From positions 66,240-118,704 of the forward strand of contig JAKLIG010000004.1 in assembly GCA_022709735.1 (NCBI GenBank): a stretch of 52,465 nt of DNA, given 5' to 3'. How positions within the stretch are numbered: the first letter of the stretch is position 1; every line of letters starts with the position of its first letter. Below the pieces are notes generated by a model, which saw only the letters and a list, made by a program, of their open reading frames with translations, was not told the origin of the DNA and did no database searches. Positions 1 through 52,465 of the stretch are shown here, one piece after another. The DNA is from Patescibacteria group bacterium. GTDB lineage: Bacteria > Patescibacteriota > Minisyncoccia > Moranbacterales > UBA2206. The position numbers were made by a program, and so were the translations under genes.

Positions 1-780
1 AAGCAGATATATCTTGTCGTAAGCAACCGCCAGAAAAGAAATCGGGAGAAGGACGAGAGACCCGAGAAGCAGTAACACTGAAACTAAGGATAAGCTATCT
101 GACGCTTCCGGCCAGATTTTGGATGGGTCGATTCTGACATTGCTTTTGCTTTCTATTTTAGAATTTTCCGCTTTTTGCGATTTTACCGACAAAACTTGCG
201 GGATAATTTTCGTGCTTTCTTGGAGTAATTCCGATCCTTTTTGGAAAATAAAATTTTCGCCTTCTTTGGAAGCCACCATTGCTCCGGCTCTTGTCCCAAA
301 TTCTTGGATTGCGATAAGCGACATGTCCCCTTTTATTTCTCCAGCGCCAAACGCCACGCCAATTTCTTTGTAATTAGGATTCAAAATATTTTTTCGGTGA
401 GTCGGGCTTTTCATCCAGGCCGCTTGCTGCTCTTCTGCAGATTCATAATTTATCGCTAAATTTTCTCCGGCATATTTATAATCATAATTTTCTTTTTCAA
501 ACCAAGACCAAGGAGTTTTTCCAGTTGGCGAAGTATGGGCAAAATAATTATTATCAATCATGTCATTTAATTTGTCGCCGGCAACTCGCATCAGGGTGTC
601 GCTTTGGATAAGCGGTTCCAGTCCTTCTTTTTCGCGGGCAATGTTGACTAGTTTTATGACTTTGTCCGGCGTAATTTCACTGGCAATAATCGGAGCGGCA
701 AAAATAAAAAACATAACTGCAATTGCCACAGTTTCCACAAAAAATTCCTCTATTAATTTGATTTTTAGTTTTTTAATCAT
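1..780 (-). CDS. CAP/SCP (YkwD-like) domain protein with N-terminal signal/TM segment, partial (C-terminus beyond left window edge)
   Basis: Own minus-strand translation from ATG at 780-778: MIKKLKIKLIEEFFVETVAIAVMFFIFAAPIIA..., then NYFAHTSPTGKTPWSWF...YAGENLAINY...AWMKSPTHRKNILNPNYKEIGVA, the CAP/SCP pattern. Frame stays open to position 1. Absent from the ORF track, presumably because no stop lies in the window. Confidence 0.7.
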   Translation of the reverse strand, partial: MIKKLKIKLIEEFFVETVAIAVMFFIFAAPIIASEITPDKVIKLVNIAREKEGLEPLIQSDTLMRVAGDKLNDMIDNNYFAHTSPTGKTPWSWFEKENYDYKYAGENLAINYESAEEQQAAWMKSPTHRKNILNPNYKEIGVAFGAGEIKGDMSLIAIQEFGTRAGAMVASKEGENFIFQKGSELLQESTKIIPQVLSVKSQKAENSKIESKSNVRIDPSKIWPEASDSLSLVSVLLLLGSLVLLPISFLAVAYDKIYLL

Positions 781-788
781 ATCTATCC

Positions 789-874
789 TTTACGAACTAC
801 GAAATTAATACTAAATACGAAAGTACGAAAAGGGAGTTTGGATGTTTCGTATTTCGCTCATTTCGTATTTCGTA
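789..874. repeat. 'tacgaa' palindromic repeat cluster (arms 789-831 and 845-874)
   Basis: tttacgaactacgaaattaatactaaatacgaaagtacgaaaa faces tttcgtatttcgctcatttcgtatttcgta. The unit tttacgaactacgaaat...cgaaagtacgaaa recurs inside miaA at 29308-29340. Confidence 0.8.
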
Positions 875-1035
875 AAATAAAAAAAGCGGGCTTTTCACCC
901 GATTTCTAATGTATTCGTGGCTTTCCTAAGCCACTTACATACCTATTATAGCAGATTTTTCGCCTCTTGGCAAGGCGTCAGAGAAAAATCAAGGGCGGTT
1001 GTGCCTCGACACGAAACCGCCCCCTTAATAAAATA

Positions 1036-1305
1036 TCATTTTTTTAAAAATCCTTTCAGTCCAAAATAAGCAAATACAGTGCCTAAAATTGCTGGTGCTA
1101 ACCAAATACAAATGGCCAATGGAATAACAGCAGGCGCATTCCATTTTTTCAATTCGAAAATTATATTGCAGTAGAAAAAATCTCCTATTTTTTCGCTAAC
1201 TGCAAAATCGAAAAGCATGGCCAGCAATCCAGCAGAAGCTAAACCAGCGCCAAAAGAAGCTTCTATTGCCCTTAAAAAACGTGCAAAAGTAATTTTTTCT
1301 TCCAT
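1036..1305 (-). CDS. small integral membrane protein (hypothetical)
   Basis: 89-aa ORF with hydrophobic segments (AGLASAGLLAMLFDF; VIPLAICIWLAPAILGTVFAYFGL). A GC hairpin gggcggtt...aaccgccc at about 983-1023 lies downstream on the minus strand. Confidence 0.5.
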   Translation of the reverse strand: MEEKITFARFLRAIEASFGAGLASAGLLAMLFDFAVSEKIGDFFYCNIIFELKKWNAPAVIPLAICIWLAPAILGTVFAYFGLKGFLKK

Positions 1306-1329
1306 TTTTCCTCTCCCAATTTAAGAAAG

Positions 1330-4300
1330 TTATATTTTTCGAATCCCTATTTCTATTTTTTTTCCGTCAATCTCAAAAGTTTTTTTAAGATCAACTTCGG
1401 AGATTTCGCCAGAAGATAATATTTCATTCGCCAAAGTTTCTTTGGTGATTAATTTTTTAAGTTCCAAGTTGTTAAAGATCTCTGATTCGCCACTATAAGT
1501 TATTCTGATTCGATTGTCAACTTCATACCCCGCTTCTTTTCGCATTTCTTGAATAAAACGAACGACCTCTCGCGCCTGGCCTTCAAGTTTGAGTCCAGGA
1601 GTAATTTCAGTCTTAAGCTTAACCTCTTCTTCTTGTTTTTTATCAAAAATTACTTCCTTAACATTTAATTCTTCTTTTATAATATTTCTTAACTCCTCGC
1701 TTAATTCTTGCTTCTTAATTCTTACTTCTTGCAAAGGCTGTCTCACTTTTATTCCCGCTTTGGCGCGAAGCTGCAAACCTTCGCTGATTATCGCGCGAAC
1801 ATTTGCCATTTCTTCATTTAACTTTTCATCAATCATTTTTTCATCTGCCAGAGGGAAATTCTCCAAATGTACGGAACAAAAATTGTCATCCCGAACTTGT
1901 TTCGGGATCTCCTCAGAAGATGCTGAAACAAGTTCAGCATGACAACCCGAGAGGTTCCTCCAAATTTCTTCCGCGACAAACGGCGTAAACGGCGCCATTG
2001 ATTTCGCTAAAGTTATCAAAACATAATACAAAGTTTCATAAGCTTCGTTTTTGTCAGTATCATTTTCTGATTTCCAAAATCTCTTTCGGCTTCGGCGAAT
2101 GTACCAATTAGAAAGATTGTCGATGAATTTGGGAAAACATCTGGCCGCGCGCGTGAGCTCATAATTTTCCATATTTGCATTTATCTCCTTAATGAGCATA
2201 TTTAATTCTGAAATTATCCATCGATCCAATAGATTATTTCGACTTTCGACTTTCGACTTTCGACTTTCAAACTTATCTATATTTGCATAGAGAATAAAAA
2301 AAGAATACGAATTCCAAAGCATACGAAACATTCCGCGCACAAGATCAGCTAAATCCGATTCCTTGAAATTCAAGTTTTCTGCCTGCATCACACTTGAAGA
2401 AGTCAGATAAAATCTCAAGGCATCTGCGCCGTATTTTTCCAAAACATAATTCGGGTCAGGATAATTTTTGAGCCTTTTGGCCATTTTCTTTCCGTCTTCG
2501 GCCAAAACTATTCCGTTGACCACAACATTATTATAGGCTCTGGAACTTTTTATTCCCGTAGAAATAAGATGCAAATAATAAAACCAGCAACGAGTTTGAT
2601 CAACTCCTTCAGCGATAAATTCCGCCGGAAATCCCTTTTCAAAAACTTCTTTATTTTCAAACGGATAGTGAATTTGGGCGTAGGGCATTGAACCGCTATC
2701 AAACCAGGTGTCCAAAACATCCGGAATTCTTTTCATCTCGCCTCCACATTTGCATTTAAAAGTTATCTTATCCACAACATGCTTGTGAATATCAGAAATT
2801 TTCTCTCCACTTAATTCTTCTAATTTCTTAACTGAACCGATAACTTTTATCTCTCCGCAATCGCATTTCCAAATCGGCATAACGGATGCCCAAAATCTTT
2901 GCCGAGAGATCGACCAATCACGGGCTGATTCCAGCCAATTGCCAAATCTTCCATTTTTAATATGTGCAGGCGACCAATTTATTTTTTCTGCGTTTTTCAA
3001 AAGATCTTTTTTTATTTTTTCAACATTCACAAACCAAGAAGAAGTGGCATAATTTATTAGCGGTGTTTCACAGCGCCAGCAATGAGGATAGGAATGCTCG
3101 TATTTTTCCTTGGCAAAAAGTAAATTCTTTTTCGCTAAATATTTTATTATTTCCACATCTGTCTTTTGTGTGTCATTTTCCGGTTTCACATGCATTCCGG
3201 AAAAATCTTCCGCTTCCGGTCGGATTATTCCATCCATTCCAACATGCTGAATAAAAGGCAACTTTTCTTTTTTCCCTAAATTCATATCATCTTCTCCAAA
3301 AGCCGGCGCAATGTGCACAATTCCCGTTCCTTCTTCCGTCGTCACAAAATCTCCGGCATAAATTTTCCAGCCGTTTTCATGGTTAGCAAGCTTTTCATCT
3401 TTAGCGTAATAATCAAAAAGAGGCTCATAAGACAATCCTACCAAATGCTCTCCTTTAATCTCGCTCATTATTTCATATTCATTATTCTTAAATACTTCTT
3501 CAAGTCTTTCTTTGGCTAAAATAAAATATTCGTCTCCGGATTTGACCATTACATAGGAAATATTTTTGTTTATAGCTAAAGCAACATTTCCGATAAGCGT
3601 CCACGGAGTGGTAGTCCAAGCTAAGGCATATACTTTAGGCAATTGGTTTTCAATATTTTCATCAACATCAGTCTGAAGATTTTTTTTATAAATATCAATA
3701 TTATCATCCGAAGATGGGTAATCCATTTTTGGAAGCTTATCAATAGAAAACCATCCGATTTTATCTGCTTCATCTGGAACCATATTTTTTGGTTCGCTTT
3801 TCACTTTTACTTCATAGCAGACAGTTTCAAAAAGCCTTCCTTCAAAAATATAAGGTTTTTTAACAAAAGCTTTTAATGATTGAATTTCAACACCCAACTC
3901 TTCTTTAACTTCTCTTTCTACTGCCTCTCTAAAAGTTTCGCCTTTTTCTACCTTCCCGCCTGGCAAGGCCCAAGTAATTTTTCTTCCTTTTTCATTTCTA
4001 TGGATTAATAAAATTTCTCCCTTATCATTTGTTATTAAGGCGCCTACTCCTCTGCCAGTTTTGCCTAGCATATAATTTATTTTAAATTTTGCCACTACCG
4101 ACAAATCCTTCACATCCTTATACCCTTCCGCTACTTCGGATTGAGAAAGAGTTGTTTCGCAGCGCGGACAAATATGCATTGAACGATAGCCTTCATAAAC
4201 CAGACCCTTGTCATAAAGCTCTTTGAAAACCCACCAAACTGATTCCATATAGGACAGATCCATTGTTTTATAGGCATTTTCCATATCCGCCCAACGCCCG

Positions 4301-4713
4301 AAGCGCCTAATGGTTTTTTTCCAATCTGCCACATATTCCAAAACCTTTGACCGACAAAGTTCGTTGAATTTATCCACGCCTAATTTTTCAATATCTTTTT
4401 TCGCCTTTGAGCCTAATTCTTTTTCGACAATGTTTTCAATTGGAAGTCCATGACAATCCCAACCCCAAACTCGCGGAACATATCGTCCTTTCATTGTCCA
4501 AAATCTCGGTACAATATCTTTCATTGCACTGCCAACAAGATGACCATAATGGGGAGAGCCGGTGGCAAACGGCGGCCCATCATAAAAAGTATAAAGCGGA
4601 CAATCTTTTCGATTCTCCACTGACTTTTCAAATATTTTATTCTCTTCCCAAAAATTTAAAATTCCCTTTTCCATTTCAGGGAAATTCATTTTGGAATCTA
4701 CTTTCTTAAACAT
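1330..4713 (-). CDS. ileS: isoleucyl-tRNA synthetase (type 2, eukaryote-like) with an internal Nudix domain and repeat-derived inserts
   Basis: DGPPFATGSPHYGH (HIGH), KMAKR (KMSKS-like), the WTTTPWT editing motif and GTGIVHIAPAFGEDD. Continuous 1127-aa ORF. Confidence 0.95.
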   Translation of the reverse strand: MFKKVDSKMNFPEMEKGILNFWEENKIFEKSVENRKDCPLYTFYDGPPFATGSPHYGHLVGSAMKDIVPRFWTMKGRYVPRVWGWDCHGLPIENIVEKELGSKAKKDIEKLGVDKFNELCRSKVLEYVADWKKTIRRFGRWADMENAYKTMDLSYMESVWWVFKELYDKGLVYEGYRSMHICPRCETTLSQSEVAEGYKDVKDLSVVAKFKINYMLGKTGRGVGALITNDKGEILLIHRNEKGRKITWALPGGKVEKGETFREAVEREVKEELGVEIQSLKAFVKKPYIFEGRLFETVCYEVKVKSEPKNMVPDEADKIGWFSIDKLPKMDYPSSDDNIDIYKKNLQTDVDENIENQLPKVYALAWTTTPWTLIGNVALAINKNISYVMVKSGDEYFILAKERLEEVFKNNEYEIMSEIKGEHLVGLSYEPLFDYYAKDEKLANHENGWKIYAGDFVTTEEGTGIVHIAPAFGEDDMNLGKKEKLPFIQHVGMDGIIRPEAEDFSGMHVKPENDTQKTDVEIIKYLAKKNLLFAKEKYEHSYPHCWRCETPLINYATSSWFVNVEKIKKDLLKNAEKINWSPAHIKNGRFGNWLESARDWSISRQRFWASVMPIWKCDCGEIKVIGSVKKLEELSGEKISDIHKHVVDKITFKCKCGGEMKRIPDVLDTWFDSGSMPYAQIHYPFENKEVFEKGFPAEFIAEGVDQTRCWFYYLHLISTGIKSSRAYNNVVVNGIVLAEDGKKMAKRLKNYPDPNYVLEKYGADALRFYLTSSSVMQAENLNFKESDLADLVRGMFRMLWNSYSFFILYANIDKFESRKSKVESRNNLLDRWIISELNMLIKEINANMENYELTRAARCFPKFIDNLSNWYIRRSRKRFWKSENDTDKNEAYETLYYVLITLAKSMAPFTPFVAEEIWRNLSGCHAELVSASSEEIPKQVRDDNFCSVHLENFPLADEKMIDEKLNEEMANVRAIISEGLQLRAKAGIKVRQPLQEVRIKKQELSEELRNIIKEELNVKEVIFDKKQEEEVKLKTEITPGLKLEGQAREVVRFIQEMRKEAGYEVDNRIRITYSGESEIFNNLELKKLITKETLANEILSSGEISEVDLKKTFEIDGKKIEIGIRKI
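1885..1943. repeat. GTCAT...ATGAC palindromic element in frame in ileS
   Basis: gtcatcccgaacttgtttcgggatctcctcagaagatgctgaaacaagttcagcatgac. Two hairpins (cccgaa/ttcggg and tgctgaa/ttcagca) sit between inverted gtcat/atgac ends. It encodes CHAELVSASSEEIPKQVRDDN. Confidence 0.8.
2241..2268. repeat. heptanucleotide tandem repeat (gactttc)x4 inside ileS
   Basis: Four perfect 7-nt units read directly from the sequence. They encode ESRKSKVESR on the minus strand. Confidence 0.9.
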
Positions 4714-5869
4714 TTTTATAAACTTCTAGAGTTTCTTTAGCTGTTTTTTCCCAGTCAAATTTCTCAACTTGCTTAAATCCTTTTTGGCGAAGGTCGTATC
4801 TCAATTTGTCATCCATTGCTAGTTTCATCATCGCTTCAGAAATTTCTTCCGTATTCATCGGATCAACAAAATAGGCTGCCTCTCCTGCTACTTCCGGAAT
4901 AGAAGAAACATTGGAAACAATCGCTGGCGTGCCGGTCGCGAAAGCTTCAAGCACTGTCATCCCAAATCCTTCATAAAGAGAAGGCATCACAAAAAATTCA
5001 GCATTTTTGAAAAGCGGAACCAGTTCATCGCCAATAATATAACCGGTAAAAATTACATCTTTGGCGATTCCCAAATCTTTCACAATCTGTTTGTATTCTC
5101 CGGCGAGCCATCCATTTTTTCCAGCTAAAATTAATTTATGCTGGCATTTTCCGCCTGATTTCAAACATTTTTCTTTGAAAATTTTGAAAGCTTCTAGAAG
5201 CCTTGTGATATTTTTTATCGGTTCAATCGTACCAAGGAACAGTATATATTTTTCATCCATTGGAATTCCATACTTTTCTAAAACTTTTTCGTGCGTAATA
5301 TTTGACTCTTCAAAAAGTCTTCTGTCAAAACCGCTATGAATCACCTTGATTTTTTCGCCGTCGTATTTGAAAATATTTTCAATGTCATTTTTAGTCGACT
5401 GCGAAACTGCAATTATATTGTCCGCCTTAGAAACCATAAGGCTCATCGTTGTCTTGATTTTTGCGCTCTTGAGTTTTGGAAAAACATCCGGCACTTTATA
5501 TACCGCTAAGTCATGAATCGTGACAATGGTTTTCCCGCGATATCCGACTGGAATCCGGCTCATCGGAGAAGTAGAATGGACGATATCCAAGTTCTCTTTC
5601 ATCAAAGTCGCCGTTCCCAAAATTTCGTTGTATGCTCCTGGCAAATATTTTTTATAATCCGAGAAAGGATAAAATTTTATCTTCACATTGGGACGCTCAA
5701 ATTTTTTGACATCTTTTTCGCGAACTCTAAAATCGAAAAACAAAACATATTCGTTTTCTTTGTCGATTTCAATCAAATGCCGAATAAGCTGGTAGGTATA
5801 ATGACCCACCCCGATCGCTTCACCTTTTTCCGGATTTAATATTGTTCGAGCATCAATTCCTATTCGCAT
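4706..5869 (-). CDS. glycosyltransferase family 4 (GT-B fold)
   Basis: C-terminal YEGFGMTVLEAFATGTPAIVSNVSSIPEV region typical of GT4/GT1 enzymes. Overlaps the ileS start by 8 nt. Confidence 0.85.
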   Translation of the reverse strand: MRIGIDARTILNPEKGEAIGVGHYTYQLIRHLIEIDKENEYVLFFDFRVREKDVKKFERPNVKIKFYPFSDYKKYLPGAYNEILGTATLMKENLDIVHSTSPMSRIPVGYRGKTIVTIHDLAVYKVPDVFPKLKSAKIKTTMSLMVSKADNIIAVSQSTKNDIENIFKYDGEKIKVIHSGFDRRLFEESNITHEKVLEKYGIPMDEKYILFLGTIEPIKNITRLLEAFKIFKEKCLKSGGKCQHKLILAGKNGWLAGEYKQIVKDLGIAKDVIFTGYIIGDELVPLFKNAEFFVMPSLYEGFGMTVLEAFATGTPAIVSNVSSIPEVAGEAAYFVDPMNTEEISEAMMKLAMDDKLRYDLRQKGFKQVEKFDWEKTAKETLEVYKNV

Positions 5870-5880
5870 AAAATTTTATT

Positions 5881-7539
5881 TTACATTTTATCTGGCGCGT
5901 TTACGCCAAGAATTCGTAGTGTTTCTCCTAATACTATTTTAACAGCATTTATAAGGTTTAGTCTAGCACTGGTCAACTCTGGATTTTCTTCATCTATTAC
6001 TTTGCAATCATTGTAGAATGAGTGAAATTTATCCGCTAAATTTATCGCATAATACGGCAAACGGTGCACTTCGTAATTTTTTGATATGCTTTCAATAAGT
6101 TCTGGAAATTTATTGAGCTCGCGGATTAAATTCAGCTCTTTTTCGTGAGTTAATAAAGATAAATTTCCTGACTTTTGACTTTTGACTTTCAGCTTTTGAC
6201 TTTTCGCAAGTATGTTTGCAATTCTCGCATATGCATATTGAATGTAATACACCGGATTCTTCTCAGATCTTTCTTTCGCCAAATTCAAATCAAAAGTCAT
6301 GTGCGTGTTGGCGTCATACATAAGAAAGAAAAATCTCACAGCATCCAAGCCAACTTCCGAAATTAATTCATCAATATAAACAATATTCCCGGCACGCTTG
6401 CTCATTCTCGCTTCCTTGCCGTCTTTTACTAATCTAACCAGCTGAACAATAACAAATTTCAGTTCGCCTTTGAAACCAAGTGCTTCGGTGGCAGCTTTAA
6501 ATCTTGAAATGTAGCCATGGTGATCCGCTCCCCAAATTTCAATAATCTTTTCAAATTTTCTTTCTATTTTATTCAAAATATATCCGCAGTCAGATGCAAA
6601 ATAAGTTTTTTGCCCGTCTTTTTTGACCAAAACTCGATCCTTGTCATCGCCAAATTTTGTCGTCTCAAGCCACAAGGCTCCATCTTTTTCATAAGTCAGC
6701 TTCTTCTTTTTCAATTTTTCAATTGCCTTTTCGACATATCCGCTGTCATATAAATCTTTCTTTTCAGAAATCCAGCTATCAAAATTAATCTGCATTTTTT
6801 CTTTGACTGTTTTTTTGATAATTTTATCCAAAATAATTTTACCAGATTTTTCTCCAATTTTTTTAATATCCTCGGCACCTTTAAATTTTTTATTTAATTC
6901 GTCTATATAATCTCCGGCATAAACCGCTTCGCTGTCTTTCGCCACACTATGCCCCAATTTCAAAACTTGCTCTCCAGCGTCATTCACATAATATTCATTA
7001 ACATTATCATACCCAGATTTTTCTAAAATTTTTCCAATTACATCGCCCAAAAATCCTCCTCGTCCATTACCCAGATGAAGCGGACCGGTCGGATTGGCAG
7101 AAATAAATTCATTATTAACTTTTATCCCTTTCCCGTTTTTACTTTCGCCGAATTTATTTTTCTGCTTATTTATTTCGCCGATTTTATTTTGTAAATATTC
7201 TTTTGAAAGATAGAAATTTATATAGCCCGGTTTAGCAATTTCTATTTTTTCGAAAATATTTTCGTCATTGCGAGGAGCCGAAGGCGACGTGGCAATCTCA
7301 TTCTTTTTTAGTTTAATTTTACTATTTTGAGATTGCTTCACTTCGCTCGCAATGACAGCAACTATCTCTTCCGCCACCGTCATCGGATTTTTTTTCACGC
7401 TCTTGCTCAAAACCATCGCCACATTGGTCGTATAATCGCCAAAAACCTCGTTTTTTGGATAATCAACATCAACCTCTTTTATATCATATCCGAGGGTTTT
7501 TATGGCTTTCTCTAAAAATTTTTGAATTTCGTGTTTCAT
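5881..7539 (-). CDS. argS: arginyl-tRNA synthetase
   Basis: SANPTGPLHLGNGRGG (HIGH region), WGADHHGY, and C-terminal DALR-type anticodon domain (PVYYIQYAYARI). 552 aa. Confidence 0.95.
   Translation of the reverse strand: MKHEIQKFLEKAIKTLGYDIKEVDVDYPKNEVFGDYTTNVAMVLSKSVKKNPMTVAEEIVAVIASEVKQSQNSKIKLKKNEIATSPSAPRNDENIFEKIEIAKPGYINFYLSKEYLQNKIGEINKQKNKFGESKNGKGIKVNNEFISANPTGPLHLGNGRGGFLGDVIGKILEKSGYDNVNEYYVNDAGEQVLKLGHSVAKDSEAVYAGDYIDELNKKFKGAEDIKKIGEKSGKIILDKIIKKTVKEKMQINFDSWISEKKDLYDSGYVEKAIEKLKKKKLTYEKDGALWLETTKFGDDKDRVLVKKDGQKTYFASDCGYILNKIERKFEKIIEIWGADHHGYISRFKAATEALGFKGELKFVIVQLVRLVKDGKEARMSKRAGNIVYIDELISEVGLDAVRFFFLMYDANTHMTFDLNLAKERSEKNPVYYIQYAYARIANILAKSQKLKVKSQKSGNLSLLTHEKELNLIRELNKFPELIESISKNYEVHRLPYYAINLADKFHSFYNDCKVIDEENPELTSARLNLINAVKIVLGETLRILGVNAPDKM
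6170..6204. repeat. heptanucleotide tandem repeat (gactttt-like x5) inside argS
   Basis: gactttt gactttt gactttc agctttt gactttt, encoding KSQKLKVKSQKSG. Same unit family as in ileS 2241-2268. Confidence 0.85.
7264..7357. repeat. GTCAT...ATGAC composite palindromic element in frame in argS
   Basis: gtcattgcgaggagccgaaggcgacgtggcaatctc, an AT spacer, then gagattgcttcacttcgctcgcaatgac. The arms are an inverted pair. Encodes roughly SEVKQSQNSKIKLKKNEIATSPSAPRNDE. Confidence 0.8.
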
Positions 7540-7701
7540 AACTTTATACTAGCTTAAATATACATAATTATCAACTCATTTACCTCTTATCTGTTTTGTA
7601 AAAACAGTTCTATTTATCAACAACAACTTATCCTTAAATACTCCAGTATTTAAGGATAAATTATAATACATATTTTATAATCAATTTACTAACATTCAAT
7701 G

Positions 7702-8460
7702 TTAGGAGAAATTTACCATGCTTTTTCGAACTGGCCGGAAACTTTTTCGATGAATTTCGCACGGGCCATATTTTTTGAGCGCATCCATATGTATTTTTGT
7801 TCCATAGCCTTTATGCTGAAGAAAATTATACTCGGGATATTTTTTGTGCATTTCTTTCATTATGCGATCTCTTGTCGCTTTGGCAATAATTGATGCGGCT
7901 GAAATAGATTTCACTAATTTGTCTCCACTTACAATTGCCTGCTGTTCCATAGAAAAATTTGGAATTTTTTTGTTGCCGTCTAATAGAATTATGAATTTTG
8001 AATTATGAATTAGGGACTTTTTATTCATAATTCCTGATTCTTGATTCATAATTCTAATAATTTCGCCCACTGCGCTTTTCATCGCCAGAAAGCTTGCTTC
8101 CAAAATATTTACCCGATCAATTGTGTGATGATCGCAAATTCCCACGCCGACATAAAAATTTTCGTGGATGAAATCAAAAAGACTTTCTCTTTGCTTTTCT
8201 GAAAGCATTTTGGAATCGCGTATTAAATTAAACGCCTTGTCATTCTGAGCGGATGCGAAGAATCCCGCAGAAGTAGAATTATTGAAATTAGTACGAGATC
8301 CTTCTCCGCCAGTCGGCGGATCAGGATGACATTTAATCGCCGCCGCACATGCAACAACAGGACCGGCCAGTGGTCCTCTCCCCGCTTCATCAACGCCAAT
8401 AATCAGCTCGTATCCTTCGGCAATTAATTTTTCTTCTAATTCAAATGTTGACTTTTGCAT
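7702..8460 (-). CDS. rnhB: ribonuclease HII
   Basis: GVDEAGRGPLAGPVV and DSKMLSEKQRE motifs, plus the C-terminal HRKSF region. Carries two repeat-derived inserts. Confidence 0.9.
   Translation of the reverse strand: MQKSTFELEEKLIAEGYELIIGVDEAGRGPLAGPVVACAAAIKCHPDPPTGGEGSRTNFNNSTSAGFFASAQNDKAFNLIRDSKMLSEKQRESLFDFIHENFYVGVGICDHHTIDRVNILEASFLAMKSAVGEIIRIMNQESGIMNKKSLIHNSKFIILLDGNKKIPNFSMEQQAIVSGDKLVKSISAASIIAKATRDRIMKEMHKKYPEYNFLQHKGYGTKIHMDALKKYGPCEIHRKSFRPVRKSMVNFS
7985..8055. repeat. 'aattatgaat' palindromic element in frame in rnhB
   Basis: agaattatgaattttgaattatgaat ... attcataattcctgattcttgattcataattct are inverted arms. Encodes RIMNQESGIMNKKSLIHNSKF. Confidence 0.75.
8239..8330. repeat. 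GTCAT...ATGAC composite palindromic element in frame in rnhB
   Basis: gtcattctgagcggatgcgaagaatcc ... gatccttctccgccagtcggcggatcaggatgac. Encodes KCHPDPPTGGEGSRTNFNNSTSAGFFASAQNDK, between conserved RNase HII blocks. Confidence 0.8.
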
Positions 8461-8517
8461 ATATGTATGCTACCATTTTTTGAAATAAAAAAACAATCCA
8501 TTCAAAAGGAGGCAGCC

Positions 8518-8871
8518 GTGAGAGAAGATGAAGATAAGAGAGTAAATTACGAAGTTCTTAACATCCCTTGTTGCCAAAATTGCCCAAATGCAATAAGCGT
8601 GCAACAAGGTTTGGCTTGCAATCAGGTAATCGAAAAGGGCTCTTTCGTTAGAATAAGCCCGATTGGTATTTGCGAAAAGCATCCCAGGCATAAGGATGAT
8701 CAGGAAAAATATGATTCACTTGAAGAGACTACTATTCCACCAGGATTGCGAGTTGTTATTATTTCTGGACCAAAGAAAACCGGAAAGGGTTACTGTTACA
8801 TCGTAAGACCAAGAAGTTCTTTTAATCATCTTCACATCACAACAAAAGAGCTTCTTTCTGCCATTAAATAA
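8518..8871 (+). CDS. hypothetical Cys-rich protein
   Basis: In-frame GTG at 8518 lies 6 nt after AAGGAGG (caaaaggaggcagccGTG). The track's ATG at 8455 has no RBS and overlaps the rnhB start. A hairpin with T-run terminator follows at 8922-8966. Confidence 0.5.
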   Translation: MREDEDKRVNYEVLNIPCCQNCPNAISVQQGLACNQVIEKGSFVRISPIGICEKHPRHKDDQEKYDSLEETTIPPGLRVVIISGPKKTGKGYCYIVRPRSSFNHLHITTKELLSAIK

Positions 8872-8921
8872 ATTGGCACATGAGGTTGAATCATAATCTG
8901 CAAAGACAGACCATCATCTTC

Positions 8922-8966
8922 AAAGGATTTTCGTAGAACATTTACGGAAATCCTTTTTGCTTTTTA
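8922..8966 (+). terminator. intrinsic terminator
   Basis: aaaggattttcgta / tacggaaatccttt stem (one U.G pair) followed by ttttgcttttt. Confidence 0.7.
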
Positions 8967-9132
8967 AATATTATGCTATAATTTATTTGAAATAAATTCT
9001 TCTGCAAAACCCAAAGGGGCAACCCGGGCTATGAGGAGAAAACGATATTATGAAAGCTTTATTAATTACATTATTTTCAAACCGCTAAATAGAATTTGGT
9101 GGTTTTATTTTATCTCAAATTTTATAATTTTT

Positions 9133-9229
9133 AATTTTGTAATTTTTAAATAATGCTTTAATTTTTAATGTTTAAAAATTCTAATTTAAGATTTATTTAT
9201 AAAATTAAAAATTTAAAAATTCAAAAATT
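9133..9229 (+). repeat. AT-rich ~95-nt repeat, copy 1 (upstream of dnaE)
   Basis: Shares aattttgtaatttttaaataat (22/22) and ...taagatttattta.aaaattaa.aatt...taaaaatt with 49003-49090, in the same orientation. Confidence 0.7.
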
Positions 9230-9233
9230 GTTT

Positions 9234-12200
9234 ATGAAGTTCACTCATCTCCACGTCCACACTCACTACTCTTTATTAGACGGTCTCGCCAAGGTCGACG
9301 AGATTCTTGATCGTGCCAAAGAACTCGGGATGGATAGTTTGGCCATTACTGATCACGGCGTGCTTTATGGCGCGATTGAATTTTATATTAAAGCTAAAGA
9401 AAAAGGGATAAAGCCGATTATAGGCTGTGAAATGTATGTTACGGCCGGAGATTATTTGAGCAAAAATAACACGCAGGAAGATAAAACCCGCTACCATTTG
9501 ATTTTGCTTTGCAAAGATGAGGTCGGTTATAAAAATTTAATGAAACTTATTTCTGTTGCGCACCTGGAAGGATTTTATTACAAACCCAGAATCAACCGGG
9601 AACTACTTCGGAAATATTCCAAAGGGCTCATCGGGCTGTCTGCTTGCGTTGAAGGAGAAGTTCCATCGAATGCCGTAAATGGAAATTTGGAAAAAGCAGA
9701 AAAGCTAGCGCTGGAATATCAAGAAATTTTTGGAGTTGGGAATTTTTATCTTGAAATCCAAAATCATCCTAAATTTGAAAATCAAGCTATCGCTAATGAA
9801 GCGCTGATTAAAATTTCTAAAAAATATAATATTCCTCTAGTTGCGACTAACGACATTCATTATGTAAAAAAAGAAGATAACGAAATCCAAGATATTTTGC
9901 TTTGCATTCAGACTAACCGAAAAGTCACTGAAACTAACCGGATGAATCTTATGGAGTTTGAACTTTATCTCAAAAGCCCAGAGGAAATGGCTGATCATTT
10001 CAAAGATGTTCCCGAAGCGCTGGAAAATACTCAAAAAATTGTGGACAAATGTAATTTGAAAATAAAATTGGGCGAAATCCAACTCCCTGAATTTGATGTG
10101 CCAGAAGGCTACAACGCCGAAACTTATCTTTTGAAACTCACGAAAGAAGGTTTTCAAAAAAAATTCGGAGGCGAGGCAACCGAAGAGCATCAGCAAAGAA
10201 TGGATTATGAACTTTCGGTCATCAAAAAAACCGGCTTTGCTTCATATTTCTTGATCGTCCAAGATTTCGTCAACTGGGCACGGTCGCAAGGGATCGTTGT
10301 CGGACCCGGACGAGGAAGCGCTGCTGGCAGTTTTGTTTCTTATCTTATCGGAATTACTAATATTGATCCAATTAAATATGATTTGCTTTTTGAAAGATTT
10401 CTAAACCCCGAAAGAATTTCGATGCCTGATGTGGATATGGATTTTGCCGATGATCGCCGAGACGAGGTTTTGGAATATGTCCGAAAAAAATACGGCAATG
10501 ATCATGTGGCGCAAATTATCACTTTCGGAACAATGGCCGCGAGAGCTGCAATTCGAGACGCCGGAAGAGCGCTTGGACTTCCCTACGAATTTTGCGACAA
10601 AACCGCCAAAATGATTCCAATGTTTTCTTCCATTCCTGACGCACTGGAGCAAGTAAAAGAATTTCAAGATCTGCAAAAAAATGACGAGGGCGGAAAAAAA
10701 TTAATCGACAGCGCAATGCGCCTTGAAGGCGTAGTGCGCCACGCGTCTATGCATGCTTGCGGAGTGGTCATTACAAAAAATCCCGTAACAGAATATACTC
10801 CGCTCCAAAAAATAATCGGCAAAGGCGATGGAACAGTGACACAATACTCTTCTTCGACCAAATCAAGCTTCGTGGAAAAAATCGGACTTCTCAAAATGGA
10901 CTTTTTGGGACTCAAGAACTTAACCATCATTCAAAATACTTTACGCATAGTTAGAAAAACCAAAGAAATGGAAATAAATATTGATGACATTCCGCTTGAT
11001 GACAAAAAAACTTTCAAACTTCTTCAAACTGCCCAAACCACCGGAGTGTTTCAGCTGGAAAGTTCCGGCATGAAAAGATATCTAAAACAATTGAAACCAA
11101 CTGATTTTGAAGATATTATCGCCATGGTAGCGCTATATCGCCCCGGTCCGATGGATTGGATTCCGGACTTTATCGCCAGAAAACACGGGGAACGGGAAAT
11201 AAAATATCTACACCCGAACCTAAAACCAATTTTGGAAAAAACTTACGGCGTCGCAGTTTATCAAGAACAAGTAATGCAAATCGCCCAATCACTTGCTGGA
11301 TTCACTTTGGGCGAAGCGGATGTCCTTCGAAAAGCGATGGGTAAGAAAATTTTCACGCTCATTGCCGAACAAAAACAAAAATTCGTAGAAGGCTGTATGA
11401 ATCAAGGTATCGCCGGAACAGTCGGTGAAAAAGTTTTTTCTTATATTGAACCTTTTGCCGGATATGGATTCAACAGAAGTCACGCCGCTTGTTATGCGCT
11501 TATTGGATATCAAACTGCTTATCTTAAAGCGCATTTTCCCGCCGAATTTATGGCCGCGCTTCTCACATCTGATCAAGATAATATTGATCGCATTGCGATT
11601 GAAGTGGCAGAGTGTCGAGAAATGGGAATGGAAGTTTTGCCTCCCAATGTCAATGAAAGTTTTGAAGAATTCGCCGTAATAATTAATCCTGAAACCAAGG
11701 AAGAAAAAATTCGCTTCGGACTAAATGCCGTAAAAAATGTCGGGCACACGGTTGCTCATGAAATCGTGAAAGAAAGAAAAAGACGCCTGCCTGCCGGTAG
11801 GCAGGGAAAATTTTTGAGTCTTACTAATTTTATTGAAAGAGTTCAGCATAAAGATCTCAACAAAAAATCAATTGAAGCGCTCTCAAAAGTCGGGGCACTC
11901 GAAGAATTTTCGGAAAGAAATGCAGTTCTGGCTTCGATCGAAAATATCCTAGCTCACAGCAAAAATTTGGAAAAAATAAATAACTCCAGGCAAAACAGTC
12001 TTTTTGGAGAAGCGGATATTAAGCTTCCAGAAATAAAATTAGAGCCTTCTCCTGAAGCTTCTAAAAAAGAAAAGCTGGCTTGGGAAAAAGAACTGCTCGG
12101 ACTTTATATCAGCGATCATCCGGTTCGAGAATTCCAGCAGTATTTGGAAAAAATGGCCGTTCCAATTCGAAATATAAATTCCCAGATGGTCGGGCAAAAT

Positions 12201-12746
12201 GTTTCTATCGGCGGAATAATTTCGAAAATAAAAAAGATTTATCTTAAAAATCAAAAGATGATGGCTTTTGCCACCGTGGAAGATATGAGCTCCCGAATGG
12301 AAATTTTGGTTTTTCCAAAAACACTGGAAACGACCGGTTCCGTTTGGGAAGAAGAAAAAATAATTTTAGCCACCGGAAAAATTTCCGACAAAGACGGCGA
12401 AATGAAACTGCTTTGCGACAGCGCGAAATCCATAAGCTTTCAGGATTTGGAAAATTTCAAAAGAGTTCAAAAAACACAAGATAAAAACGGCCATCAAAAG
12501 TCCCCCTCCAGTCACGAGAGGACGAAGGAATTTTCCAAAATAATTATTACATTGCCAAATAATTTTGACAAAGAAATTCTCAAAAATCTTTCTTCCTTTT
12601 TCGACCGCTGTGAACTTGGAAGTTCAAAAGTTTATCTTTCTATCGGTGGCTCAAAACTCGAAACGCCATATTGCATAAAAAACACAGCCGATCTTGAATT
12701 GGCCATTAAAAAAATCTTTCCGGAAGGAAAGATTGAAATTTATTAA
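9234..12746 (+). CDS. dnaE: DNA polymerase III alpha subunit
   Basis: PHP domain start MKFTHLHVHTHYSLLDG, FNRSHAACYALIGYQTAYLKAHFP, OB-fold C-terminus. Start moved to ATG 9234, because the 22 upstream codons lie in the AT-rich repeat. Confidence 0.93.
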   Translation: MKFTHLHVHTHYSLLDGLAKVDEILDRAKELGMDSLAITDHGVLYGAIEFYIKAKEKGIKPIIGCEMYVTAGDYLSKNNTQEDKTRYHLILLCKDEVGYKNLMKLISVAHLEGFYYKPRINRELLRKYSKGLIGLSACVEGEVPSNAVNGNLEKAEKLALEYQEIFGVGNFYLEIQNHPKFENQAIANEALIKISKKYNIPLVATNDIHYVKKEDNEIQDILLCIQTNRKVTETNRMNLMEFELYLKSPEEMADHFKDVPEALENTQKIVDKCNLKIKLGEIQLPEFDVPEGYNAETYLLKLTKEGFQKKFGGEATEEHQQRMDYELSVIKKTGFASYFLIVQDFVNWARSQGIVVGPGRGSAAGSFVSYLIGITNIDPIKYDLLFERFLNPERISMPDVDMDFADDRRDEVLEYVRKKYGNDHVAQIITFGTMAARAAIRDAGRALGLPYEFCDKTAKMIPMFSSIPDALEQVKEFQDLQKNDEGGKKLIDSAMRLEGVVRHASMHACGVVITKNPVTEYTPLQKIIGKGDGTVTQYSSSTKSSFVEKIGLLKMDFLGLKNLTIIQNTLRIVRKTKEMEINIDDIPLDDKKTFKLLQTAQTTGVFQLESSGMKRYLKQLKPTDFEDIIAMVALYRPGPMDWIPDFIARKHGEREIKYLHPNLKPILEKTYGVAVYQEQVMQIAQSLAGFTLGEADVLRKAMGKKIFTLIAEQKQKFVEGCMNQGIAGTVGEKVFSYIEPFAGYGFNRSHAACYALIGYQTAYLKAHFPAEFMAALLTSDQDNIDRIAIEVAECREMGMEVLPPNVNESFEEFAVIINPETKEEKIRFGLNAVKNVGHTVAHEIVKERKRRLPAGRQGKFLSLTNFIERVQHKDLNKKSIEALSKVGALEEFSERNAVLASIENILAHSKNLEKINNSRQNSLFGEADIKLPEIKLEPSPEASKKEKLAWEKELLGLYISDHPVREFQQYLEKMAVPIRNINSQMVGQNVSIGGIISKIKKIYLKNQKMMAFATVEDMSSRMEILVFPKTLETTGSVWEEEKIILATGKISDKDGEMKLLCDSAKSISFQDLENFKRVQKTQDKNGHQKSPSSHERTKEFSKIIITLPNNFDKEILKNLSSFFDRCELGSSKVYLSIGGSKLETPYCIKNTADLELAIKKIFPEGKIEIY
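11786..11805. repeat. cctgcctgccggtaggcagg palindrome in frame in dnaE (LPAGRQG)
   Basis: Near-perfect 20-nt palindrome. The same element is in the miaB-like gene at 23666-23681 and 24267-24286. Confidence 0.85.
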
Positions 12747-13294
12747 ATTTTTCTAACTTCCTTCCTTATTTTCTTATATTCCGGCACGGTTTTTTCGACC
12801 AGCGCCCAGAATTTTTTGGAGTGGTTAAATTCGCCGATATGGCAAAGCTCGTGGACGATTATATAATCGCAAAGATTTTCAGGAAGATAGATTATTCGGT
12901 AGCTAAAATTCAGATCTCTCGACTTGGAACAACTCCCCCAGCGGGTTTTTTGATTTCGAATAGAAACTCTACCAATTGAAAAATTATAAACTTCATTAAA
13001 ATAGGCCAGTTTCTTTTCAGCAATTTCCCGCGCCAACTCTTTATATTTCAAATAATCTTTCCTAGTTGCCGGTGGCAGGTTTGATGTTCTATTTCTAAAA
13101 TATTCTAACTTTTCAAGTATCCACTGCGCTTTTTCATGGATAAATTTTTCCACATATTTTTCGCTTAGACACCACGGCACACTCACAACCAAACTGGCAT
13201 CTGTTTTGATCGTAAGGTGCATACATCTCGCTCTCCGGCTTTTTCGAAAAGTATAGGGGATTTTTTGGTTGTTTAATATTATTTCCTTTTGCAT
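12743..13294 (-). CDS. YgjP-like metal-dependent hydrolase (DUF45 family, HExxH)
   Basis: IVHELCHIGEFNHSKKFW zinc-binding motif. 183 aa. Its stop overlaps the dnaE stop (convergent). Confidence 0.8.
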   Translation of the reverse strand: MQKEIILNNQKIPYTFRKSRRARCMHLTIKTDASLVVSVPWCLSEKYVEKFIHEKAQWILEKLEYFRNRTSNLPPATRKDYLKYKELAREIAEKKLAYFNEVYNFSIGRVSIRNQKTRWGSCSKSRDLNFSYRIIYLPENLCDYIIVHELCHIGEFNHSKKFWALVEKTVPEYKKIRKEVRKI

Positions 13295-13328
13295 ATTTTA
13301 ATTATACCATTTTGTGTTTTATTTTTCA

Positions 13329-13494
13329 TTCAGCCTATTTTGACGACGAAACAAATTGAAGTTTGCGAGCGTTAAAAAATTTATTATGGAGCGAAGCGGA
13401 ACATAAATTTTAGCGAGCAAGCTGAAAATTTGTCGGAGACAAAATTGGGCTGAGAGCTCTTTTTGGTACTTTTTCTCGCGGAGAGAAAAAGTAC
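13329..13494 (+). repeat. structured ~170-nt repeat family, copy A (long hairpin plus short GCGG-loop hairpin)
   Basis: ttcagcctattttgacgacgaaacaaattgaagtttgcgagcg...tagcgagcaagctgaaaatttgtcggagacaaaattgggctgagag, then gtactttttctc-gcgg-agagaaaaagtac. Homologous to 23396-23562 and 29995-30168. Confidence 0.85.
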
Positions 13495-13587
13495 AAGAAA
13501 TTATTTTTGCGGAAAAAGAAAGTGGCGAAAAAAGTAATAAAAAAGATCCCATTTTCACAGGATCTTTTTTCTATACTTCAAGTAAAA

Positions 13588-13869
13588 TTACAGAACCGCT
13601 TCCTTAGCAGCTTTTGCCAATCGGAATTTTACTACAGTTTTTGCAGCAATATTGATTTTTGCTCCTGTAGCTGGATTGATTCCAACTCGCGCCTTTCGGT
13701 TAACCTTTACCATTTTTCCGAATCCAGGAAGAATGAAAATTCCACTCTTCTTCACTTCTGAATACGCCATTTCAACAAGCGTATCCATAAAACCGACGAC
13801 ATCCTTTTTTGGAAGTCCGGTTTTTTCAGCTAGCGCTGACATCAGCTGTGCTTTTGTCATTTTTGCCAT
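13588..13869 (-). CDS. hup: HU/IHF-family DNA-binding protein
   Basis: MTKAQLMSALAEKTGL...GFGKMVKVNRKARVGINPATGAKINI, the HU arm signature. 93 aa. Confidence 0.9.
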   Translation of the reverse strand: MAKMTKAQLMSALAEKTGLPKKDVVGFMDTLVEMAYSEVKKSGIFILPGFGKMVKVNRKARVGINPATGAKINIAAKTVVKFRLAKAAKEAVL

Positions 13870-13930
13870 TGCTTTTTGTCCCGTTTGATCGGGAGTTAAT
13901 TAATTATTATTATGTCCCCTAATTTATCCA

Positions 13931-13986
13931 GCACTAACTTTTGACCGGCGCTTCGCGCCAAAATTAAAAAAGTCAAAAGTTAGTGC
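13931..13986 (-). promoter_or_regulatory. perfect 15-bp stem hairpin in the HU 5' UTR
   Basis: gcactaacttttgac ... gtcaaaagttagtgc with an inner ggcgc-gaa-gcgcc hairpin. Lies between the predicted HU promoter and the start codon. Confidence 0.6.
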
Positions 13987-14001
13987 GGGATTTACCCTTA
14001 T

Positions 14002-14030
14002 ATTATAAGCCTTTTTGAAAAGTCGCGCAA
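14002..14030 (-). promoter_or_regulatory. sigma70-like promoter for HU
   Basis: Minus strand reads TTGCGC - 17 nt - TATAAT. Confidence 0.6.
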
Positions 14031-14147
14031 TAGGGGTGTTTTAATCCTTGACTTTTTGAAAAAGAGTGCTATGTTATTCGAATATAGTACATTTTAATAA
14101 TCAGGGGAAAACCAAAACAATGTGTGAGGTAAGGAGGGAAAAAAAAT

Positions 14148-14456
14148 ATGACACAGATGGATTCTGAAAAGATGGAACAGCTGATTAAAAAAGCTACAGG
14201 ATTTAATGCGAGATGCTTTGTCGGGACTGAAGCTTCTTTTGATCCGGATGAGAACATAAGGGAGTTATACCACAAGTCCGTTCTTATTTTACCGAAAGAA
14301 AACCAACCAACATTAAAATTCGACAAAAAACGCCTTAATGTCCTTAGCATTCCGTTCCTCCATGGTCAGCCCGGAAATAAAAAAATTGTAGTCGTCAATA
14401 GTGAATACCTATCGCCGATGACGCCCAATGCTAAAAGTGTTTTCAGCAATTTTTAA
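14148..14456 (+). CDS. hypothetical protein (102 aa)
   Basis: Strong RBS (gtaaggagggaaaaaaaatATG), upstream TTGACT-16-TATGTT promoter-like sequence, terminator downstream. Only weak resemblance to small inhibitor-like folds, so no family assigned. Confidence 0.6.
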   Translation: MTQMDSEKMEQLIKKATGFNARCFVGTEASFDPDENIRELYHKSVLILPKENQPTLKFDKKRLNVLSIPFLHGQPGNKKIVVVNSEYLSPMTPNAKSVFSNF

Positions 14457-14484
14457 TTAAAAACAACCCCTGATTATTATGGAA

Positions 14485-14531
14485 GGGCGCTCGATATCTA
14501 ATACGTAAAGATACCGGCGCCCATTTTTTTT
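14485..14531 (+). terminator. intrinsic terminator
   Basis: gggcgc...gcgccc stem followed by an 8-T run. Confidence 0.7.
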
Positions 14532-14581
14532 ATCTCAAATTTAAGGTATAATAGAAATATTAACAAATTAAAATAAACTAA

Positions 14582-15652
14582 ATGAAAACAAACTTAAACT
14601 CCGCTTTTTTATTAATTCTTATTGTTTTGGCTGGAATATGCGCTTATTTAGTCTTCAAGCCATTTTTGGTCGCGCTTTTTCTGGCTTTTATCATTTCCCA
14701 ACTTTTCCGAAAATGGTACGAAAAAATCAATCGTAAATTTGGAAACCGCCCATCTTTGGCTTCTCTTACGCTTTGCATCATCCTCTTTTTCATTTTAGTC
14801 ATTCCGTTTTTAATAACCGGCAGTCTTGTCGCTAACGAAGTGGCAAACCTATATCAAACCGTTCAAAAAACTGACTGGCAGTCACAACTCAATTCACTTT
14901 CCAATTCGCCTGCGCTAAAAATTCTTGGCATAGACATCGCGAAAGATTTTAATTTGCAAAACGCTGTAGCTCAAAATTCTTCCACCATTATTCCGGGAAT
15001 AAAAAATATCAGCAATTTCGCTTTTTCAATTATTGGAAAAATTTATGTGAGCACTTCTTCTTTCATCTTTATGACTTTTGTTGTTTTCTTTTCGCTCTAT
15101 TATTTATTCAAGGATGGCGACGCGATTATCAAAAAAATAATGGCGCTTAGTCCGCTTAGAAATAATGAGGAAGGTCAACTGCTCAAAAATTTCATTGCCA
15201 TTTCCAAAGCAACTCTCAAGGGCTCCCTTGTCATCGCTATTATTCAAGGAATTTTAATGGCTCTCATCTTTTGGGTTACTGGCGTAGAGTCTCCCGTTCT
15301 TTGGGGATCAATTACTATTGTCGTCGCATTAATTCCTCTTTTAGGCGCCGCTCTTATCTGGTTTCCAGTCGGACTTATCATGTTATTTTTAGGAAATATT
15401 TGGCAAGCGCTGGTGATAATGATTTTTGGCGCACTTGTAATCAGTCTCATTGACAATATCCTTCGGCCAAAATTGGTCGGCAAAGAAACTAGTCTTCATC
15501 CACTTTTGGTTTTCTTTTCCACTATCGGCGGGATTGCCCTTTTCGGACTAGTCGGCATTCTTCTCGGGCCGGTAATCGTAGTGCTACTTATTTCTCTTTT
15601 GGATATTTATCAAATTGAATTCAAAAACGAACTGGAAAAAATGAACCAATAA
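14582..15652 (+). CDS. AI-2E family transporter (PerM/UPF0118)
   Basis: Multi-TM protein with DNILRPKLVGKETSLHPLLVFFSTIGGIALFGLVGILLGPVI, the characteristic C-terminal block. Confidence 0.85.
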   Translation: MKTNLNSAFLLILIVLAGICAYLVFKPFLVALFLAFIISQLFRKWYEKINRKFGNRPSLASLTLCIILFFILVIPFLITGSLVANEVANLYQTVQKTDWQSQLNSLSNSPALKILGIDIAKDFNLQNAVAQNSSTIIPGIKNISNFAFSIIGKIYVSTSSFIFMTFVVFFSLYYLFKDGDAIIKKIMALSPLRNNEEGQLLKNFIAISKATLKGSLVIAIIQGILMALIFWVTGVESPVLWGSITIVVALIPLLGAALIWFPVGLIMLFLGNIWQALVIMIFGALVISLIDNILRPKLVGKETSLHPLLVFFSTIGGIALFGLVGILLGPVIVVLLISLLDIYQIEFKNELEKMNQ

Positions 15653-15659
15653 TAAAATT

Positions 15660-15887
15660 ATGAAAAATAAAAAAATTTGGGTAGGCATAGTTGGTTTTAT
15701 AGTATTATTTATTATAGAGTTTCTAAATGGGATGTTATCTGCTGGTATCGAAGGATGCGAAGAATGTGGCATTTGGCTGCCTATCTGGCTTTATAAATTA
15801 TTAAATCCCTTATGGATAATCTTTTTAATAATCTTCCTTTGGGGAATAGTAGAATTAATAATTAGAAAATATAAATCTAAAATTTAA
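15660..15887 (+). CDS. small membrane protein (hypothetical)
   Basis: 75-aa ORF with two hydrophobic helices, 8 nt after the preceding gene. Confidence 0.45.
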   Translation: MKNKKIWVGIVGFIVLFIIEFLNGMLSAGIEGCEECGIWLPIWLYKLLNPLWIIFLIIFLWGIVELIIRKYKSKI

Positions 15888-15944
15888 GCATCTTAAAAGC
15901 CATCTCAAAAAAGATGGCTTTTTATTTTATATTTTCAAGTAAAT

Positions 15945-16742
15945 TTATTTCACTTCAAAATTTACTCCCATGCCCACTGTGATATCCTGCGTGCCGGAAG
16001 AAATTTGCGAGGGCATTGCTTTTGGCGACGCGCCTCCAATTCCCATTCCTCCATCCATCGCGCCTTCAATAGAAACAGCATTGCTGTCTCCTATCGGGCT
16101 CATATCTTCATACCAACTTACTACTTTCCCAAGCTTTTTTATTCCAGCGGCCTTGGCTAAATCTTTCGCTTTTGACCGAGCATCCGCTATTGCAAGGACT
16201 CTCGCTTTTTGTTTCAAACTATTCAGATCATCAATATAATAATTCACGCCTTGAATTTCGTTCGTGCCGGAATCTCCGGAAACCGAGACAACTCTGTTCA
16301 CCAAATCAACATTCTCATCAACTTTTCTCACTTTTATTGAAAGACTTTGATTGGCATTATAGCCGGAAACTTTTGAAGTTCCGTCTTTATATTCATAGGC
16401 CGGATATAAATTATAATTTTGCGTTTTGATGTCATCAGCGGAAATTCCTAAAGCCAAAACTGCATCATCAATTTTTTTGATTTTTATATTGAGTTGATTA
16501 AGCGCTTCACTGGCTGATACGGCTTTGTCCACTCGAACGCCCAATGTGATTGTCGCCGTGTCCGGCTTGTATTCAACCTTCCCCTGGCCATAAACCGTGA
16601 TTTGATTTTGGTTTGGATTGATTATTTTCTCTCGAAGCAAAGAAACTACCACGACTATCGCAATCAATGCTATGCCAGCTAAAATTAGAAAGAATCCATA
16701 TTTTTTCTTATCAAATTCTTTTTTAATATTTATTTCTTCCAT
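15945..16742 (-). CDS. SIMPL (DUF541) domain protein
   Basis: N-terminal TM, then ITVYGQGKVEYKPDTATITLGV...GYNANQSLSIKVRKVD pattern typical of SIMPL / 26-kDa periplasmic immunogenic proteins. Confidence 0.75.
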   Translation of the reverse strand: MEEINIKKEFDKKKYGFFLILAGIALIAIVVVVSLLREKIINPNQNQITVYGQGKVEYKPDTATITLGVRVDKAVSASEALNQLNIKIKKIDDAVLALGISADDIKTQNYNLYPAYEYKDGTSKVSGYNANQSLSIKVRKVDENVDLVNRVVSVSGDSGTNEIQGVNYYIDDLNSLKQKARVLAIADARSKAKDLAKAAGIKKLGKVVSWYEDMSPIGDSNAVSIEGAMDGGMGIGGASPKAMPSQISSGTQDITVGMGVNFEVK

Positions 16743-16840
16743 TTTTTATAAATTAATAATTATAGATTTATTATAGCACAAAATTGACATTTTATCCCTT
16801 TTGAGTTAAGCTACATCTTCAAACAAATTATATAAAAACT

Positions 16841-17911
16841 ATGAAAAAAATCATTTTTGCCCTAGCAATTATCGCCCTAATTTTAGGTGGAGCTATTTTT
16901 ATCCGCCAAAGAAACAATAAGCCAGAAAGCTCTAACTCAAATTCTTTCCAGCCAATTAAAGTGTCTATCAAAACCGCCGAGGAAAGCAAATTATTTGTGC
17001 AAAAAATAGAATATCCGGCCATTGTTTCAGGGGAAAGTGAGGCTATGGTAAACGCCAAGAGTTCTGGCACTATTACCGCCGTAAATATCTCCATCGGAAA
17101 CTTTGTGAATGCCGGACAATTTTTGGCAAAAATAGATGAAATTGGAGCAAATTTATCTTCCGGAAAAAACAATTTTGAAAGTTCGCAAATTCAAACTTTA
17201 GAGCTCGCTTTAAAACAGGCTAAAGAAAATGAGAGCTTAGCTAAGAAAAATTATAAAAATGGCAAAAGCGATACTACCAAAACCGCCTGGGATATTGCCA
17301 AGCTCCAAACTAAAAGCGCAGAAGTTGCCCTTTCAGGAGCACTCGATAGTCGAAATATTATTGCTCCAATTTCTGGGCGCATTACAGAAAAATATGTTTC
17401 CGTCGGAGATTCTATAAATATCGGACAGCCTCTCGCTAAAATTTCCAATATCAATTCAACAAAATTCCAATTTTATGTTGATCAAGAAATTTTACCCTAT
17501 ATTAAAATTGGTTATCCGGTAAATATAAAAGAGGGCGAAAAAATTATTCCTTGCCGGATAAAAAACATTTCTCCGATTGCTGACGACACGACAAAAAGAT
17601 TTCTAATCGAAGCGACTGCTAATGAAAAAACTACTTCTTTAATCGGCACAATTCTCTCGGCTGAAATTGAAATAACCAAAAAATCTTCCAAGGGAAATTC
17701 CTTAATCCTGCCGATTTCTGCTATCACTATCGGGCAAAATGAAAATTATATTTTTATCGTCGAAAATGACAAGGCAAAAAAAATCAATGTGAATATTTTG
17801 AAAATTTCAGGAGAAACCGCCGAGATTGAAGCTGATCTTCCTTCTGATTCTCAAATTATCATAAGCGGAAATAAACTACTCGGCGACCAGACTCCGGTTG
17901 AAACAAATTAA
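16841..17911 (+). CDS. efflux RND transporter periplasmic adaptor subunit
   Basis: N-terminal TM, coiled-coil segment, IIAPISGRITEKYVSVGD lipoyl/beta-barrel motif. Sits immediately upstream of the RND permease. Confidence 0.8.
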   Translation: MKKIIFALAIIALILGGAIFIRQRNNKPESSNSNSFQPIKVSIKTAEESKLFVQKIEYPAIVSGESEAMVNAKSSGTITAVNISIGNFVNAGQFLAKIDEIGANLSSGKNNFESSQIQTLELALKQAKENESLAKKNYKNGKSDTTKTAWDIAKLQTKSAEVALSGALDSRNIIAPISGRITEKYVSVGDSINIGQPLAKISNINSTKFQFYVDQEILPYIKIGYPVNIKEGEKIIPCRIKNISPIADDTTKRFLIEATANEKTTSLIGTILSAEIEITKKSSKGNSLILPISAITIGQNENYIFIVENDKAKKINVNILKISGETAEIEADLPSDSQIIISGNKLLGDQTPVETN

Positions 17912-17913
17912 CT

Positions 17914-20900
17914 ATGGAACAAGATGAAAAAAATTTAAATCCAGAAAAGGAAGTTAATACTTGCGAAAGAGAAACGCCTGTTTTTTTGTCTTCCGATTCA
18001 GCTTACTTGGAAAAACTGGAATTCGATCCGGCTCTTAGAAAAACCTGGCTGAATTTTTTTGTTTCTAATTTCCGCGTAGTAGTGCTTATGATTTTCCTGC
18101 TTTCCGGCTGGGGAATTTATTCTTTTCTGAAACTTCCGCGAGAATCGAACCCGGAAGTTAAAATTCCTTATGCTATTGTAACTACGGTTTTCCCAGGCGC
18201 CTCTCCGTCTGATGTTGAAGAATTGGTGACAAAAAAATTAGAAACTGACATCTCCAGCCTTAAGGGGATAAAAAAAATTACTTCCAGCTCGACCAACTCC
18301 TTTTCTGCAATTTCAGTAGAATTTAACACTTCGGAAAATCAAGATGATTCACTCCGAAATCTTCGAGACAAGGTTTCTGCTGTCAAAGATTTGCCGTTGG
18401 ATGCCGATGATCCTCAAGTGAGTGAAATTTCTTTTGATGACGAGCCAATTTTCACTTTTTCCTTTTCTGGACCATATGATGGTTTTACCCTCCGGACACT
18501 TGCAGAAAAACTTCAGGACGAGCTGGAAAAAATTCCCGACATTCGGGAAGTTTCTGTTTCCGGAGGAGACGAAAAAGAATTTCTAATCGCCTACTCTCCA
18601 AAGAAATTATCTTTTTATGGAATTTCTACTGACGAAGCCAATCAAGCTGTTTCATCTCTAAACCATGTCGTTCCGGGAGGAAATTTTGAAGGAGTAGAAT
18701 TTAATTATCCAGTTCGAGTTGACGGAAGATTTTTTGACGCTGAAAAATTGCGAAAAATTCCAGTTAAGCAGCCTTCCGGAAGCAATATAGTTTATCTTGG
18801 CGACATCGCAGAAGTCTCGGAAAAAAATATCAAAAAAACTATTTATTCCAGATCGTCTTCTGGCGGAAAAAATCCTCAAAATGCCATCACGATAAGTTTA
18901 GTCAAAAAAACTGGGGGTTCGATCATCGGCGCAGTTGATGAAGCCAAAAAAACCATTGAGGCAATGAATAAAACTTTTCCGCCGGGAATAACTTATGAAA
19001 TTACTACTGACTTTTCAGAACTTATTAGAAAAGATTTCCAGCAGCTCACACATGATTTTGTCTTGACTTTAATCTTAGTTTTTGGAATTTTATTTTTAAT
19101 TGTCGGCCTTAAGGAAGCGGTTGTCGCCGGCATGGCCATTCCCTTAGTTTTCTTCGCCACTTTTGGCATAATGCTTGAGACTGGCACTTCTCTCAATTTT
19201 CTTTCAATTTTTTCCTTGCTTCTTTCCCTTGGGCTTCTGGTTGATGATGCGATTGTAGTTGTGAGCGCTACCAAGCAATATCTAAAAACTGGAAAATATA
19301 CGCCAGAAGAAGCCGTGCTTTTAGTTCTTCGCGATTTCAAAGTGGTACTTGCTTCTACTACGCTAGCCACTACCTGGGCTTTTTTGCCACTACTTTTATC
19401 CACCGGAATCATTGGCGCTTTTATAAAATCTATTCCAATAACTGTTTCTGTTACTCTTATAGCCTCTCTTTTTATTGCTCTTGCAATTAATCATCCGCTA
19501 GCTGCTGTCTTAGAAAGAATCAGGCTAACTAAGAAATTCTTCCTGCTAATCCTTTTCGGGCTTCTTTCCGCTTTTGCCTTTTTTATTTATCTTGATACTT
19601 TTTGGAATTATATCTTTGGCGCATTCTTTGCTTTCATATTTTTGTGGTTAGTCCATTGGTATGAAAAAGGTGGCCAGGAAAAATTAGAAAACAACAAAAT
19701 TCTTTCTGAAAAAGAATGGAATAATGACGATCTTATTAAGGAAAAATTAAGAACTCAAGGATCAAGAGAAAACAGCACTTTTGGCAGCCGGCTGATTCAT
19801 GGAATCATTCATTTCGACAAAGTCATCCCGATTTATGAAAAATATCTGAAAAAAGCAATTTGCACCAGAAAAAGCCGAGCAATAGTTTTGATTTCAACCG
19901 CTTTGCTTTTTATTTCTTCCATCCTTCTTCCGATTTTAGGCATTGTTCCGACTGAATTTTTTTCAGCGACTGATGAAAATAATTTGTATATCAATATTGA
20001 AGCTCCAACCGGATTGAATCTTGACGAGACTGATAAAATTACAAAAAAAATCGAGGAGAAGCTTTTAAAATATAAGGAGATTAAAAATTTTTCCACTATT
20101 GTTGGGAAACCCGGAATTTCTCCTAGCGGAGGAGGCGCTCAAATTTCAAACGGTTCTTCTAATTTTTCTTCCATAACCGTCACCCTAGTCGACAGCAAAG
20201 AACGAGAAATCACTTCTTATGATTTAGCCAAAAAAATTCGTGAAGATTTTTCCGATATTCAAGAAGCGGAAATAGCCGTTGAATCCGCTCGAGGCGGACC
20301 GCCATCAGGCACTGCTTTTGAAGCTAGAATAATCGGAGATGATCTTCAAAAATTGGATAAAATCGCAACTGATTTAAAGCCGGTTCTTTCTTCGATTTCT
20401 GGAGTAGTGGATATAAAATCATCTCTAAAAGATGCACCAGCAGAATATACTTTTTTACTCGACCCGATAAAATTATCTTTTTATGATTTAAACGCTTTAT
20501 CCGTCGGATCCGCCATTCGAACTGCCATATCGAAGTTGCAAATCAGCACAATTATTTTGGACAACAAAGAAATTGAAGTAAACGCTACTTTCAATTCGAA
20601 AGAAATTCCCACTTTAGAGGCGCTTCAAAATTTAGAAATTATTAATTTCAAAGGCCAGCCGGTTTTCATAAAAGATGTCGCGAAAGTCGAACTCAAGCCT
20701 TCGGTTGATACTATTACTCGGATTGATCAAAAAAGAGCTGTGCTTCTTTCGGCTGGAGTAGAAGGAAAGACCAGACCAAATTCCGTCCTTTCTGAATTTC
20801 AAAAAAAATTAGAAACAGATTATAAATTGCCGGATGGATATTCTATTGTCTACGGCGGAGAAAATGAACAAAACGCCGAATCAGTCGTTTCAATTTTGCG

Positions 20901-21372
20901 CGCTATGATTATCGCCGGAATTTTGATTATTTCAACTTTGATTATCCAGTTCAATTCTTTTAAAAAAGCAATGATAGTCTTGACCACTTTGCCTTTGGCG
21001 CTTATCGGAGTTTTCTACGGCCTTGCTATTTTTGGAGTTTCCCTTTCTTTCCCTGGGCTCATTGGAATTCTCGCGCTCTTTGGAATCGTGGTTAAGAATG
21101 CCATCATTCTTATCGACAAAATAAATTTGAATATAAAATTTGGCATTCCTTTTTATGATTCGATTATTGACGCCGGAAAATCCCGGCTTGAAGCAATTTT
21201 TATCACTTCCATCGCCACAATTTTTGGACTTATTCCGATTACTTTCTCCAACGCTACTTGGATGGCGCTTGGCAGTGCCGTAATTTTCGGACTGATGTTT
21301 TCTTCTTTCCTCACACTTTTCGTTGTTCCACTTCTTTATGTGAGCTGGATTTCAGAGAAAGAAAAATTTTAA
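17914..21372 (+). CDS. RND efflux permease (AcrB/HAE family)
   Basis: 1152 aa with two 6-TM blocks and large periplasmic loops, and an SLGLLVDDAIVVV motif. Long linker between the two halves. Confidence 0.9.
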   Translation: MEQDEKNLNPEKEVNTCERETPVFLSSDSAYLEKLEFDPALRKTWLNFFVSNFRVVVLMIFLLSGWGIYSFLKLPRESNPEVKIPYAIVTTVFPGASPSDVEELVTKKLETDISSLKGIKKITSSSTNSFSAISVEFNTSENQDDSLRNLRDKVSAVKDLPLDADDPQVSEISFDDEPIFTFSFSGPYDGFTLRTLAEKLQDELEKIPDIREVSVSGGDEKEFLIAYSPKKLSFYGISTDEANQAVSSLNHVVPGGNFEGVEFNYPVRVDGRFFDAEKLRKIPVKQPSGSNIVYLGDIAEVSEKNIKKTIYSRSSSGGKNPQNAITISLVKKTGGSIIGAVDEAKKTIEAMNKTFPPGITYEITTDFSELIRKDFQQLTHDFVLTLILVFGILFLIVGLKEAVVAGMAIPLVFFATFGIMLETGTSLNFLSIFSLLLSLGLLVDDAIVVVSATKQYLKTGKYTPEEAVLLVLRDFKVVLASTTLATTWAFLPLLLSTGIIGAFIKSIPITVSVTLIASLFIALAINHPLAAVLERIRLTKKFFLLILFGLLSAFAFFIYLDTFWNYIFGAFFAFIFLWLVHWYEKGGQEKLENNKILSEKEWNNDDLIKEKLRTQGSRENSTFGSRLIHGIIHFDKVIPIYEKYLKKAICTRKSRAIVLISTALLFISSILLPILGIVPTEFFSATDENNLYINIEAPTGLNLDETDKITKKIEEKLLKYKEIKNFSTIVGKPGISPSGGGAQISNGSSNFSSITVTLVDSKEREITSYDLAKKIREDFSDIQEAEIAVESARGGPPSGTAFEARIIGDDLQKLDKIATDLKPVLSSISGVVDIKSSLKDAPAEYTFLLDPIKLSFYDLNALSVGSAIRTAISKLQISTIILDNKEIEVNATFNSKEIPTLEALQNLEIINFKGQPVFIKDVAKVELKPSVDTITRIDQKRAVLLSAGVEGKTRPNSVLSEFQKKLETDYKLPDGYSIVYGGENEQNAESVVSILRAMIIAGILIISTLIIQFNSFKKAMIVLTTLPLALIGVFYGLAIFGVSLSFPGLIGILALFGIVVKNAIILIDKINLNIKFGIPFYDSIIDAGKSRLEAIFITSIATIFGLIPITFSNATWMALGSAVIFGLMFSSFLTLFVVPLLYVSWISEKEKF

Positions 21373-21399
21373 AGTTTGACTAATACCGAAAAAGAGATA

Positions 21400-21592
21400 T
21401 AATTTATTAGCAAATTGAATAGAAGCGTTGACGCAACCTCACCAACTGCCGAGCTTCCGCCAGAAACTAGCGAAATAGTTTCAAAGAGTGCCCAAATAAT
21501 ATGGGAATTCGAGTGGAACCTCCTGACCGAAACGTCGGGACTCGAAATCTAGTATTATTTTGGCGCTTTTTTTATTAATTAAATAATATAAT
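21400..21592 (+). promoter_or_regulatory. T-box leader (Thr-type candidate) upstream of thrS
   Basis: Canonical antiterminator: A1 ttcgag (21508-13) / ctcgaa (21541-46), 7-nt bulge UGGAACC (21514-20), A2 tcctgac / gtcggga, loop cgaaac. Candidate ACC-A specifier at 21441-44. U7 run at 21567-73. The 5' boundary is uncertain. Confidence 0.7.
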
Positions 21593-21595
21593 TCT

Positions 21596-23368
21596 ATGTC
21601 AAACAAGAAAACCACTCCTAATAATTTAGAAATCCTCCGCCATTCGACTTCGCACGTTATGGCCTCGGCAGTTTTGGAAATGTTTCCAGAAGCCAAATTT
21701 GCCATTGGCCCAGCGATTGAAAACGGCTTCTATTATGACTTCGACCTTCCCCGAACTCTCATCCCAGAAGATTTGGCCATCATTGAAGAAAAAATGCGAA
21801 AAATTATCAAGGCCAATTATTCTTTCGAACGCGCGGAAGTTTCCATCACTGAAGCGCTTAAAGATTTTAAGAAAGCTAAGCAACTTTATAAAGTCGAACT
21901 AATTAAAGATTTGGAAAAAGAAGGCGAGAAGAAAGTTTCTATTTATAAATCAGGTAATTTCGTCGACCTCTGCTCCGGCCCGCATTTAGATTCAACCGGC
22001 GAAATTCCAGCTGACGCAATGAAACTCACCAAAATTTCCGGCGCTTATTGGCGAGGAGATGAAAAAAATAAAATGCTTCAGCGAATTTATGGCGTTGCGT
22101 TCCAATCTAAAAAAGAATTGGATGAATATCTCAAAATGCTCGAAGAAGCCGAAAAAAGAGATCATCGAAAGCTGGGAAAAGAATTAGATTTATTTTGCTT
22201 TTCCGATTTAGTCGGCCCTGGTCTTCCACTTTTTACTCCAAAAGGAACTATTATTAAAAGAACTCTTGAGCGCTGGATTGAAGATGAGGAAACAAGAAGA
22301 GGTTATTTGCAAACAGCTACTCCAGATATCGCCCGTTTAGCTTTATATGAAAAATCAGGACATTGGCAACATTATAGAGACGACATGTATCCGGCCATGA
22401 AAATATATGACGACCAATATGTATTGCGACCGATGACTTGTCCTCATCAATTCATGATCTATAATTCTCGTCCGCGTTCATATCGTGAACTACCACTTAG
22501 ATATTCAGAAACTTCCAGGCTCTATCGCCGAGAAAAATCGGGCGAACTATTTGGATTGATTCGCCATGCTGGAGGATGGAGTTTTGCAGACGCTCACCTT
22601 ATTTGCACTCCCGAACAAGTTGAAAATGAATTCAAAAATGTTGTAGATCTTATTCAATATGCAATGAAAACTTTAAAAATTACTGAATATTGGTATCGTT
22701 TTTCAAAATGGGATCCTAAGGATAAAAAAGGAAAGTATGTGAACGATCCAAAATCATGGGATGAATCACAAAAGTCTATGAAAAAAATTATTGATCAAAT
22801 GAAATTAAATTATGAAGAAGCGGATGGAGAAGCGGCTTTTTATGGACCGAAGCTCGATGTTCAATTGCGTAATATTCACGGAAAATCTGAAACTGCTTTT
22901 ACCGTTCAAATTGATTTTGCTTTAGCAGAAAAATTCGATATGGTCTATACAGATAAAGATGGCAAAGAAAAAAGACCTATTATCATTCATCGGTCTTCTA
23001 TCGGATGTCTTGAGCGCACCATTGCTTTCTTAATTGAAAAATATGCGGGCGCGTTTCCGCTTTGGCTTTCGCCTGTGCAAATGGCTATTTTGCCAGTGAG
23101 CGAAAAATTTGAAAAATACGCAAATGCGCTGGTTTCAAAATTTAAAGAAAATAATATCCGCGTAGAACTAAATAATGAATCAGAATCACTTGGCAAAAGA
23201 ATCCGCGAAGCCGAAAAACAAAAAATCCCTTATATGCTAGTGGTCGGAGAAAAAGAAGAAAAAGATGGAAGCGTGGCTGTTCGATCTCGTGGAGATAAAA
23301 ATCAGGAGACCATAAAAGTCGAGAAATTTATTGAAAAGATTTTAGAAGAAATCAAAGAGAAAAAATAA
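21596..23368 (+). CDS. thrS: threonyl-tRNA synthetase (no N-terminal TGS domain)
   Basis: Starts at the editing domain (LRHSTSHVMASAVLEMFP...GPAIENGFYYDF), then class II core and anticodon-binding domain. 590 aa. Confidence 0.95.
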   Translation: MSNKKTTPNNLEILRHSTSHVMASAVLEMFPEAKFAIGPAIENGFYYDFDLPRTLIPEDLAIIEEKMRKIIKANYSFERAEVSITEALKDFKKAKQLYKVELIKDLEKEGEKKVSIYKSGNFVDLCSGPHLDSTGEIPADAMKLTKISGAYWRGDEKNKMLQRIYGVAFQSKKELDEYLKMLEEAEKRDHRKLGKELDLFCFSDLVGPGLPLFTPKGTIIKRTLERWIEDEETRRGYLQTATPDIARLALYEKSGHWQHYRDDMYPAMKIYDDQYVLRPMTCPHQFMIYNSRPRSYRELPLRYSETSRLYRREKSGELFGLIRHAGGWSFADAHLICTPEQVENEFKNVVDLIQYAMKTLKITEYWYRFSKWDPKDKKGKYVNDPKSWDESQKSMKKIIDQMKLNYEEADGEAAFYGPKLDVQLRNIHGKSETAFTVQIDFALAEKFDMVYTDKDGKEKRPIIIHRSSIGCLERTIAFLIEKYAGAFPLWLSPVQMAILPVSEKFEKYANALVSKFKENNIRVELNNESESLGKRIREAEKQKIPYMLVVGEKEEKDGSVAVRSRGDKNQETIKVEKFIEKILEEIKEKK

Positions 23369-23395
23369 ATTCTTAAATGCTTTTGCCCTAATAAT

Positions 23396-23562
23396 TCAGC
23401 CTTGCGCAGCGCGACATTATAAATTCAAGTAAGCTGGCGTTAAGAAATTTATTATGGAGCGTAGCGGAACATAAATTTTAGCCAGCGAACGTAGAATTTA
23501 TTGGCGCGCAAGCTCGGCTGAGAGTTCTTTTTGTTACTTTTTCTTGCGGAAAGAAAAAGTAA
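23396..23562 (+). repeat. structured ~170-nt repeat family, copy B
   Basis: ttcagccttgcgcagcgcgac...aagctggcg...gccagcgaac...ttggcgcgcaagctcggctgagag, then tactttttctt-gcgg-aaagaaaaagta. Ends about 10 nt before the start of the miaB-like gene. Confidence 0.85.
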
Positions 23563-23571
23563 AGGAAAAAC

Positions 23572-24780
23572 ATGAAATATTATATTAAAACATTCGGATG
23601 CCAGATGAATGTGAGCGATTCGGAAAGAATCGCTGGATTTTTGGAAAAACCTCACCTCAATCCCATGCCTACCGGCAGGCAAGCTCTCCTTGGTAAGGAG
23701 AGGAGGTTATTTGTACCTACCAAAGATATCAATGAAGCTGATTTGGTTATTTTCAACACTTGCGGAGTGCGACAAATGGCCGAAGACCGAGTTTATGGGC
23801 AAATACACAATATCAGGAAGCAAGAAGAAAGAAGTAAGAATAAAGGAAAAAGAAGAATTATCATTCTAACTGGCTGCCTCGCTGACAGAAAAGATGTGCA
23901 GAGGAGATTGAAAGACAAAGTTGATTTATTCATACCTATTGATAAATTTTTTAAAATTGAAAATTTAAAATTGATTGAAAATTGTAAATTGAAAATTGAA
24001 AATTTGACTCAAAAAAAACAATCCTGCGACTATCTAAATATTGCACCAAATTATACAAACAATGATTCTGCCTATGTCCCCATCATGACCGGCTGTAATA
24101 ATTTCTGCGCTTATTGCGTCGTGCCCTATGCCAGAGGCCGGGAAATTTCTAGACCAGTTGGGGATATTCTAAAAGAAATTAAAAATCTAGCAAAAAAAGA
24201 TTGCAAAGAAATAATTTTACTTGGTCAAAATGTGAATTCTTATCGATTTATCGATAAGAATTCATCCCTGCCTGCCGGCAGGCAGGCGCCGTTGAAACCA
24301 AAAAAAATAGATTTTCCAAAACTTCTCGACTCTCTCGCCCAATCTTTCCCAAAAATTAATTTTAAATTTCTCACTTCTCACCCCAAAGATTTCTCGGAAG
24401 AATTAATGAAAGTTATCGCTAAAAATAAAAATATTAGCCGGGAAATTCATCTGCCTATTCAAGCCGGAAGCGACAAAATTTTGAAAGCGATGAACCGACC
24501 ATACACGCAAAAACATTATCTGGATCTTATTAAAAAAGCCCAGAAAATAATTCCGGACGCAAGTTTCACGACTGATGTTATTGTCGGCTTTCCCGGCGAA
24601 ACGCAGAAAGATTTTCAAGAATCTTTGAAAGTTTTTAAAAAAGTAAATTTCAATGAAGCGTATATTAATAAATATTCCCCTCGTCCCGGCACCGCTGCCT
24701 ATAAACTTGGCGACCCAATAACTTTGGACGAAAAAAAGAGAAGAGAAAAGGTTTTGCGAAAACTAGTTAAAACACGCTAG
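23572..24780 (+). CDS. MiaB-like tRNA methylthiotransferase (radical SAM), apparently without a TRAM domain
   Basis: MTTase N-domain IKTFGCQMN...NTCGVR, radical-SAM GCNNFCAYCVVP. Ends shortly after the radical SAM core. Carries three repeat-derived inserts. Confidence 0.85.
   Translation: MKYYIKTFGCQMNVSDSERIAGFLEKPHLNPMPTGRQALLGKERRLFVPTKDINEADLVIFNTCGVRQMAEDRVYGQIHNIRKQEERSKNKGKRRIIILTGCLADRKDVQRRLKDKVDLFIPIDKFFKIENLKLIENCKLKIENLTQKKQSCDYLNIAPNYTNNDSAYVPIMTGCNNFCAYCVVPYARGREISRPVGDILKEIKNLAKKDCKEIILLGQNVNSYRFIDKNSSLPAGRQAPLKPKKIDFPKLLDSLAQSFPKINFKFLTSHPKDFSEELMKVIAKNKNISREIHLPIQAGSDKILKAMNRPYTQKHYLDLIKKAQKIIPDASFTTDVIVGFPGETQKDFQESLKVFKKVNFNEAYINKYSPRPGTAAYKLGDPITLDEKKRREKVLRKLVKTR
23666..23702. 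repeat. two adjacent palindromes in frame in the miaB-like gene (PTGRQALLGKER)
   Basis: tgcctaccggcaggca, then ctctcctt-ggta-aggagag. Confidence 0.8.
24267..24286. repeat. perfect 20-nt palindrome cctgcctgccggcaggcagg in frame in the miaB-like gene (LPAGRQA)
   Basis: The sequence is identical to its own reverse complement. Confidence 0.9.
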
Positions 24781-24851
24781 CCACTGGACATAAAACTAAA
24801 TTTGCCTTAATATTATTTTTGTATAAAGTAATCTTTACTACAACATAACAG

Positions 24852-26162
24852 ATGGACATAATTGTTTCCAAGTTTGGCGGCACTTCCGTTGGCAGCCAAG
24901 AAGCCATTGAAAAGCTTCGAGAAATTGTTTTGGAAAAAGAAGAACGGAAAATAATTGTTGTTTCCGCTGTTTCAGGAGTAACCGATCTTCTAATTAAGGC
25001 TGGCACAGAAGCCAAAAAAAAGGGCAATTGGAAAACAGTTTTAGCGGATATTAGAGAAAGACATCTCAAATTAATAAAAGAACTTGATATTGTACTTGAT
25101 CTATCCAAGCATTTTAAGGGCTTGGAAGCTTTTCTTCGTGGCATAGAATCAATTGGCGAGCTTACGCCTCGAAGTCGCGATTACATTTTGTCCTTTGGAG
25201 AAAGATTAAGTTCCAAAATAATCGAAAGTTTTTTAGAAAAAAAATCAAAAGCCATCCGCATCAATTCTAAATATCTCATAAAAACAAATGAGACTTTCAG
25301 CTCGGCGACACTGGATATGAAAGAAACTAGAAAAGCGGTGAAAAAAAACTTACTTCCAAAACTTGAGGAATATGACAAAATTATTATAACTGGCTTCATT
25401 GGTTCAACCAGACAGGGAGAATATACTACCTTCTCAAGAGGAGGATCTGATTACAGTGCCGCTATTCTCGCCAACATCCTAGATGCCAAAGAATTGGAAA
25501 TTTGGACTGATGTCGATGGAATTCTAACTGCCAATCCAAAAATAATTCCACAGGCGAAAGTAATTAAAAATGTAAATTATCGGGAGGCATCTGAACTTTC
25601 CTATTTTGGCGCCAAGGTTCTTCATCCAAAAACTATCGAACCAGTCGTAGAAAAAGGCATCCCCGCTCGCGTAGTCAATACTTTCAATCATAAAAATCGC
25701 GGTACTCTGATCACAGAAAAATCTAAAAAAACTATTAAATCTGTCTCGAGCAAAAATGGTTCTTATATAATTAATCTTTACTCGACTGAAATGCTTGGAA
25801 CTTCCGGCTTTATGGCCAAGATTTTTTCCATTTTTTTGGAACATAGTATTGTCATTGATGTCGTGAGCACTTCCGAATCCAGCATATCTCTAACTACAGA
25901 ATGCGAACCACCAACACTTCTTGTTCGCGAACTCGAGAAACACGCTTCCGTGGAAATTCTAAAAAATAAAACAATAATTTCTTTGGTCGGCGAAGGATTG
26001 GGAGAGCGGAAAAATATTCTTTACCGACTTTTTGGAGCAGTAAAAAATTATTCGATTAGAATGGTTTCTCAAGGCGCTTTGCCACAAAACATTACCTTGG
26101 TAGTTGACAAGAGAGATGAAAAATTAGTCATTCGAGCAATTTATAGAGAATTTTTTAACTAA
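24852..26162 (+). CDS. lysC: aspartate kinase
   Basis: IVSKFGGTSVGS N-terminus, GGSDYSAA, C-terminal ACT-like region. 436 aa. Confidence 0.9.
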   Translation: MDIIVSKFGGTSVGSQEAIEKLREIVLEKEERKIIVVSAVSGVTDLLIKAGTEAKKKGNWKTVLADIRERHLKLIKELDIVLDLSKHFKGLEAFLRGIESIGELTPRSRDYILSFGERLSSKIIESFLEKKSKAIRINSKYLIKTNETFSSATLDMKETRKAVKKNLLPKLEEYDKIIITGFIGSTRQGEYTTFSRGGSDYSAAILANILDAKELEIWTDVDGILTANPKIIPQAKVIKNVNYREASELSYFGAKVLHPKTIEPVVEKGIPARVVNTFNHKNRGTLITEKSKKTIKSVSSKNGSYIINLYSTEMLGTSGFMAKIFSIFLEHSIVIDVVSTSESSISLTTECEPPTLLVRELEKHASVEILKNKTIISLVGEGLGERKNILYRLFGAVKNYSIRMVSQGALPQNITLVVDKRDEKLVIRAIYREFFN

Positions 26163-26169
26163 CAAATTT

Positions 26170-27177
26170 ATGCGCTTCGCCATTGTTGGTGCCACTGGCA
26201 TCGTTGGGAGAGAAATGATAACTTGTCTTGAAAAAAGACATTTGAAAATCGACCAATTAAGATTGGCAGCTTCGCCTCGTTCTATTGGAAAAATAATAAA
26301 AACAGCTTATGGAAAAATTACAGTCGAAGGTATAAGCGAAGAACTTTTCAAAAATTCAGACATCGCCCTTTTCGCCGCTGGATCTGAAATTAGTCTTAAG
26401 TGGGCAAAAAAAGCCGCTACGCTTGGATGTATTGTTATTGATAATTCTTCCTGCTTTCGCTATGACCCTAAGGTTCCGCTCATCATCCCAGAAATAAATC
26501 CGAAAGATATATTCAAGCACCCTGGCATAATCGCCAACCCAAACTGCACCACCGCTATTGCTGCCATTCCTCTTTGGGAAATTGAAAAACACTTTGGTCT
26601 TAAAAAAATAATAATCTCAACTTACCAAGCAGTTTCGGGCGCCGGAAAAGAAGCCATGGAAGAATTAGAAAAACAGACTTGCGACTATTGTCAAGGGAAA
26701 AAACTTGAGATAAAAAATTTCCAGCACCAGATTCTTTTCAATCTCATCCCGCATATCGATAAATTCCAAGAAAATAATTATACCAAAGAAGAAATGAAAG
26801 TTGTTTGGGAAACCAGGAAAATATTTTCTCGGCCAAATATTTCAATTTCTTGCACTGCTGTCCGAGTGCCAATTCTTCGCGCTCATAGCGAATCAATTGT
26901 CGTTGAAACAAAAAAGAAAATAACTCCAAAAAAAATCCGGGAAATTTTCAAAAAAACTTCCGGGATAAAAATTGTTGATGATCCTAAAAAGAATTCTTAT
27001 CCTATGCCACTTTTTGCCAGCCAAAACTTCGAAGTTCAAGTTGGCAGAATTCGCCAAAGTTTGATTTTTGGAGACTACGGGCTAGAATTTTTTGTCAGTG
27101 GCGATCAACTCTTGAAAGGCGCTGCTCTTAACGCCGTCCAAATCGCCGAACTTTTAATAAAGAGAATCTCAAAATAA
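26170..27177 (+). CDS. asd: aspartate-semialdehyde dehydrogenase
   Basis: IVGATGIVGREM NAD-binding site, IANPNCTT active-site Cys, RVPILRAHSES. Confidence 0.9.
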   Translation: MRFAIVGATGIVGREMITCLEKRHLKIDQLRLAASPRSIGKIIKTAYGKITVEGISEELFKNSDIALFAAGSEISLKWAKKAATLGCIVIDNSSCFRYDPKVPLIIPEINPKDIFKHPGIIANPNCTTAIAAIPLWEIEKHFGLKKIIISTYQAVSGAGKEAMEELEKQTCDYCQGKKLEIKNFQHQILFNLIPHIDKFQENNYTKEEMKVVWETRKIFSRPNISISCTAVRVPILRAHSESIVVETKKKITPKKIREIFKKTSGIKIVDDPKKNSYPMPLFASQNFEVQVGRIRQSLIFGDYGLEFFVSGDQLLKGAALNAVQIAELLIKRISK

Positions 27178-27178
27178 A

Positions 27179-27307
27179 TTAAGACTTGCGTGTTTGGCGA
27201 GAAATTACTCATAGCAGGTATTTTTTGCAAATTAGCCTGAGTTAGATCTAATTTATGTGCAAAAGATATGTTTTAGTAATTTTGAGACAAATGTGCAAGT
27301 CTTATAA
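27179..27307 (+). ncRNA. ~130-nt long imperfect hairpin filling the asd/ribH convergent spacer (function unknown)
   Basis: ttaagacttgcgtgtttggcgagaaattact pairs with agtaattttgagacaaatgtgcaagtcttataa. Inner stems tattttttgca/tgcaaaagata and aaattag/ctaattt. Several G.U pairs form only if the + strand is read. Confidence 0.5.
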
Positions 27308-27315
27308 GCGCTAGT

Positions 27316-27777
27316 TTAAAAACTTTCAATAATTTCCAAAACTGCGTTAGCCGCTTCTCCGCCCTTGTTGCATTTATTGCTTGATCGATCTTGCGCTTGC
27401 TTCAAATTATTTGTGGTTATCACGCCAAAACCAATCGGCAAAGAAAATTTTAACATCACTTCCATTATCCCCTGGGAAACTTCACTGGAAATATAATAAT
27501 AATGGTCCGTATCTCCTTTTATCACACACCCGATGGCAATGAGGCCGTCGTATTTTTTTGTCTGCGCCAGTTTCTGACAAGAGAGTGGGATTTCAAAAGA
27601 ACCTGGAACCCAAATAATTTTGATATTATTTTTTTTAACTTTATTTTTTTCCAAAATCGCTATCGCGCCATCTAACATTTTTTCAGTAATATCCTTATTG
27701 AAGCTAGAAACAACAATCGCAATCTTATATTTGCTTGCATCGATTATTTTTTCGCTGGATTTATTTTTTCTTTGCAT
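27316..27777 (-). CDS. ribH: 6,7-dimethyl-8-ribityllumazine synthase
   Basis: IAIVVSSFNKDITEKMLDGA...VPGSFEIP...GCVIKGDTDHYYYI signature. Confidence 0.9.
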   Translation of the reverse strand: MQRKNKSSEKIIDASKYKIAIVVSSFNKDITEKMLDGAIAILEKNKVKKNNIKIIWVPGSFEIPLSCQKLAQTKKYDGLIAIGCVIKGDTDHYYYISSEVSQGIMEVMLKFSLPIGFGVITTNNLKQAQDRSSNKCNKGGEAANAVLEIIESF

Positions 27778-28366
27778 AGTTTTGACTTCTTAATAATTTA
27801 TCTAAATACTTAGCCAGAACATCCGTCTCGATATTCACTTCTTCACCTATTTTTATTTTTCCTAAATTAGTATTTTCCAAAGTATAGCTTACCAGAGAAA
27901 TTGAAAACCAATCATACCCAGTATCCACCACTGTGAGGCTGATTCCATCGACCGAAACAGAACCCTTGTCTGCCACCAGTCTCATAAATTTTTGCGGAAT
28001 TTGTATTTTCATTACTTTGGATTCTTTGTCTTTTTTGATATTAATTATTTTTCCGCGTGTATCAATATGCCCCTGCACAATATGACCATCCAAAAGATCA
28101 TTCATCTTCAAGCTTTTTTCTAAATTTACTTCTGTTCCTTTTTTCCATTCGCCGGCCGTAGTTTTTTTTATCGTCTCTGGCATATATTCCACTTCGAAAA
28201 TTTTTGTATTAACTCTTTTGATGGTTGAACAGATACCATTTATAGAAATACTTTCTCCTTCCCAAATTTTCCAGCTCTTGGGGCGAGAAATTTCCAAAAA
28301 CAAGCTGCCTTTTTTGAAAGCAACTTTTTCAACTGTTGATAATTTTCTAATAATTCCAGTAAACAT
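27761..28366 (-). CDS. ribE: riboflavin synthase alpha subunit
   Basis: MFTGII start and duplicated lumazine-binding repeats (SISINGICSTI / SVSVDGISLTV). Confidence 0.9.
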   Translation of the reverse strand: MFTGIIRKLSTVEKVAFKKGSLFLEISRPKSWKIWEGESISINGICSTIKRVNTKIFEVEYMPETIKKTTAGEWKKGTEVNLEKSLKMNDLLDGHIVQGHIDTRGKIINIKKDKESKVMKIQIPQKFMRLVADKGSVSVDGISLTVVDTGYDWFSISLVSYTLENTNLGKIKIGEEVNIETDVLAKYLDKLLRSQNYAKKK

Positions 28367-28368
28367 GT

Positions 28369-28713
28369 TTATTCTTTTTTTATTATTTCCAGATCTTTTT
28401 TAATTTGCGAAATTAATTCTGAATTATTTTTAAAATTTATAATATTCCTGATTTTTTTGCCTATTTCCAATCCTATTTTTTTTCCGTATAAATCTCCAGA
28501 AAAATCTAATATATGCATTTCTATTATATCCGCTCCGGCTTTGTATATTATCCCGGCTTTGTATTTTTGCCCTTGAATTGCCACCCAACCCGAGTAGACC
28601 CCTGCTTCAAGTTTTCCGTTAAACTTTAAATTAGCCGTAGGAAAGCCAAATCTACGACCTTCTTTTCGCCCATGAATAACTTTTCCTGCTATTTTCAAAT
28701 AATCGCTCTGCAT
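28369..28713 (-). CDS. riboflavin kinase (stand-alone kinase domain)
   Basis: GKVIHGRKEGRRFGFPTANL motif. 114 aa, no FMN adenylyltransferase domain. Confidence 0.8.
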   Translation of the reverse strand: MQSDYLKIAGKVIHGRKEGRRFGFPTANLKFNGKLEAGVYSGWVAIQGQKYKAGIIYKAGADIIEMHILDFSGDLYGKKIGLEIGKKIRNIINFKNNSELISQIKKDLEIIKKE

Positions 28714-28790
28714 AAGTTAAATTCTAACAAGAGCGCTAGATATTGGCAAATATCTTTCCTTTTGCTAGTATTTAATATAATCTTAATTTT

Positions 28791-29693
28791 ATGGGTAAAA
28801 TTATTGTCATTTTGGGACCGACTTCCAGCGGAAAATCTTCTGTTGCTATTTCACTTGCCCAAAAATTCAGAGGAGAAATAATAAGTGCTGATTCTCGCCA
28901 GATTTATCGCGGAATGGATGTGGGAACCGGCAAGATTACAAAAGCCGAACAAAAAATGGCCAAGCACTACGGGGTTGATATAATAAGTCCTAAAACTGAT
29001 TATAATGCTTCGAAGTTTAAAAAATACGCGGACAAAATTATTGCTGATATTTTGAAGCGCGGAAAAGTGCCTATCATTTGCGGAGGCACTGGCTTTTGGA
29101 TAAAGGCTATAATTGATAATGTTGTTTATCCAGAAGTTGCTCCTAATTGGGAATTACGTAATAAATTACGTAATTACTCCGCAGAGAAATTGTTTAAAAT
29201 GCTTCAAAAATTAGATCCCGTTCGCGCAAAAAATATTGATGCAAAAAATCCAGTTCGCTTAATCCGCGCGATTGAAATTTGTAAAACACTCGGAAAAGTC
29301 CCTGCCATTTACGAACTACGAAATGAACGAAAGTACGAAACACTACAAATAGGAATCAATTTACCCCAAAAAAAGCTTTATGAGAATATTAATAAAAGAT
29401 TAAAAAAACGTTTCAAGCTTGGTATGATTGAAGAAGTAAAAAAATTACACTTTAACGATAAAATCAGCTGGAAAAAACTCCAAAGTTTCGGACTGGGATA
29501 CTCGCTTATCCCAAAATATATTCAAGGCGAAATAAAATCTAAAGAGGAACTCTTTGAAAAAATTTTCCAAGCCGAAAAAAATTACGCCAAACGCCAAATG
29601 ACTTGGTTTAAAAAAGACAGTAGGATTATTTGGTTGGAAAATTACCTGGAAATTATAAAAGAAACAACAAAATTTTTACTAAATAACCCTTGA
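28791..29693 (+). CDS. miaA: tRNA dimethylallyltransferase
   Basis: P-loop GPTSSGKS, DSRQIYRGMDVGTGK. Contains in-frame 'tacgaa'-type repeats. Confidence 0.9.
   Translation: MGKIIVILGPTSSGKSSVAISLAQKFRGEIISADSRQIYRGMDVGTGKITKAEQKMAKHYGVDIISPKTDYNASKFKKYADKIIADILKRGKVPIICGGTGFWIKAIIDNVVYPEVAPNWELRNKLRNYSAEKLFKMLQKLDPVRAKNIDAKNPVRLIRAIEICKTLGKVPAIYELRNERKYETLQIGINLPQKKLYENINKRLKKRFKLGMIEEVKKLHFNDKISWKKLQSFGLGYSLIPKYIQGEIKSKEELFEKIFQAEKNYAKRQMTWFKKDSRIIWLENYLEIIKETTKFLLNNP
29308..29340. repeat. 'tacgaa' repeat unit in frame in miaA (IYELRNERKYET)
   Basis: tttacgaactacgaaatgaacgaaagtacgaaa shares 17-nt and 13-nt identical blocks with intergenic 789-831. Confidence 0.85.
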
Positions 29694-29772
29694 CAAATAT
29701 ATTATATTTCTATATATTTTCCTTATTGTGTTGCATTAATCTTTGTTAAAACATTTAACGCGGGAGGTTGTG

Positions 29773-29919
29773 ATGAAAAAGAAAAAACGGTATGCAAGGT
29801 ATCTAGTATGCCCAAGGTGCAATGGCAATAAGTGGGATAAAATAGGTTGCCGAAGATGCAACAGTATGGGCAAAATAAGAGGCAATACAAGAAGGCGAGG
29901 AGGAAAGGGACATTATTAA
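29773..29919 (+). CDS. small zinc-ribbon protein (48 aa)
   Basis: Own translation: MKKKKRYARYLVCPRCNGNKWDKIGCRRCNSMGKIRGNTRRRGGKGHY. RBS gggagg lies 5 nt upstream and a terminator follows. Below the track size cutoff. It replaces the antisense track ORF 29723-29938. Confidence 0.55.
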   Translation: MKKKKRYARYLVCPRCNGNKWDKIGCRRCNSMGKIRGNTRRRGGKGHY

Positions 29920-29932
29920 TCTCGGCAAAGAA

Positions 29933-29970
29933 AAGCATTTCGGGAAAATATATTCCCGGAATGCTTTTTT
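29933..29970 (+). terminator. intrinsic terminator
   Basis: agcatttcggga / tcccggaatgct stem, then tttttt. Confidence 0.75.
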
Positions 29971-29994
29971 AAATAGAACTTTTTCGCATTATTA

Positions 29995-30168
29995 TTCAGC
30001 CTATTTCGGCGACGATACAAATTGAAGTTTGCGAGCGTAAAAAATTTACTCATTATTATCCTTAGGGAAGTTTAGTAAATTTAGCGAGCAAACTGAAAAT
30101 TTGTCGGAGACGAAATTGGGCTGAGAGTTTTCTTTTGTTGCTTTTCTTTTGCGGAAAAAGAAAAGCAA
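29995..30168 (+). repeat. structured ~170-nt repeat family, copy C
   Basis: ttcagcctatttcggcgacgatacaaattgaagtttgcgagcg...tagcgagcaaactgaaaatttgtcggagacgaaattgggctgagag, then tgcttttcttt-tgcggaa-aaagaaaagca. Followed by the + strand hairpin agccagaa/ttctggct and a T-run at 30188-30215. Confidence 0.85.
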
Positions 30169-30235
30169 AGAGCCTTTAAATAGTTAAGCCAGAAACAATG
30201 TTCTGGCTTTTTAGTTTGGAAAAATAATTCTTTGA

Positions 30236-30415
30236 TTATTTTTCCTGCCGGCATTTTATACATTCCTTTTGGGAATAAGCCGGCTGGAAACATTTCTCAC
30301 ATCCAGCTGTGTTCCTCCAAACACATACCGGACATTCTTTTTTTCTGCAGATGCACTTTTCGAAATCTACCTCTCCCATTTCTTGAAGTTGCTTAAGAGT
30401 AGCTCCTCCGGCCAT
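30236..30415 (-). CDS. Cys-rich small protein (59 aa, 8 Cys)
   Basis: Own translation: MAGGATLKQLQEMGEVDFEKCICRKKECPVCVWRNTAGCEKCFQPAYSQKECIKCRQEK. AAGGAGG lies 7 nt upstream of the ATG. One residue below the track cutoff. Confidence 0.55.
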   Translation of the reverse strand: MAGGATLKQLQEMGEVDFEKCICRKKECPVCVWRNTAGCEKCFQPAYSQKECIKCRQEK

Positions 30416-30450
30416 AAGATTTACCTCCTTGTTGTTTGCATAAAGAACAT

Positions 30451-30477
30451 AAAAAAAAATCCGCCTAATTGGCGGAT
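30451..30477 (-). terminator. intrinsic terminator (minus strand)
   Basis: atccgcc-taatt-ggcggat, with a 9-A run on + (a T-run on the minus strand). Confidence 0.6.
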
Positions 30478-30633
30478 TTCCTATTTACTATAAATATTAA
30501 AAATTCCTTGAATTTAAACCTATCAAATTTTTTTCTTCTATTTTTCATATCCAAGGGATATTCTACACCCTTTTTATAATATTAGCAACAGTAAACTGTA
30601 ACTTAGGCTTAAATAAAGTTATTTCTATATTAT

Positions 30634-30957
30634 TTAGAACATTATTATATCATTAGATTCAACAAAAATAAAATAAAAAATTAACCATGCCCATAAAGAT
30701 AAAGATGTCGTTAAAAATAAAAAGAACTTAAAATTTTCAATTAATTTATTTCTATTATTGCTAAAATTAAAAAATAAAAGTATCAAAGCGCTTAATACAA
30801 ATATGCCTAAAATTAAATTAGTCATACCGGGGTATTTTGGAGAATAAGGCAACAACATTCTATTGAGATAATTTTTGACTACTAAAAAAATTACAAGGAT
30901 ACTTATAATAAAAAACCAGGGCCATTTTATTTTTTTAATTTTATCAAAATTAATCAT
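30634..30957 (-). CDS. membrane protein (hypothetical, 3 predicted TM)
   Basis: 107-aa hydrophobic ORF directly downstream of gatB on the same strand. Confidence 0.5.
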   Translation of the reverse strand: MINFDKIKKIKWPWFFIISILVIFLVVKNYLNRMLLPYSPKYPGMTNLILGIFVLSALILLFFNFSNNRNKLIENFKFFLFLTTSLSLWAWLIFYFIFVESNDIIMF

Positions 30958-30967
30958 ATTATTTTTA

Positions 30968-32476
30968 TTATAATTTATTGTGCAATATCTCCTGCACTTT
31001 TTGTGGGTTGGCTTTCCCTTTTGTTTCTTTCATAATCTGTCCAATCAAAAACTTAAGCGCATTTTCTTTGCCAGCTTTGAAATCAGCTACTGATTTTTCA
31101 TTTTTAGCCAAAACCTCATCCATGATTTTTTCTAATTCCTCTGAATTATCCATCTGCGCCAAATTTTTTTCTTCGATTATCTGCGATGGATCTCCGCCAG
31201 TTTTATACATTTCCAAAAGTACAGTTTGCGCTGCGCTGGAATTTATTTTTCCAGAGGCGACTATGCAAATCAGCTCGGCATAATTTTCCGGCGTAATTTT
31301 TATATCTTGAATTATATGATTTTCCAAAATCATATGACGCCTAAGTTCTGTTATCGCATAATTAGCCGCTAGTTTTATAGTTTTATCTTCCGCGCATTCA
31401 TATTCCTTGCATCCCATTTTTTCTTTTATCTCGCTCACGACTTGCTCAAAATACTCGGCCAATTCTTTTTCGGCCACCAAAACTGCTGTGTCATTTTCCG
31501 GAAGATTATATTCCTCTCCAAACCTTTTAGCTTTTTGATCAGGAAGCTCTGGTAATTTTCTTTTTAGATTATCTATATATTCCTGGTCAAATTTGAGTGG
31601 CGGAATATCCGGCTCGGGAAAATAACGATAATCATGAGCCGACTCTTTTGTCCGTTGGGAAACTGTTTCTCCTTTATTAGCGTCCCATCCTCTCGTTTCC
31701 TGGATTATTTTTTCACCTTTTTCGAGCATCTCTGTTTGTCTTTCAATTTCAAAATTGATTGCTTTCTCGACAAACTTAAAGGAATTGATATTTTTCACTT
31801 CGACTTTCGTGCCGGATAATTTGTCTTCGCCTTTTTTATAAAGTGAGATATTAGCTTCGCATCGCATATTGCCTTTTTCCATATCGGCATCAGAAATTTC
31901 CAGATACCGACAAATCTGCTGAAGTTTTTGGCAAAAAATTCGCGCTTCTTCGCCCGTTTCAATATCTGGCTCTGTCACAAGCTCCATAAGTGGCACACCA
32001 GCCCGATTAAAGTCCACCAAAGTATAATCCACGCCTTTAGGATGAATAAGCTTGCCTGTGTCCTCTTCAAGATGAATTCTCGTTATTCCTATTTCTTTCC
32101 CGCCTCGCGTCGACGAAGCGTCTCCGCGAGTCGAGGCGGGCCCATTTATTATTAATTTCCCTTTTTCGCAAAAGGGTTGATCATATTGCGAGATTTGGTA
32201 ACCTTTCGGAAGATCGGGATAAAAATAATTCTTTCGGTCAAACTTTGAAACTTGTCGCAAAGTGCAGCCCAACGCTAATCCAGCCAGTTGTGTAAATTCA
32301 ATCGCTTGGCGGTTTGGCACCGGAAGCGTTCCGGGTTGCCCTGTGCAAACCGGACAAATATTAACATTAGGCTCTCTTTCGAGCCCTAGACCATTTTTGG
32401 AATCACAAAACATCTTTGATTTAGTTTTTAGTTCAACATGGATCTCCATGCCGATAACAGGCGTGTATTTTTTCAT
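30968..32476 (-). CDS. gatB: Asp/Glu-tRNA amidotransferase subunit B
   Basis: VIGMEIHVELKT...CPVCTGQPGTLP...NRAGVPLMELVTEPD, and C-terminal GatB/YqeY domain. Confidence 0.95.
   Translation of the reverse strand: MKKYTPVIGMEIHVELKTKSKMFCDSKNGLGLEREPNVNICPVCTGQPGTLPVPNRQAIEFTQLAGLALGCTLRQVSKFDRKNYFYPDLPKGYQISQYDQPFCEKGKLIINGPASTRGDASSTRGGKEIGITRIHLEEDTGKLIHPKGVDYTLVDFNRAGVPLMELVTEPDIETGEEARIFCQKLQQICRYLEISDADMEKGNMRCEANISLYKKGEDKLSGTKVEVKNINSFKFVEKAINFEIERQTEMLEKGEKIIQETRGWDANKGETVSQRTKESAHDYRYFPEPDIPPLKFDQEYIDNLKRKLPELPDQKAKRFGEEYNLPENDTAVLVAEKELAEYFEQVVSEIKEKMGCKEYECAEDKTIKLAANYAITELRRHMILENHIIQDIKITPENYAELICIVASGKINSSAAQTVLLEMYKTGGDPSQIIEEKNLAQMDNSEELEKIMDEVLAKNEKSVADFKAGKENALKFLIGQIMKETKGKANPQKVQEILHNKL
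32099..32140. repeat. GC-rich palindrome in frame in gatB (GPASTRGDASSTRGG)
   Basis: ccgcctcg...cgaggcgg outer stem around cgtcgacgaagcgtctccgcgagt. GC-rich against an AT-rich gene. Confidence 0.75.
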
Positions 32477-32485
32477 AAAAAATTA

Positions 32486-33025
32486 TCACTTAATTAATTT
32501 TTTCCAATTTTTCTTATAATATTCAAACTTTTTATCAAATTTTTCTTTTTTTGTTTCTTCTATCCCCAATGATTTAATTCTAACTCTAAGTATATTAGTT
32601 ATTTTTTCTTTTTCTATCGGCTTACACATTTTTTCCAGTTCAATAATATATCCGTATCCCTTAGTGTCATCTACTGCGACATTTATTCCTTTCCATAAAA
32701 AAGCATTCCTCTTGCGAAACCATTCTATTTTAACTTCATAATCCAGTGCTTCAAATAATTTTTTTGCATTTTCAAACTCATTTTTATCAATTTTTATTTC
32801 AATTTCTTCCCGGGAATCTTCATGCATTTTTCCTTTTTTGAGCCATATTTTTGCAGATTTATTGCTTTTCTGAATTCTTAAATCATTTTCGCCAGAAAAA
32901 TAATATGAAACTTGCCTTTCTTCTCCTAAAAACTTGCCATCTTTTTTGAAAAATTTCAAAAGATCTTGGTGTTGTTTCTTAGTGATTAGACTTCTTATCT
33001 CCGTTTCAATATTTTTTTGCTTCAT
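32486..33025 (-). CDS. CYTH domain protein (CyaB/ThTPase-like triphosphate tunnel enzyme)
   Basis: N-terminal ETEIR (ExExK-like), LRIQ, EEIEIKI, GYIIELE strands typical of CYTH. Confidence 0.7.
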   Translation of the reverse strand: MKQKNIETEIRSLITKKQHQDLLKFFKKDGKFLGEERQVSYYFSGENDLRIQKSNKSAKIWLKKGKMHEDSREEIEIKIDKNEFENAKKLFEALDYEVKIEWFRKRNAFLWKGINVAVDDTKGYGYIIELEKMCKPIEKEKITNILRVRIKSLGIEETKKEKFDKKFEYYKKNWKKLIK

Positions 33026-33119
33026 ATTAAATTTATCAAAAAATTTTAGTACAATCCCGTACTTCCAAATGCACCATCTCCCCTATTTGTTTTTCCCATT
33101 TCTATAATATTCATAAAAT

Positions 33120-33557
33120 TTACAGATTTAATTTCAGTTTATTATACATTTCAAACCCCTTGGATAATGCCCTTTTCATTTCATTAGAAACATTTGAAAG
33201 TTTTTTCAACTCTTCATGATTTATCCATCTATACTCTTCGTGCTCGTCCATCAATTCTATATTTTGCATACTTTCTTTGGTTTTAACAAGATACTGAATA
33301 TCTACATTATGTCCTTTGCCTTTCATGGTAATATAGGAAAAGACTGAGCAAGGCGCGATTAATTCTATATCAAGATTGATTTCTTCCTTTGCTTCTCGTT
33401 TCAACGCTTCTTCTGGCGTTTCCCCAAATTCCATTTTCCCTCCAGGAATATCCCAAAATCCTGGTAATAATTTTTCCTTTTTTGATCTTTTTAAAATTAG
33501 AATTCTCCCTTTGCTAAAAAGGAAAGCTCCTACGCCAATTCGCTGGTGTTTTTCCAT
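33120..33557 (-). CDS. Nudix hydrolase
   Basis: Nudix box GGKMEFGETPEEALKREAKEEINL. Confidence 0.85.
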   Translation of the reverse strand: MEKHQRIGVGAFLFSKGRILILKRSKKEKLLPGFWDIPGGKMEFGETPEEALKREAKEEINLDIELIAPCSVFSYITMKGKGHNVDIQYLVKTKESMQNIELMDEHEEYRWINHEELKKLSNVSNEMKRALSKGFEMYNKLKLNL

Positions 33558-34057
33558 TATTTTGTTACTTTATACTTTAAAACCACAGACTCTTCATTGA
33601 TTTTTTCGATTTCCTTGAGTTTTAAGTTCACATCAAAATCTCCCTTGAAAAGCGACAATCCTTCACCAAAAATTTTTGGTTCAATTGTTATATATACTTC
33701 GTCAATTAATTTATGCTTTAAAAATAATCCGTTCAAGAAAGCTCCACCACCGAGCACTGCCGAAGTATATCCCATTTTTTCAAGCTCTCCCAGGACTTTT
33801 TCCGGCTCACCACTTACCCATTTTACTCCTTCTGTCGACTTTGGATTTTTTTCCAACGTAAAAACTACATTTAATCTTTCTTTAAGAGGACTTGGAAAAG
33901 TAGAAAAAGTTTTTTCTCCCATAATAACCACGCCGGCTTCCTTGGAAATTTTAGCAAATCTTTTTTTATCTTCCCGACTTGTCCAATCAGGAAAATGATC
34001 ACTCGTGCGCGCGATTTTTCCATCCAATGTCATTGCCATCAGCATTATAATTTTCAT
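33557..34057 (-). CDS. dihydrofolate reductase-like protein (RibD C-terminal domain family)
   Basis: MAMTLDGKIA...VVIMGEKTFSTF...LGGGAFLNGLFLKHKLIDEVYITIEPKIFG pattern. Confidence 0.75.
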   Translation of the reverse strand: MKIIMLMAMTLDGKIARTSDHFPDWTSREDKKRFAKISKEAGVVIMGEKTFSTFPSPLKERLNVVFTLEKNPKSTEGVKWVSGEPEKVLGELEKMGYTSAVLGGGAFLNGLFLKHKLIDEVYITIEPKIFGEGLSLFKGDFDVNLKLKEIEKINEESVVLKYKVTK

Positions 34058-34076
34058 AATTTAAAAATATAAAAAA

Positions 34077-34667
34077 TTATTTCTTCCAATCACCTGTCTT
34101 GAATCGATTATTTTCAGAATTGAAATGCCAACTATTTATATCGGCTGAATAAATTTTCTTAAACATTTTCTTAGCAGTATTGGTAAATAATTTTTGAGGA
34201 ATTATTTTTTTTCGCGCTTCTGATTTTAATTTGAATATTTTTTCATTAGCGTCTCTTTGCTCCATTAGCTCCATATCAATATCCAGATTATCAGCATCCT
34301 TGACTATTTGAGCTTCAATAGTTTCTTTTTTTTCATTTTCTTGAAACAATTCCATAAATTCCTTTTCAATTGAAGTATTTTTTAACATATCGCGTATGGC
34401 TAATAACCCTTCTCTTTTTGCATATAATCTTGACAAATAATCTACATCTCCAGTTCTACTTTCCGTTATATCATGCATTAAGGCTAATTTTAATAATTTT
34501 CCCTGGTTAATTGCTTTTTCATTGTTAGCAATAATCAAGGCTAGCCACATCACTCTGAAAGTATGTTCTGCATCATTAGCTATATTAGTTAAAAAAAACC
34601 TCTGCCAAGTTCTTTGGAGAAACCTCATTTTGCCAATTTCAAACAGAAAATCTATGTCTTTCTTCAT
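34077..34667 (-). CDS. HD-domain phosphohydrolase (YfbR-like 5'-deoxynucleotidase)
   Basis: EHTFRVMWLALI...LALMHDITESRTGDV, the H...HD...D metal-binding pattern. Confidence 0.75.
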   Translation of the reverse strand: MKKDIDFLFEIGKMRFLQRTWQRFFLTNIANDAEHTFRVMWLALIIANNEKAINQGKLLKLALMHDITESRTGDVDYLSRLYAKREGLLAIRDMLKNTSIEKEFMELFQENEKKETIEAQIVKDADNLDIDMELMEQRDANEKIFKLKSEARKKIIPQKLFTNTAKKMFKKIYSADINSWHFNSENNRFKTGDWKK

Positions 34668-34755
34668 TTTTGATTTTTATTAAAATATTATGTATAATAT
34701 ATATTACCATATAAAAAGGAGGCCGTAAAATAGTTAAAAAAATAACTTAAATAAT

Positions 34756-35706
34756 ATGCAAAAATTTGAAAACATCGTACCAATGAAACCTCTTAAAAAG
34801 CGCACCCCAGATAACCAATATAAGGAACTTCTGCGTGAAATTCTCGAAAAGGGCATTAAAGCAGATTTTAAATCAGGCGCGGTCGGCCCGGATGTTGACG
34901 CTCTCACATTGGTTGGCCCTCGACCAATGCGTTTTAGATTAGAAAATGGATTTCCAATGATCACTGAACGAAATATGGATCCTAAAATGTCAGCTTTGCC
35001 GGTAACTATCTGGCGGCAAGCCATTGCGGAAATTTGTGCTTTTATCAATGGCGCGAGAACTGTGGAAAAATTGGAAGAATTTGGCGTTTATTGGTGGAAA
35101 GATTGGTGCACAGAAAAAAAATGTGCTAAACGCGGCCTTCCGACTGGCGATCTTGGCCCGGGTTCATATGGCGCTGCTTTTCATGATTTTCCCACCTCTG
35201 AAGGAATCCCTTTTAACCAATTTAAAAATATCATCGAGCAGATAAAAGAAGAACCGCAACTTCGCACACATTTTATCTCTCCTTGGATTCCCCAATATAT
35301 TGGCCGAGGTAAAAACAAGATTCAAAAAGTAGTTGTTTGCCCTTGCCATGGATGGCTTAATATTAGAATCATAGGCGGGAAATTAATCCTGAATATGATA
35401 CAGCGGTCCGGAGATGTTCCAATTGGAGTGCCCTCTAATATGGTGCAGTATGCTGCATTAACAATGATGCTGGCCCATGCGACAAACACCATTCCATATG
35501 AATATGTCCATACTATATCTGATGCCCATATTTATATAGATCAAATTCCGGCAGTAGAAAAAATGCTTGAACGAGAATCAAGAGCGTTTCCAACTATGAA
35601 AATGAATATTGAAAAGAAAGATTTGTTTGATTTTAGAAAAGAAGACTTTGAACTTAGCGATTATAATCCGCACCCGGGAATAAAAGGCATCCCAGTAATG
35701 ATTTAA
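34756..35706 (+). CDS. thymidylate synthase (ThyA) family enzyme, divergent
   Basis: CPCH (catalytic Cys), QRSGDVPIGVPSNMVQYA, SDAHIY, C-terminal YNPHPGIKGIPVMI. The DRTGTG and SRR phosphate-binding blocks are altered. Confidence 0.8.
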   Translation: MQKFENIVPMKPLKKRTPDNQYKELLREILEKGIKADFKSGAVGPDVDALTLVGPRPMRFRLENGFPMITERNMDPKMSALPVTIWRQAIAEICAFINGARTVEKLEEFGVYWWKDWCTEKKCAKRGLPTGDLGPGSYGAAFHDFPTSEGIPFNQFKNIIEQIKEEPQLRTHFISPWIPQYIGRGKNKIQKVVVCPCHGWLNIRIIGGKLILNMIQRSGDVPIGVPSNMVQYAALTMMLAHATNTIPYEYVHTISDAHIYIDQIPAVEKMLERESRAFPTMKMNIEKKDLFDFRKEDFELSDYNPHPGIKGIPVMI

Positions 35707-35715
35707 GATAAATTT

Positions 35716-36204
35716 ATGACTAAAGAGAAAAAATATACTAAAAAAGAAAAGATCGGCTACTTAGATTTTAACCACGCTAGAACGCCCGAACAAATTGAAG
35801 TGATGCGACGCATTGTAGAAGATGGGGTATGCCCTTTTTGTCATTTTGACACATATCATTCCAAGCCAATTATCAAAGAGACCGCTTGGTGGTATTTGAG
35901 TGAAAACATGAGTCCTTATGAGGGTACAAAAATCCATTTGATTTTTGTCTACAAAAAACATGTCACTTTGACTTCCGAAATTGAACCGGAAGCCACCAAG
36001 GATTTATTCGAACTTATCAGTTGGGCGGAAAAAAAATATAGAATGGTCGGCGGATCATTTTTTGTGCGTTTTGGCAAATCTGAAATAACTGGAGGAAGTG
36101 TCGACCATTTTCACGCTCAACTTATTGTCGGCAATGCCAAGGGAACAGATAAAAAATATGATAAATTGAAGGTAAAATTGGGGTATAAAAAACTTTCGGC
36201 ATAA
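35716..36204 (+). CDS. HIT-superfamily protein, GalT/Ap4A-phosphorylase-like branch (HxHxQ)
   Basis: CPFCH zinc-like motif and GGSVDHFHAQLIVG histidine-triad variant. Confidence 0.7.
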   Translation: MTKEKKYTKKEKIGYLDFNHARTPEQIEVMRRIVEDGVCPFCHFDTYHSKPIIKETAWWYLSENMSPYEGTKIHLIFVYKKHVTLTSEIEPEATKDLFELISWAEKKYRMVGGSFFVRFGKSEITGGSVDHFHAQLIVGNAKGTDKKYDKLKVKLGYKKLSA

Positions 36205-36220
36205 GCCAAAATCTAAAACG

Positions 36221-36248
36221 CCCCCCCCCGCTATAACGGGGGTTTTTG
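36221..36248 (+). terminator. intrinsic terminator
   Basis: ccccccccg-ctataa-cggggg, then tttttg. Confidence 0.75.
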
Positions 36249-36249
36249 T

Positions 36250-36278
36250 TTGACTTTAAGCACAACTTTTTATACAAT
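36250..36278 (+). promoter_or_regulatory. sigma70-like promoter of the GC-rich island gene
   Basis: TTGACT - 17 nt - TACAAT. Confidence 0.6.
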
Positions 36279-36360
36279 GGAATCAACAGTACTTTTATTT
36301 TCTAGGCAATGTCCCAAACCCATTAATGTTTTATGTGTTATGCACAGAAAGGAGTCAAAG

Positions 36361-36855
36361 ATGACAGAAAAAAAGGGATTCCCGGTTAATAAATCAACCA
36401 TCAGAAGTAAGGAACAATATAAAGCCACGGTTGCAGCAGCCAAGGCTGGTTGCGCCTGGTGCAAATCGGAAGATGAACAACCAAGCCCACTTTTAAAAGA
36501 TTTTGGACTGGTCGTTGTCCGAAAAAACGTGTTCCCCAAGCCGCACCGCAGAATGTACATAATCCATAGCAAACGGTGTGCTAGAATGGAAGATCTCACA
36601 CCGGAAGAATGTTACCAGATTTTCCAGGCACGGCACTGGGCGCATCAACAGGATAAAAATCCGGGCGGTGGCGATATCCATCGCTGGGGGGATAGAGAAT
36701 ACTGCGCCAGTTCCATTCCTGACAATCATTACTTCGAGAGTCTGGTCGTCCCAGATGGCACTGGCCCCGTCCCTGAAACACTCTATAAGGACAAGAGCCC
36801 AGAAAAAATGGCGGCACGCGAAAAGCGCGCCAAAACTTTTACAGAAGGCGACTGA
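36361..36855 (+). CDS. HIT/GalT-like paralog with degenerate histidine motif, in a GC-rich island
   Basis: ATG 36361 lies 7 nt after AAGGAG. CAWC aligns with CPFC of the upstream gene, and ASSIPDNHYFESLVV aligns with GGSVDHFHAQLIV. Visibly GC-richer than its flanks, so spurious ORFs appear in several frames. Confidence 0.5.
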   Translation: MTEKKGFPVNKSTIRSKEQYKATVAAAKAGCAWCKSEDEQPSPLLKDFGLVVVRKNVFPKPHRRMYIIHSKRCARMEDLTPEECYQIFQARHWAHQQDKNPGGGDIHRWGDREYCASSIPDNHYFESLVVPDGTGPVPETLYKDKSPEKMAAREKRAKTFTEGD

Positions 36856-36888
36856 ATCAAGTCTGAATTTAAACAATCTTTACAAAAT

Positions 36889-36924
36889 CCCCCGAGGCAA
36901 CGACACCTCGGGGGTTATTTTTTT
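36889..36924. terminator. bidirectional intrinsic terminator
   Basis: cccccgagg / cctcggggg stem, flanked by an A-rich 5' side and a T-rich 3' side. Confidence 0.75.
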
Positions 36925-36937
36925 ATCTAAAAGATAT

Positions 36938-37816
36938 TTATTTTTTATATTCCACTACTCCTAATCCTTTTTCTTTCGGCAACTTCATATCAACCAGAAT
37001 AATTTCCACGCCTTTTTGCTTCAAAATACTTTCCCCATCCAAAACTCCATAACCTATATTATAATATAGTTTTTTGATACCGGAATATGCAATCAATTTT
37101 GCGCAAGGCGGGCAAGGGAAAGTTGTTACATAAATACTGGCGCCTTCCAAGCTAATTCCCTTTTTGGCTGCTTCAGCAATCGCAGCTGCTTCTCCATGAA
37201 TTGCAGTAGAAAATTCTAAATTTATCCCCTTATGAAAGGGTATTCTCGGATCCCCGTTTATAAAAGGAATGTGTTCAGAAGGAACATGCTTATTGCAAGT
37301 CGAGATTATTATTCTTTTATTTTTCACAATTACTGATCCAATTCTCCTCCACCAATCTGAACTTTCTTTTGACTTTTTATTGGCCTTAAGCATCATTTCT
37401 TTGTCGAATTCTTTTCTGGAAATTTTTATATCAGGATTGATTGGAAATTCTCTGATTGTATTATGCTTATCCCAGCGGAGAAAAATATCATCAAAAATAA
37501 TTTTTTTTCTGTGAAAATATTTTTTTGAAAGTTCTCGTGTAATATCTTCATTGGGCATTATTATTTCAGTTTCTTCTTTTTTAATTTTCTCTAATAATTC
37601 TCTGTCTAGGATATTTACTTCTTTAAAAATTTTTAGTGATTCAATCGCTTTTTTCATTTGTATCGAATCAAGCGCTCTGATTTCCTTATAGAGATAATCG
37701 GATTTTAAAATCAAATCCTGCCCTAAAATATAAAGAACGGATTTTTTATATTTCTCAAAAAACCGGCGATAACCCTCATGGAGAACTGGTACATAAGCTA
37801 TAATAATTTTTTTCAT
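36938..37816 (-). CDS. dCMP/cytidine deaminase domain protein with ~150-aa N-terminal extension
   Basis: C-terminal AIHGEAAAI...TFPCPPCAKLI zinc-deaminase motifs (H[AG]E, PCxxC). N-terminal domain unassigned. Confidence 0.8.
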   Translation of the reverse strand: MKKIIIAYVPVLHEGYRRFFEKYKKSVLYILGQDLILKSDYLYKEIRALDSIQMKKAIESLKIFKEVNILDRELLEKIKKEETEIIMPNEDITRELSKKYFHRKKIIFDDIFLRWDKHNTIREFPINPDIKISRKEFDKEMMLKANKKSKESSDWWRRIGSVIVKNKRIIISTCNKHVPSEHIPFINGDPRIPFHKGINLEFSTAIHGEAAAIAEAAKKGISLEGASIYVTTFPCPPCAKLIAYSGIKKLYYNIGYGVLDGESILKQKGVEIILVDMKLPKEKGLGVVEYKK

Positions 37817-38451
37817 TTTTTTAGCTTTTCTTCTTTAATCTCGCCCAAAGATGTTTCAATTGCTTTTAAGATCCGAGGGGTTAGCCTTTTCTCTAGCTTT
37901 TTGGCTGTAGAAATTTGCATACGGCGAATCTTAGCGCTAGTAGATGTTGTTGCGCGTGGTTCAAGCACAACGACTTCTCCGCAATATTTTTTCAATGCTT
38001 TTACCTGTTCTTCTGTGTAAGTTTCTTTTGTAGCAATCAAAACATCCGGCATTACTAATTTTATTAAATGCCATTTAGGAGCACTATGCTCTTTTAACAC
38101 CACTAAATCCACATATCTTAAATGGGCCACCATTTCCATCCTTTCATTCTGTGGAACTATCGGGCGATCCGGGCCCTTTCGTATTTTTATTTTTTCATCG
38201 CTATCTACTCCGACAACTAAAACATCTCCGTGTTTTTTTGCTTCCATAAAATAACGGGCATGTCCGATATGCACCATATCCCAAGAACCCATTGTAAGAA
38301 TAATTTTCATTCCAAGGCCCTTGCAATGGCTAACTGCCTTTTTTAATTCTTTCAGTTCTAAAATACACTTTCCCCCAAACAATCCTTTGGGTTGTATAAT
38401 TTCTTCCCTAGTTTCAATATTCTTTTCATCATTTTTTTTTCGTTTAGCCAT
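37813..38451 (-). CDS. cytidylyltransferase-like nucleotidyltransferase (HxGH; RfaE-II/RibL-like)
   Basis: TMGSWDMVHIGHARYFMEAKKHGDVLVVGVDSDEKIKIRKGPDRPIVPQNERMEMV. Its stop overlaps the start of the downstream deaminase gene by 4 nt. Confidence 0.75.
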   Translation of the reverse strand: MAKRKKNDEKNIETREEIIQPKGLFGGKCILELKELKKAVSHCKGLGMKIILTMGSWDMVHIGHARYFMEAKKHGDVLVVGVDSDEKIKIRKGPDRPIVPQNERMEMVAHLRYVDLVVLKEHSAPKWHLIKLVMPDVLIATKETYTEEQVKALKKYCGEVVVLEPRATTSTSAKIRRMQISTAKKLEKRLTPRILKAIETSLGEIKEEKLKK

Positions 38452-38527
38452 AATTATTTATTTTAATTATTAATCCAAGCTAAGTTTTTGAAGTATACAT
38501 TTATTCTACTATTTTCCCCTTTTTTGG

Positions 38528-38554
38528 TCAAAAAAGCGGATTTGACATCCGCTT
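38528..38554 (-). terminator. intrinsic terminator (minus strand)
   Basis: aagcggat / atccgctt stem with a T-run on the minus strand. Confidence 0.7.
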
Positions 38555-38566
38555 GAAAACTTATTC

Positions 38567-39133
38567 TTATTTTTTTGGCACTTTTTCCATCATCTCATCT
38601 ACTTGTTTTTTTAGTTCTTCGGCCGTGCCATTATTATTGAGCGTAAAGTCGGCTTGCTTTCCGATTTCACGAATAGAAACTTCTGTGAGCCGACCCTCTT
38701 CTTCCAGAAATTTTTCGAAAGTCGCTTCGCTTTCCCCTTCATTTTGATTTCGAAGTTTTATTCGATCAAAACGTAATTTTAAATCAGCCGCGACATAAAC
38801 TAAGAAAAAATTCTTTCCATATTTTTTTCGAAAAGGCTCAACATCGCCATGCATTCTTATTCCGTCCGCAATAATAATATTTGATCCGTTTTTTTCCATA
38901 TCCCGAATCAGAGAATCAATTATCACTGACGGGCCATATCCTTCTTTGAGTACCAATGCTAATTTTGCTAAATTGTCTCTCGTTACCGGCACATGGATAT
39001 CTTCGAGCGTGCGCCGAAGAATCTTGGAAGTGCCATAATGAATAGCTCCATATTTTTCAATCAAATAATCCGCGGCTGTTCCCTTGCCAGAACCTTTTTC
39101 TCCAATAAGACCGATGATAATTTTATTTGCCAT
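38567..39133 (-). CDS. P-loop nucleotide kinase (dNMP kinase-like)
   Basis: IGLIGEKGSGKGTAADYL Walker A resembling phage-type dNMP kinases. 188 aa. Confidence 0.65.
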   Translation of the reverse strand: MANKIIIGLIGEKGSGKGTAADYLIEKYGAIHYGTSKILRRTLEDIHVPVTRDNLAKLALVLKEGYGPSVIIDSLIRDMEKNGSNIIIADGIRMHGDVEPFRKKYGKNFFLVYVAADLKLRFDRIKLRNQNEGESEATFEKFLEEEGRLTEVSIREIGKQADFTLNNNGTAEELKKQVDEMMEKVPKK

Positions 39134-39230
39134 AATTATAAATGCGACTCTAATTTACGAATTAACACTCGAATGATTCGAATAAATTCGAGACATTCGG
39201 ATGAAAATTCGTGTCATTCGGGTCGCTTAT
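39129..39230 (-). repeat. 102-nt palindromic leader, copy 1 (fused to the kinase start codon)
   Basis: 101/102 identical to 40503-40604. Includes the ATGGC of the start. Internal stems gcgac/gtcgc, acgaatt/aattcgt, ctcgaat/attcgag. Confidence 0.9.
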
Positions 39231-39276
39231 AAAAAACACCTAATAATCCTACCAATAAAATGCTTTTTCGTCAATA

Positions 39277-39300
39277 GAAAAAATCCCGCCAAAGCGGGAC
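39277..39300 (-). terminator. intrinsic terminator after rplA
   Basis: Minus strand reads gtcccgc-tttg-gcgggat, then tttttt. Confidence 0.75.
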
Positions 39301-39333
39301 TTTTCTTATTTCTAAAAGTTACCTTTCTATAAG

Positions 39334-40023
39334 CTATAAGCTAATCTTCAGTCCTACTCCCATCGTCGAACAAACAGTTATACTGGAAATTAATTTTCCC
39401 TTGAGAGTTGCCGGCTTGGATTTTTCAAGGCTAGTTATGAGAGTTGTAATATTCTCAATAAGTTTTGCATCTTCAAAAGAAACTTTTCCGACCACTTGAT
39501 GGATATTTCCACCATCATCATTTTTGAAAGAAGCTTTGCCTTTTTTGAGTGCTGATACAGTTTCCTTAATTTTAGTCGTCACTGTTTCAGTTTTTGGGTT
39601 TGGCATAAGTCCTTTAGGTCCGAGAATTTTAGCCACTGGTGCGAGCTTCGGCATCATTTCTGGCGTGGCTACAAGGATATCAAATTTATCTTTTCCAGAG
39701 AAAGCTTTGCCGGATTTTATTTTTTCAATAAATTCTTCTCCGCCAACAATATCCGCTCCAGCTTCTTTGGCATCTTTGGCATGAGTTGAAGTTATGACTG
39801 CAATTATCTTGCTTTTGCCGGTTCCGTGTGGAAGATCCACAATCCCTCTGATTTGCTGATCGCCTTTTTTAGTATCAATATTCGTTTTAATATGCACTTC
39901 AACTGCTTCATCAAACTTAGCAATCTTATTTTCCTTTATAACCTTAACCGCTTCTTCTAGCGGATACACTTTGCTTCGATCGATTTTTTTTTCCACTGCT
40001 CGATATTTTTTTCCTCGTTTCAT
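39334..40023 (-). CDS. rplA: 50S ribosomal protein L1
   Basis: MKRGKKYRAVEKKIDRSKVYPLEEAVKVIKE... aligns with L1 N-termini. The track ORF starts at an upstream TTG (40041), so the start is uncertain. Confidence 0.9.
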   Translation of the reverse strand: MKRGKKYRAVEKKIDRSKVYPLEEAVKVIKENKIAKFDEAVEVHIKTNIDTKKGDQQIRGIVDLPHGTGKSKIIAVITSTHAKDAKEAGADIVGGEEFIEKIKSGKAFSGKDKFDILVATPEMMPKLAPVAKILGPKGLMPNPKTETVTTKIKETVSALKKGKASFKNDDGGNIHQVVGKVSFEDAKLIENITTLITSLEKSKPATLKGKLISSITVCSTMGVGLKISL

Positions 40024-40081
40024 ATAGTTTGTGTGGTTCAAACGCCCCGATTTAATATCGGAGCTCCCACAAAATTAAAAA

Positions 40082-40507
40082 TTAACCTTCTATTTTAATT
40101 CCCATTGATCTCGCTGTTCCAGCGATTATTTTTTCGGCGCCTTCGATATCATTGGCATTGAGATCCGGCATTTTCTTTTCCGCAATTTCTCGAAGTTTCG
40201 CTTTTGTTATTGTTCCAACCTTATCTTTCAGCGGATTTCCTGCGCCTTTTTCTATACCGGCTGCTTTTCTAAGTAAATCAGAGGCTGGCGGAGTTTTGAG
40301 AATAAAAGTAAAGGTTCGGTCTTCAAAAACCGTGATTTCCGCTGGGATAATATCGCCCATTTTGTCCTTGGTCGCTTCATTAAATTTTGTGCAAAATTCC
40401 TGAATATTCAAACCGTGTTGACCCAAGGCTGGTCCAACCGGAGGCGCTGGATTAGCTTTTCCAGCTGGAATTTGAAGCTTAATAATAGTTTTAATTTTCT
40501 TTGCCAT
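40082..40507 (-). CDS. rplK: 50S ribosomal protein L11
   Basis: [39 protein letters not shown] signature. Confidence 0.95.
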
Positions 40508-40604
40508 AATTGTAAATGCGACTCTAATTTACGAATTAACACTCGAATGATTCGAATAAATTCGAGACATTCGGATGAAAATTCGTGTCATTCGGGTCGC
40601 TTAT
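40503..40604 (-). repeat. 102-nt palindromic leader, copy 2 (nusG stop to rplK start)
   Basis: See copy 1. The single difference is attgtaaatg versus attataaatg. Confidence 0.9.
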
Positions 40605-41149
40605 TAAATTTTATGTATCTGTAAAAAGTCTAGTTCTACCGGCGTTTCCCGCCCGAAGATAGAAACCAAAACCTTAATTCTTCCTTTTTCTTCATCCACT
40701 TCGTCCACTTTTCCGTCAAAATCCTTAAATGGCCCATCGATTATTTTCACACTGTCGCCAGATTTTACATCAATTTTATATTTTGGTTCAGCCACACCCA
40801 TTCTTTTCTTGAGCGTTTCGATTTCTCTCGGATCAACCGGAGTCGGCGTAGTTCCAAGTCCGATAAATCCGGTAACATTCGGCGTGTTTCGAACAACATA
40901 CCAAGAAGCATCTGTCACAATCATATCGACAAGAACATATCCGGGATAAATTTTTTCTTCCACCACTGTTCTTTTGCCGGTTTTGATCTTAATCTTTTTT
41001 TCAATCGGCACCATCACATCGAAAATCAAATCCTGCATATCCATTGATTCAATTCTTTGTCGAAGATTTCTCGCTACATTGTCTTCATAGCCAGAGTAAG
41101 TATGGAGAACATACCAAGCTCTTCCATGATGCTGACTTTGTTTAGCCAT
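40604..41149 (-). CDS. nusG: transcription termination/antitermination factor NusG
   Basis: WYVLHTYSGYEDNV NGN domain and C-terminal KOW (VKIIDGPFKDFDGKV). Confidence 0.95.
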   Translation of the reverse strand: MAKQSQHHGRAWYVLHTYSGYEDNVARNLRQRIESMDMQDLIFDVMVPIEKKIKIKTGKRTVVEEKIYPGYVLVDMIVTDASWYVVRNTPNVTGFIGLGTTPTPVDPREIETLKKRMGVAEPKYKIDVKSGDSVKIIDGPFKDFDGKVDEVDEEKGRIKVLVSIFGRETPVELDFLQIHKI

Positions 41150-41150
41150 A

Positions 41151-41336
41151 TTATTTTAATATAAAAGTTTTTAATAAATATCCGAAAAAATAATCTAGTC
41201 CGCCTAAAAATGCCGCAACTGCAAGACTGATGCCAATCACAATCAAGGTATAATTGATTGTCTTTTCTTTGGTCGGCCAGTTGACTTTTGTGAGTTCTAT
41301 TTTGGCTTCTTTCAAAAATTGGATAATTTTATTCAT
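41151..41336 (-). CDS. secE: preprotein translocase subunit SecE
   Basis: 61 aa, ELTKVNWPTKEKT followed by a single TM. Conserved secE-nusG-rplKA order. Confidence 0.8.
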   Translation of the reverse strand: MNKIIQFLKEAKIELTKVNWPTKEKTINYTLIVIGISLAVAAFLGGLDYFFGYLLKTFILK

Positions 41337-41414
41337 ATTTAGAGCTTTTTTAAAAGCCCCCTTGGGCTTCTTTTGTAATTTAATATTACATTAATTCTAA
41401 ATTTATGTCAAATG

Positions 41415-42452
41415 CTATTTTTTTTCCGAACCCACTGCTAAAATAAAAAGCTGGTAAAGAATCCTGCTTCCAACAATTGCGTTCCAATCGCTTGCAAAAT
41501 CGCCAGCTTTGGCGGGAGAAACTTCGCAAAGGTCAAATCCGATAATTTTTCTACCACTTTTTACAATTTGTCGAATTAAAAAGATAGCCTGATTAAATTC
41601 CAATCCTCCTGGCACAGGCGTTCCAGTATTCGGACAAAGCATCGGATTTAGCCCGTCAATATCAAAACTTATATAGACATTCTTTGGAAGTTTAGCAATA
41701 ATTTCTTGGCACAAGGATGGCCATTTTTTCCCAGAAAATAATTTATCAGAAATTTTTTGATCGCCAAAAAACGAGATTCTATTTTTATTTTTTTTCACAA
41801 ATTCAATTTCTTCTTCACAAAAATCGCGCGCGCCCACATTTACAATTTTTTCCACCTCTTTTATCCCACTAGCATTTCTCATTATAGAAGCGTGAGAATT
41901 TTGAAAGCCCTCATAGCCATATCGAAGATCGAGATGAGCATCAATCATTAATATTCCGAATTTATATTTTTTCGCCAGCGCCCGAATGAGGCCAAGTGGA
42001 GAACTATGATCACCCCCAAGCACTCCAACAATCTTATTCTTTGCAATATTTTCCTCTGAAATTTTTTGAACCCAATTTGCAAGAATTTCTGTTCCTTGAT
42101 TTACTTTTTCCCAAAGAACTTTATTTTTCTTTTTAGAAAAATTTTCTTTTTCCAAATACTTTATGCATTGAGTTGCGATGCTTCTTAATTTCTGACAATG
42201 TTTTTTCCATTTTTTAGAAATTGGCAACATAAAAATTCCCTTTTCCCAAGATGAAGGAAAAGATGGATCGTAAAAATCAATTTGTGGAGAAGCTGAAAGA
42301 ATTGCTTTTGGTCCAAAGCTTGTTCCGCTTCGGAAAGAAACTGTGATTTCAGACGGCACCGGAATCAAAATAACTTTTGCCTCTTTTTTGCTAAAAGGAA
42401 GGGCAAAAATATTTCCATTGGGCTTGGCAATTTCGCTAGGATTAAATTTCAT
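41415..42452 (-). CDS. ureohydrolase family protein (agmatinase/formimidoylglutamase-like)
   Basis: GGDHS, DAHLD and SFDIDGLNP manganese-binding motifs. Confidence 0.8.
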   Translation of the reverse strand: MKFNPSEIAKPNGNIFALPFSKKEAKVILIPVPSEITVSFRSGTSFGPKAILSASPQIDFYDPSFPSSWEKGIFMLPISKKWKKHCQKLRSIATQCIKYLEKENFSKKKNKVLWEKVNQGTEILANWVQKISEENIAKNKIVGVLGGDHSSPLGLIRALAKKYKFGILMIDAHLDLRYGYEGFQNSHASIMRNASGIKEVEKIVNVGARDFCEEEIEFVKKNKNRISFFGDQKISDKLFSGKKWPSLCQEIIAKLPKNVYISFDIDGLNPMLCPNTGTPVPGGLEFNQAIFLIRQIVKSGRKIIGFDLCEVSPAKAGDFASDWNAIVGSRILYQLFILAVGSEKK

Positions 42453-42540
42453 AAATATTCTAAATAAAGTAAGGTTATTGTAGCTCTATTTTGGGTCTTG
42501 TCAATGTGTTTTTTTTGATTTATACTAATTTATAGTTTTT

Positions 42541-42613
42541 GGGCCCTTAGCTCATTTGGTAGAGCACCTGCTTTGCAAGCAGGGGGTGATCGGTTCGAGC
42601 CCGATAGGGTCCA
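42541..42613 (+). tRNA. tRNA-Ala (UGC)
   Basis: Cloverleaf read by eye. Acceptor gggccct/agggtcc with G3:U70, anticodon loop ttTGCaa, T-arm ggttcgagcc. No encoded CCA. Confidence 0.9.
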
Positions 42614-42857
42614 CTAAAGACAGAATCCAAATAAAAAGAAACTCCCAAAAGAGTCTCTTTTTTTATCTCTAAATTTTTTGCAATAAAACAAAACAGATTA
42701 AATACAGTTTTTTATTTTTCTTGCGCGTTTAATTTATTGGTAGCTTCCGGTATCAACAGTATTTCTCTAAAATTATTTATCAAGGGAGAATCTTTCCGGC
42801 CCATTTTTAATGTTCAAAGTTTTAATTAAAATTTTTTAAATAAATTAAGCTTAAACA

Positions 42858-43019
42858 TCAAGCTTTTCTAACAAGTGTTTTCTTGGGCAAATATTTAATC
42901 AAGGCTTTTTCCGTCAGAGCGGTTAAACTTATATCTTCAACTATAGCTTGCGTTTTGGCACACTTTAGAAGCTTCAGATCAATAAAAAGGGTAACTCTTT
43001 TTTTGTTGCTAGTTGTCAT
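42858..43019 (-). CDS. ribbon-helix-helix (CopG/antitoxin-like) small protein, 53 aa
   Basis: Own translation: MTTSNKKRVTLFIDLKLLKCAKTQAIVEDISLTALTEKALIKYLPKKTLVRKA. The KRVTL...L...AK...A...SL..L.E.AL..YL pattern is typical of RHH proteins. Operator-like inverted repeat upstream. Confidence 0.5.
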   Translation of the reverse strand: MTTSNKKRVTLFIDLKLLKCAKTQAIVEDISLTALTEKALIKYLPKKTLVRKA

Positions 43020-43038
43020 AATTCATTATGTTAAATTA

Positions 43039-43063
43039 GTTGTACTTATGCCTATAGTACAAC
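43039..43063. promoter_or_regulatory. 8-bp inverted repeat (gttgtact N9 agtacaac) upstream of the RHH gene, operator candidate
   Basis: Read directly. Lies about 20-45 nt upstream of the RHH start codon. Confidence 0.4.
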
Positions 43064-43167
43064 GATAGTAGCAGCATATTTCTTTTAATAAGAGGAAATA
43101 TAAAGTTGTTGCAAGTGTACTAATACTACAAGTTTAAGCGCTTGTTTAATTATTAATAAACAACCCT

Positions 43168-43317
43168 ATGTTGTGGACTATAGCTGTAATTTTACTGATC
43201 CTGTGGCTTTTGGGATTCATTACCTCAGCTACTTTCGGCGGATGGATTCATATTCTGTTGGTCATAGCGCTAGTGGTAGTTGTCATACAATTGCTTCAGG
43301 GCAGAAGAATTCTATAA
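43168..43317 (+). CDS. lmo0937-family small membrane protein (49 aa)
   Basis: Own translation: MLWTIAVILLILWLLGFITSATFGGWIHILLVIALVVVVIQLLQGRRIL. Terminator at 43331-43357. Confidence 0.6.
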   Translation: MLWTIAVILLILWLLGFITSATFGGWIHILLVIALVVVVIQLLQGRRIL

Positions 43318-43474
43318 AATTAAACAAAAAAAGAAGTTTACCAGAACTTCTTTTTTGCTGTTTTAATTTTTTGATATGTTATATTAAATATTGAGATTGA
43401 ATCTCTCCAGCTCTTGTCAGTGCTTAAATTATGTGATAATCTATTTCCATTGTGAACTCAAATAATCCACATGC

Positions 43475-43548
43475 GGGCGTATAGCTCAGTTGGTTAGAGC
43501 GCGTCACTGATAATGACGAGGTCTCAAGTTCGACTCTTGATACGCCCA
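43475..43548 (+). tRNA. tRNA-Ile (GAU)
   Basis: Acceptor gggcgta/tacgccc, D-arm agctcagttggttagagc, anticodon loop ctGATaa, T-arm aagttcgactctt. Confidence 0.9.
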
Positions 43549-43579
43549 CAAATAAAACAGCCCCCTAAGGCTGTTTTAT

Positions 43580-46087
43580 TTATTTTAACTTTCCCACCGC
43601 TTTTTTGAACTCGTCCCCTTTTTCTTCAAAATTTTTCCACAAACTATAACTCGGAGAAGCTGTTGAGAGGAGACAAACTGATCCTTCGGGCGTGTATTTA
43701 TAAGCAAACTCGACCGCTTTTCTCATACTTTTAGTGTTGAAAACTCTAAAAAAATTATTCTTTTTCAAAATTCTTTTTCCGCTGTCCGGGAATAAAACAA
43801 TATTTTCTATTTTATGTTTTTTCAATTGCTTTTCCAATTCCCTAAAATCATATCCGCGATCTTCTCCGCCAAGCATTATAGTTTTAACACCTGGAATTGC
43901 TTCAAGCGCCGCGATAGTTGACTGCGGAGTAGTAGAGATGGCATCATCATAAAATTTTATTCCTCTAAACTCTCCCACAAACTCTAGGCGATGAGGCAGT
44001 GACTGAAATTCTTCTACTGCCTTTTTAATTATCTTATCAGATATTTTTAAAATTCTTGCCACTGCGATAGCTGCTTTTATGTTATTTTCATTATGTTTTC
44101 CTATTAGCGAATAACTAAGACCTTTTAAATTTATACTTTTATCAAATGGAACAGTCTTTGCTTTCGCTTCTCGGGCTAAAGTTTTTAGTTTTTTGTCACT
44201 TTCATTGTAGACAAAATAATTCCAAGGGTTTTGAAATTTGATTATTTTGCTCTTAGCTTCGTAATATTTTTCCGTATTACCATGATAATTCATATGCTCA
44301 GGAAAGAGATTTGTCATCACTGCAATATCAGGCGAATATTGAATATCATCCAATTGATAACTGGAAAGTTCCGCCACAAAAATTTCATCACTAGCGACTG
44401 GCTTCATCAGAACATTCAGCATCGGATTCCCTATATTCCCCAACAATTTTACTTTTTTTCCTGCCTTTTTTAAAACAAAATAAATCAAAGAAGCGGTCGT
44501 GCTCTTACCTTTGCTTCCAGTCACCCCGATTATTTTATTTTTTATTTGAGAAAAAAATAAATTTGTAGCGGTCGTATATGGAACATTTAAAAATCTTTTT
44601 GATATTCCCGGAGTTTTTATTACTAAATCAAAATTGGCTTGTTTTTCTAAATAATTTTGACCGTTTTTTTTGTCAGCAATCCCTATTTTTATTTTCGGAT
44701 AAAATTTATTTATGTATTTCTTGGTAGCCATTCCCTCTTTGCCATAGCCTAATATCAAAACATTTTTCATTCCAAAAAATTTGAAATTTGCTGGCATCGT
44801 CTGCGAAGGATTAGTTTTAAAAACTTTTTCCACTAATTTTTCAGGATTATTTATCCGACTTAGAAAGGTTTTTAAAATCAAACTGTCTTTGAATTTATTT
44901 TTTGCCAAGAAAATGGCCGCTCTAGCCTCGTCAAATGTTCCTACGCAATCAAAAGGTTTCATTTTCCCATAACCTAATATGTCCGCAAAAACAGGAAGTA
45001 AATTCTTTTCTTCAAATAAGTTTTTGCCAAAAATTTTGACGACTTCTTCTTTTCTCAAAAAAGCTGCCAGCATGGTAAAAACAAAAGCACATTTAGCACA
45101 TTCTCCACACCATAAAGTTTTTGGGCGATCTTTTTTTATCCTGAAACTTCGATTACAACTTGTGAAAAAAGGAAAATATTTTTTGTATTTTGAAAACATT
45201 TCTGCAATACGAATTTCATAAAATGGACGCAACAGTGAAAAATAAAGCACATCCGGACAAATAAATTCCCGCGTATAATCTTGAAAGATTTCCTCAAATT
45301 CTAGCGATTTACTCCACTGATGATTTATATTTTCTCCAAAATATTTTACATTTCCAAAATTACTACTATATTCATTGGCCACTATTACATATGAATAATC
45401 GCATATGACCGCCATAGTATAGCCCAAAAAAGCAAAAATTGCCGAGATAGGAACATGGCCATTATAAGCGCCTTCGTGTTCCTGAAATATTTTTTCGTCT
45501 AAGCATCTTTCGATAATCAGCGAATTTATGCCAATTTTTTGAATTAGTCCCTCTGCAATTGAAGATTTTTTCTGAGTTTCGACTACCATTGCAGTGGCAT
45601 CTATTTTATTTTCTTTCAAAAGTTCTGCTACAACAATTGAATCTTTTCCTCCTCCAATTCCAAGAAGGACGCGATTTTTTCTAGGCAAATGGAATGGCTC
45701 CAAACTAACTTTATTGCTATAAGGAAAATTAATTAAATTTTTAAAATTTATTTTATTCACATAAAAAAATTCGCCTAAGCCTTTTTTATAAACTGCATTC
45801 CAAAAATCAGCCTGTTTTTTCGACAAGGAAACATTTAATTTAAATTTCGGCGGACAATATAGTTTATAATAACTGACTCCCAACACTATGTGCAGATTTG
45901 AAAGCAAGCTATCGAGAAGTTTTTGCGAAATTTTATTTGCAAAAAAAGGTTTTGGAAAAATTATAGTTTCTGTGAAAACAAGCGGCTCTCTGTTTGAAAA
46001 TTCGATTTTGTAATTAAATAAAAGCTTCCTGATTTGAGGATTAAAATTATAAGAAGTAAATTCAAAACTTTTCGCAACAGGTTGCAT
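43580..46087 (-). CDS. murD: fusion protein: N-terminal PP-loop ATPase-like domain (MurL-like candidate) plus C-terminal UDP-MurNAc-L-Ala--glutamate ligase (MurD)
   Basis: C-terminal half: VLILGYGKEGMA, GVTGSKGKSTT, LPHRLEFV, LGGEDRGYDF (MurD pattern). N-terminal ~440 aa: LLGIGGGKDS (PP-loop), WCGECAKC. Confidence 0.8.
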   Translation of the reverse strand: MQPVAKSFEFTSYNFNPQIRKLLFNYKIEFSNREPLVFTETIIFPKPFFANKISQKLLDSLLSNLHIVLGVSYYKLYCPPKFKLNVSLSKKQADFWNAVYKKGLGEFFYVNKINFKNLINFPYSNKVSLEPFHLPRKNRVLLGIGGGKDSIVVAELLKENKIDATAMVVETQKKSSIAEGLIQKIGINSLIIERCLDEKIFQEHEGAYNGHVPISAIFAFLGYTMAVICDYSYVIVANEYSSNFGNVKYFGENINHQWSKSLEFEEIFQDYTREFICPDVLYFSLLRPFYEIRIAEMFSKYKKYFPFFTSCNRSFRIKKDRPKTLWCGECAKCAFVFTMLAAFLRKEEVVKIFGKNLFEEKNLLPVFADILGYGKMKPFDCVGTFDEARAAIFLAKNKFKDSLILKTFLSRINNPEKLVEKVFKTNPSQTMPANFKFFGMKNVLILGYGKEGMATKKYINKFYPKIKIGIADKKNGQNYLEKQANFDLVIKTPGISKRFLNVPYTTATNLFFSQIKNKIIGVTGSKGKSTTASLIYFVLKKAGKKVKLLGNIGNPMLNVLMKPVASDEIFVAELSSYQLDDIQYSPDIAVMTNLFPEHMNYHGNTEKYYEAKSKIIKFQNPWNYFVYNESDKKLKTLAREAKAKTVPFDKSINLKGLSYSLIGKHNENNIKAAIAVARILKISDKIIKKAVEEFQSLPHRLEFVGEFRGIKFYDDAISTTPQSTIAALEAIPGVKTIMLGGEDRGYDFRELEKQLKKHKIENIVLFPDSGKRILKKNNFFRVFNTKSMRKAVEFAYKYTPEGSVCLLSTASPSYSLWKNFEEKGDEFKKAVGKLK

Positions 46088-46097
46088 AAAATTTTTC

Positions 46098-46125
46098 GCT
46101 GAGGGAATTAGATAATTCCCTCAGC
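46098..46125 (-). promoter_or_regulatory. perfect 12-bp hairpin 10 nt upstream of the murD-fusion start
   Basis: gctgagggaatt-agat-aattccctcagc. On the minus strand it is followed by gaaaaattttATG. Confidence 0.5.
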
Positions 46126-46138
46126 TAATTATTAACCG

Positions 46139-46333
46139 TCATTCCACACCGCTTTTTATCACCATTCCAGGATAATTCACCATGATAGATAATCCATTGA
46201 CTTTTCCAAAACTTTGCCGCATTCTTCTTACGACCCCTTCTACATCATCTTGCTCGAAATATTCCGGACTAGTTGGCCAAATATATTCTTTTTTATGATT
46301 TTTGCCATTATTCAGATCACTATCGCTACTCAT
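46139..46333 (-). CDS. hypothetical protein (64 aa)
   Basis: AAGGAGG lies 8 nt upstream of the ATG. No recognisable motif. Confidence 0.55.
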   Translation of the reverse strand: MSSDSDLNNGKNHKKEYIWPTSPEYFEQDDVEGVVRRMRQSFGKVNGLSIMVNYPGMVIKSGVE

Positions 46334-46400
46334 AAAAAAACCTCCTTTATTTAGAAAGATCGGTTAATTATTTGTTTATCTAAGCACAGAAATTTTAAAA

Positions 46401-47975
46401 TTACAATCTTTTTATAATCCTTCCATCTCTCGCTCCATCATACTTCCCGTCTTGAATAACCATTTTACCATTTACAAAAGAATAATCAATACCGCGCGAA
46501 TATTGATACGGCCGGTCTTTGTCGGCTGGAGAAGCAATCTTATTTTTATCCAAGACTAAAATGTCGGCAAAATATCCCTTCTCTAGTTTTCCTCTCTTCG
46601 CGATTCCAAATTTTTCCGCTGGGAATGCTGTCATTTTTCTAATTGCTTCTTCCATGGTTATAATTTTTTCTTGATTTACATATTTTTCCAAAACTTTTAT
46701 GAAAGTTCCAAATGATCTTGGATGAACTAACTCTCCAGTCTTGGCATGATTCAAATTATAGCCAGCGCCATTTGAAGCAATCATGGAAAACGGGTGAATG
46801 ATTGCCTTTCTAATATTATCTTCGCTTAAAGTTTCCATCGAAGTTATCACTCTTCCTTCTGAAGCAATCAAAACATCAATAATTGCTTCCTCCACTGACT
46901 TATTTTGCGAATCAGCAATCTCGGTTATTTTTCGGCGAGCCAAAGTTTTATTGAGAGGGCTCGCTGCAATTTCAATTTTTTTGTATTCAAAACCGGATTT
47001 TTTCATTTCAGTTATAACCTTGGCGCGAATAATTGGATCTTTCAAACGATGAAGCATTATTTTTCTTCCGCCTTCCGCTACCCAAGACGGAAACATCGCA
47101 TAAAGAACCGACCCGGTGCTGGTGTATGGATAAACATCAAAGGAAATATCTATGCCGGCTTCGCGCGCGCGGGAAATATAGGCCAAAGCTTCATCCATTT
47201 TCGCCCAATTCTTTTTTCCCATTACCTTAAGATGAGAAATGTGAAGTTTCATTTTGGCTTCCCGCCCTATTTTTACCGCTTCCTCGATTGACTGCACCAC
47301 TTCCTGCGCTTCATCACGAATATGCGTCACATAAACTCCGCCATATTTTTTGACAATGCTGGCAAGACTTAGCAATTCTTCGCCTGTTGCTAGTCGGGCA
47401 TGAGTATAAATAAGTCCGGAAGAAATTCCCAGCGCTCCCGCTTTCATCGAGTCTTTTAACATTTTTTCGATAAATCTAAGCTCCTTGGGATTTGGAGCGC
47501 GCAATTCATCTTTCAAGATTCCGCGCCGCAAATTTTCGTGTCCGATGAGCGTGGCAAAATTCACAGAAAACTTTTTATTTTCCAAAAAATCAAAAAATTC
47601 CTGAAGCGTGAGCCAGCTGAAACTAATATTTTTCAGTTCTACCCATTTTTGAATTGATTCAATAGCAGAAGGCGTGGCAAGAGGCGCCAGTGATGATCCG
47701 CAAGCTCCGCCAACAATAGTTGTGATGCCTTGATACGCCAGACTTTCCAAATCCGGATTCAAAAATATCTGCCAGAAAGTATCGCTGTGATTGTTAATAT
47801 CCACAAAACCGGGACAAACAATTTTTCCATTCGCATCAATTTCAATTTCTCCTTTTTCATTATGAAGCTCGCCGATTTTTACAATTTTATCTTCCTTGAT
47901 CGCAACATCCGCCAAAAATCCGGCTTGCCCCGTGCCATCAATTATTTTTCCGTTTTTTATGAGAATATCATACAT
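46401..47975 (-). CDS. N-acyl-D-amino-acid deacylase (D-aminoacylase) family amidohydrolase
   Basis: YDILIKNGKIIDGTG...DVAIKEDKIVKIG...CPGFVDINNHSD N-terminal pattern. 524 aa. Confidence 0.85.
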   Translation of the reverse strand: MYDILIKNGKIIDGTGQAGFLADVAIKEDKIVKIGELHNEKGEIEIDANGKIVCPGFVDINNHSDTFWQIFLNPDLESLAYQGITTIVGGACGSSLAPLATPSAIESIQKWVELKNISFSWLTLQEFFDFLENKKFSVNFATLIGHENLRRGILKDELRAPNPKELRFIEKMLKDSMKAGALGISSGLIYTHARLATGEELLSLASIVKKYGGVYVTHIRDEAQEVVQSIEEAVKIGREAKMKLHISHLKVMGKKNWAKMDEALAYISRAREAGIDISFDVYPYTSTGSVLYAMFPSWVAEGGRKIMLHRLKDPIIRAKVITEMKKSGFEYKKIEIAASPLNKTLARRKITEIADSQNKSVEEAIIDVLIASEGRVITSMETLSEDNIRKAIIHPFSMIASNGAGYNLNHAKTGELVHPRSFGTFIKVLEKYVNQEKIITMEEAIRKMTAFPAEKFGIAKRGKLEKGYFADILVLDKNKIASPADKDRPYQYSRGIDYSFVNGKMVIQDGKYDGARDGRIIKRL

Positions 47976-47983
47976 AAATTTAT

Positions 47984-48976
47984 TTATTTGCTAATAAACT
48001 CCGCCATTTCAACTAATCGATTTGAATATCCCCATTCATTGTCATACCAGCCGACAACTTTCACTAGTTTTCCATTTGCCATTGTGAGAGGTAAATCGAC
48101 AATTACGCTGGCTGGATCGCCTTTGAAATCCATTGAAACCAATCCTTCGTCGTTTACAGTTAAAATATTTTTAAGCCCGTTTTTTGAAGCTTCCAAAAAA
48201 GCATTGTTAATTTCGGAAGCGGTCGCTTCTTTTTTAAGATTACAAATAAAATCTACAATTGAAACTGTTGGCGTTGGAACACGAAGAGATATGCCGTCTA
48301 AATTTCCGGCCAGGTGTGGGATAACTTTTCCAACTGTTTTGGCTGCGCCAGTCGTCGTTGGAATAATATTCAGTGCCGCAGCTCGCGCCCTCCGAAGATC
48401 TTTATGAGGCAAATCTTGCAATCTCTGATCATTAGTGTATGAATGTGTCGTTGTCATAAAACCTTTTTCCACTCCAAAAATTTCGTCTAAAACTTTTATC
48501 ATTGGAGCAAGACAATTAGTTGTGCAAGAACCATTGGAAATAATATTCTCTCCTTTATATTCATCCGCGTTTACTCCCAAAAGATAAACCGGCGTGTCAT
48601 CCTTGGCCGGCGCGCTCATCACGACTTTTTTTGCTCCTGCTTCCAGATGTTTTCCTAATTTTTCTTGCGTGTTAAAAATTCCGGTGCATTCCAAAACTAC
48701 ATCTACTCCTAAATCTTTCCACGGCAATTTTTCCGGATCTGGTTCCATAAAATATTTAATCTTTTTTCCATCAACAATCAGTTCTGAATTTTTTTCGTCG
48801 ATTGAAACTTCTTTTTCATATTTGCCATAGGAAGAATCGTATTTCAAAAGATGCGCGGCAGTTTTGAGATCTGTTAGATCATTTATCGCCACCACTTCAA
48901 TACCTTCTTTTCCAAAAGCGATTTTGAGACTCGGTCGGCCAATCCGGCCAAAACCATTGATTGCAAGCTTAATCAT
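47984..48976 (-). CDS. gap: glyceraldehyde-3-phosphate dehydrogenase (type I)
   Basis: INGFGRIGR, SNGSCTTNCLAP active site, WYDNEWGYS. Confidence 0.95.
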   Translation of the reverse strand: MIKLAINGFGRIGRPSLKIAFGKEGIEVVAINDLTDLKTAAHLLKYDSSYGKYEKEVSIDEKNSELIVDGKKIKYFMEPDPEKLPWKDLGVDVVLECTGIFNTQEKLGKHLEAGAKKVVMSAPAKDDTPVYLLGVNADEYKGENIISNGSCTTNCLAPMIKVLDEIFGVEKGFMTTTHSYTNDQRLQDLPHKDLRRARAAALNIIPTTTGAAKTVGKVIPHLAGNLDGISLRVPTPTVSIVDFICNLKKEATASEINNAFLEASKNGLKNILTVNDEGLVSMDFKGDPASVIVDLPLTMANGKLVKVVGWYDNEWGYSNRLVEMAEFISK

Positions 48977-49002
48977 AATTTTTGAATTTTTGAATTTTGT
49001 AA

Positions 49003-49090
49003 TTTTTAAATAATTTCTAATGTTTTAATGTTAAAAAATTAAGAAATTAAGATTTATTTACAAAATTAAGAATTATAAAATTTAAAAATT
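49003..49090 (+). repeat. AT-rich ~90-nt repeat, copy 2 (between gap start and the hypA-like stop)
   Basis: See copy 1 at 9133-9229. Confidence 0.7.
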
Positions 49091-49101
49091 TTCTGTTTTT
49101 A

Positions 49102-49377
49102 TTATATCTCAATATTGACTATTTTCCAATTTTCTCCGGCTACCTTTTTTATATTAAACTTTACGCCGGAAAAAGCCGTGTTTTTTGCAATATTTTGAAG
49201 TCCAAATTGCAAATTATCCAAAGAAATGTCTTCTGCATGCTCTTCGTATCCATCATGAGCCAACGCTATTTGCCCAATTTCAATATCAACACTCTTAATT
49301 TCCCCAAGTTTTTTTTCTTGGGAAATTTTTTTCAGTTCATCAATTATTTCTTTGGCTAAAAGAAAATCATGCACCAA
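49102..49377 (-). CDS. HypA-like protein lacking the zinc-ribbon module
   Basis: MVHDFLLAKEIIDELKKISQEKKLGEIKSVDIEIGQIA resembles the HypA N-terminal Ni-binding domain. 91 aa, no Cys at all. Confidence 0.5.
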   Translation of the reverse strand: MVHDFLLAKEIIDELKKISQEKKLGEIKSVDIEIGQIALAHDGYEEHAEDISLDNLQFGLQNIAKNTAFSGVKFNIKKVAGENWKIVNIEI

Positions 49378-49534
49378 TTTTGTCCGCGAAGTATGAGCGG
49401 CAACAAAATTGAGTGTCCCGCATCAATTCGCAGTAAAATATTATATTATTATAAACTAAGCCGAAGGCGACCACGCACACAAAACCAAAAACTAAATAAA
49501 TCTCTGTCGGAATTGATGCTGGGACTATCCTTTT

Positions 49535-49912
49535 TTAACTCTTCCACAGTCCATGTACATTGCAATAAGCGCGCGCGGAAATTCGCTCGGCTTCCAGGCA
49601 AAATTCGGCTGACGGCTCCTGACCAGGTTCAAGATGCTTTCTATAAACACGATGTTCTGTGATCACTTCAATCCATTCGATATAATGTGTCGATTCCATT
49701 GGATGCGGAACTTTTCCGACGCTCACAATTACGCCAATCGCTGTTTTTTCAATGACCGGCACATGTTTTTCCATTCCTTCATCCTGCGTTTTTTCCTGCT
49801 TTAGTTCCATTGGTTGTCCGCAACAAACCAATTGCCCCGCTCCATTATGCGCCATCTCGACAATGTTTCCGCAAACATTACATTTATAAATTTGATTTAA
49901 TTCGGTTGCCAT
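49535..49912 (-). CDS. dfx: desulfoferrodoxin (2Fe superoxide reductase)
   Basis: N-terminal desulforedoxin motif CNVCGN...CCG, then KHVPVIE...H...C..H centre II pattern. GC-richer than its surroundings. Confidence 0.9.
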   Translation of the reverse strand: MATELNQIYKCNVCGNIVEMAHNGAGQLVCCGQPMELKQEKTQDEGMEKHVPVIEKTAIGVIVSVGKVPHPMESTHYIEWIEVITEHRVYRKHLEPGQEPSAEFCLEAERISARAYCNVHGLWKS

Positions 49913-49930
49913 ATATTTTAAATTAAAAAA

Positions 49931-51190
49931 TTAATGTACTGCACAGCTTATGCAAGGATCATACGCCCGGATAAACGCGCGCATTTTTCTCTCTCGATCC
50001 TTGCCTTTTAATTTTATTATTCTCGGAATATACTCGGCAATATCTTCTTCTAGGTTCGACAAAAATTGAGCAGTTGGCGTAATTATATTTACATTTTTAA
50101 TATATCCTTTCGCATCAATTTCCGTGTGATAATAAAGCGTGCCTCGTGGCGCTTCCACGGCTGCCGCGCCCGATCCTTCTTTCGTTTCATATGATTTCGT
50201 CAAAGAATTTTCTAAATTGCAGTGCAATACTTGCCTAATAAGATATGAGGATTCTTCTATCGCATGGATCACTTCCGTCATTTGCGCCAAAATATTATTA
50301 AACGGATTGTAATTCGGGAATTTCCATTTCAAACTTTCTAAATATTTATGTGCTTCCGGTCGCAATTTATTTCGATTAAGATTAATTCTGGCAATTGCGC
50401 CAATCATATAACTTTTTCCATTGTGTTCCACTCTTTTTATCACTTCCTTTTGTTTTTGGAGTTCCTGAAAATTATTTTCGAAATTCAAAACTGGAATGTG
50501 CAGGCCTTGGTTTGAAATAATATCCCCGTCATAAATTGCATATTTCCCGGATTTGGAAAGACTCACATATTCCGTCTCGCGCGAAAAGTCCGGTAATTTT
50601 ATTTTTTTGAAAAAATTTCCAAGTACCATAGCTTCTTCTAGGACTTCTTTTGAAGAAAAAACTATTTTCTTGAGCGCATCGGCATTGGGAATTTTTTTGA
50701 ACCCGCCAACTTCATTATTCAAAGGATGAATTACCCGTCCGCCAATCACTTTTATTATTTCCATTCCATATTCGCGAATCCGCATCGCCTTTTTTGCCAT
50801 TTCCGGATATTTTTCCACTAATTTCAAATCATTTTCAATATCAAAAAAATCAGCCAAAGACAAAAAGAAAAGATGAAGTGCGTGCGAATGGATAATCTGC
50901 CCCAGTTCCATAATTTCGCGAAGTTTTTTTGTTTCTTCACTCACTTGGACCCCCAGCGCGTTTTCGATAGATTTAATAGAAGTCAAATTATGAACCACCG
51001 GGCAAATTCCGCAAATTCTTTGCGCCACAACCGGCATATCTTTGAAATGTCGGCCGATTAAAACTCCTTCGATAAGACGAATTCCTTCCTGAACTTCTAT
51101 TTTAGAAGATTTTACATCGCCTTGAAGAACGCTGGCCATAAAACCAGCATGTCCTTCCATTTTTGCAATATGATTTATTTTTATTTGCAT
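49931..51190 (-). CDS. [NiFe]-hydrogenase large subunit (group 3-like)
   Basis: N-terminal RICGICPVVH and C-terminal DPCISCAVH Ni-Fe ligands. 419 aa. The protein ends at the His. Confidence 0.9.
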   Translation of the reverse strand: MQIKINHIAKMEGHAGFMASVLQGDVKSSKIEVQEGIRLIEGVLIGRHFKDMPVVAQRICGICPVVHNLTSIKSIENALGVQVSEETKKLREIMELGQIIHSHALHLFFLSLADFFDIENDLKLVEKYPEMAKKAMRIREYGMEIIKVIGGRVIHPLNNEVGGFKKIPNADALKKIVFSSKEVLEEAMVLGNFFKKIKLPDFSRETEYVSLSKSGKYAIYDGDIISNQGLHIPVLNFENNFQELQKQKEVIKRVEHNGKSYMIGAIARINLNRNKLRPEAHKYLESLKWKFPNYNPFNNILAQMTEVIHAIEESSYLIRQVLHCNLENSLTKSYETKEGSGAAAVEAPRGTLYYHTEIDAKGYIKNVNIITPTAQFLSNLEEDIAEYIPRIIKLKGKDRERKMRAFIRAYDPCISCAVH

Positions 51191-51195
51191 AAATT

Positions 51196-52062
51196 TTATA
51201 TCATCTTAACACTTTTCTCCTCGATATCATCACGAAGCCCATATATTTCTGAAACATTTTCAAACTCTTCATCAGTCATCATATTTTTAAGTGTGGCGCG
51301 CATTGCTTGGATATTTCCGCCTGGCCGAAGTCCCCGACAACCTTGGCACATCATTTTTGAACTTGGGCAAACTGCATCGCAACCGCCCAAAATCATCGGC
51401 CCAAAGCACGGTTTCTTATCCAGAAGCAAACACCGGTTGCCTTTTTTCTTACATTCTACGCAAACTGGCTGATCCGAAATAGTTGGAATTTTATTTTTTA
51501 AAAGTTCCGGCATATATTTCAAAAATTCTTCGGAATTTATTGGGCACCCAGGAAAAACAAAATCCACTTTCACAAAATTATCGATTTCTTTGATATCCAA
51601 ATTGGAAACTCCTTGGATATATTTATACACATGCTTAATGGTGTTGGATCTTTCTTGATAGTTTTTAATTTCCGGCACTCCGCCCATCGCCGCACAATTT
51701 CCAAGCGCCACCAAAAGATTGCTTCTCTTTCTAGCTCTCATCAAAGTTTTCACATTTCCTTTCGTCACCGGATTACCTTCTACTAAAACTAAATCCAGTT
51801 TGGTTTTCTCTTCGTCTTCCTCGTCTTCAATCAATCTAAAATCAACCATTTCAACGCTACTGGCAAAATCTAAAAATTTTTGTCCTAAATCCAAAAGCGC
51901 AAACTGACAACCTTCGCAGGAAGTCAAACTTATAATAGCCACCTTCGGTTTTTTAATTTTCTTTCTATTTTCCACTGAAACTTTTATTTTTATTTCAACA
52001 TCAGAAGATTTTTTTTTCAGAAAAGATTTTTTCGTTTTTGTCTTGGGCATAATTATTTTCAA
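51196..52062 (-). CDS. [NiFe]-hydrogenase small subunit (group 3 delta-like, three FeS clusters)
   Basis: LTSCEGCQ, GNCA, PGCP proximal-cluster motifs, and a C-terminal Cys-rich region CVECKKKGNRC...CFGPMILGGCDAVCP...CQGC. No twin-arginine signal. Confidence 0.85.
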   Translation of the reverse strand: MKIIMPKTKTKKSFLKKKSSDVEIKIKVSVENRKKIKKPKVAIISLTSCEGCQFALLDLGQKFLDFASSVEMVDFRLIEDEEDEEKTKLDLVLVEGNPVTKGNVKTLMRARKRSNLLVALGNCAAMGGVPEIKNYQERSNTIKHVYKYIQGVSNLDIKEIDNFVKVDFVFPGCPINSEEFLKYMPELLKNKIPTISDQPVCVECKKKGNRCLLLDKKPCFGPMILGGCDAVCPSSKMMCQGCRGLRPGGNIQAMRATLKNMMTDEEFENVSEIYGLRDDIEEKSVKMI

Positions 52063-52132
52063 GTTTAATATCCTAAATTATAACACACTTCTCTTTCTTA
52101 TTTTCTCTAATGTTTTATTTTTGACTCCTCCT

Positions 52133-52465
52133 CTACTCCCCAATCTTCTTCACCCACCCAAAGGTAGATTCAAAGTTAGAGACAATGAGATCAAGCACGG
52201 ATTGTTGTTTGGCCGGAGTAAGCAGGGAATAGTTTTCTGAAATTGAGATGTTATCATGTTTGTCGAATGAGGCCACTTTGAATTGATAGACACTCGCTGG
52301 TTTTAGATCAGTCAGGACAAAGAGATGGTTATTGATAAGATCTTCTTTCTTAAGTAGTTTCCAATTAGGGATAGATTTGGTATCTTTGTTTTTTAGTTGT
52401 TCATCTAAAGAGGGATCTTTCTCTACTCCTTCCCGATAAGCCAGGAGGGAGTTAGAACTTTTATC
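52133..52465 (-). CDS. FN3/Ig-like repeat protein, partial (N-terminus beyond right window edge)
   Basis: Own translation of the minus strand, open from 52465 to TAG at 52135-52133: ...NHLFVLTDLKPASVYQFKVASFDKHDNISISENYSLLTP..., the fibronectin-III-like strand pattern. Confidence 0.5.
   Translation of the reverse strand, partial: DKSSNSLLAYREGVEKDPSLDEQLKNKDTKSIPNWKLLKKEDLINNHLFVLTDLKPASVYQFKVASFDKHDNISISENYSLLTPAKQQSVLDLIVSNFESTFGWVKKIGE

Follow-up and report, generated by a model that had tools for sequence, protein, structure and literature searches.

A Nudix insert in the CP1 entry hairpin of a patescibacterial isoleucyl-tRNA synthetase

The essential isoleucyl-tRNA synthetase (IleRS) of an uncultured Patescibacteria group bacterium with a small genome almost certainly carries a complete Nudix domain nested within it, at the entry to its CP1 editing domain. 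The gene lies in the stretch of DNA analyzed here, called the window throughout, which comprises 52,465 nt (GCA_022709735.1, contig JAKLIG010000004.1, positions 66,240–118,704; features in Table 1). In the literature that we searched, no class I synthetase is described with a catalytic Nudix domain at the mouth of its editing domain: neither full-text searches nor a 2017 review of the Nudix clan yielded a description of an IleRS–Nudix fusion, and the papers on unusual synthetase domains that were checked make no mention of Nudix. An earlier note, made from the DNA sequence alone, had regarded the architecture as undescribed. This stands as far as the literature is concerned, but the window protein is not unique, since a search for related sequences found 23 public IleRS with a Nudix domain at the same site. 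Few enzymes have been studied as closely as the class I synthetases, and still no paper that we could find describes a Nudix domain at the mouth of their editing domain.

Table 1. Coordinates of the host gene, its conserved motifs and the Nudix insert in the window.
Feature	Residues (aa)	Position (nt)	Strand	Basis
ileS, type-2 (eukaryote-like) isoleucyl-tRNA synthetase, host gene	1127 aa in all	1330..4713	-	continuous ORF
HIGH motif (HYGH)	55-58	4540..4551	-	invariant among aligned relatives
Hairpin strand 1, KDLSVVAKFKI, leading from the Rossmann/Zn module into CP1	202-212	4078..4110	-	alignments to relatives and 8c8v
Inserted segment, Nudix domain with linkers (148 aa)	213-360	3634..4077	-	alignment to Nudix-less relatives
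Nudix fold core, PF00293 match	219-333	3715..4059	-	Pfam E=7e-23, 81.6 bits (gathering score 21.1)
Nudix box GKVEKGETFREAVEREVKEELGV, predicted catalytic R267, E268, E271, E272	253-275	3889..3957	-	regex scan of the window
C-terminal end of Nudix module and return linker, predicted flexible	329-356	3646..3729	-	pLDDT <50, full-length model
Hairpin strand 2 and Thr-rich editing motif, VYALAWTTTPWTL	361-373	3595..3633	-	alignment
Second editing-site motif, GTGIVHIAPAFGEDD	462-476	3286..3330	-	columns G462..D476 invariant (GTG.VH.AP.FG..D motif) in Nudix-plus and Nudix-minus relatives
KMSKS motif (KMAKR)	743-747	2473..2487	-	K743, M744 and K746 invariant among aligned relatives

The host gene is the housekeeping type-2 IleRS of a bacterium of the Patescibacteria (CPR, Moranbacteria-like). 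Its ORF is unbroken, as the earlier note had claimed without stating that it lies on the minus strand. The encoded protein scores 950.2 bits against the ileS profile TIGR00392 (cut-off 621.4), residues 18–781 match the Pfam domain tRNA-synt_1 (3.5e-140), and the best solved relative is the P. megaterium IleRS2 (8c8v). An AlphaFold2 (AF2) model of the full-length protein (pLDDT 79, pTM 0.73) matches the type-2 IleRS fold, with a TM of 0.77/0.84 against 8c8w. The gene order at the locus (RNase HII–ArgRS–GT4–IleRS) is shared with that of L083, an orthologue lacking the Nudix domain; a tRNA-Ile(GAU) gene is also present within the window. The stretch L364–L373, the LAWTTTPWTL part of the first editing motif (WTTTPWT at residues 366–372), is invariant in relatives with and without the Nudix domain. 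As the HIGH and KMSKS motifs and both editing motifs are intact, the window IleRS should still charge and proofread tRNA-Ile, and these activities are predicted to persist alongside the insert.

The earlier note had counted about 146 extra residues between KDLSVVAKFKI and the entry to CP1, and alignment to 8c8v and to relatives delimits an insert that agrees closely with this. It occupies a hairpin loop, elsewhere of 4–8 residues, that immediately precedes the WTTTPWT editing motif. Here the 8c8v alignment falls into two parts, query residues 3–213 pairing with chain residues 2–212 and query residues 361–1077 with chain residues 217–909. Relative to 8c8v, about 147 residues stand in place of a 4-residue loop; relative to the closest relatives, about 8 residues are replaced. 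In P0123, the loop at this site reads IDEPNTF. A blastn alignment of the window with the L083 locus breaks at the same insert coordinates.

The assignment of the insert as a Nudix domain, first made from its box, is borne out by the Pfam profile, which finds it on the same ORF as tRNA-synt_1. All positions of the box are indeed present (G253-x5-E259-x7-R267-E268-V-x-E271-E272-x-G274-V275), and a regular-expression scan found no second Nudix box in the window. It lies on a predicted helix spanning residues 261–273 (H72–84 in an AF2 model of the fragment). The alpha/beta/alpha Nudix fold, with the box on a loop-helix-loop, is likewise intact in that model: the pLDDT of the Nudix core is 85–98, and Foldseek matches the insert to 4dyw (TMt 0.87, rmsd 1.6) and to MutT 3a6t (TMt 0.86), the likeness extending to the Ap6A hydrolase Ndx1 (TMt 0.80). 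In the full-length AF2 model, the pLDDT falls below 50 at residues 216–220, as it does toward the return linker. However, the stretch corresponding to the latter, including helix H144–154, attains a pLDDT of about 88–93 in the fragment model, and hence only part of residues 329–356 is likely to be a flexible linker. The insert further has invariant motifs of its own, TGRGVGA and EGRLFET.

The sole reason to suspect an artefact is the metagenomic origin of the sequence: the contig might be chimeric, or a frameshift might hide two genes, and the earlier note had itself named such errors among the findings that would speak against its reading. Against this, the ORF is continuous and the two flanking halves of the IleRS align seamlessly. 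The identical IleRS–Nudix protein is encoded on seven contigs from independent samples, one of them a 114-kb contig from JGI and another from the Logan assembly of SRR5007146, and homologous fusions with 60–67% identity occur in independent assemblies (NCBI, JGI, ENA and Logan). Because the exact protein recurs on seven contigs, misassembly and frameshift are excluded as far as sequence data allow, and we regard the probability of an artefact as negligible.

Profile comparisons indicate that the insert is a generic MutT-like Nudix domain that falls below every curated equivalog cut-off. It scores 59.1 bits against TIGR00586, the equivalog model of the MutT 8-oxo-dGTP diphosphatases (cut-off 97.9), 35.1 bits against the PRK00714 models of RppH/NudH RNA pyrophosphohydrolases and Ap4A-type Nudix enzymes (cut-off 116), and 33 bits against NF052459, the model of mycobacterial MutT1 (cut-off 475; 33–54 bits overall). 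We accordingly rejected its identity as MutT, RppH, NudC or MutT1, all NCBIfam scores lying below their cut-offs, and as a CoA-type Nudix enzyme, the NuCoA motif showing no fit on comparison by eye. An anti-phage defense label was likewise discarded: the insert scores 75 bits on the PADLOC model PDC-S07, but E. coli MutT scores 130.7 on the same model, which we therefore read as a generic MutT-like profile giving a non-specific match. The charge of the Nudix cores is inconsistent among carriers (pI 4.8–9.3), and that they are not consistently basic argues against a dedicated RNA binder.

The 23 IleRS sequences with a Nudix domain come from Patescibacteria/CPR wherever their origin is evident from a source name or from the closest relatives; their public records are labelled just "isoleucine--tRNA ligase". 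The earlier note had allowed that the insert might prove common and already characterized. Instead, the feature is rare and patchy, with carriers making up five of the 120 closest IleRS, and has no description that we could find. Across these 120, the spacer at the insertion site measures 17 aa in 67, no more than 33 aa in the rest of those measured, and 160–161 aa in the Nudix carriers. Several Nudix lineages are found at this hairpin, and they are just about 30% identical to one another. All 19 aligned IleRS–Nudix sequences retain the catalytic RE..EE core, and nine have the full box; the GX5E spacing is distorted in the group-B sequences P0246 and P0247. The nearest syntenic relatives of the window IleRS and the nearest backbones (80–82% identical) are without the insert, and the nearest carriers are 71–73% identical. 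On a neighbor-joining tree, at least three changes of state are needed to account for Nudix presence and absence. It has therefore been partly shown that the Nudix module is a patchily distributed accessory, lost or gained among close relatives. Where it is present, a dN/dS of 0.15 between the inserts of two carriers (L003 and L004) points to purifying selection.

This use of the hairpin is paralleled beyond IleRS. Nine valyl-tRNA synthetase (ValRS) sequences have one or two Nudix domains in a hairpin homologous to the IleRS site, and the RE..EE residues are conserved in all nine; those with a source name belong to Mollicutes-related endobacteria, of a phylum other than CPR, with P0398 and P0400 coming from Glomus endobacteria. 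Further catalytic partners recur among the relatives. Five IleRS (P0196, P0242, P0376, P0286 and L016) combine Nudix with a His_Phos_1 domain, the two being placed in different loops, and a LeuRS (P0345) combines Nudix with a HAD domain. An AAA_33/kinase-like (P-loop) domain is also found among the inserted domains of relatives, and P0322 joins two related Nudix domains to a RelA_SpoT synthetase domain. We considered a recent lateral transfer of the histidine-phosphatase inserts and rejected it, as the inserts are 30–50% identical against 70–75% for the backbones. The parallel insertion in ValRS and the recurrent phosphatases favor some link to class Ia synthetases or to CP1. Taken together, such a parallel in an unrelated lineage with reduced genomes and the accompanying phosphatases suggest more than an accidental gene fusion: either accessory enzymes generally use the hairpin as a docking port, or Nudix hydrolysis has an unrecognized chemical link to class Ia synthetases or their editing.

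Several known systems share elements of this architecture. The CAAD domains have entered cyanobacterial class I synthetases (ValRS, IleRS, LeuRS, GluRS and others) at internal positions, in repeated and independent events, with a patchy distribution across species and with the synthetase remaining active (PMC4893482). The likeness lies in a stand-alone domain nested internally in a monomeric class I synthetase and in its patchy spread. However, CAAD is a non-enzymatic transmembrane anchoring domain, whereas the window insert is a soluble Nudix hydrolase domain at the CP1 entry hairpin; the combination of Curt1/CAAD homology and transmembrane helices that marks CAAD insertions was not found in it, and the resemblance is one of analogy only. 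The NCBIfam model NF040702, a curated exception model for N-acetyltransferase-containing IleRS, likewise describes a foreign enzymatic domain in the CP1 region. Unlike the window Nudix, that domain is a GNAT that follows WTTTPWT at a distance of about 30 residues (profile positions about 275–447); the window protein has no GNAT match and scores 354.9 bits against this model (cut-off 1999). The type-2 IleRS of the mupirocin-resistant type (P. megaterium 8c8v and T. thermophilus 1ile) share the scaffold of the window IleRS, including the C-terminal tRNA-binding domain, but possess a loop of 4–11 residues where the latter has 148.

On the Nudix side, the MutT/NUDT1-like enzymes (B. pseudomallei 4dyw, E. 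coli MutT and A. thaliana NUDX1) share the fold, size and Nudix box of the insert, at 27–32% identity and TMt 0.75–0.87, though they are free-standing proteins rather than nested domains. Mycobacterial MutT1 consists of an N-terminal Nudix domain and a C-terminal RHG histidine phosphatase (PMC11784022). This is the same catalytic pair as in the five IleRS with both domains, but in MutT1 the two are contiguous in a dedicated protein, whereas in those IleRS they occupy separate loops. The window IleRS has the Nudix part only: Pfam searches and a motif scan detected neither a His_Phos_1 domain nor an RHG motif, whether in the protein or elsewhere in the window.

We propose that the Nudix insert would work as an autonomous, flexibly tethered, Mg2+-dependent pyrophosphohydrolase acting on a small nucleoside polyphosphate, with non-canonical or oxidized NTPs and dinucleoside polyphosphates as candidate substrates. 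In some relatives, the histidine phosphatase inserted elsewhere in the same protein might then remove the remaining phosphate. The retention of the catalytic residues, together with the signs of purifying selection and the predicted flexible linkers, makes an autonomous tethered hydrolase the most likely reading, and, going by the conserved residues and the dN/dS value, we lean toward an active and largely autonomous small-molecule enzyme. A non-catalytic appendage, whether structural, regulatory or serving to sense a ligand (e.g., a nucleotide) or to bind a partner or a location, would have a precedent in CAAD, whose insertion alters localization and not catalysis (PMC4893482), and would suit the distorted spacing in the two group-B sequences. 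Yet we consider such a non-catalytic role very unlikely in view of the RE..EE residues conserved across the 19 aligned IleRS and the nine ValRS fusions, the full box in nine IleRS and the dN/dS of the insert. It may be observed that an autonomous passenger fails by itself to explain the repeated arrival of Nudix domains, from several lineages, at this very hairpin of IleRS, and their parallel arrival at its ValRS counterpart in a different phylum.

A coupling of the Nudix domain to the chemistry of the synthetase is plausible. As the earlier note had suggested, it might cleave by-products of the enzyme itself, namely Ap4A/ApnA arising from Ile-AMP and ATP, or a released non-cognate aminoacyl-adenylate, and would thereby constitute a sink in cis beside the editing domain. 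This would be in keeping with its position adjoining CP1, with its occurrence also in ValRS and in a LeuRS, which like IleRS are class Ia enzymes with an editing function, and with the structural likeness to Ndx1; the phosphatase partners could complete the degradation. However, ApnA synthesis is not special to IleRS and is strongest in LysRS and PheRS, which are not class Ia enzymes, so that it leaves the specificity for the CP1 hairpin unaccounted for. Acyl-adenylates lack a pyrophosphate bond, and we know of no Nudix enzyme that cleaves them. With the insert below the cut-off of the NudH/RppH-type models and close relatives managing without a Nudix domain, we rate such clean-up or proofreading as rather unlikely. 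CP1 is also the domain that receives the 3'-CCA end of the tRNA, and the Nudix domain might act on the acceptor end held there, for example by removing a 3'-pyrophosphate or phosphate left by toxic RelA/SpoT-type enzymes, or by trimming a 5'-triphosphate or cap, aided in relatives by the histidine and HAD phosphatases and the P-loop kinase-like domain. The recurrent inserts (Nudix, His_Phos_1, HAD and AAA_33/kinase-like) all perform phosphate-end chemistry, a Nudix pair is fused to RelA_SpoT in P0322, and a patchy, recombining distribution is typical of conflict-related accessories; the E. coli CCA-adding enzyme also offers a precedent, its HD domain possessing 2',3'-cyclic phosphodiesterase and phosphatase activity. 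Nevertheless, we hold this repair or deprotection of tRNA ends to be improbable: the Nudix cores are not consistently basic, no likeness to RppH or YtkD rises above cut-off, the PADLOC match is non-specific, the window showed neither toxSAS nor ligase genes, and a literature search found no Nudix enzyme acting on pyrophosphorylated tRNA. Moreover, mending tRNA-Ile or tRNA-Val alone would be of limited use.

We entertain as a long shot a further proposal, that the Nudix domain, the histidine and HAD phosphatases and the P-loop kinase-like module might constitute an unrecognized station on class Ia synthetases, devoted to quality control or repair. Its targets would be the tRNA acceptor end (e.g., toxin-installed 3'-(pyro)phosphate blocks) or an adenylate-type intermediate, presented at CP1, and it would have been recruited convergently by CPR IleRS and by the ValRS of Mollicutes-related endobacteria because of that function. 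What the domain does bears more generally on how minimal symbionts handle nucleotide by-products and the quality of translation.

The earlier note had missed the patchy and recombining evolution of the fusion; within an essential gene, the locus offers a clean natural example of how homologous recombination spreads an inserted domain. The genes of the L003/L004 pair are mosaic, with pS values of 0.5–0.85 upstream and 0.08–0.38 from the 5' edge of the insert onward. The pair thus shows a recombination breakpoint at that edge, and it is the one pair with direct evidence of recombination. It has been shown in part that, in at least one pair, homologous recombination carried the Nudix module along with the CP1 segment next to it. 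Residues 361–470 of CP1 show excess similarity among carriers, a signal that is modest at the protein level. We did not retain the idea of a foreign CP1 segment in the window IleRS, for which the protein-level evidence is weakened by the fast evolution of this segment even among Nudix-less relatives; the corresponding synonymous-site comparison of the window ileS with its closest Nudix-less counterpart, L083, is saturated (pS 0.4–0.9) and uninformative. A 12-nt imperfect direct repeat flanks the insert (3626–3637 and 4068–4079; shuffle p about 0.0014). We rejected its interpretation as a target-site duplication, because the copies are 442 nt apart, which breaks the frame, and none of the other four fusion genes has the repeat. 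Finally, GC3 dips over codons 223–445 of the window ileS.

The window's ileS gene encodes a 1127-residue protein that scores 950 bits against the TIGR00392 (ileS) model (cut-off 621; NCBIfam) and contains tRNA-synt_1 (residues 18-781, 3.5e-140), Anticodon_1 and DUF5915 domains (Pfam). Nested within the tRNA-synt_1 match is a NUDIX domain (PF00293; residues 219-333; E=7e-23; score 81.6 bits, gathering threshold 21.1), whose Nudix box is the only one that a pattern scan detects in the 52-kb window. This profile match and the box confirm what had been claimed from the sequence alone, namely a Nudix domain with a perfect box inside a continuous IleRS ORF. Alignment to the structure of Priestia megaterium type-2 IleRS (8c8v) breaks in two around it (query 3-213 with chain 2-212; query 361-1077 with chain 217-909), and alignment to the closest relatives likewise delimits an extra segment that stands for about 8 residues, flanked by KDLSVVAKFKI and VYALAWTTTPWTL. 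These splits bear out the earlier placement of the insert at the entry to the CP1 editing domain: the hairpin that carries it connects the Rossmann/Zn module to CP1, with the Thr-rich editing motif a few residues downstream. Among the 120 closest IleRS (Moranbacteria, Parcubacteria or Falkowbacteria wherever named), 67 have a 17-residue spacer here, the others measured have at most 33 residues and the Nudix-bearing members 160-161. The synthetase motifs HYGH (HIGH; 55-58) and KMAKR (KMSKS; 743-747) and the editing motifs WTTTPWT (366-372) and GTGIVHIAPAFGEDD (462-476) are intact, and in the alignment they are invariant with or without the Nudix domain. Exactly at the two insert junctions are the copies of an imperfect 12-nt direct repeat, GCATATACTTTA/GCATATAATTTA (shuffle p ~0.0014); they lie 442 nt apart and hence out of frame, and the repeat was not found in four other fusion genes.

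Coordinates of the window features and of related loci and proteins
Feature	Location	Strand	Remarks
ileS ORF	window 1330..4713	-	single uninterrupted frame, 1127 aa; includes region 3640-4080
Extra segment	nt 3634-4077; aa 213-360	-	
Nudix box GKVEKGETFREAVEREVKEELGV	nt 3889-3957; aa 253-275	-	all positions satisfy GX5EX7REUXEEXGU
Junction repeat copies	window 3626-3637 and 4068-4079		
Palindrome in ileS	window 1885-1943; aa ~921-945		25-nt arms GTCATCCCGAACTTGTTTCGGGATC / GTCATGCTGAACTTGTTTCAGCATC
tRNA-Ala(UGC) and tRNA-Ile(GAU)	window 42541-43549	+	~860 nt between them
Mur-ligase-like protein	window 43580-46087	-	835 aa; Mur ligase domains begin only at aa ~522
Mosaic ileS pair, both with Nudix	L003 5281-6801; L004 253-3624		GTDB representatives
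Code-25 ileS with Nudix	L016 ~4560-7500		JAVHOR010000065, Patescibacteria; UGA=Gly needed to read it
ValRS with one or two hairpin Nudix domains	L089 443-2254; P0269, P0398-P0404, P0416		
IleRS with second-loop His_Phos_1	P0131, P0145, P0154, P0158, P0187, P0190, P0194, P0198, P0208, P0196, P0242, P0376		

That the fusion is an artefact has virtually nothing to recommend it, given that seven contigs encode an identical protein, one of them a 114-kb JGI contig and another from the Logan assembly of a separate run, and that homologous fusions with 60-67% identity occur in independent NCBI, JGI, ENA and Logan assemblies; with the ORF also unbroken, the misassembly or frameshift that the earlier note had allowed for did not materialize. 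The gene order RNase HII-ArgRS-glycosyltransferase-IleRS-CAP is common to the window and the locus (L083) of the Nudix-less orthologue P0124, which identifies the gene as the housekeeping ileS rather than an additional paralogue. The remaining window is an ordinary CPR chromosome (DnaE, ThrRS, GatB, MiaA, ThyA, GAPDH, NiFe hydrogenase). Its Mur-ligase-like protein has an N-terminal region of about 520 residues with no Pfam match. Its tRNA-Ala(UGC) and tRNA-Ile(GAU) genes form a pair that is usually located in rRNA spacers; no rRNA was detected in the whole window.

The fusion, which the earlier note had suggested seeking in related genomes, is indeed found there. Nudix domains are present in 5 of the 120 closest IleRS, an exhaustive HMMER search of 1.84 billion cluster representatives returned about 11 further representatives with Nudix between IleRS sequence (several confirmed through Pfam and alignment), and L003, L004 and the code-25 (UGA=Gly) patescibacterial L016 came from scanning GTDB species representatives. 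In total, we count 23 distinct IleRS sequences with Nudix directly preceding WTTTPWT. Public annotation labels them plainly "isoleucine--tRNA ligase". The RE..EE core is kept in 19/19 aligned sequences and the full box in 9. These domains fall into related groups A and B, a separate group C and several singletons, and the groups share only about 30% identity, being no closer among themselves than to free-living Nudix proteins.

In the full-length AlphaFold2 model (pLDDT 79.3, pTM 0.73), which superposes on 8c8w with TM 0.77/0.84, the Nudix part is moderately confident and the junctions (residues 216-220 and 329-356) fall below pLDDT 50. Modelling residues 190-400 with a Nudix-rich alignment raised the insert to pLDDT 85-98 with the expected strand-helix pattern, and the fold is thus intact in the structure prediction that the earlier note had proposed. 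The nearest Foldseek matches are the minimal MutT-like enzymes 4dyw (TMt 0.87, rmsd 1.6), MutT 3a6t (0.86) and AtNUDX1, with BdRppH and the Ap6A hydrolase Ndx1 lower at about 0.8; sequence searches concur. The insert reaches none of the curated NCBIfam equivalog cut-offs (MutT, 59 vs 97.9; RppH, 35 vs 116; MutT1, 33 vs 475). A match to PADLOC model PDC-S07 is non-specific, as E. coli MutT outscores the insert on that model.

The architecture is inherited and occasionally recombined. Carriers and non-carriers are interleaved, and an NJ tree requires at least three state changes for Nudix; the backbones nearest to the window IleRS are devoid of the insert (P0124, 82%; P0123 and P0125, 80%), and the nearest carriers are 71-73% identical. 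Direct evidence that the insert boundary is a recombination breakpoint comes from the L003/L004 pair, in which synonymous sites are saturated over codons 1-200 (pS 0.5-0.85) and pS falls to 0.08-0.38 from the 5' edge of the insert through Nudix into CP1. The dN/dS of 0.15 for the insert in this pair indicates purifying selection on a domain whose catalytic residues are intact. Weaker signals are consistent with recombination. The CP1 segment 361-470 shows unexpected similarity between carriers (Mann-Whitney p 0.0009-0.03), with 5/6 control-region tests not significant (the P0172 control gave p=0.005), a signal tempered by the generally fast evolution of this segment. The window ileS also has a GC3 trough over codons 223-445 (window ~3379-4047; 0.19-0.28 vs 0.29-0.45 elsewhere), spanning the insert plus about 80 downstream CP1 codons, a pattern compatible with recombination of this segment from a donor of lower GC.

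Other domains have entered the same synthetases. A catalytically intact His_Phos_1 domain (RHG motif) occupies a second loop in 10 of the 120 closest IleRS, between SRQRFW...CGE.KV.GS and DLHKH; its occurrence is highly patchy, with 11 state changes on the NJ tree, and these inserts are 30-50% identical as against 70-75% for the backbones. Five sequences (P0196, P0242, P0376, P0286 and L016) combine His_Phos_1 with Nudix; they fall into two Nudix groups and differ in where the phosphatase sits, with at least two sites in use. Further additions are a P-loop kinase-like domain in P0131 and, in P0196, a rhodanese at the C-terminus. In the L016 protein, Nudix occupies the same hairpin as in the window IleRS and a His_Phos_1-like domain uses a third site, located after YANIDNW; a low-complexity peptide of PSP..GEG type is present twice.

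The exhaustive HMMER search also recovered P0269, a ValRS with a tandem pair of Nudix domains where T. thermophilus ValRS (1GAX) has the 7-residue loop 204-210, at the homologous hairpin ahead of the TxRPET motif. As a query, it retrieved a further eight ValRS proteins with Nudix. A source is named for three of these, in each case "endosymbiont GvMRE of Glomus versiforme", one of the Mollicutes-related endobacteria of arbuscular mycorrhizal fungi, which has three different such proteins annotated. In the ValRS fusions, 155-184 residues separate DxEV from TxRPET (300 with two domains) vs 25 in Nudix-less relatives, and every fusion has its catalytic residues intact. The ValRS Nudix domains cluster on their own and represent an independent acquisition by a different enzyme in a different phylum. 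In P0345 (1268 aa), a LeuRS fragment of bacterial type, the inserts lie downstream of KMSKS and comprise three Nudix domains along with a HAD phosphatase; the N-terminus has a serine-hydrolase-like region. P0322 (1157 aa), possibly an alarmone or toxSAS-type conflict protein, also has two Nudix domains related to the insert, in fusion with RelA_SpoT synthetase and RyR domains.

As to function, we rank first, and hold on balance to be probable, a semi-autonomous bifunctional enzyme combining a synthetase with an active Nudix. We favor it because the domain is generic and MutT-like, its junctions are predicted to be flexible, close relatives dispense with it and these IleRS generally tolerate unrelated inserts. 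The Nudix would act as a pyrophosphohydrolase on a small nucleoside-polyphosphate substrate, tethered, as the model suggests, by linkers that may be at least partly flexible, and in some relatives the phosphatase domain would complete its reaction. The earlier proposal that the Nudix proofreads or clears the synthetase's own adenylate or ApnA by-products is strengthened by the ValRS and LeuRS parallels; we nevertheless consider such coupling rather unlikely, as it gives no account of the hosts being editing class Ia enzymes and not the strongest ApnA producers. A part in tRNA-end repair would suit both the companion domains, all of which perform phosphate-end chemistry, and the location of the insert at the CCA-receiving domain (CP1), but it lacks specific sequence support and appears distinctly improbable. 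A non-catalytic role for the Nudix is more improbable still.

Among known phenomena, the nearest is that of CAAD, a membrane-anchor domain recruited recurrently to internal positions of cyanobacterial class I synthetases (PMC4893482), and the closest curated case is a GNAT-containing IleRS (NCBIfam), with GNAT nested about 30 residues deeper in CP1; neither has a Nudix domain or uses this hairpin. Mycobacterial MutT1 pairs Nudix with an RHG-phosphatase (PMC11784022), as do some of these IleRS, but the insert scores far under the MutT1 family cut-off. Our literature search found no description of a Nudix nested in a synthetase, and a Nudix-clan review has no occurrence of "tRNA". Given the CAAD and GNAT precedents, novelty is therefore confined to Nudix as the nested accessory domain of a class I synthetase and is not categorical. 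The architecture is real, convergent and testable.

Elsewhere in the window ileS lies an in-frame, near-perfect palindrome, single-copy in the window, that encodes CHAELVSASSEEIPKQVRDDNFC in the anticodon-binding region, with a predicted RNA fold of -39.1 kcal/mol (z=-6.1). It is absent from most homologues, some of which have other odd inserts there, and resembles a hairpin element of the REP/MITE kind that is tolerated in frame.

Follow-up and report, generated by a model that had tools for sequence, protein, structure and literature searches.

A lineage-specific family of strand-polar, structured intergenic repeats with a triplex-type tail in Moranbacteria

Three copies of a structured element in the window

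The DNA analysed here (the window) is a stretch of 52,465 nucleotides from a Patescibacteria group bacterium (contig JAKLIG010000004.1). It carries three copies of an intergenic element, spaced 10.1 and 6.6 kb apart among dnaE, ThrRS, MiaB, and MiaA. A preliminary description, made by reading the sequence, had placed them on the + strand at 13329–13494 (copy A), 23396–23562 (copy B), and 29995–30168 (copy C). The same three copies were recovered here, the start of copy B being moved to 23395, with covariance-model scores of 156.2, 172.1, and 141.8 bits, respectively. When the whole window was scanned with the filters of the model switched off, no fourth copy appeared.

Copy A is antisense to both of its neighbours, as had been described, since the YgjP-like gene and HU are both on the − strand. 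Copy B lies between the stop of ThrRS (23368) and the start of the MiaB-like gene (23572) and is sense to both. Copy C occupies a convergent spacer, 3′ of MiaA (+), and the + strand terminator attributed to it earlier was found as a terminator-like hairpin with a T-run (Table 1). Exact-protein records were found neither for the spurious ORF that runs across copy A nor for the YgjP-like ORF. A small ORF in the apex of copies A and B (MERSGT) was rejected on reading the sequences, as it is not conserved in L025.

Each copy consists of an imperfect hairpin of about 128–130 nt (TTCAGCC...GGCTGAG) followed by a hairpin of 12–13 bp with a GCGGA loop; a pyrimidine linker, Y1, lies between the two. 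The minimum free energies were −55.5 (copy A), −57.0 (copy B), and −60.1 kcal/mol (copy C). For copy A the z-score of the fold was −6.2, and none of 200 shuffles folded as well. The apical module of copy A carries a GCGAAGC mini-hairpin.

The differences between the copies on which the preliminary description had relied were all seen again. The outer arm of copy B is unlike those of A and C and is still self-complementary, and copy C has a different apical module with the stem retained. In the small hairpin the changes are compensated, copy A having GTAC..GTAC where copy B has TTAC..GTAA and copy C TTGC..GCAA. The segment GCGAGC/GCGAGC, which gives tandem G.A pairs, is present in A and C, against GCTGGC/GCCAGC in B.

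The linker of copy A mirrors the tail hairpin's 5′ strand and is the parallel, Hoogsteen-type complement of GAGAAAAA, with a parallel run of 8 compared to an antiparallel run of 6. It contains a T-to-C change that matches an A-to-G change of the purine strand, as is also the case in L003 and L019. For copy B the parallel run against AAGAAAAA is likewise 8 and the antiparallel run 6; its tail form is the commonest of the family (48 of 170 elements). The linker of copy C is altered in concert with its purine strand AAAAGAAAA. The degenerate second tail unit of copy A is, by sequence comparison only, similar to a 3′ extension (...TTTTTTTGGGAAAAGAAAAATGGCGAGGAG) seen at about 12 other loci.

Table 1. 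Parts of the three copies and adjoining features (positions are those of the window)
Feature	Position	Strand	Basis or remark
Copy A, long imperfect hairpin	13329–13454	+	P1: TTCAGCC (13329–13335) pairs with GGCTGAG (13448–13454); fold, covariance-model score, pair counts
Copy A, pyrimidine linker Y1, CTCTTTTT	13457–13464	+	
Copy A, tail hairpin, GTACTTTTTCTC / loop GCGGA / GAGAAAAAGTAC	13466–13494	+	
Copy A, degenerate second tail unit, ATTTTTGCGGAAAAAGAAAGTGGCG	13503–13527	+	Sequence comparison only
Bidirectional canonical terminator-like hairpin, gap between copy A and HU	13539–13570	.	Context, outside the repeat
Copy B, long hairpin	23395–23522	+	P1: 23395–23401 with 23516–23522
Copy B, linker Y1, TTCTTTTT	23525–23532	+	
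Copy B, tail hairpin, TTACTTTTTCTT / GCGGA / AAGAAAAAGTAA	23534–23562	+	
Copy C, long hairpin, different apical module	29995–30125	+	P1: 29995–30001 with 30119–30125
Copy C, linker Y1, TTTTCTTTT	30128–30136	+	Variant also in L025
Copy C, tail hairpin, TTGCTTTTCTTTT / GCGGA / AAAAGAAAAGCAA	30138–30168	+	
Terminator-like hairpin with T-run	30186–30209	+	Context, 18 nt 3′ of copy C

Extent of the family and conservation of its fold and tail

The three copies are part of a large family, of which genome assemblies of Candidatus Moranbacteria/Parcubacteria contributed 67 copies and metagenome contigs 103. These 170 members are drawn from dozens of independent assemblies, and there are at least 7–10 copies per Moranbacteria assembly. 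The unit is about 170 nt long (range about 166–210 nt) and has a multi-helix body. In a genome scan, every one of the 44 true loci was from Moranbacteria/Parcubacteria, chance pattern hits in other phyla staying below 15 bits; a scan of viral contigs gave 0 matches. Against Rfam 15, the window yielded only two tRNAs at the gathering thresholds, the region 13250–13600 yielded only noise at E values up to 10 (best 22.5 bits, the cut-off being 55), and 18 related loci yielded tRNAs only, so that the element matched no family in these searches. Nothing relevant was found in the literature on Moranbacteria repeats. The three copies are members of a previously undescribed, lineage-specific superfamily of dispersed, structured intergenic repeats.

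Covariation was assessed in two sets; the pattern used to choose the metagenome set leaves out P1, P2, P5, and the tail. Because both alignments had been fitted to the model, the counts lean toward structure, but the margin over both controls is large: the genome set had 89.8% of cells paired, changes on both sides in 49 of 57 pairs (49–50 across the two sets), and a score of 0.441, compared with 0.149 in shuffles (0 of 500 reaching it) and at most 0.095 when the partners were slid, while the metagenome set had 87.3% paired and a score of 0.535, compared with 0.161 in shuffles (again 0 of 500) and at most 0.110 with partners slid. Helix 5 (the tail hairpin) was 99.4% paired in the genome set, and 10 of its 12 pairs change on both sides. 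These statistics very strongly support the earlier claim that selection acts on the fold and not on the sequence. Candidate-phyla-radiation (CPR) bacteria have tiny, tightly packed genomes; Moranbacteria keep many of these non-coding copies despite such compactness, the fold being preserved by hundreds of compensated changes.

Within the body, in copy A as in the family, P2 is variable but compensated and P3–P5 are conserved, with tandem G.A pairs and an asymmetric GTTAA/A internal loop. P1 is closed by a conserved U.G, and the first pair of P5 is A-U or G.U equally often (33 and 33). The fold is specific to the + strand, which had also been proposed. Among mismatches on the sense strand, G.A/A.G numbered 264 compared to 18 for C.T/T.C, and G.T numbered 139 compared to 40 for A.C. 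Of the sense and antisense folds, the sense one was the more stable in 148 of 163 copies under RNA parameters and in 140 of 163 under DNA parameters. In a comparison of GNA triloops made with respect to DNA and RNA, GCGNAGC was present in 39 of 170 copies and GNRA-type loops in 25 of 170.

Across the family, the linker, a pyrimidine tract, is a mirror image of the small hairpin's 5′ strand, and it co-varies with the purine strand of that hairpin. The segments follow each other as Hoogsteen strand, pyrimidine strand, and purine strand, the order of a class IV (pyrimidine-motif) intrastrand triplex. By definition, this class has three consecutive blocks on one strand, the third strand, of pyrimidines, being complementary in parallel (T∥A, C∥G) to the purine block, which forms Watson–Crick pairs with the middle pyrimidine block; stems are 6–15 nt and loops 1–6 nt long (PMC4666352). 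The sequence definition holds for 71 of 75 distinct linker/hairpin variants, with blocks of 7–9 nt and loops of 5 nt (GCGGA) and 1–5 nt (G or GTTAC).

The parallel T∥A, C∥G run was longer than the antiparallel run in 49 of the 75 variants, equal in 22, and shorter in 4. A run-length table of linker versus purine strand, noisier from parsing, gave 30 parallel and 12 antiparallel fits among 49 informative variants. Each linker matched its own purine strand over a mean of 7.45 nt, compared with 6.50 ± 0.08 nt for the purine strands of other copies, and 0 of 1000 permutations reached the observed value. Linker and purine strand differ in step between L038 (TTCTTTT with AAGAAAA) and its close relative L026 (TTTCTTT with AAAGAAA). 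On comparative grounds the evidence for a natural three-strand interaction is unusually clean, as linker, pyrimidine strand, and purine strand change together, and it suggests that a triplex may actually form in the tail. Geometry sets a steric caveat, since with all 12 base pairs of the tail formed only 1 nt would join the linker to the hairpin. Eight to nine triples would need the outer 4 bp to be open, or H-DNA-type folding with a 5-nt GTTAC loop.

Orientation, gene context, and occupancy

Non-adjacent copies on one contig were always co-oriented (0 discordant contigs), as is seen for the three copies of the window and for four copies across 260 kb of CAVZKT010000002.1. The GC skew of the sense strand, corrected for gene orientation, was −0.073 (bootstrap CI −0.091 to −0.052), and 64% of coding bases are on the strand opposite to the sense strand. 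The nusG-L11-L1 operon of the window is on the − strand. The folding strand is the lagging-strand-sequence side, that is, the leading-strand template. Adjacent doublets were head-to-head (29 vs 1), always paired two different subtypes, and had partner gaps as short as 14–15 nt.

Copies were mostly found at gene 3′ ends and between convergent genes, with tails within 3–10 nt of the convergent gene's stop codon. The convergent spacers show enrichment (22 solo copies and 29 doublets), and divergent (promoter) spacers are nearly empty (2). Co-directional spacers showed no preference, with 18 sense and 20 antisense copies. Sense copies are present inside the likely operons ThrRS-MiaB and infB-rbfA, where they are dispensable in relatives.

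An information profile of 99 distinct upstream flanks contained no conserved −35/−10, with at most 0.24 bit per position 5′ of P1, and in promoter consensus scans at the three copies, A and B lacked any sigma-70-like site whose spacing would be usable. Many copies begin 10–25 nt after the terminator of the upstream gene. Both results weaken the earlier argument for an independent transcript. Terminators on the + strand follow A, C, and many other copies, and ordinary GC-rich terminators adjoin many copies. A T-rich tract lies 2–4 nt after the GC-rich P1, ahead of the tail hairpin. The element was rejected as an intrinsic terminator: the consensus scan called neither the long nor the tail hairpin, and at copy A it gave only a 5-bp partial call at 13447–13459.

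Occupied and empty sites alternate among syntenic loci with 72–80% identical proteins. The same spacers are also occupied by intact, foldable copies between genomes with flanking proteins of only 51–69% identity, which suggests per-locus selection or continual gene conversion. The spacer of copy B is occupied in the same orientation in L006 (flanking proteins 51–57% identical), and the MiaA/GatB spacer of L006, equivalent to that of copy C, contains a copy that has the same orientation but belongs to another subtype. Recombination among copies involves both arms and apical modules and gives a mosaic exchange.

A partner enzyme was sought by all-against-all ORF clustering and Pfam at 45 loci, and only housekeeping families were found (TrmB-like regulators, ABC and MacB transporters, endonuclease IV, Pth, and others). 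Pfam detected no transposase, integrase, or reverse transcriptase among 40 ORFs of the window, and no RAYT-like (Y1 HUH transposase) gene was present in the window or in the 8-kb loci around copies. No direct repeats flanking the copies were found. Of the hallmarks of MITEs, neither a target-site duplication nor a parent insertion sequence was seen in the window and loci, occupied and empty spacers being too diverged to place junctions or a duplication.

Nature of the folded molecule

We give a probability of about one half to the reading that the element is a REP/BIME/BoxC-like structured extragenic repeat acting as folded single-stranded DNA. One strand would carry two folds, namely the hairpin of about 130 nt with its exchangeable apex, and the pyrimidine linker with the A/T-rich hairpin. 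Copying to new spacers, or homogenisation between copies, would occur by a replication-coupled process, and copies would persist only where promoters are undisturbed. That the folded molecule is DNA is suggested by the co-orientation, the skew, the absence of a sense preference, the near-empty divergent spacers, and the lack of a conserved promoter. Alternating occupancy, recombination of arms and apices, and doublets of mixed subtype, as in BoxC/TM-ECO (PMC4666352), point to repeat-like dynamics. Spread would probably be replication-coupled, and a trans-acting enzyme presumably exists. If the folded molecule is DNA, the family would be a new and far more elaborate relative of REP and BoxC, and its strict replication-linked polarity would make a mechanism of spread or a function testable.

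Against the DNA reading stands the absence of any transposase, integrase, reverse transcriptase, or RAYT-like gene in the window and loci. The folding strand is opposite to that of the IS200/IS605 type and is not the one most exposed in replication. The intact copies at the same spacers in distant genomes, the conserved U.G at P1 and the A-U/G.U at P5, both typical of RNA, and the + strand terminators after A and C also argue against it, as does the 1-nt connector of the tail.

E. coli and other bacteria carry intrastrand-triplex DNA repeats named BoxC, PIT, and TM-ECO (Holder et al. 2015, PMC4666352, citing Hoyne et al. 2000); BoxC/TM-ECO is strictly intergenic, without promoter or terminator activity (PMC4666352). 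BoxC and the Moranbacteria family have in common that they are dispersed and strictly intergenic, that three consecutive blocks of one strand can give a hairpin and a third strand, that inverted doublets are frequent and always of two different subtypes, and that the loci have no tie to particular gene functions and vary between related strains. Read on its C-rich strand, BoxC is a pyrimidine motif, like the Moranbacteria tail. BoxC is, however, a 37-nt G/C-rich motif, of purine-motif class II on the G-rich strand and class III on the C-rich strand, whereas the triplex-type part of the Moranbacteria element is A/T-rich, reads as class IV, and makes up only the 45-nt tail of an element of about 170 nt, the main body of which is a co-varying hairpin of 130 nt. 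Strand orientation of BoxC in E. coli is unbiased (13 vs 10), that of the Moranbacteria family strictly polar. The BoxC/TM-ECO pattern, CCCTCNCCC N3-6 GGGNGAGGG N3 GGGNGAGGG, does not fit the tails, which read TTCTTTTT-G-TTACTTTTTCTT-GCGGA-AAGAAAAAGTAA.

REP, BIME, and REPIN elements are mobilised by RAYT (Y1 HUH) transposases. Like the present family, they are extragenic and multi-copy, and each is an imperfect, strand-asymmetric palindrome whose single strand folds. Both kinds stand alone or in inverted doublets with specific linkers, are enriched at 3′ ends, and form several subfamilies per genome. Their units are of 20–40 nt; the Moranbacteria element is about 5 times longer, with conserved internal loops, exchangeable apices, and a triplex-type tail, and its doublets are almost only head-to-head, so that by size it falls outside REP/REPIN and only the doublet habit is common. 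MITEs such as the Correia elements of Neisseria are also non-coding intergenic repeats of 100–200 nt with long hairpins, and their presence varies between relatives. Unlike the terminal inverted repeats of a MITE, the complementarity here spans the whole body, with compensated changes and asymmetric loops; a conserved tail outside the foldback and the polar orientation are further differences. The element is not an ordinary REP or MITE, in view of its asymmetric internal loops, swappable apices, co-varying mirror-repeat tail, and chromosome-scale polarity.

Integron attC sites (60–140 nt) are likewise imperfect palindromes with structure conserved over sequence, one active strand, and a variable terminal structure. 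In chromosomal arrays they are reportedly co-oriented, with the folding strand on the leading-strand template, as Loot et al. are said to have described in 2017. We rejected attC because RYYYAAC / GTTRRRY cores are absent, the ends being TTCAGCC...GGCTGAG or other GC-rich P1 types, because the copies lie 2–100 kb apart among housekeeping genes and not every 0.5–1 kb as in a cassette array, and because there is no integrase nearby and inverted doublets occur. PATEs derived from IS200/IS605 were rejected as well, since they have short subterminal hairpins at both ends on the same strand in place of a single long hairpin with a tail, and since their active strand is the lagging-strand template, whereas the Moranbacteria folding strand is the leading-strand template, which is C-rich and has the minority of the genes.

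It is possible, but in our view doubtful, that the copies are instead paralogous genes, or processed products, for stable small non-coding RNAs with a triplex-sequestered 3′ end. The 5′ end would be buried in P1 and the A-rich 3′ end held in a U.A-U / C+.G-C triple helix with the U-rich linker, giving ENE/MALAT1-like protection from exonucleases, and the long hairpin, with the conserved internal loop in it, would serve as a platform for protein binding. A strand-specific fold with conserved G.U and tandem G.A pairs suits such an RNA, and so do the + strand terminators, the intact copies kept in the same spacers of distant genomes, and the end of the conserved element, which coincides exactly with the purine strand. 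RNA can form pyrimidine-motif triplexes but not the purine motif, which is the option of the opposite strand (PMC4666352). Nor is the idea pre-empted by known prokaryotic triplexes, which in a 2026 review are those of a riboswitch and a group II intron only (PMC13541005). On the other hand, no conserved promoter stands at a usable distance from P1, head-to-head partners leave spacers down to 14–15 nt, and many copies start 10–25 nt past an upstream terminator. Transcription of every solo copy would run head-on to replication, an unusual arrangement for expressed RNA genes, and the copy number, mosaicism, and occupancy differences are repeat-like. The narrower claim, that transcription of the elements yields an exonuclease-resistant RNA family with 3′ ends capped by a triple helix of the pyrimidine motif (one or two C+.G-C among U.A-U triples), would be supported by the three-way (Hoogsteen, Watson–Crick, purine strand) co-variation over about 75 variants, and we regard it as rather unlikely.

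As in ENE and MALAT1, the U-rich strand has as its parallel partner an A-rich 3′ tract interrupted by one G (U.A-U triples and one C+.G-C), and the purine strand is at the 3′ end of the conserved element. In an ENE, however, a U-rich internal loop between two stems clamps a distant A-tract, whereas in Moranbacteria the third strand is followed by the hairpin after a connector of 1–5 nt; the element thus has a linker-hairpin in place of the stem-flanked, U-rich internal loop and does not share the ENE-type architecture. ENEs are known from eukaryotic, viral, and transposon RNAs, and we know of none in bacteria. If true, the RNA reading would extend triple-helix protection of 3′ ends to bacteria, with the first bacterial ENE/MALAT1-like 3′-end triplex. 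Readings as 6S RNA, SRP RNA, or a retron were rejected.

The preliminary description had left the choice between a non-coding RNA and a foldback repeat, and had taken numerous copies in both orientations as the sign of the latter. What was found comes largely to that, namely a dispersed multi-copy repeat in both orientations relative to genes, with inverted doublets and variable occupancy. Its points on selection at the level of the fold, on strand specificity, and on the lack of an Rfam match held; the free-standing RNA gene largely did not.

Action in cis on neighbouring transcripts, either as a REP-like stabiliser of 3′ UTRs or as a polar terminator or insulator, appears quite improbable. 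Here the long hairpin and the U-rich linker would stop transcription running head-on to replication. The sites, mostly gene 3′ ends and convergent gaps with tails close to the convergent stop codon, would be in keeping with this, as would the U-rich tract just after P1 and an orientation polarity that fits a direction-specific barrier. But in co-directional spacers neither sense nor antisense copies prevail, a terminator would do harm within ThrRS-MiaB and infB-rbfA, whose copies relatives dispense with, ordinary terminators already adjoin many copies, and no terminator is called at the long hairpin in the consensus scan. The doublets, moreover, are head-to-head and not tail-to-tail, as would be needed to serve each neighbour directly. 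That there is no biological feature at all, but chance palindromes in AT-rich DNA or an assembly artefact, as a contig break within copy A might suggest, has a negligible probability and is already refuted by the members from dozens of independent assemblies and by the shuffles of copy A and of the alignments, none of which matched the observed fold or covariation.

In CPR genome assemblies these repeats can be annotated with the covariance model, and they explain some assembly breaks in CPR metagenomes. In the Logan assembly a contig breaks exactly at the apex of copy A, which shows that assemblers struggle with the element.

Copies in the window and in related genomes

Three + strand copies of the repeat (A, B and C; see the table) were found in the window, as the preliminary description had it. 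A scan of the window with a covariance model, filters off, gave no fourth copy. Each copy has four parts: a closing helix of 7 bp (TTCAGCC/GGCTGAG), a long imperfect hairpin, a pyrimidine-rich linker and an A/T-rich tail hairpin (12–13 bp, GCGGA loop). The reverse-strand folds were weaker (−41.6, −52.4 and −48.3 kcal/mol for A, B and C), and none of 200 dinucleotide shuffles of copy A folded as stably (z = −6.2). The differences in the arm of B, unlike A and C yet self-complementary, are compensated, and the small hairpin also carries compensatory changes. The distinct apex of C above a retained stem, the tandem G.A pairs of A and C at the position of Watson–Crick pairs in B, the antisense placement of A relative to its neighbouring genes and the + strand terminator 3′ of C, all reported earlier, were likewise seen.

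The window is identical to a stretch of the JGI metagenome contig Ga0116154_10000136. It codes for housekeeping functions only, among them IleRS, ArgRS, RNase HII, DnaE, HU, ThrRS, a MiaB-like protein, MiaA, GatB, the nusG-L11-L1 cluster and GAPDH; no transposase, integrase or reverse transcriptase was present among these genes. The Logan contig SRR5007146_505659, elsewhere identical to the window, stops precisely at the copy A apex (window 13389). Since A and B have their apical module in common, the repeat breaks short-read assemblies.

One genome per species was scanned with the pattern TTCAGCC-N100-130-GGCTGAGAGYTYTYTT, giving 51 loci, of which 44 lay in Candidatus Moranbacteria/Moraniibacteriota or Parcubacteria assemblies, several per assembly. 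The seven matches from other phyla were chance hits, each below 15 bits with the covariance model. This model, for which 48 copies and a structure drawn by hand were used, detected 67 copies within the genome loci. The TTCAGCC pattern was absent in 19 of them, and hence P1, the outermost helix, itself co-varies between subtypes (TTCAGCC/GGCTGAG, CCCATCC/GGATGG, TCGAGC/GCTCGA, CCCACCC/GGGTGG, CCGCC/GGCGG and TCCGCAC/GTGCGG). When metagenomes were scanned for the conserved core only (AAATT-N12-CGTWAARAA-N25-55-TTTAG-N13-AATT), at least 117 loci were obtained; the model identified at least 103 copies with E < 1e-8 in the 100 loci searched. Viral contigs, when scanned, yielded no copy. The Rfam check proposed earlier was run, and no family matches the repeat. 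Arms and apical modules are joined in differing combinations among copies, indicating recombination between them.

Selection on the fold of one strand

In the 67 genome copies, 89.8% of the cells were paired and 49 of 57 pairs were altered on both sides. The covariation score was 0.441, against 0.149 for shuffles (none of 500 attained the observed value) and at most 0.095 when partners were slid by 1–3 columns. The 103 metagenome copies, whose selection was independent of P1, P2, P5 and the tail, gave 87.3% paired cells, 50 of 57 pairs altered on both sides, and a score of 0.535 (shuffles 0.161, 0 of 500; slid partners at most 0.110). Because both alignments were fitted to the model, they are biased towards the structure; the covariation margin far exceeds what such a bias could produce. 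The fold of the repeat is under selection, on one strand.

Among non-canonical cells, G.A/A.G outnumbered C.T/T.C (264 vs 18) and G.T outnumbered A.C (139 vs 40). This asymmetry identifies the folding strand as the + strand of the preliminary description (the sense strand). Of 163 copies, 148 folded more stably as sense than as antisense under RNA parameters, and 140 did so under DNA parameters. Tandem G.A pairs alternating with Watson–Crick pairs, an asymmetric internal loop in which GTTAA faces a lone A, and a U.G pair closing P1 are conserved.

A tail of triplex type

The linker 3′ of P1 (Y1, commonly TTCTTTTT) mirrors Y2, the 5′ arm of the tail hairpin (commonly CTTTTTCTT). This makes Y1 a Hoogsteen-type complement, in parallel orientation (T||A, C||G), to R, the 3′ purine strand of that hairpin (commonly AAGAAAAAG). 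Y1 changes in step with R: the R/Y1 pairs are GAGAAAAA/CTCTTTTT in copy A, AAAAGAAAA/TTTTCTTTT in copy C, AAAGAAAA/TTTCTTTT in locus L049, AAGAAAA/TTCTTTT in L038, AAAGAAA/TTTCTTT in its close relative L026, and AAAGAAAGG/TTTCTTTCC in one metagenome variant. Across 75 distinct variants, the longest parallel run exceeded the antiparallel one in 49, equalled it in 22, which are mirror-symmetric, and was shorter in four. The mean match between a linker and its own R was 7.45 nt, compared with 6.50 ± 0.08 nt for the R of other copies; none of 1000 permutations attained the cognate match.

The strand order (Hoogsteen, pyrimidine, purine) is that of class IV intrastrand triplexes (Holder et al. 2015, PMC4666352), and its sequence suggests that the tail may form one. 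By complementarity, the opposite strand has the class II purine-motif arrangement, possible in DNA and not in RNA (PMC4666352). The outer 4 bp of the tail hairpin co-vary. There is a steric problem: with all 12 bp formed, the single connecting nucleotide is too short to span the gap between linker and hairpin, so that 8–9 triples could be accommodated only if the outer four pairs opened or if the 5-nt GTTAC spacer served as the loop of an H-DNA-like fold. Tail-like units are repeated in tandem 3′ of some copies (...TTTTGGGAAAAGAAAAATGGCGAGGAG, then TTTCTCGGCTCGAGAAAAAAGTAAG), so the tail module can be reiterated.

Orientation, context and possible nature of the repeat

Non-adjacent copies sharing a contig were co-oriented in every case (three in the window, four on a contig over a span of 260 kb, and two or three on each of ten others; no contig was discordant). 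Leading strands are usually G-rich and gene-rich, a general rule that underlies the assignment for this lineage. The GC skew of the sense strand, with the effect of gene orientation removed, was −0.073 (bootstrap CI −0.091 to −0.052), and 64% of coding bases lay on the opposite strand; the sense strand would accordingly be lagging-strand sequence. The ribosomal-protein cluster of the window is on the − strand.

Of 110 solo copies (those without an adjacent partner), 18 were sense and 20 antisense in co-directional spacers, 22 lay in convergent and 2 in divergent spacers, and 48 had one or both neighbours undetermined. Adjacent copies formed 29 head-to-head doublets, with 5′ ends 14–60 nt apart, and a single tail-to-tail pair. 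The two members of a doublet belong to different subtypes, and doublets lie between convergent genes. Often, 3–10 nt separate the tail from the convergent gene's stop codon, and many copies start 10–25 nt 3′ of a canonical terminator. Within syntenic loci (proteins 72–80% identical), genomes differ in whether a given spacer is filled or empty; the ThrRS/MiaB spacer and those downstream of MiaA and Pth are filled, by different subtypes, in genomes whose proteins are only 51–69% identical.

We put at about 0.5 the probability that the repeat is an extragenic DNA element that matters in its single-stranded form. Such an element would be expected to show the strict chromosome-scale polarity, indifference to local transcription direction, lack of a promoter, scarcity in promoter spacers, inverted doublets of two subtypes, mosaicism and differing site occupancy seen here. 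BoxC/TM-ECO intrastrand-triplex repeats (PMC4666352) and REP/BIME elements offer parallels to these traits. The repeat differs from an ordinary REP or MITE. Of the preliminary description, the real, strand-specific structure stands; the independent ncRNA gene is doubtful, since no conserved promoter was found 5′ of P1 (at most 0.24 bit per position), and the case for a free-standing RNA gene is not convincing.

Several points speak against a DNA repeat: searches gave neither a mobilising enzyme nor a target duplication, the folding strand lies on the leading-strand template, opposite to IS200/IS605, the conserved G.U pairs are RNA-like, intact copies occupy ancient shared sites, and terminators lie 3′ of A and C. 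They leave some weight to a stable RNA whose 3′ end would be a triple helix. We consider such an RNA unlikely; it would be new for bacteria, as the prokaryotic triplexes listed in a 2026 review are those of riboswitches and group II introns only (PMC13541005). A cis-acting role on mRNAs would fit the location of the copies, but sense and antisense are equally used, and this role is improbable. Among structured extragenic repeats, this family is a new and lineage-specific variant; neither its co-varying triplex-type tail nor its replication-linked polarity has been described before.

Other repeats and domains were also seen. GC-rich palindromes, CCTGCC(TGCC)GG(C/T)AGGCAGG, are present within coding sequence, with five matches to the pattern (0.01 expected); three family members from metagenomes carry this palindrome (CCTGCCTGCC...GGCAGGCAGG) instead of the A/T-rich tail hairpin. 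TrmB-like winged-helix paralogues (260 aa) occur in six element-bearing loci, directly adjoining a copy in two; their recurrence may be coincidence, but no other DNA-binding family recurs near the repeats. The two AT-rich blocks (TTTGTAATTTTTAAATAAT...) are mutually inverted, and some of the spacers without a copy in L007 and L028 are filled by comparable AATTTTCAATTTTCAA-type tracts. The two units of the 117-nt direct repeat are 97% identical; they may represent a leader that has been duplicated, or a further repeat family. A NUDIX domain is inserted in the catalytic domain of the isoleucyl/class I tRNA synthetase, whose gene also holds a palindrome with 31-nt arms (TTGTCATCCCGAACTTGTTTCGGGATCTCCT / AGAAGATGCTGAAACAAGTTCAGCATGACAA, 84% complementary); L002 and L048 have comparable palindromes, ending in GACAA/TTGTC, downstream of copies.

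Positions of the repeat copies and of other features (L-numbers, other loci bearing family members)
Feature	Location	Strand	Remark
Copy A	window 13329-13494	+	predicted energy −55.5 kcal/mol
Copy B	window 23395-23562	+	predicted energy −57.0 kcal/mol
Copy C	window 29995-30168	+	predicted energy −60.1 kcal/mol
Extra tail-like units	window 13503-13527; L004 4255-4290; L015 ~500-560; L049; L024		
GC-rich palindrome	window 11786-11805		inside dnaE
GC-rich palindromes	window 23664-23679 and 24267-24286		inside MiaB-like gene
TrmB-like proteins	L014 7109-7888; L020 2908-3687; L024 2339-3229 and 5733-6509; L028 3775-4542; L042 6607-7383		
AT-rich repeat block	window 9109-9229		upstream of dnaE
AT-rich repeat block	window 48961-49086		adjoining GAPDH gene
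Direct repeat	window 39118-39234 and 40492-40608		two nusG-L11-L1 cluster spacers
tRNA synthetase ORF	window 1330-4713	−	NUDIX domain at residues 219-333
Palindrome in tRNA synthetase gene	window 1883-1945
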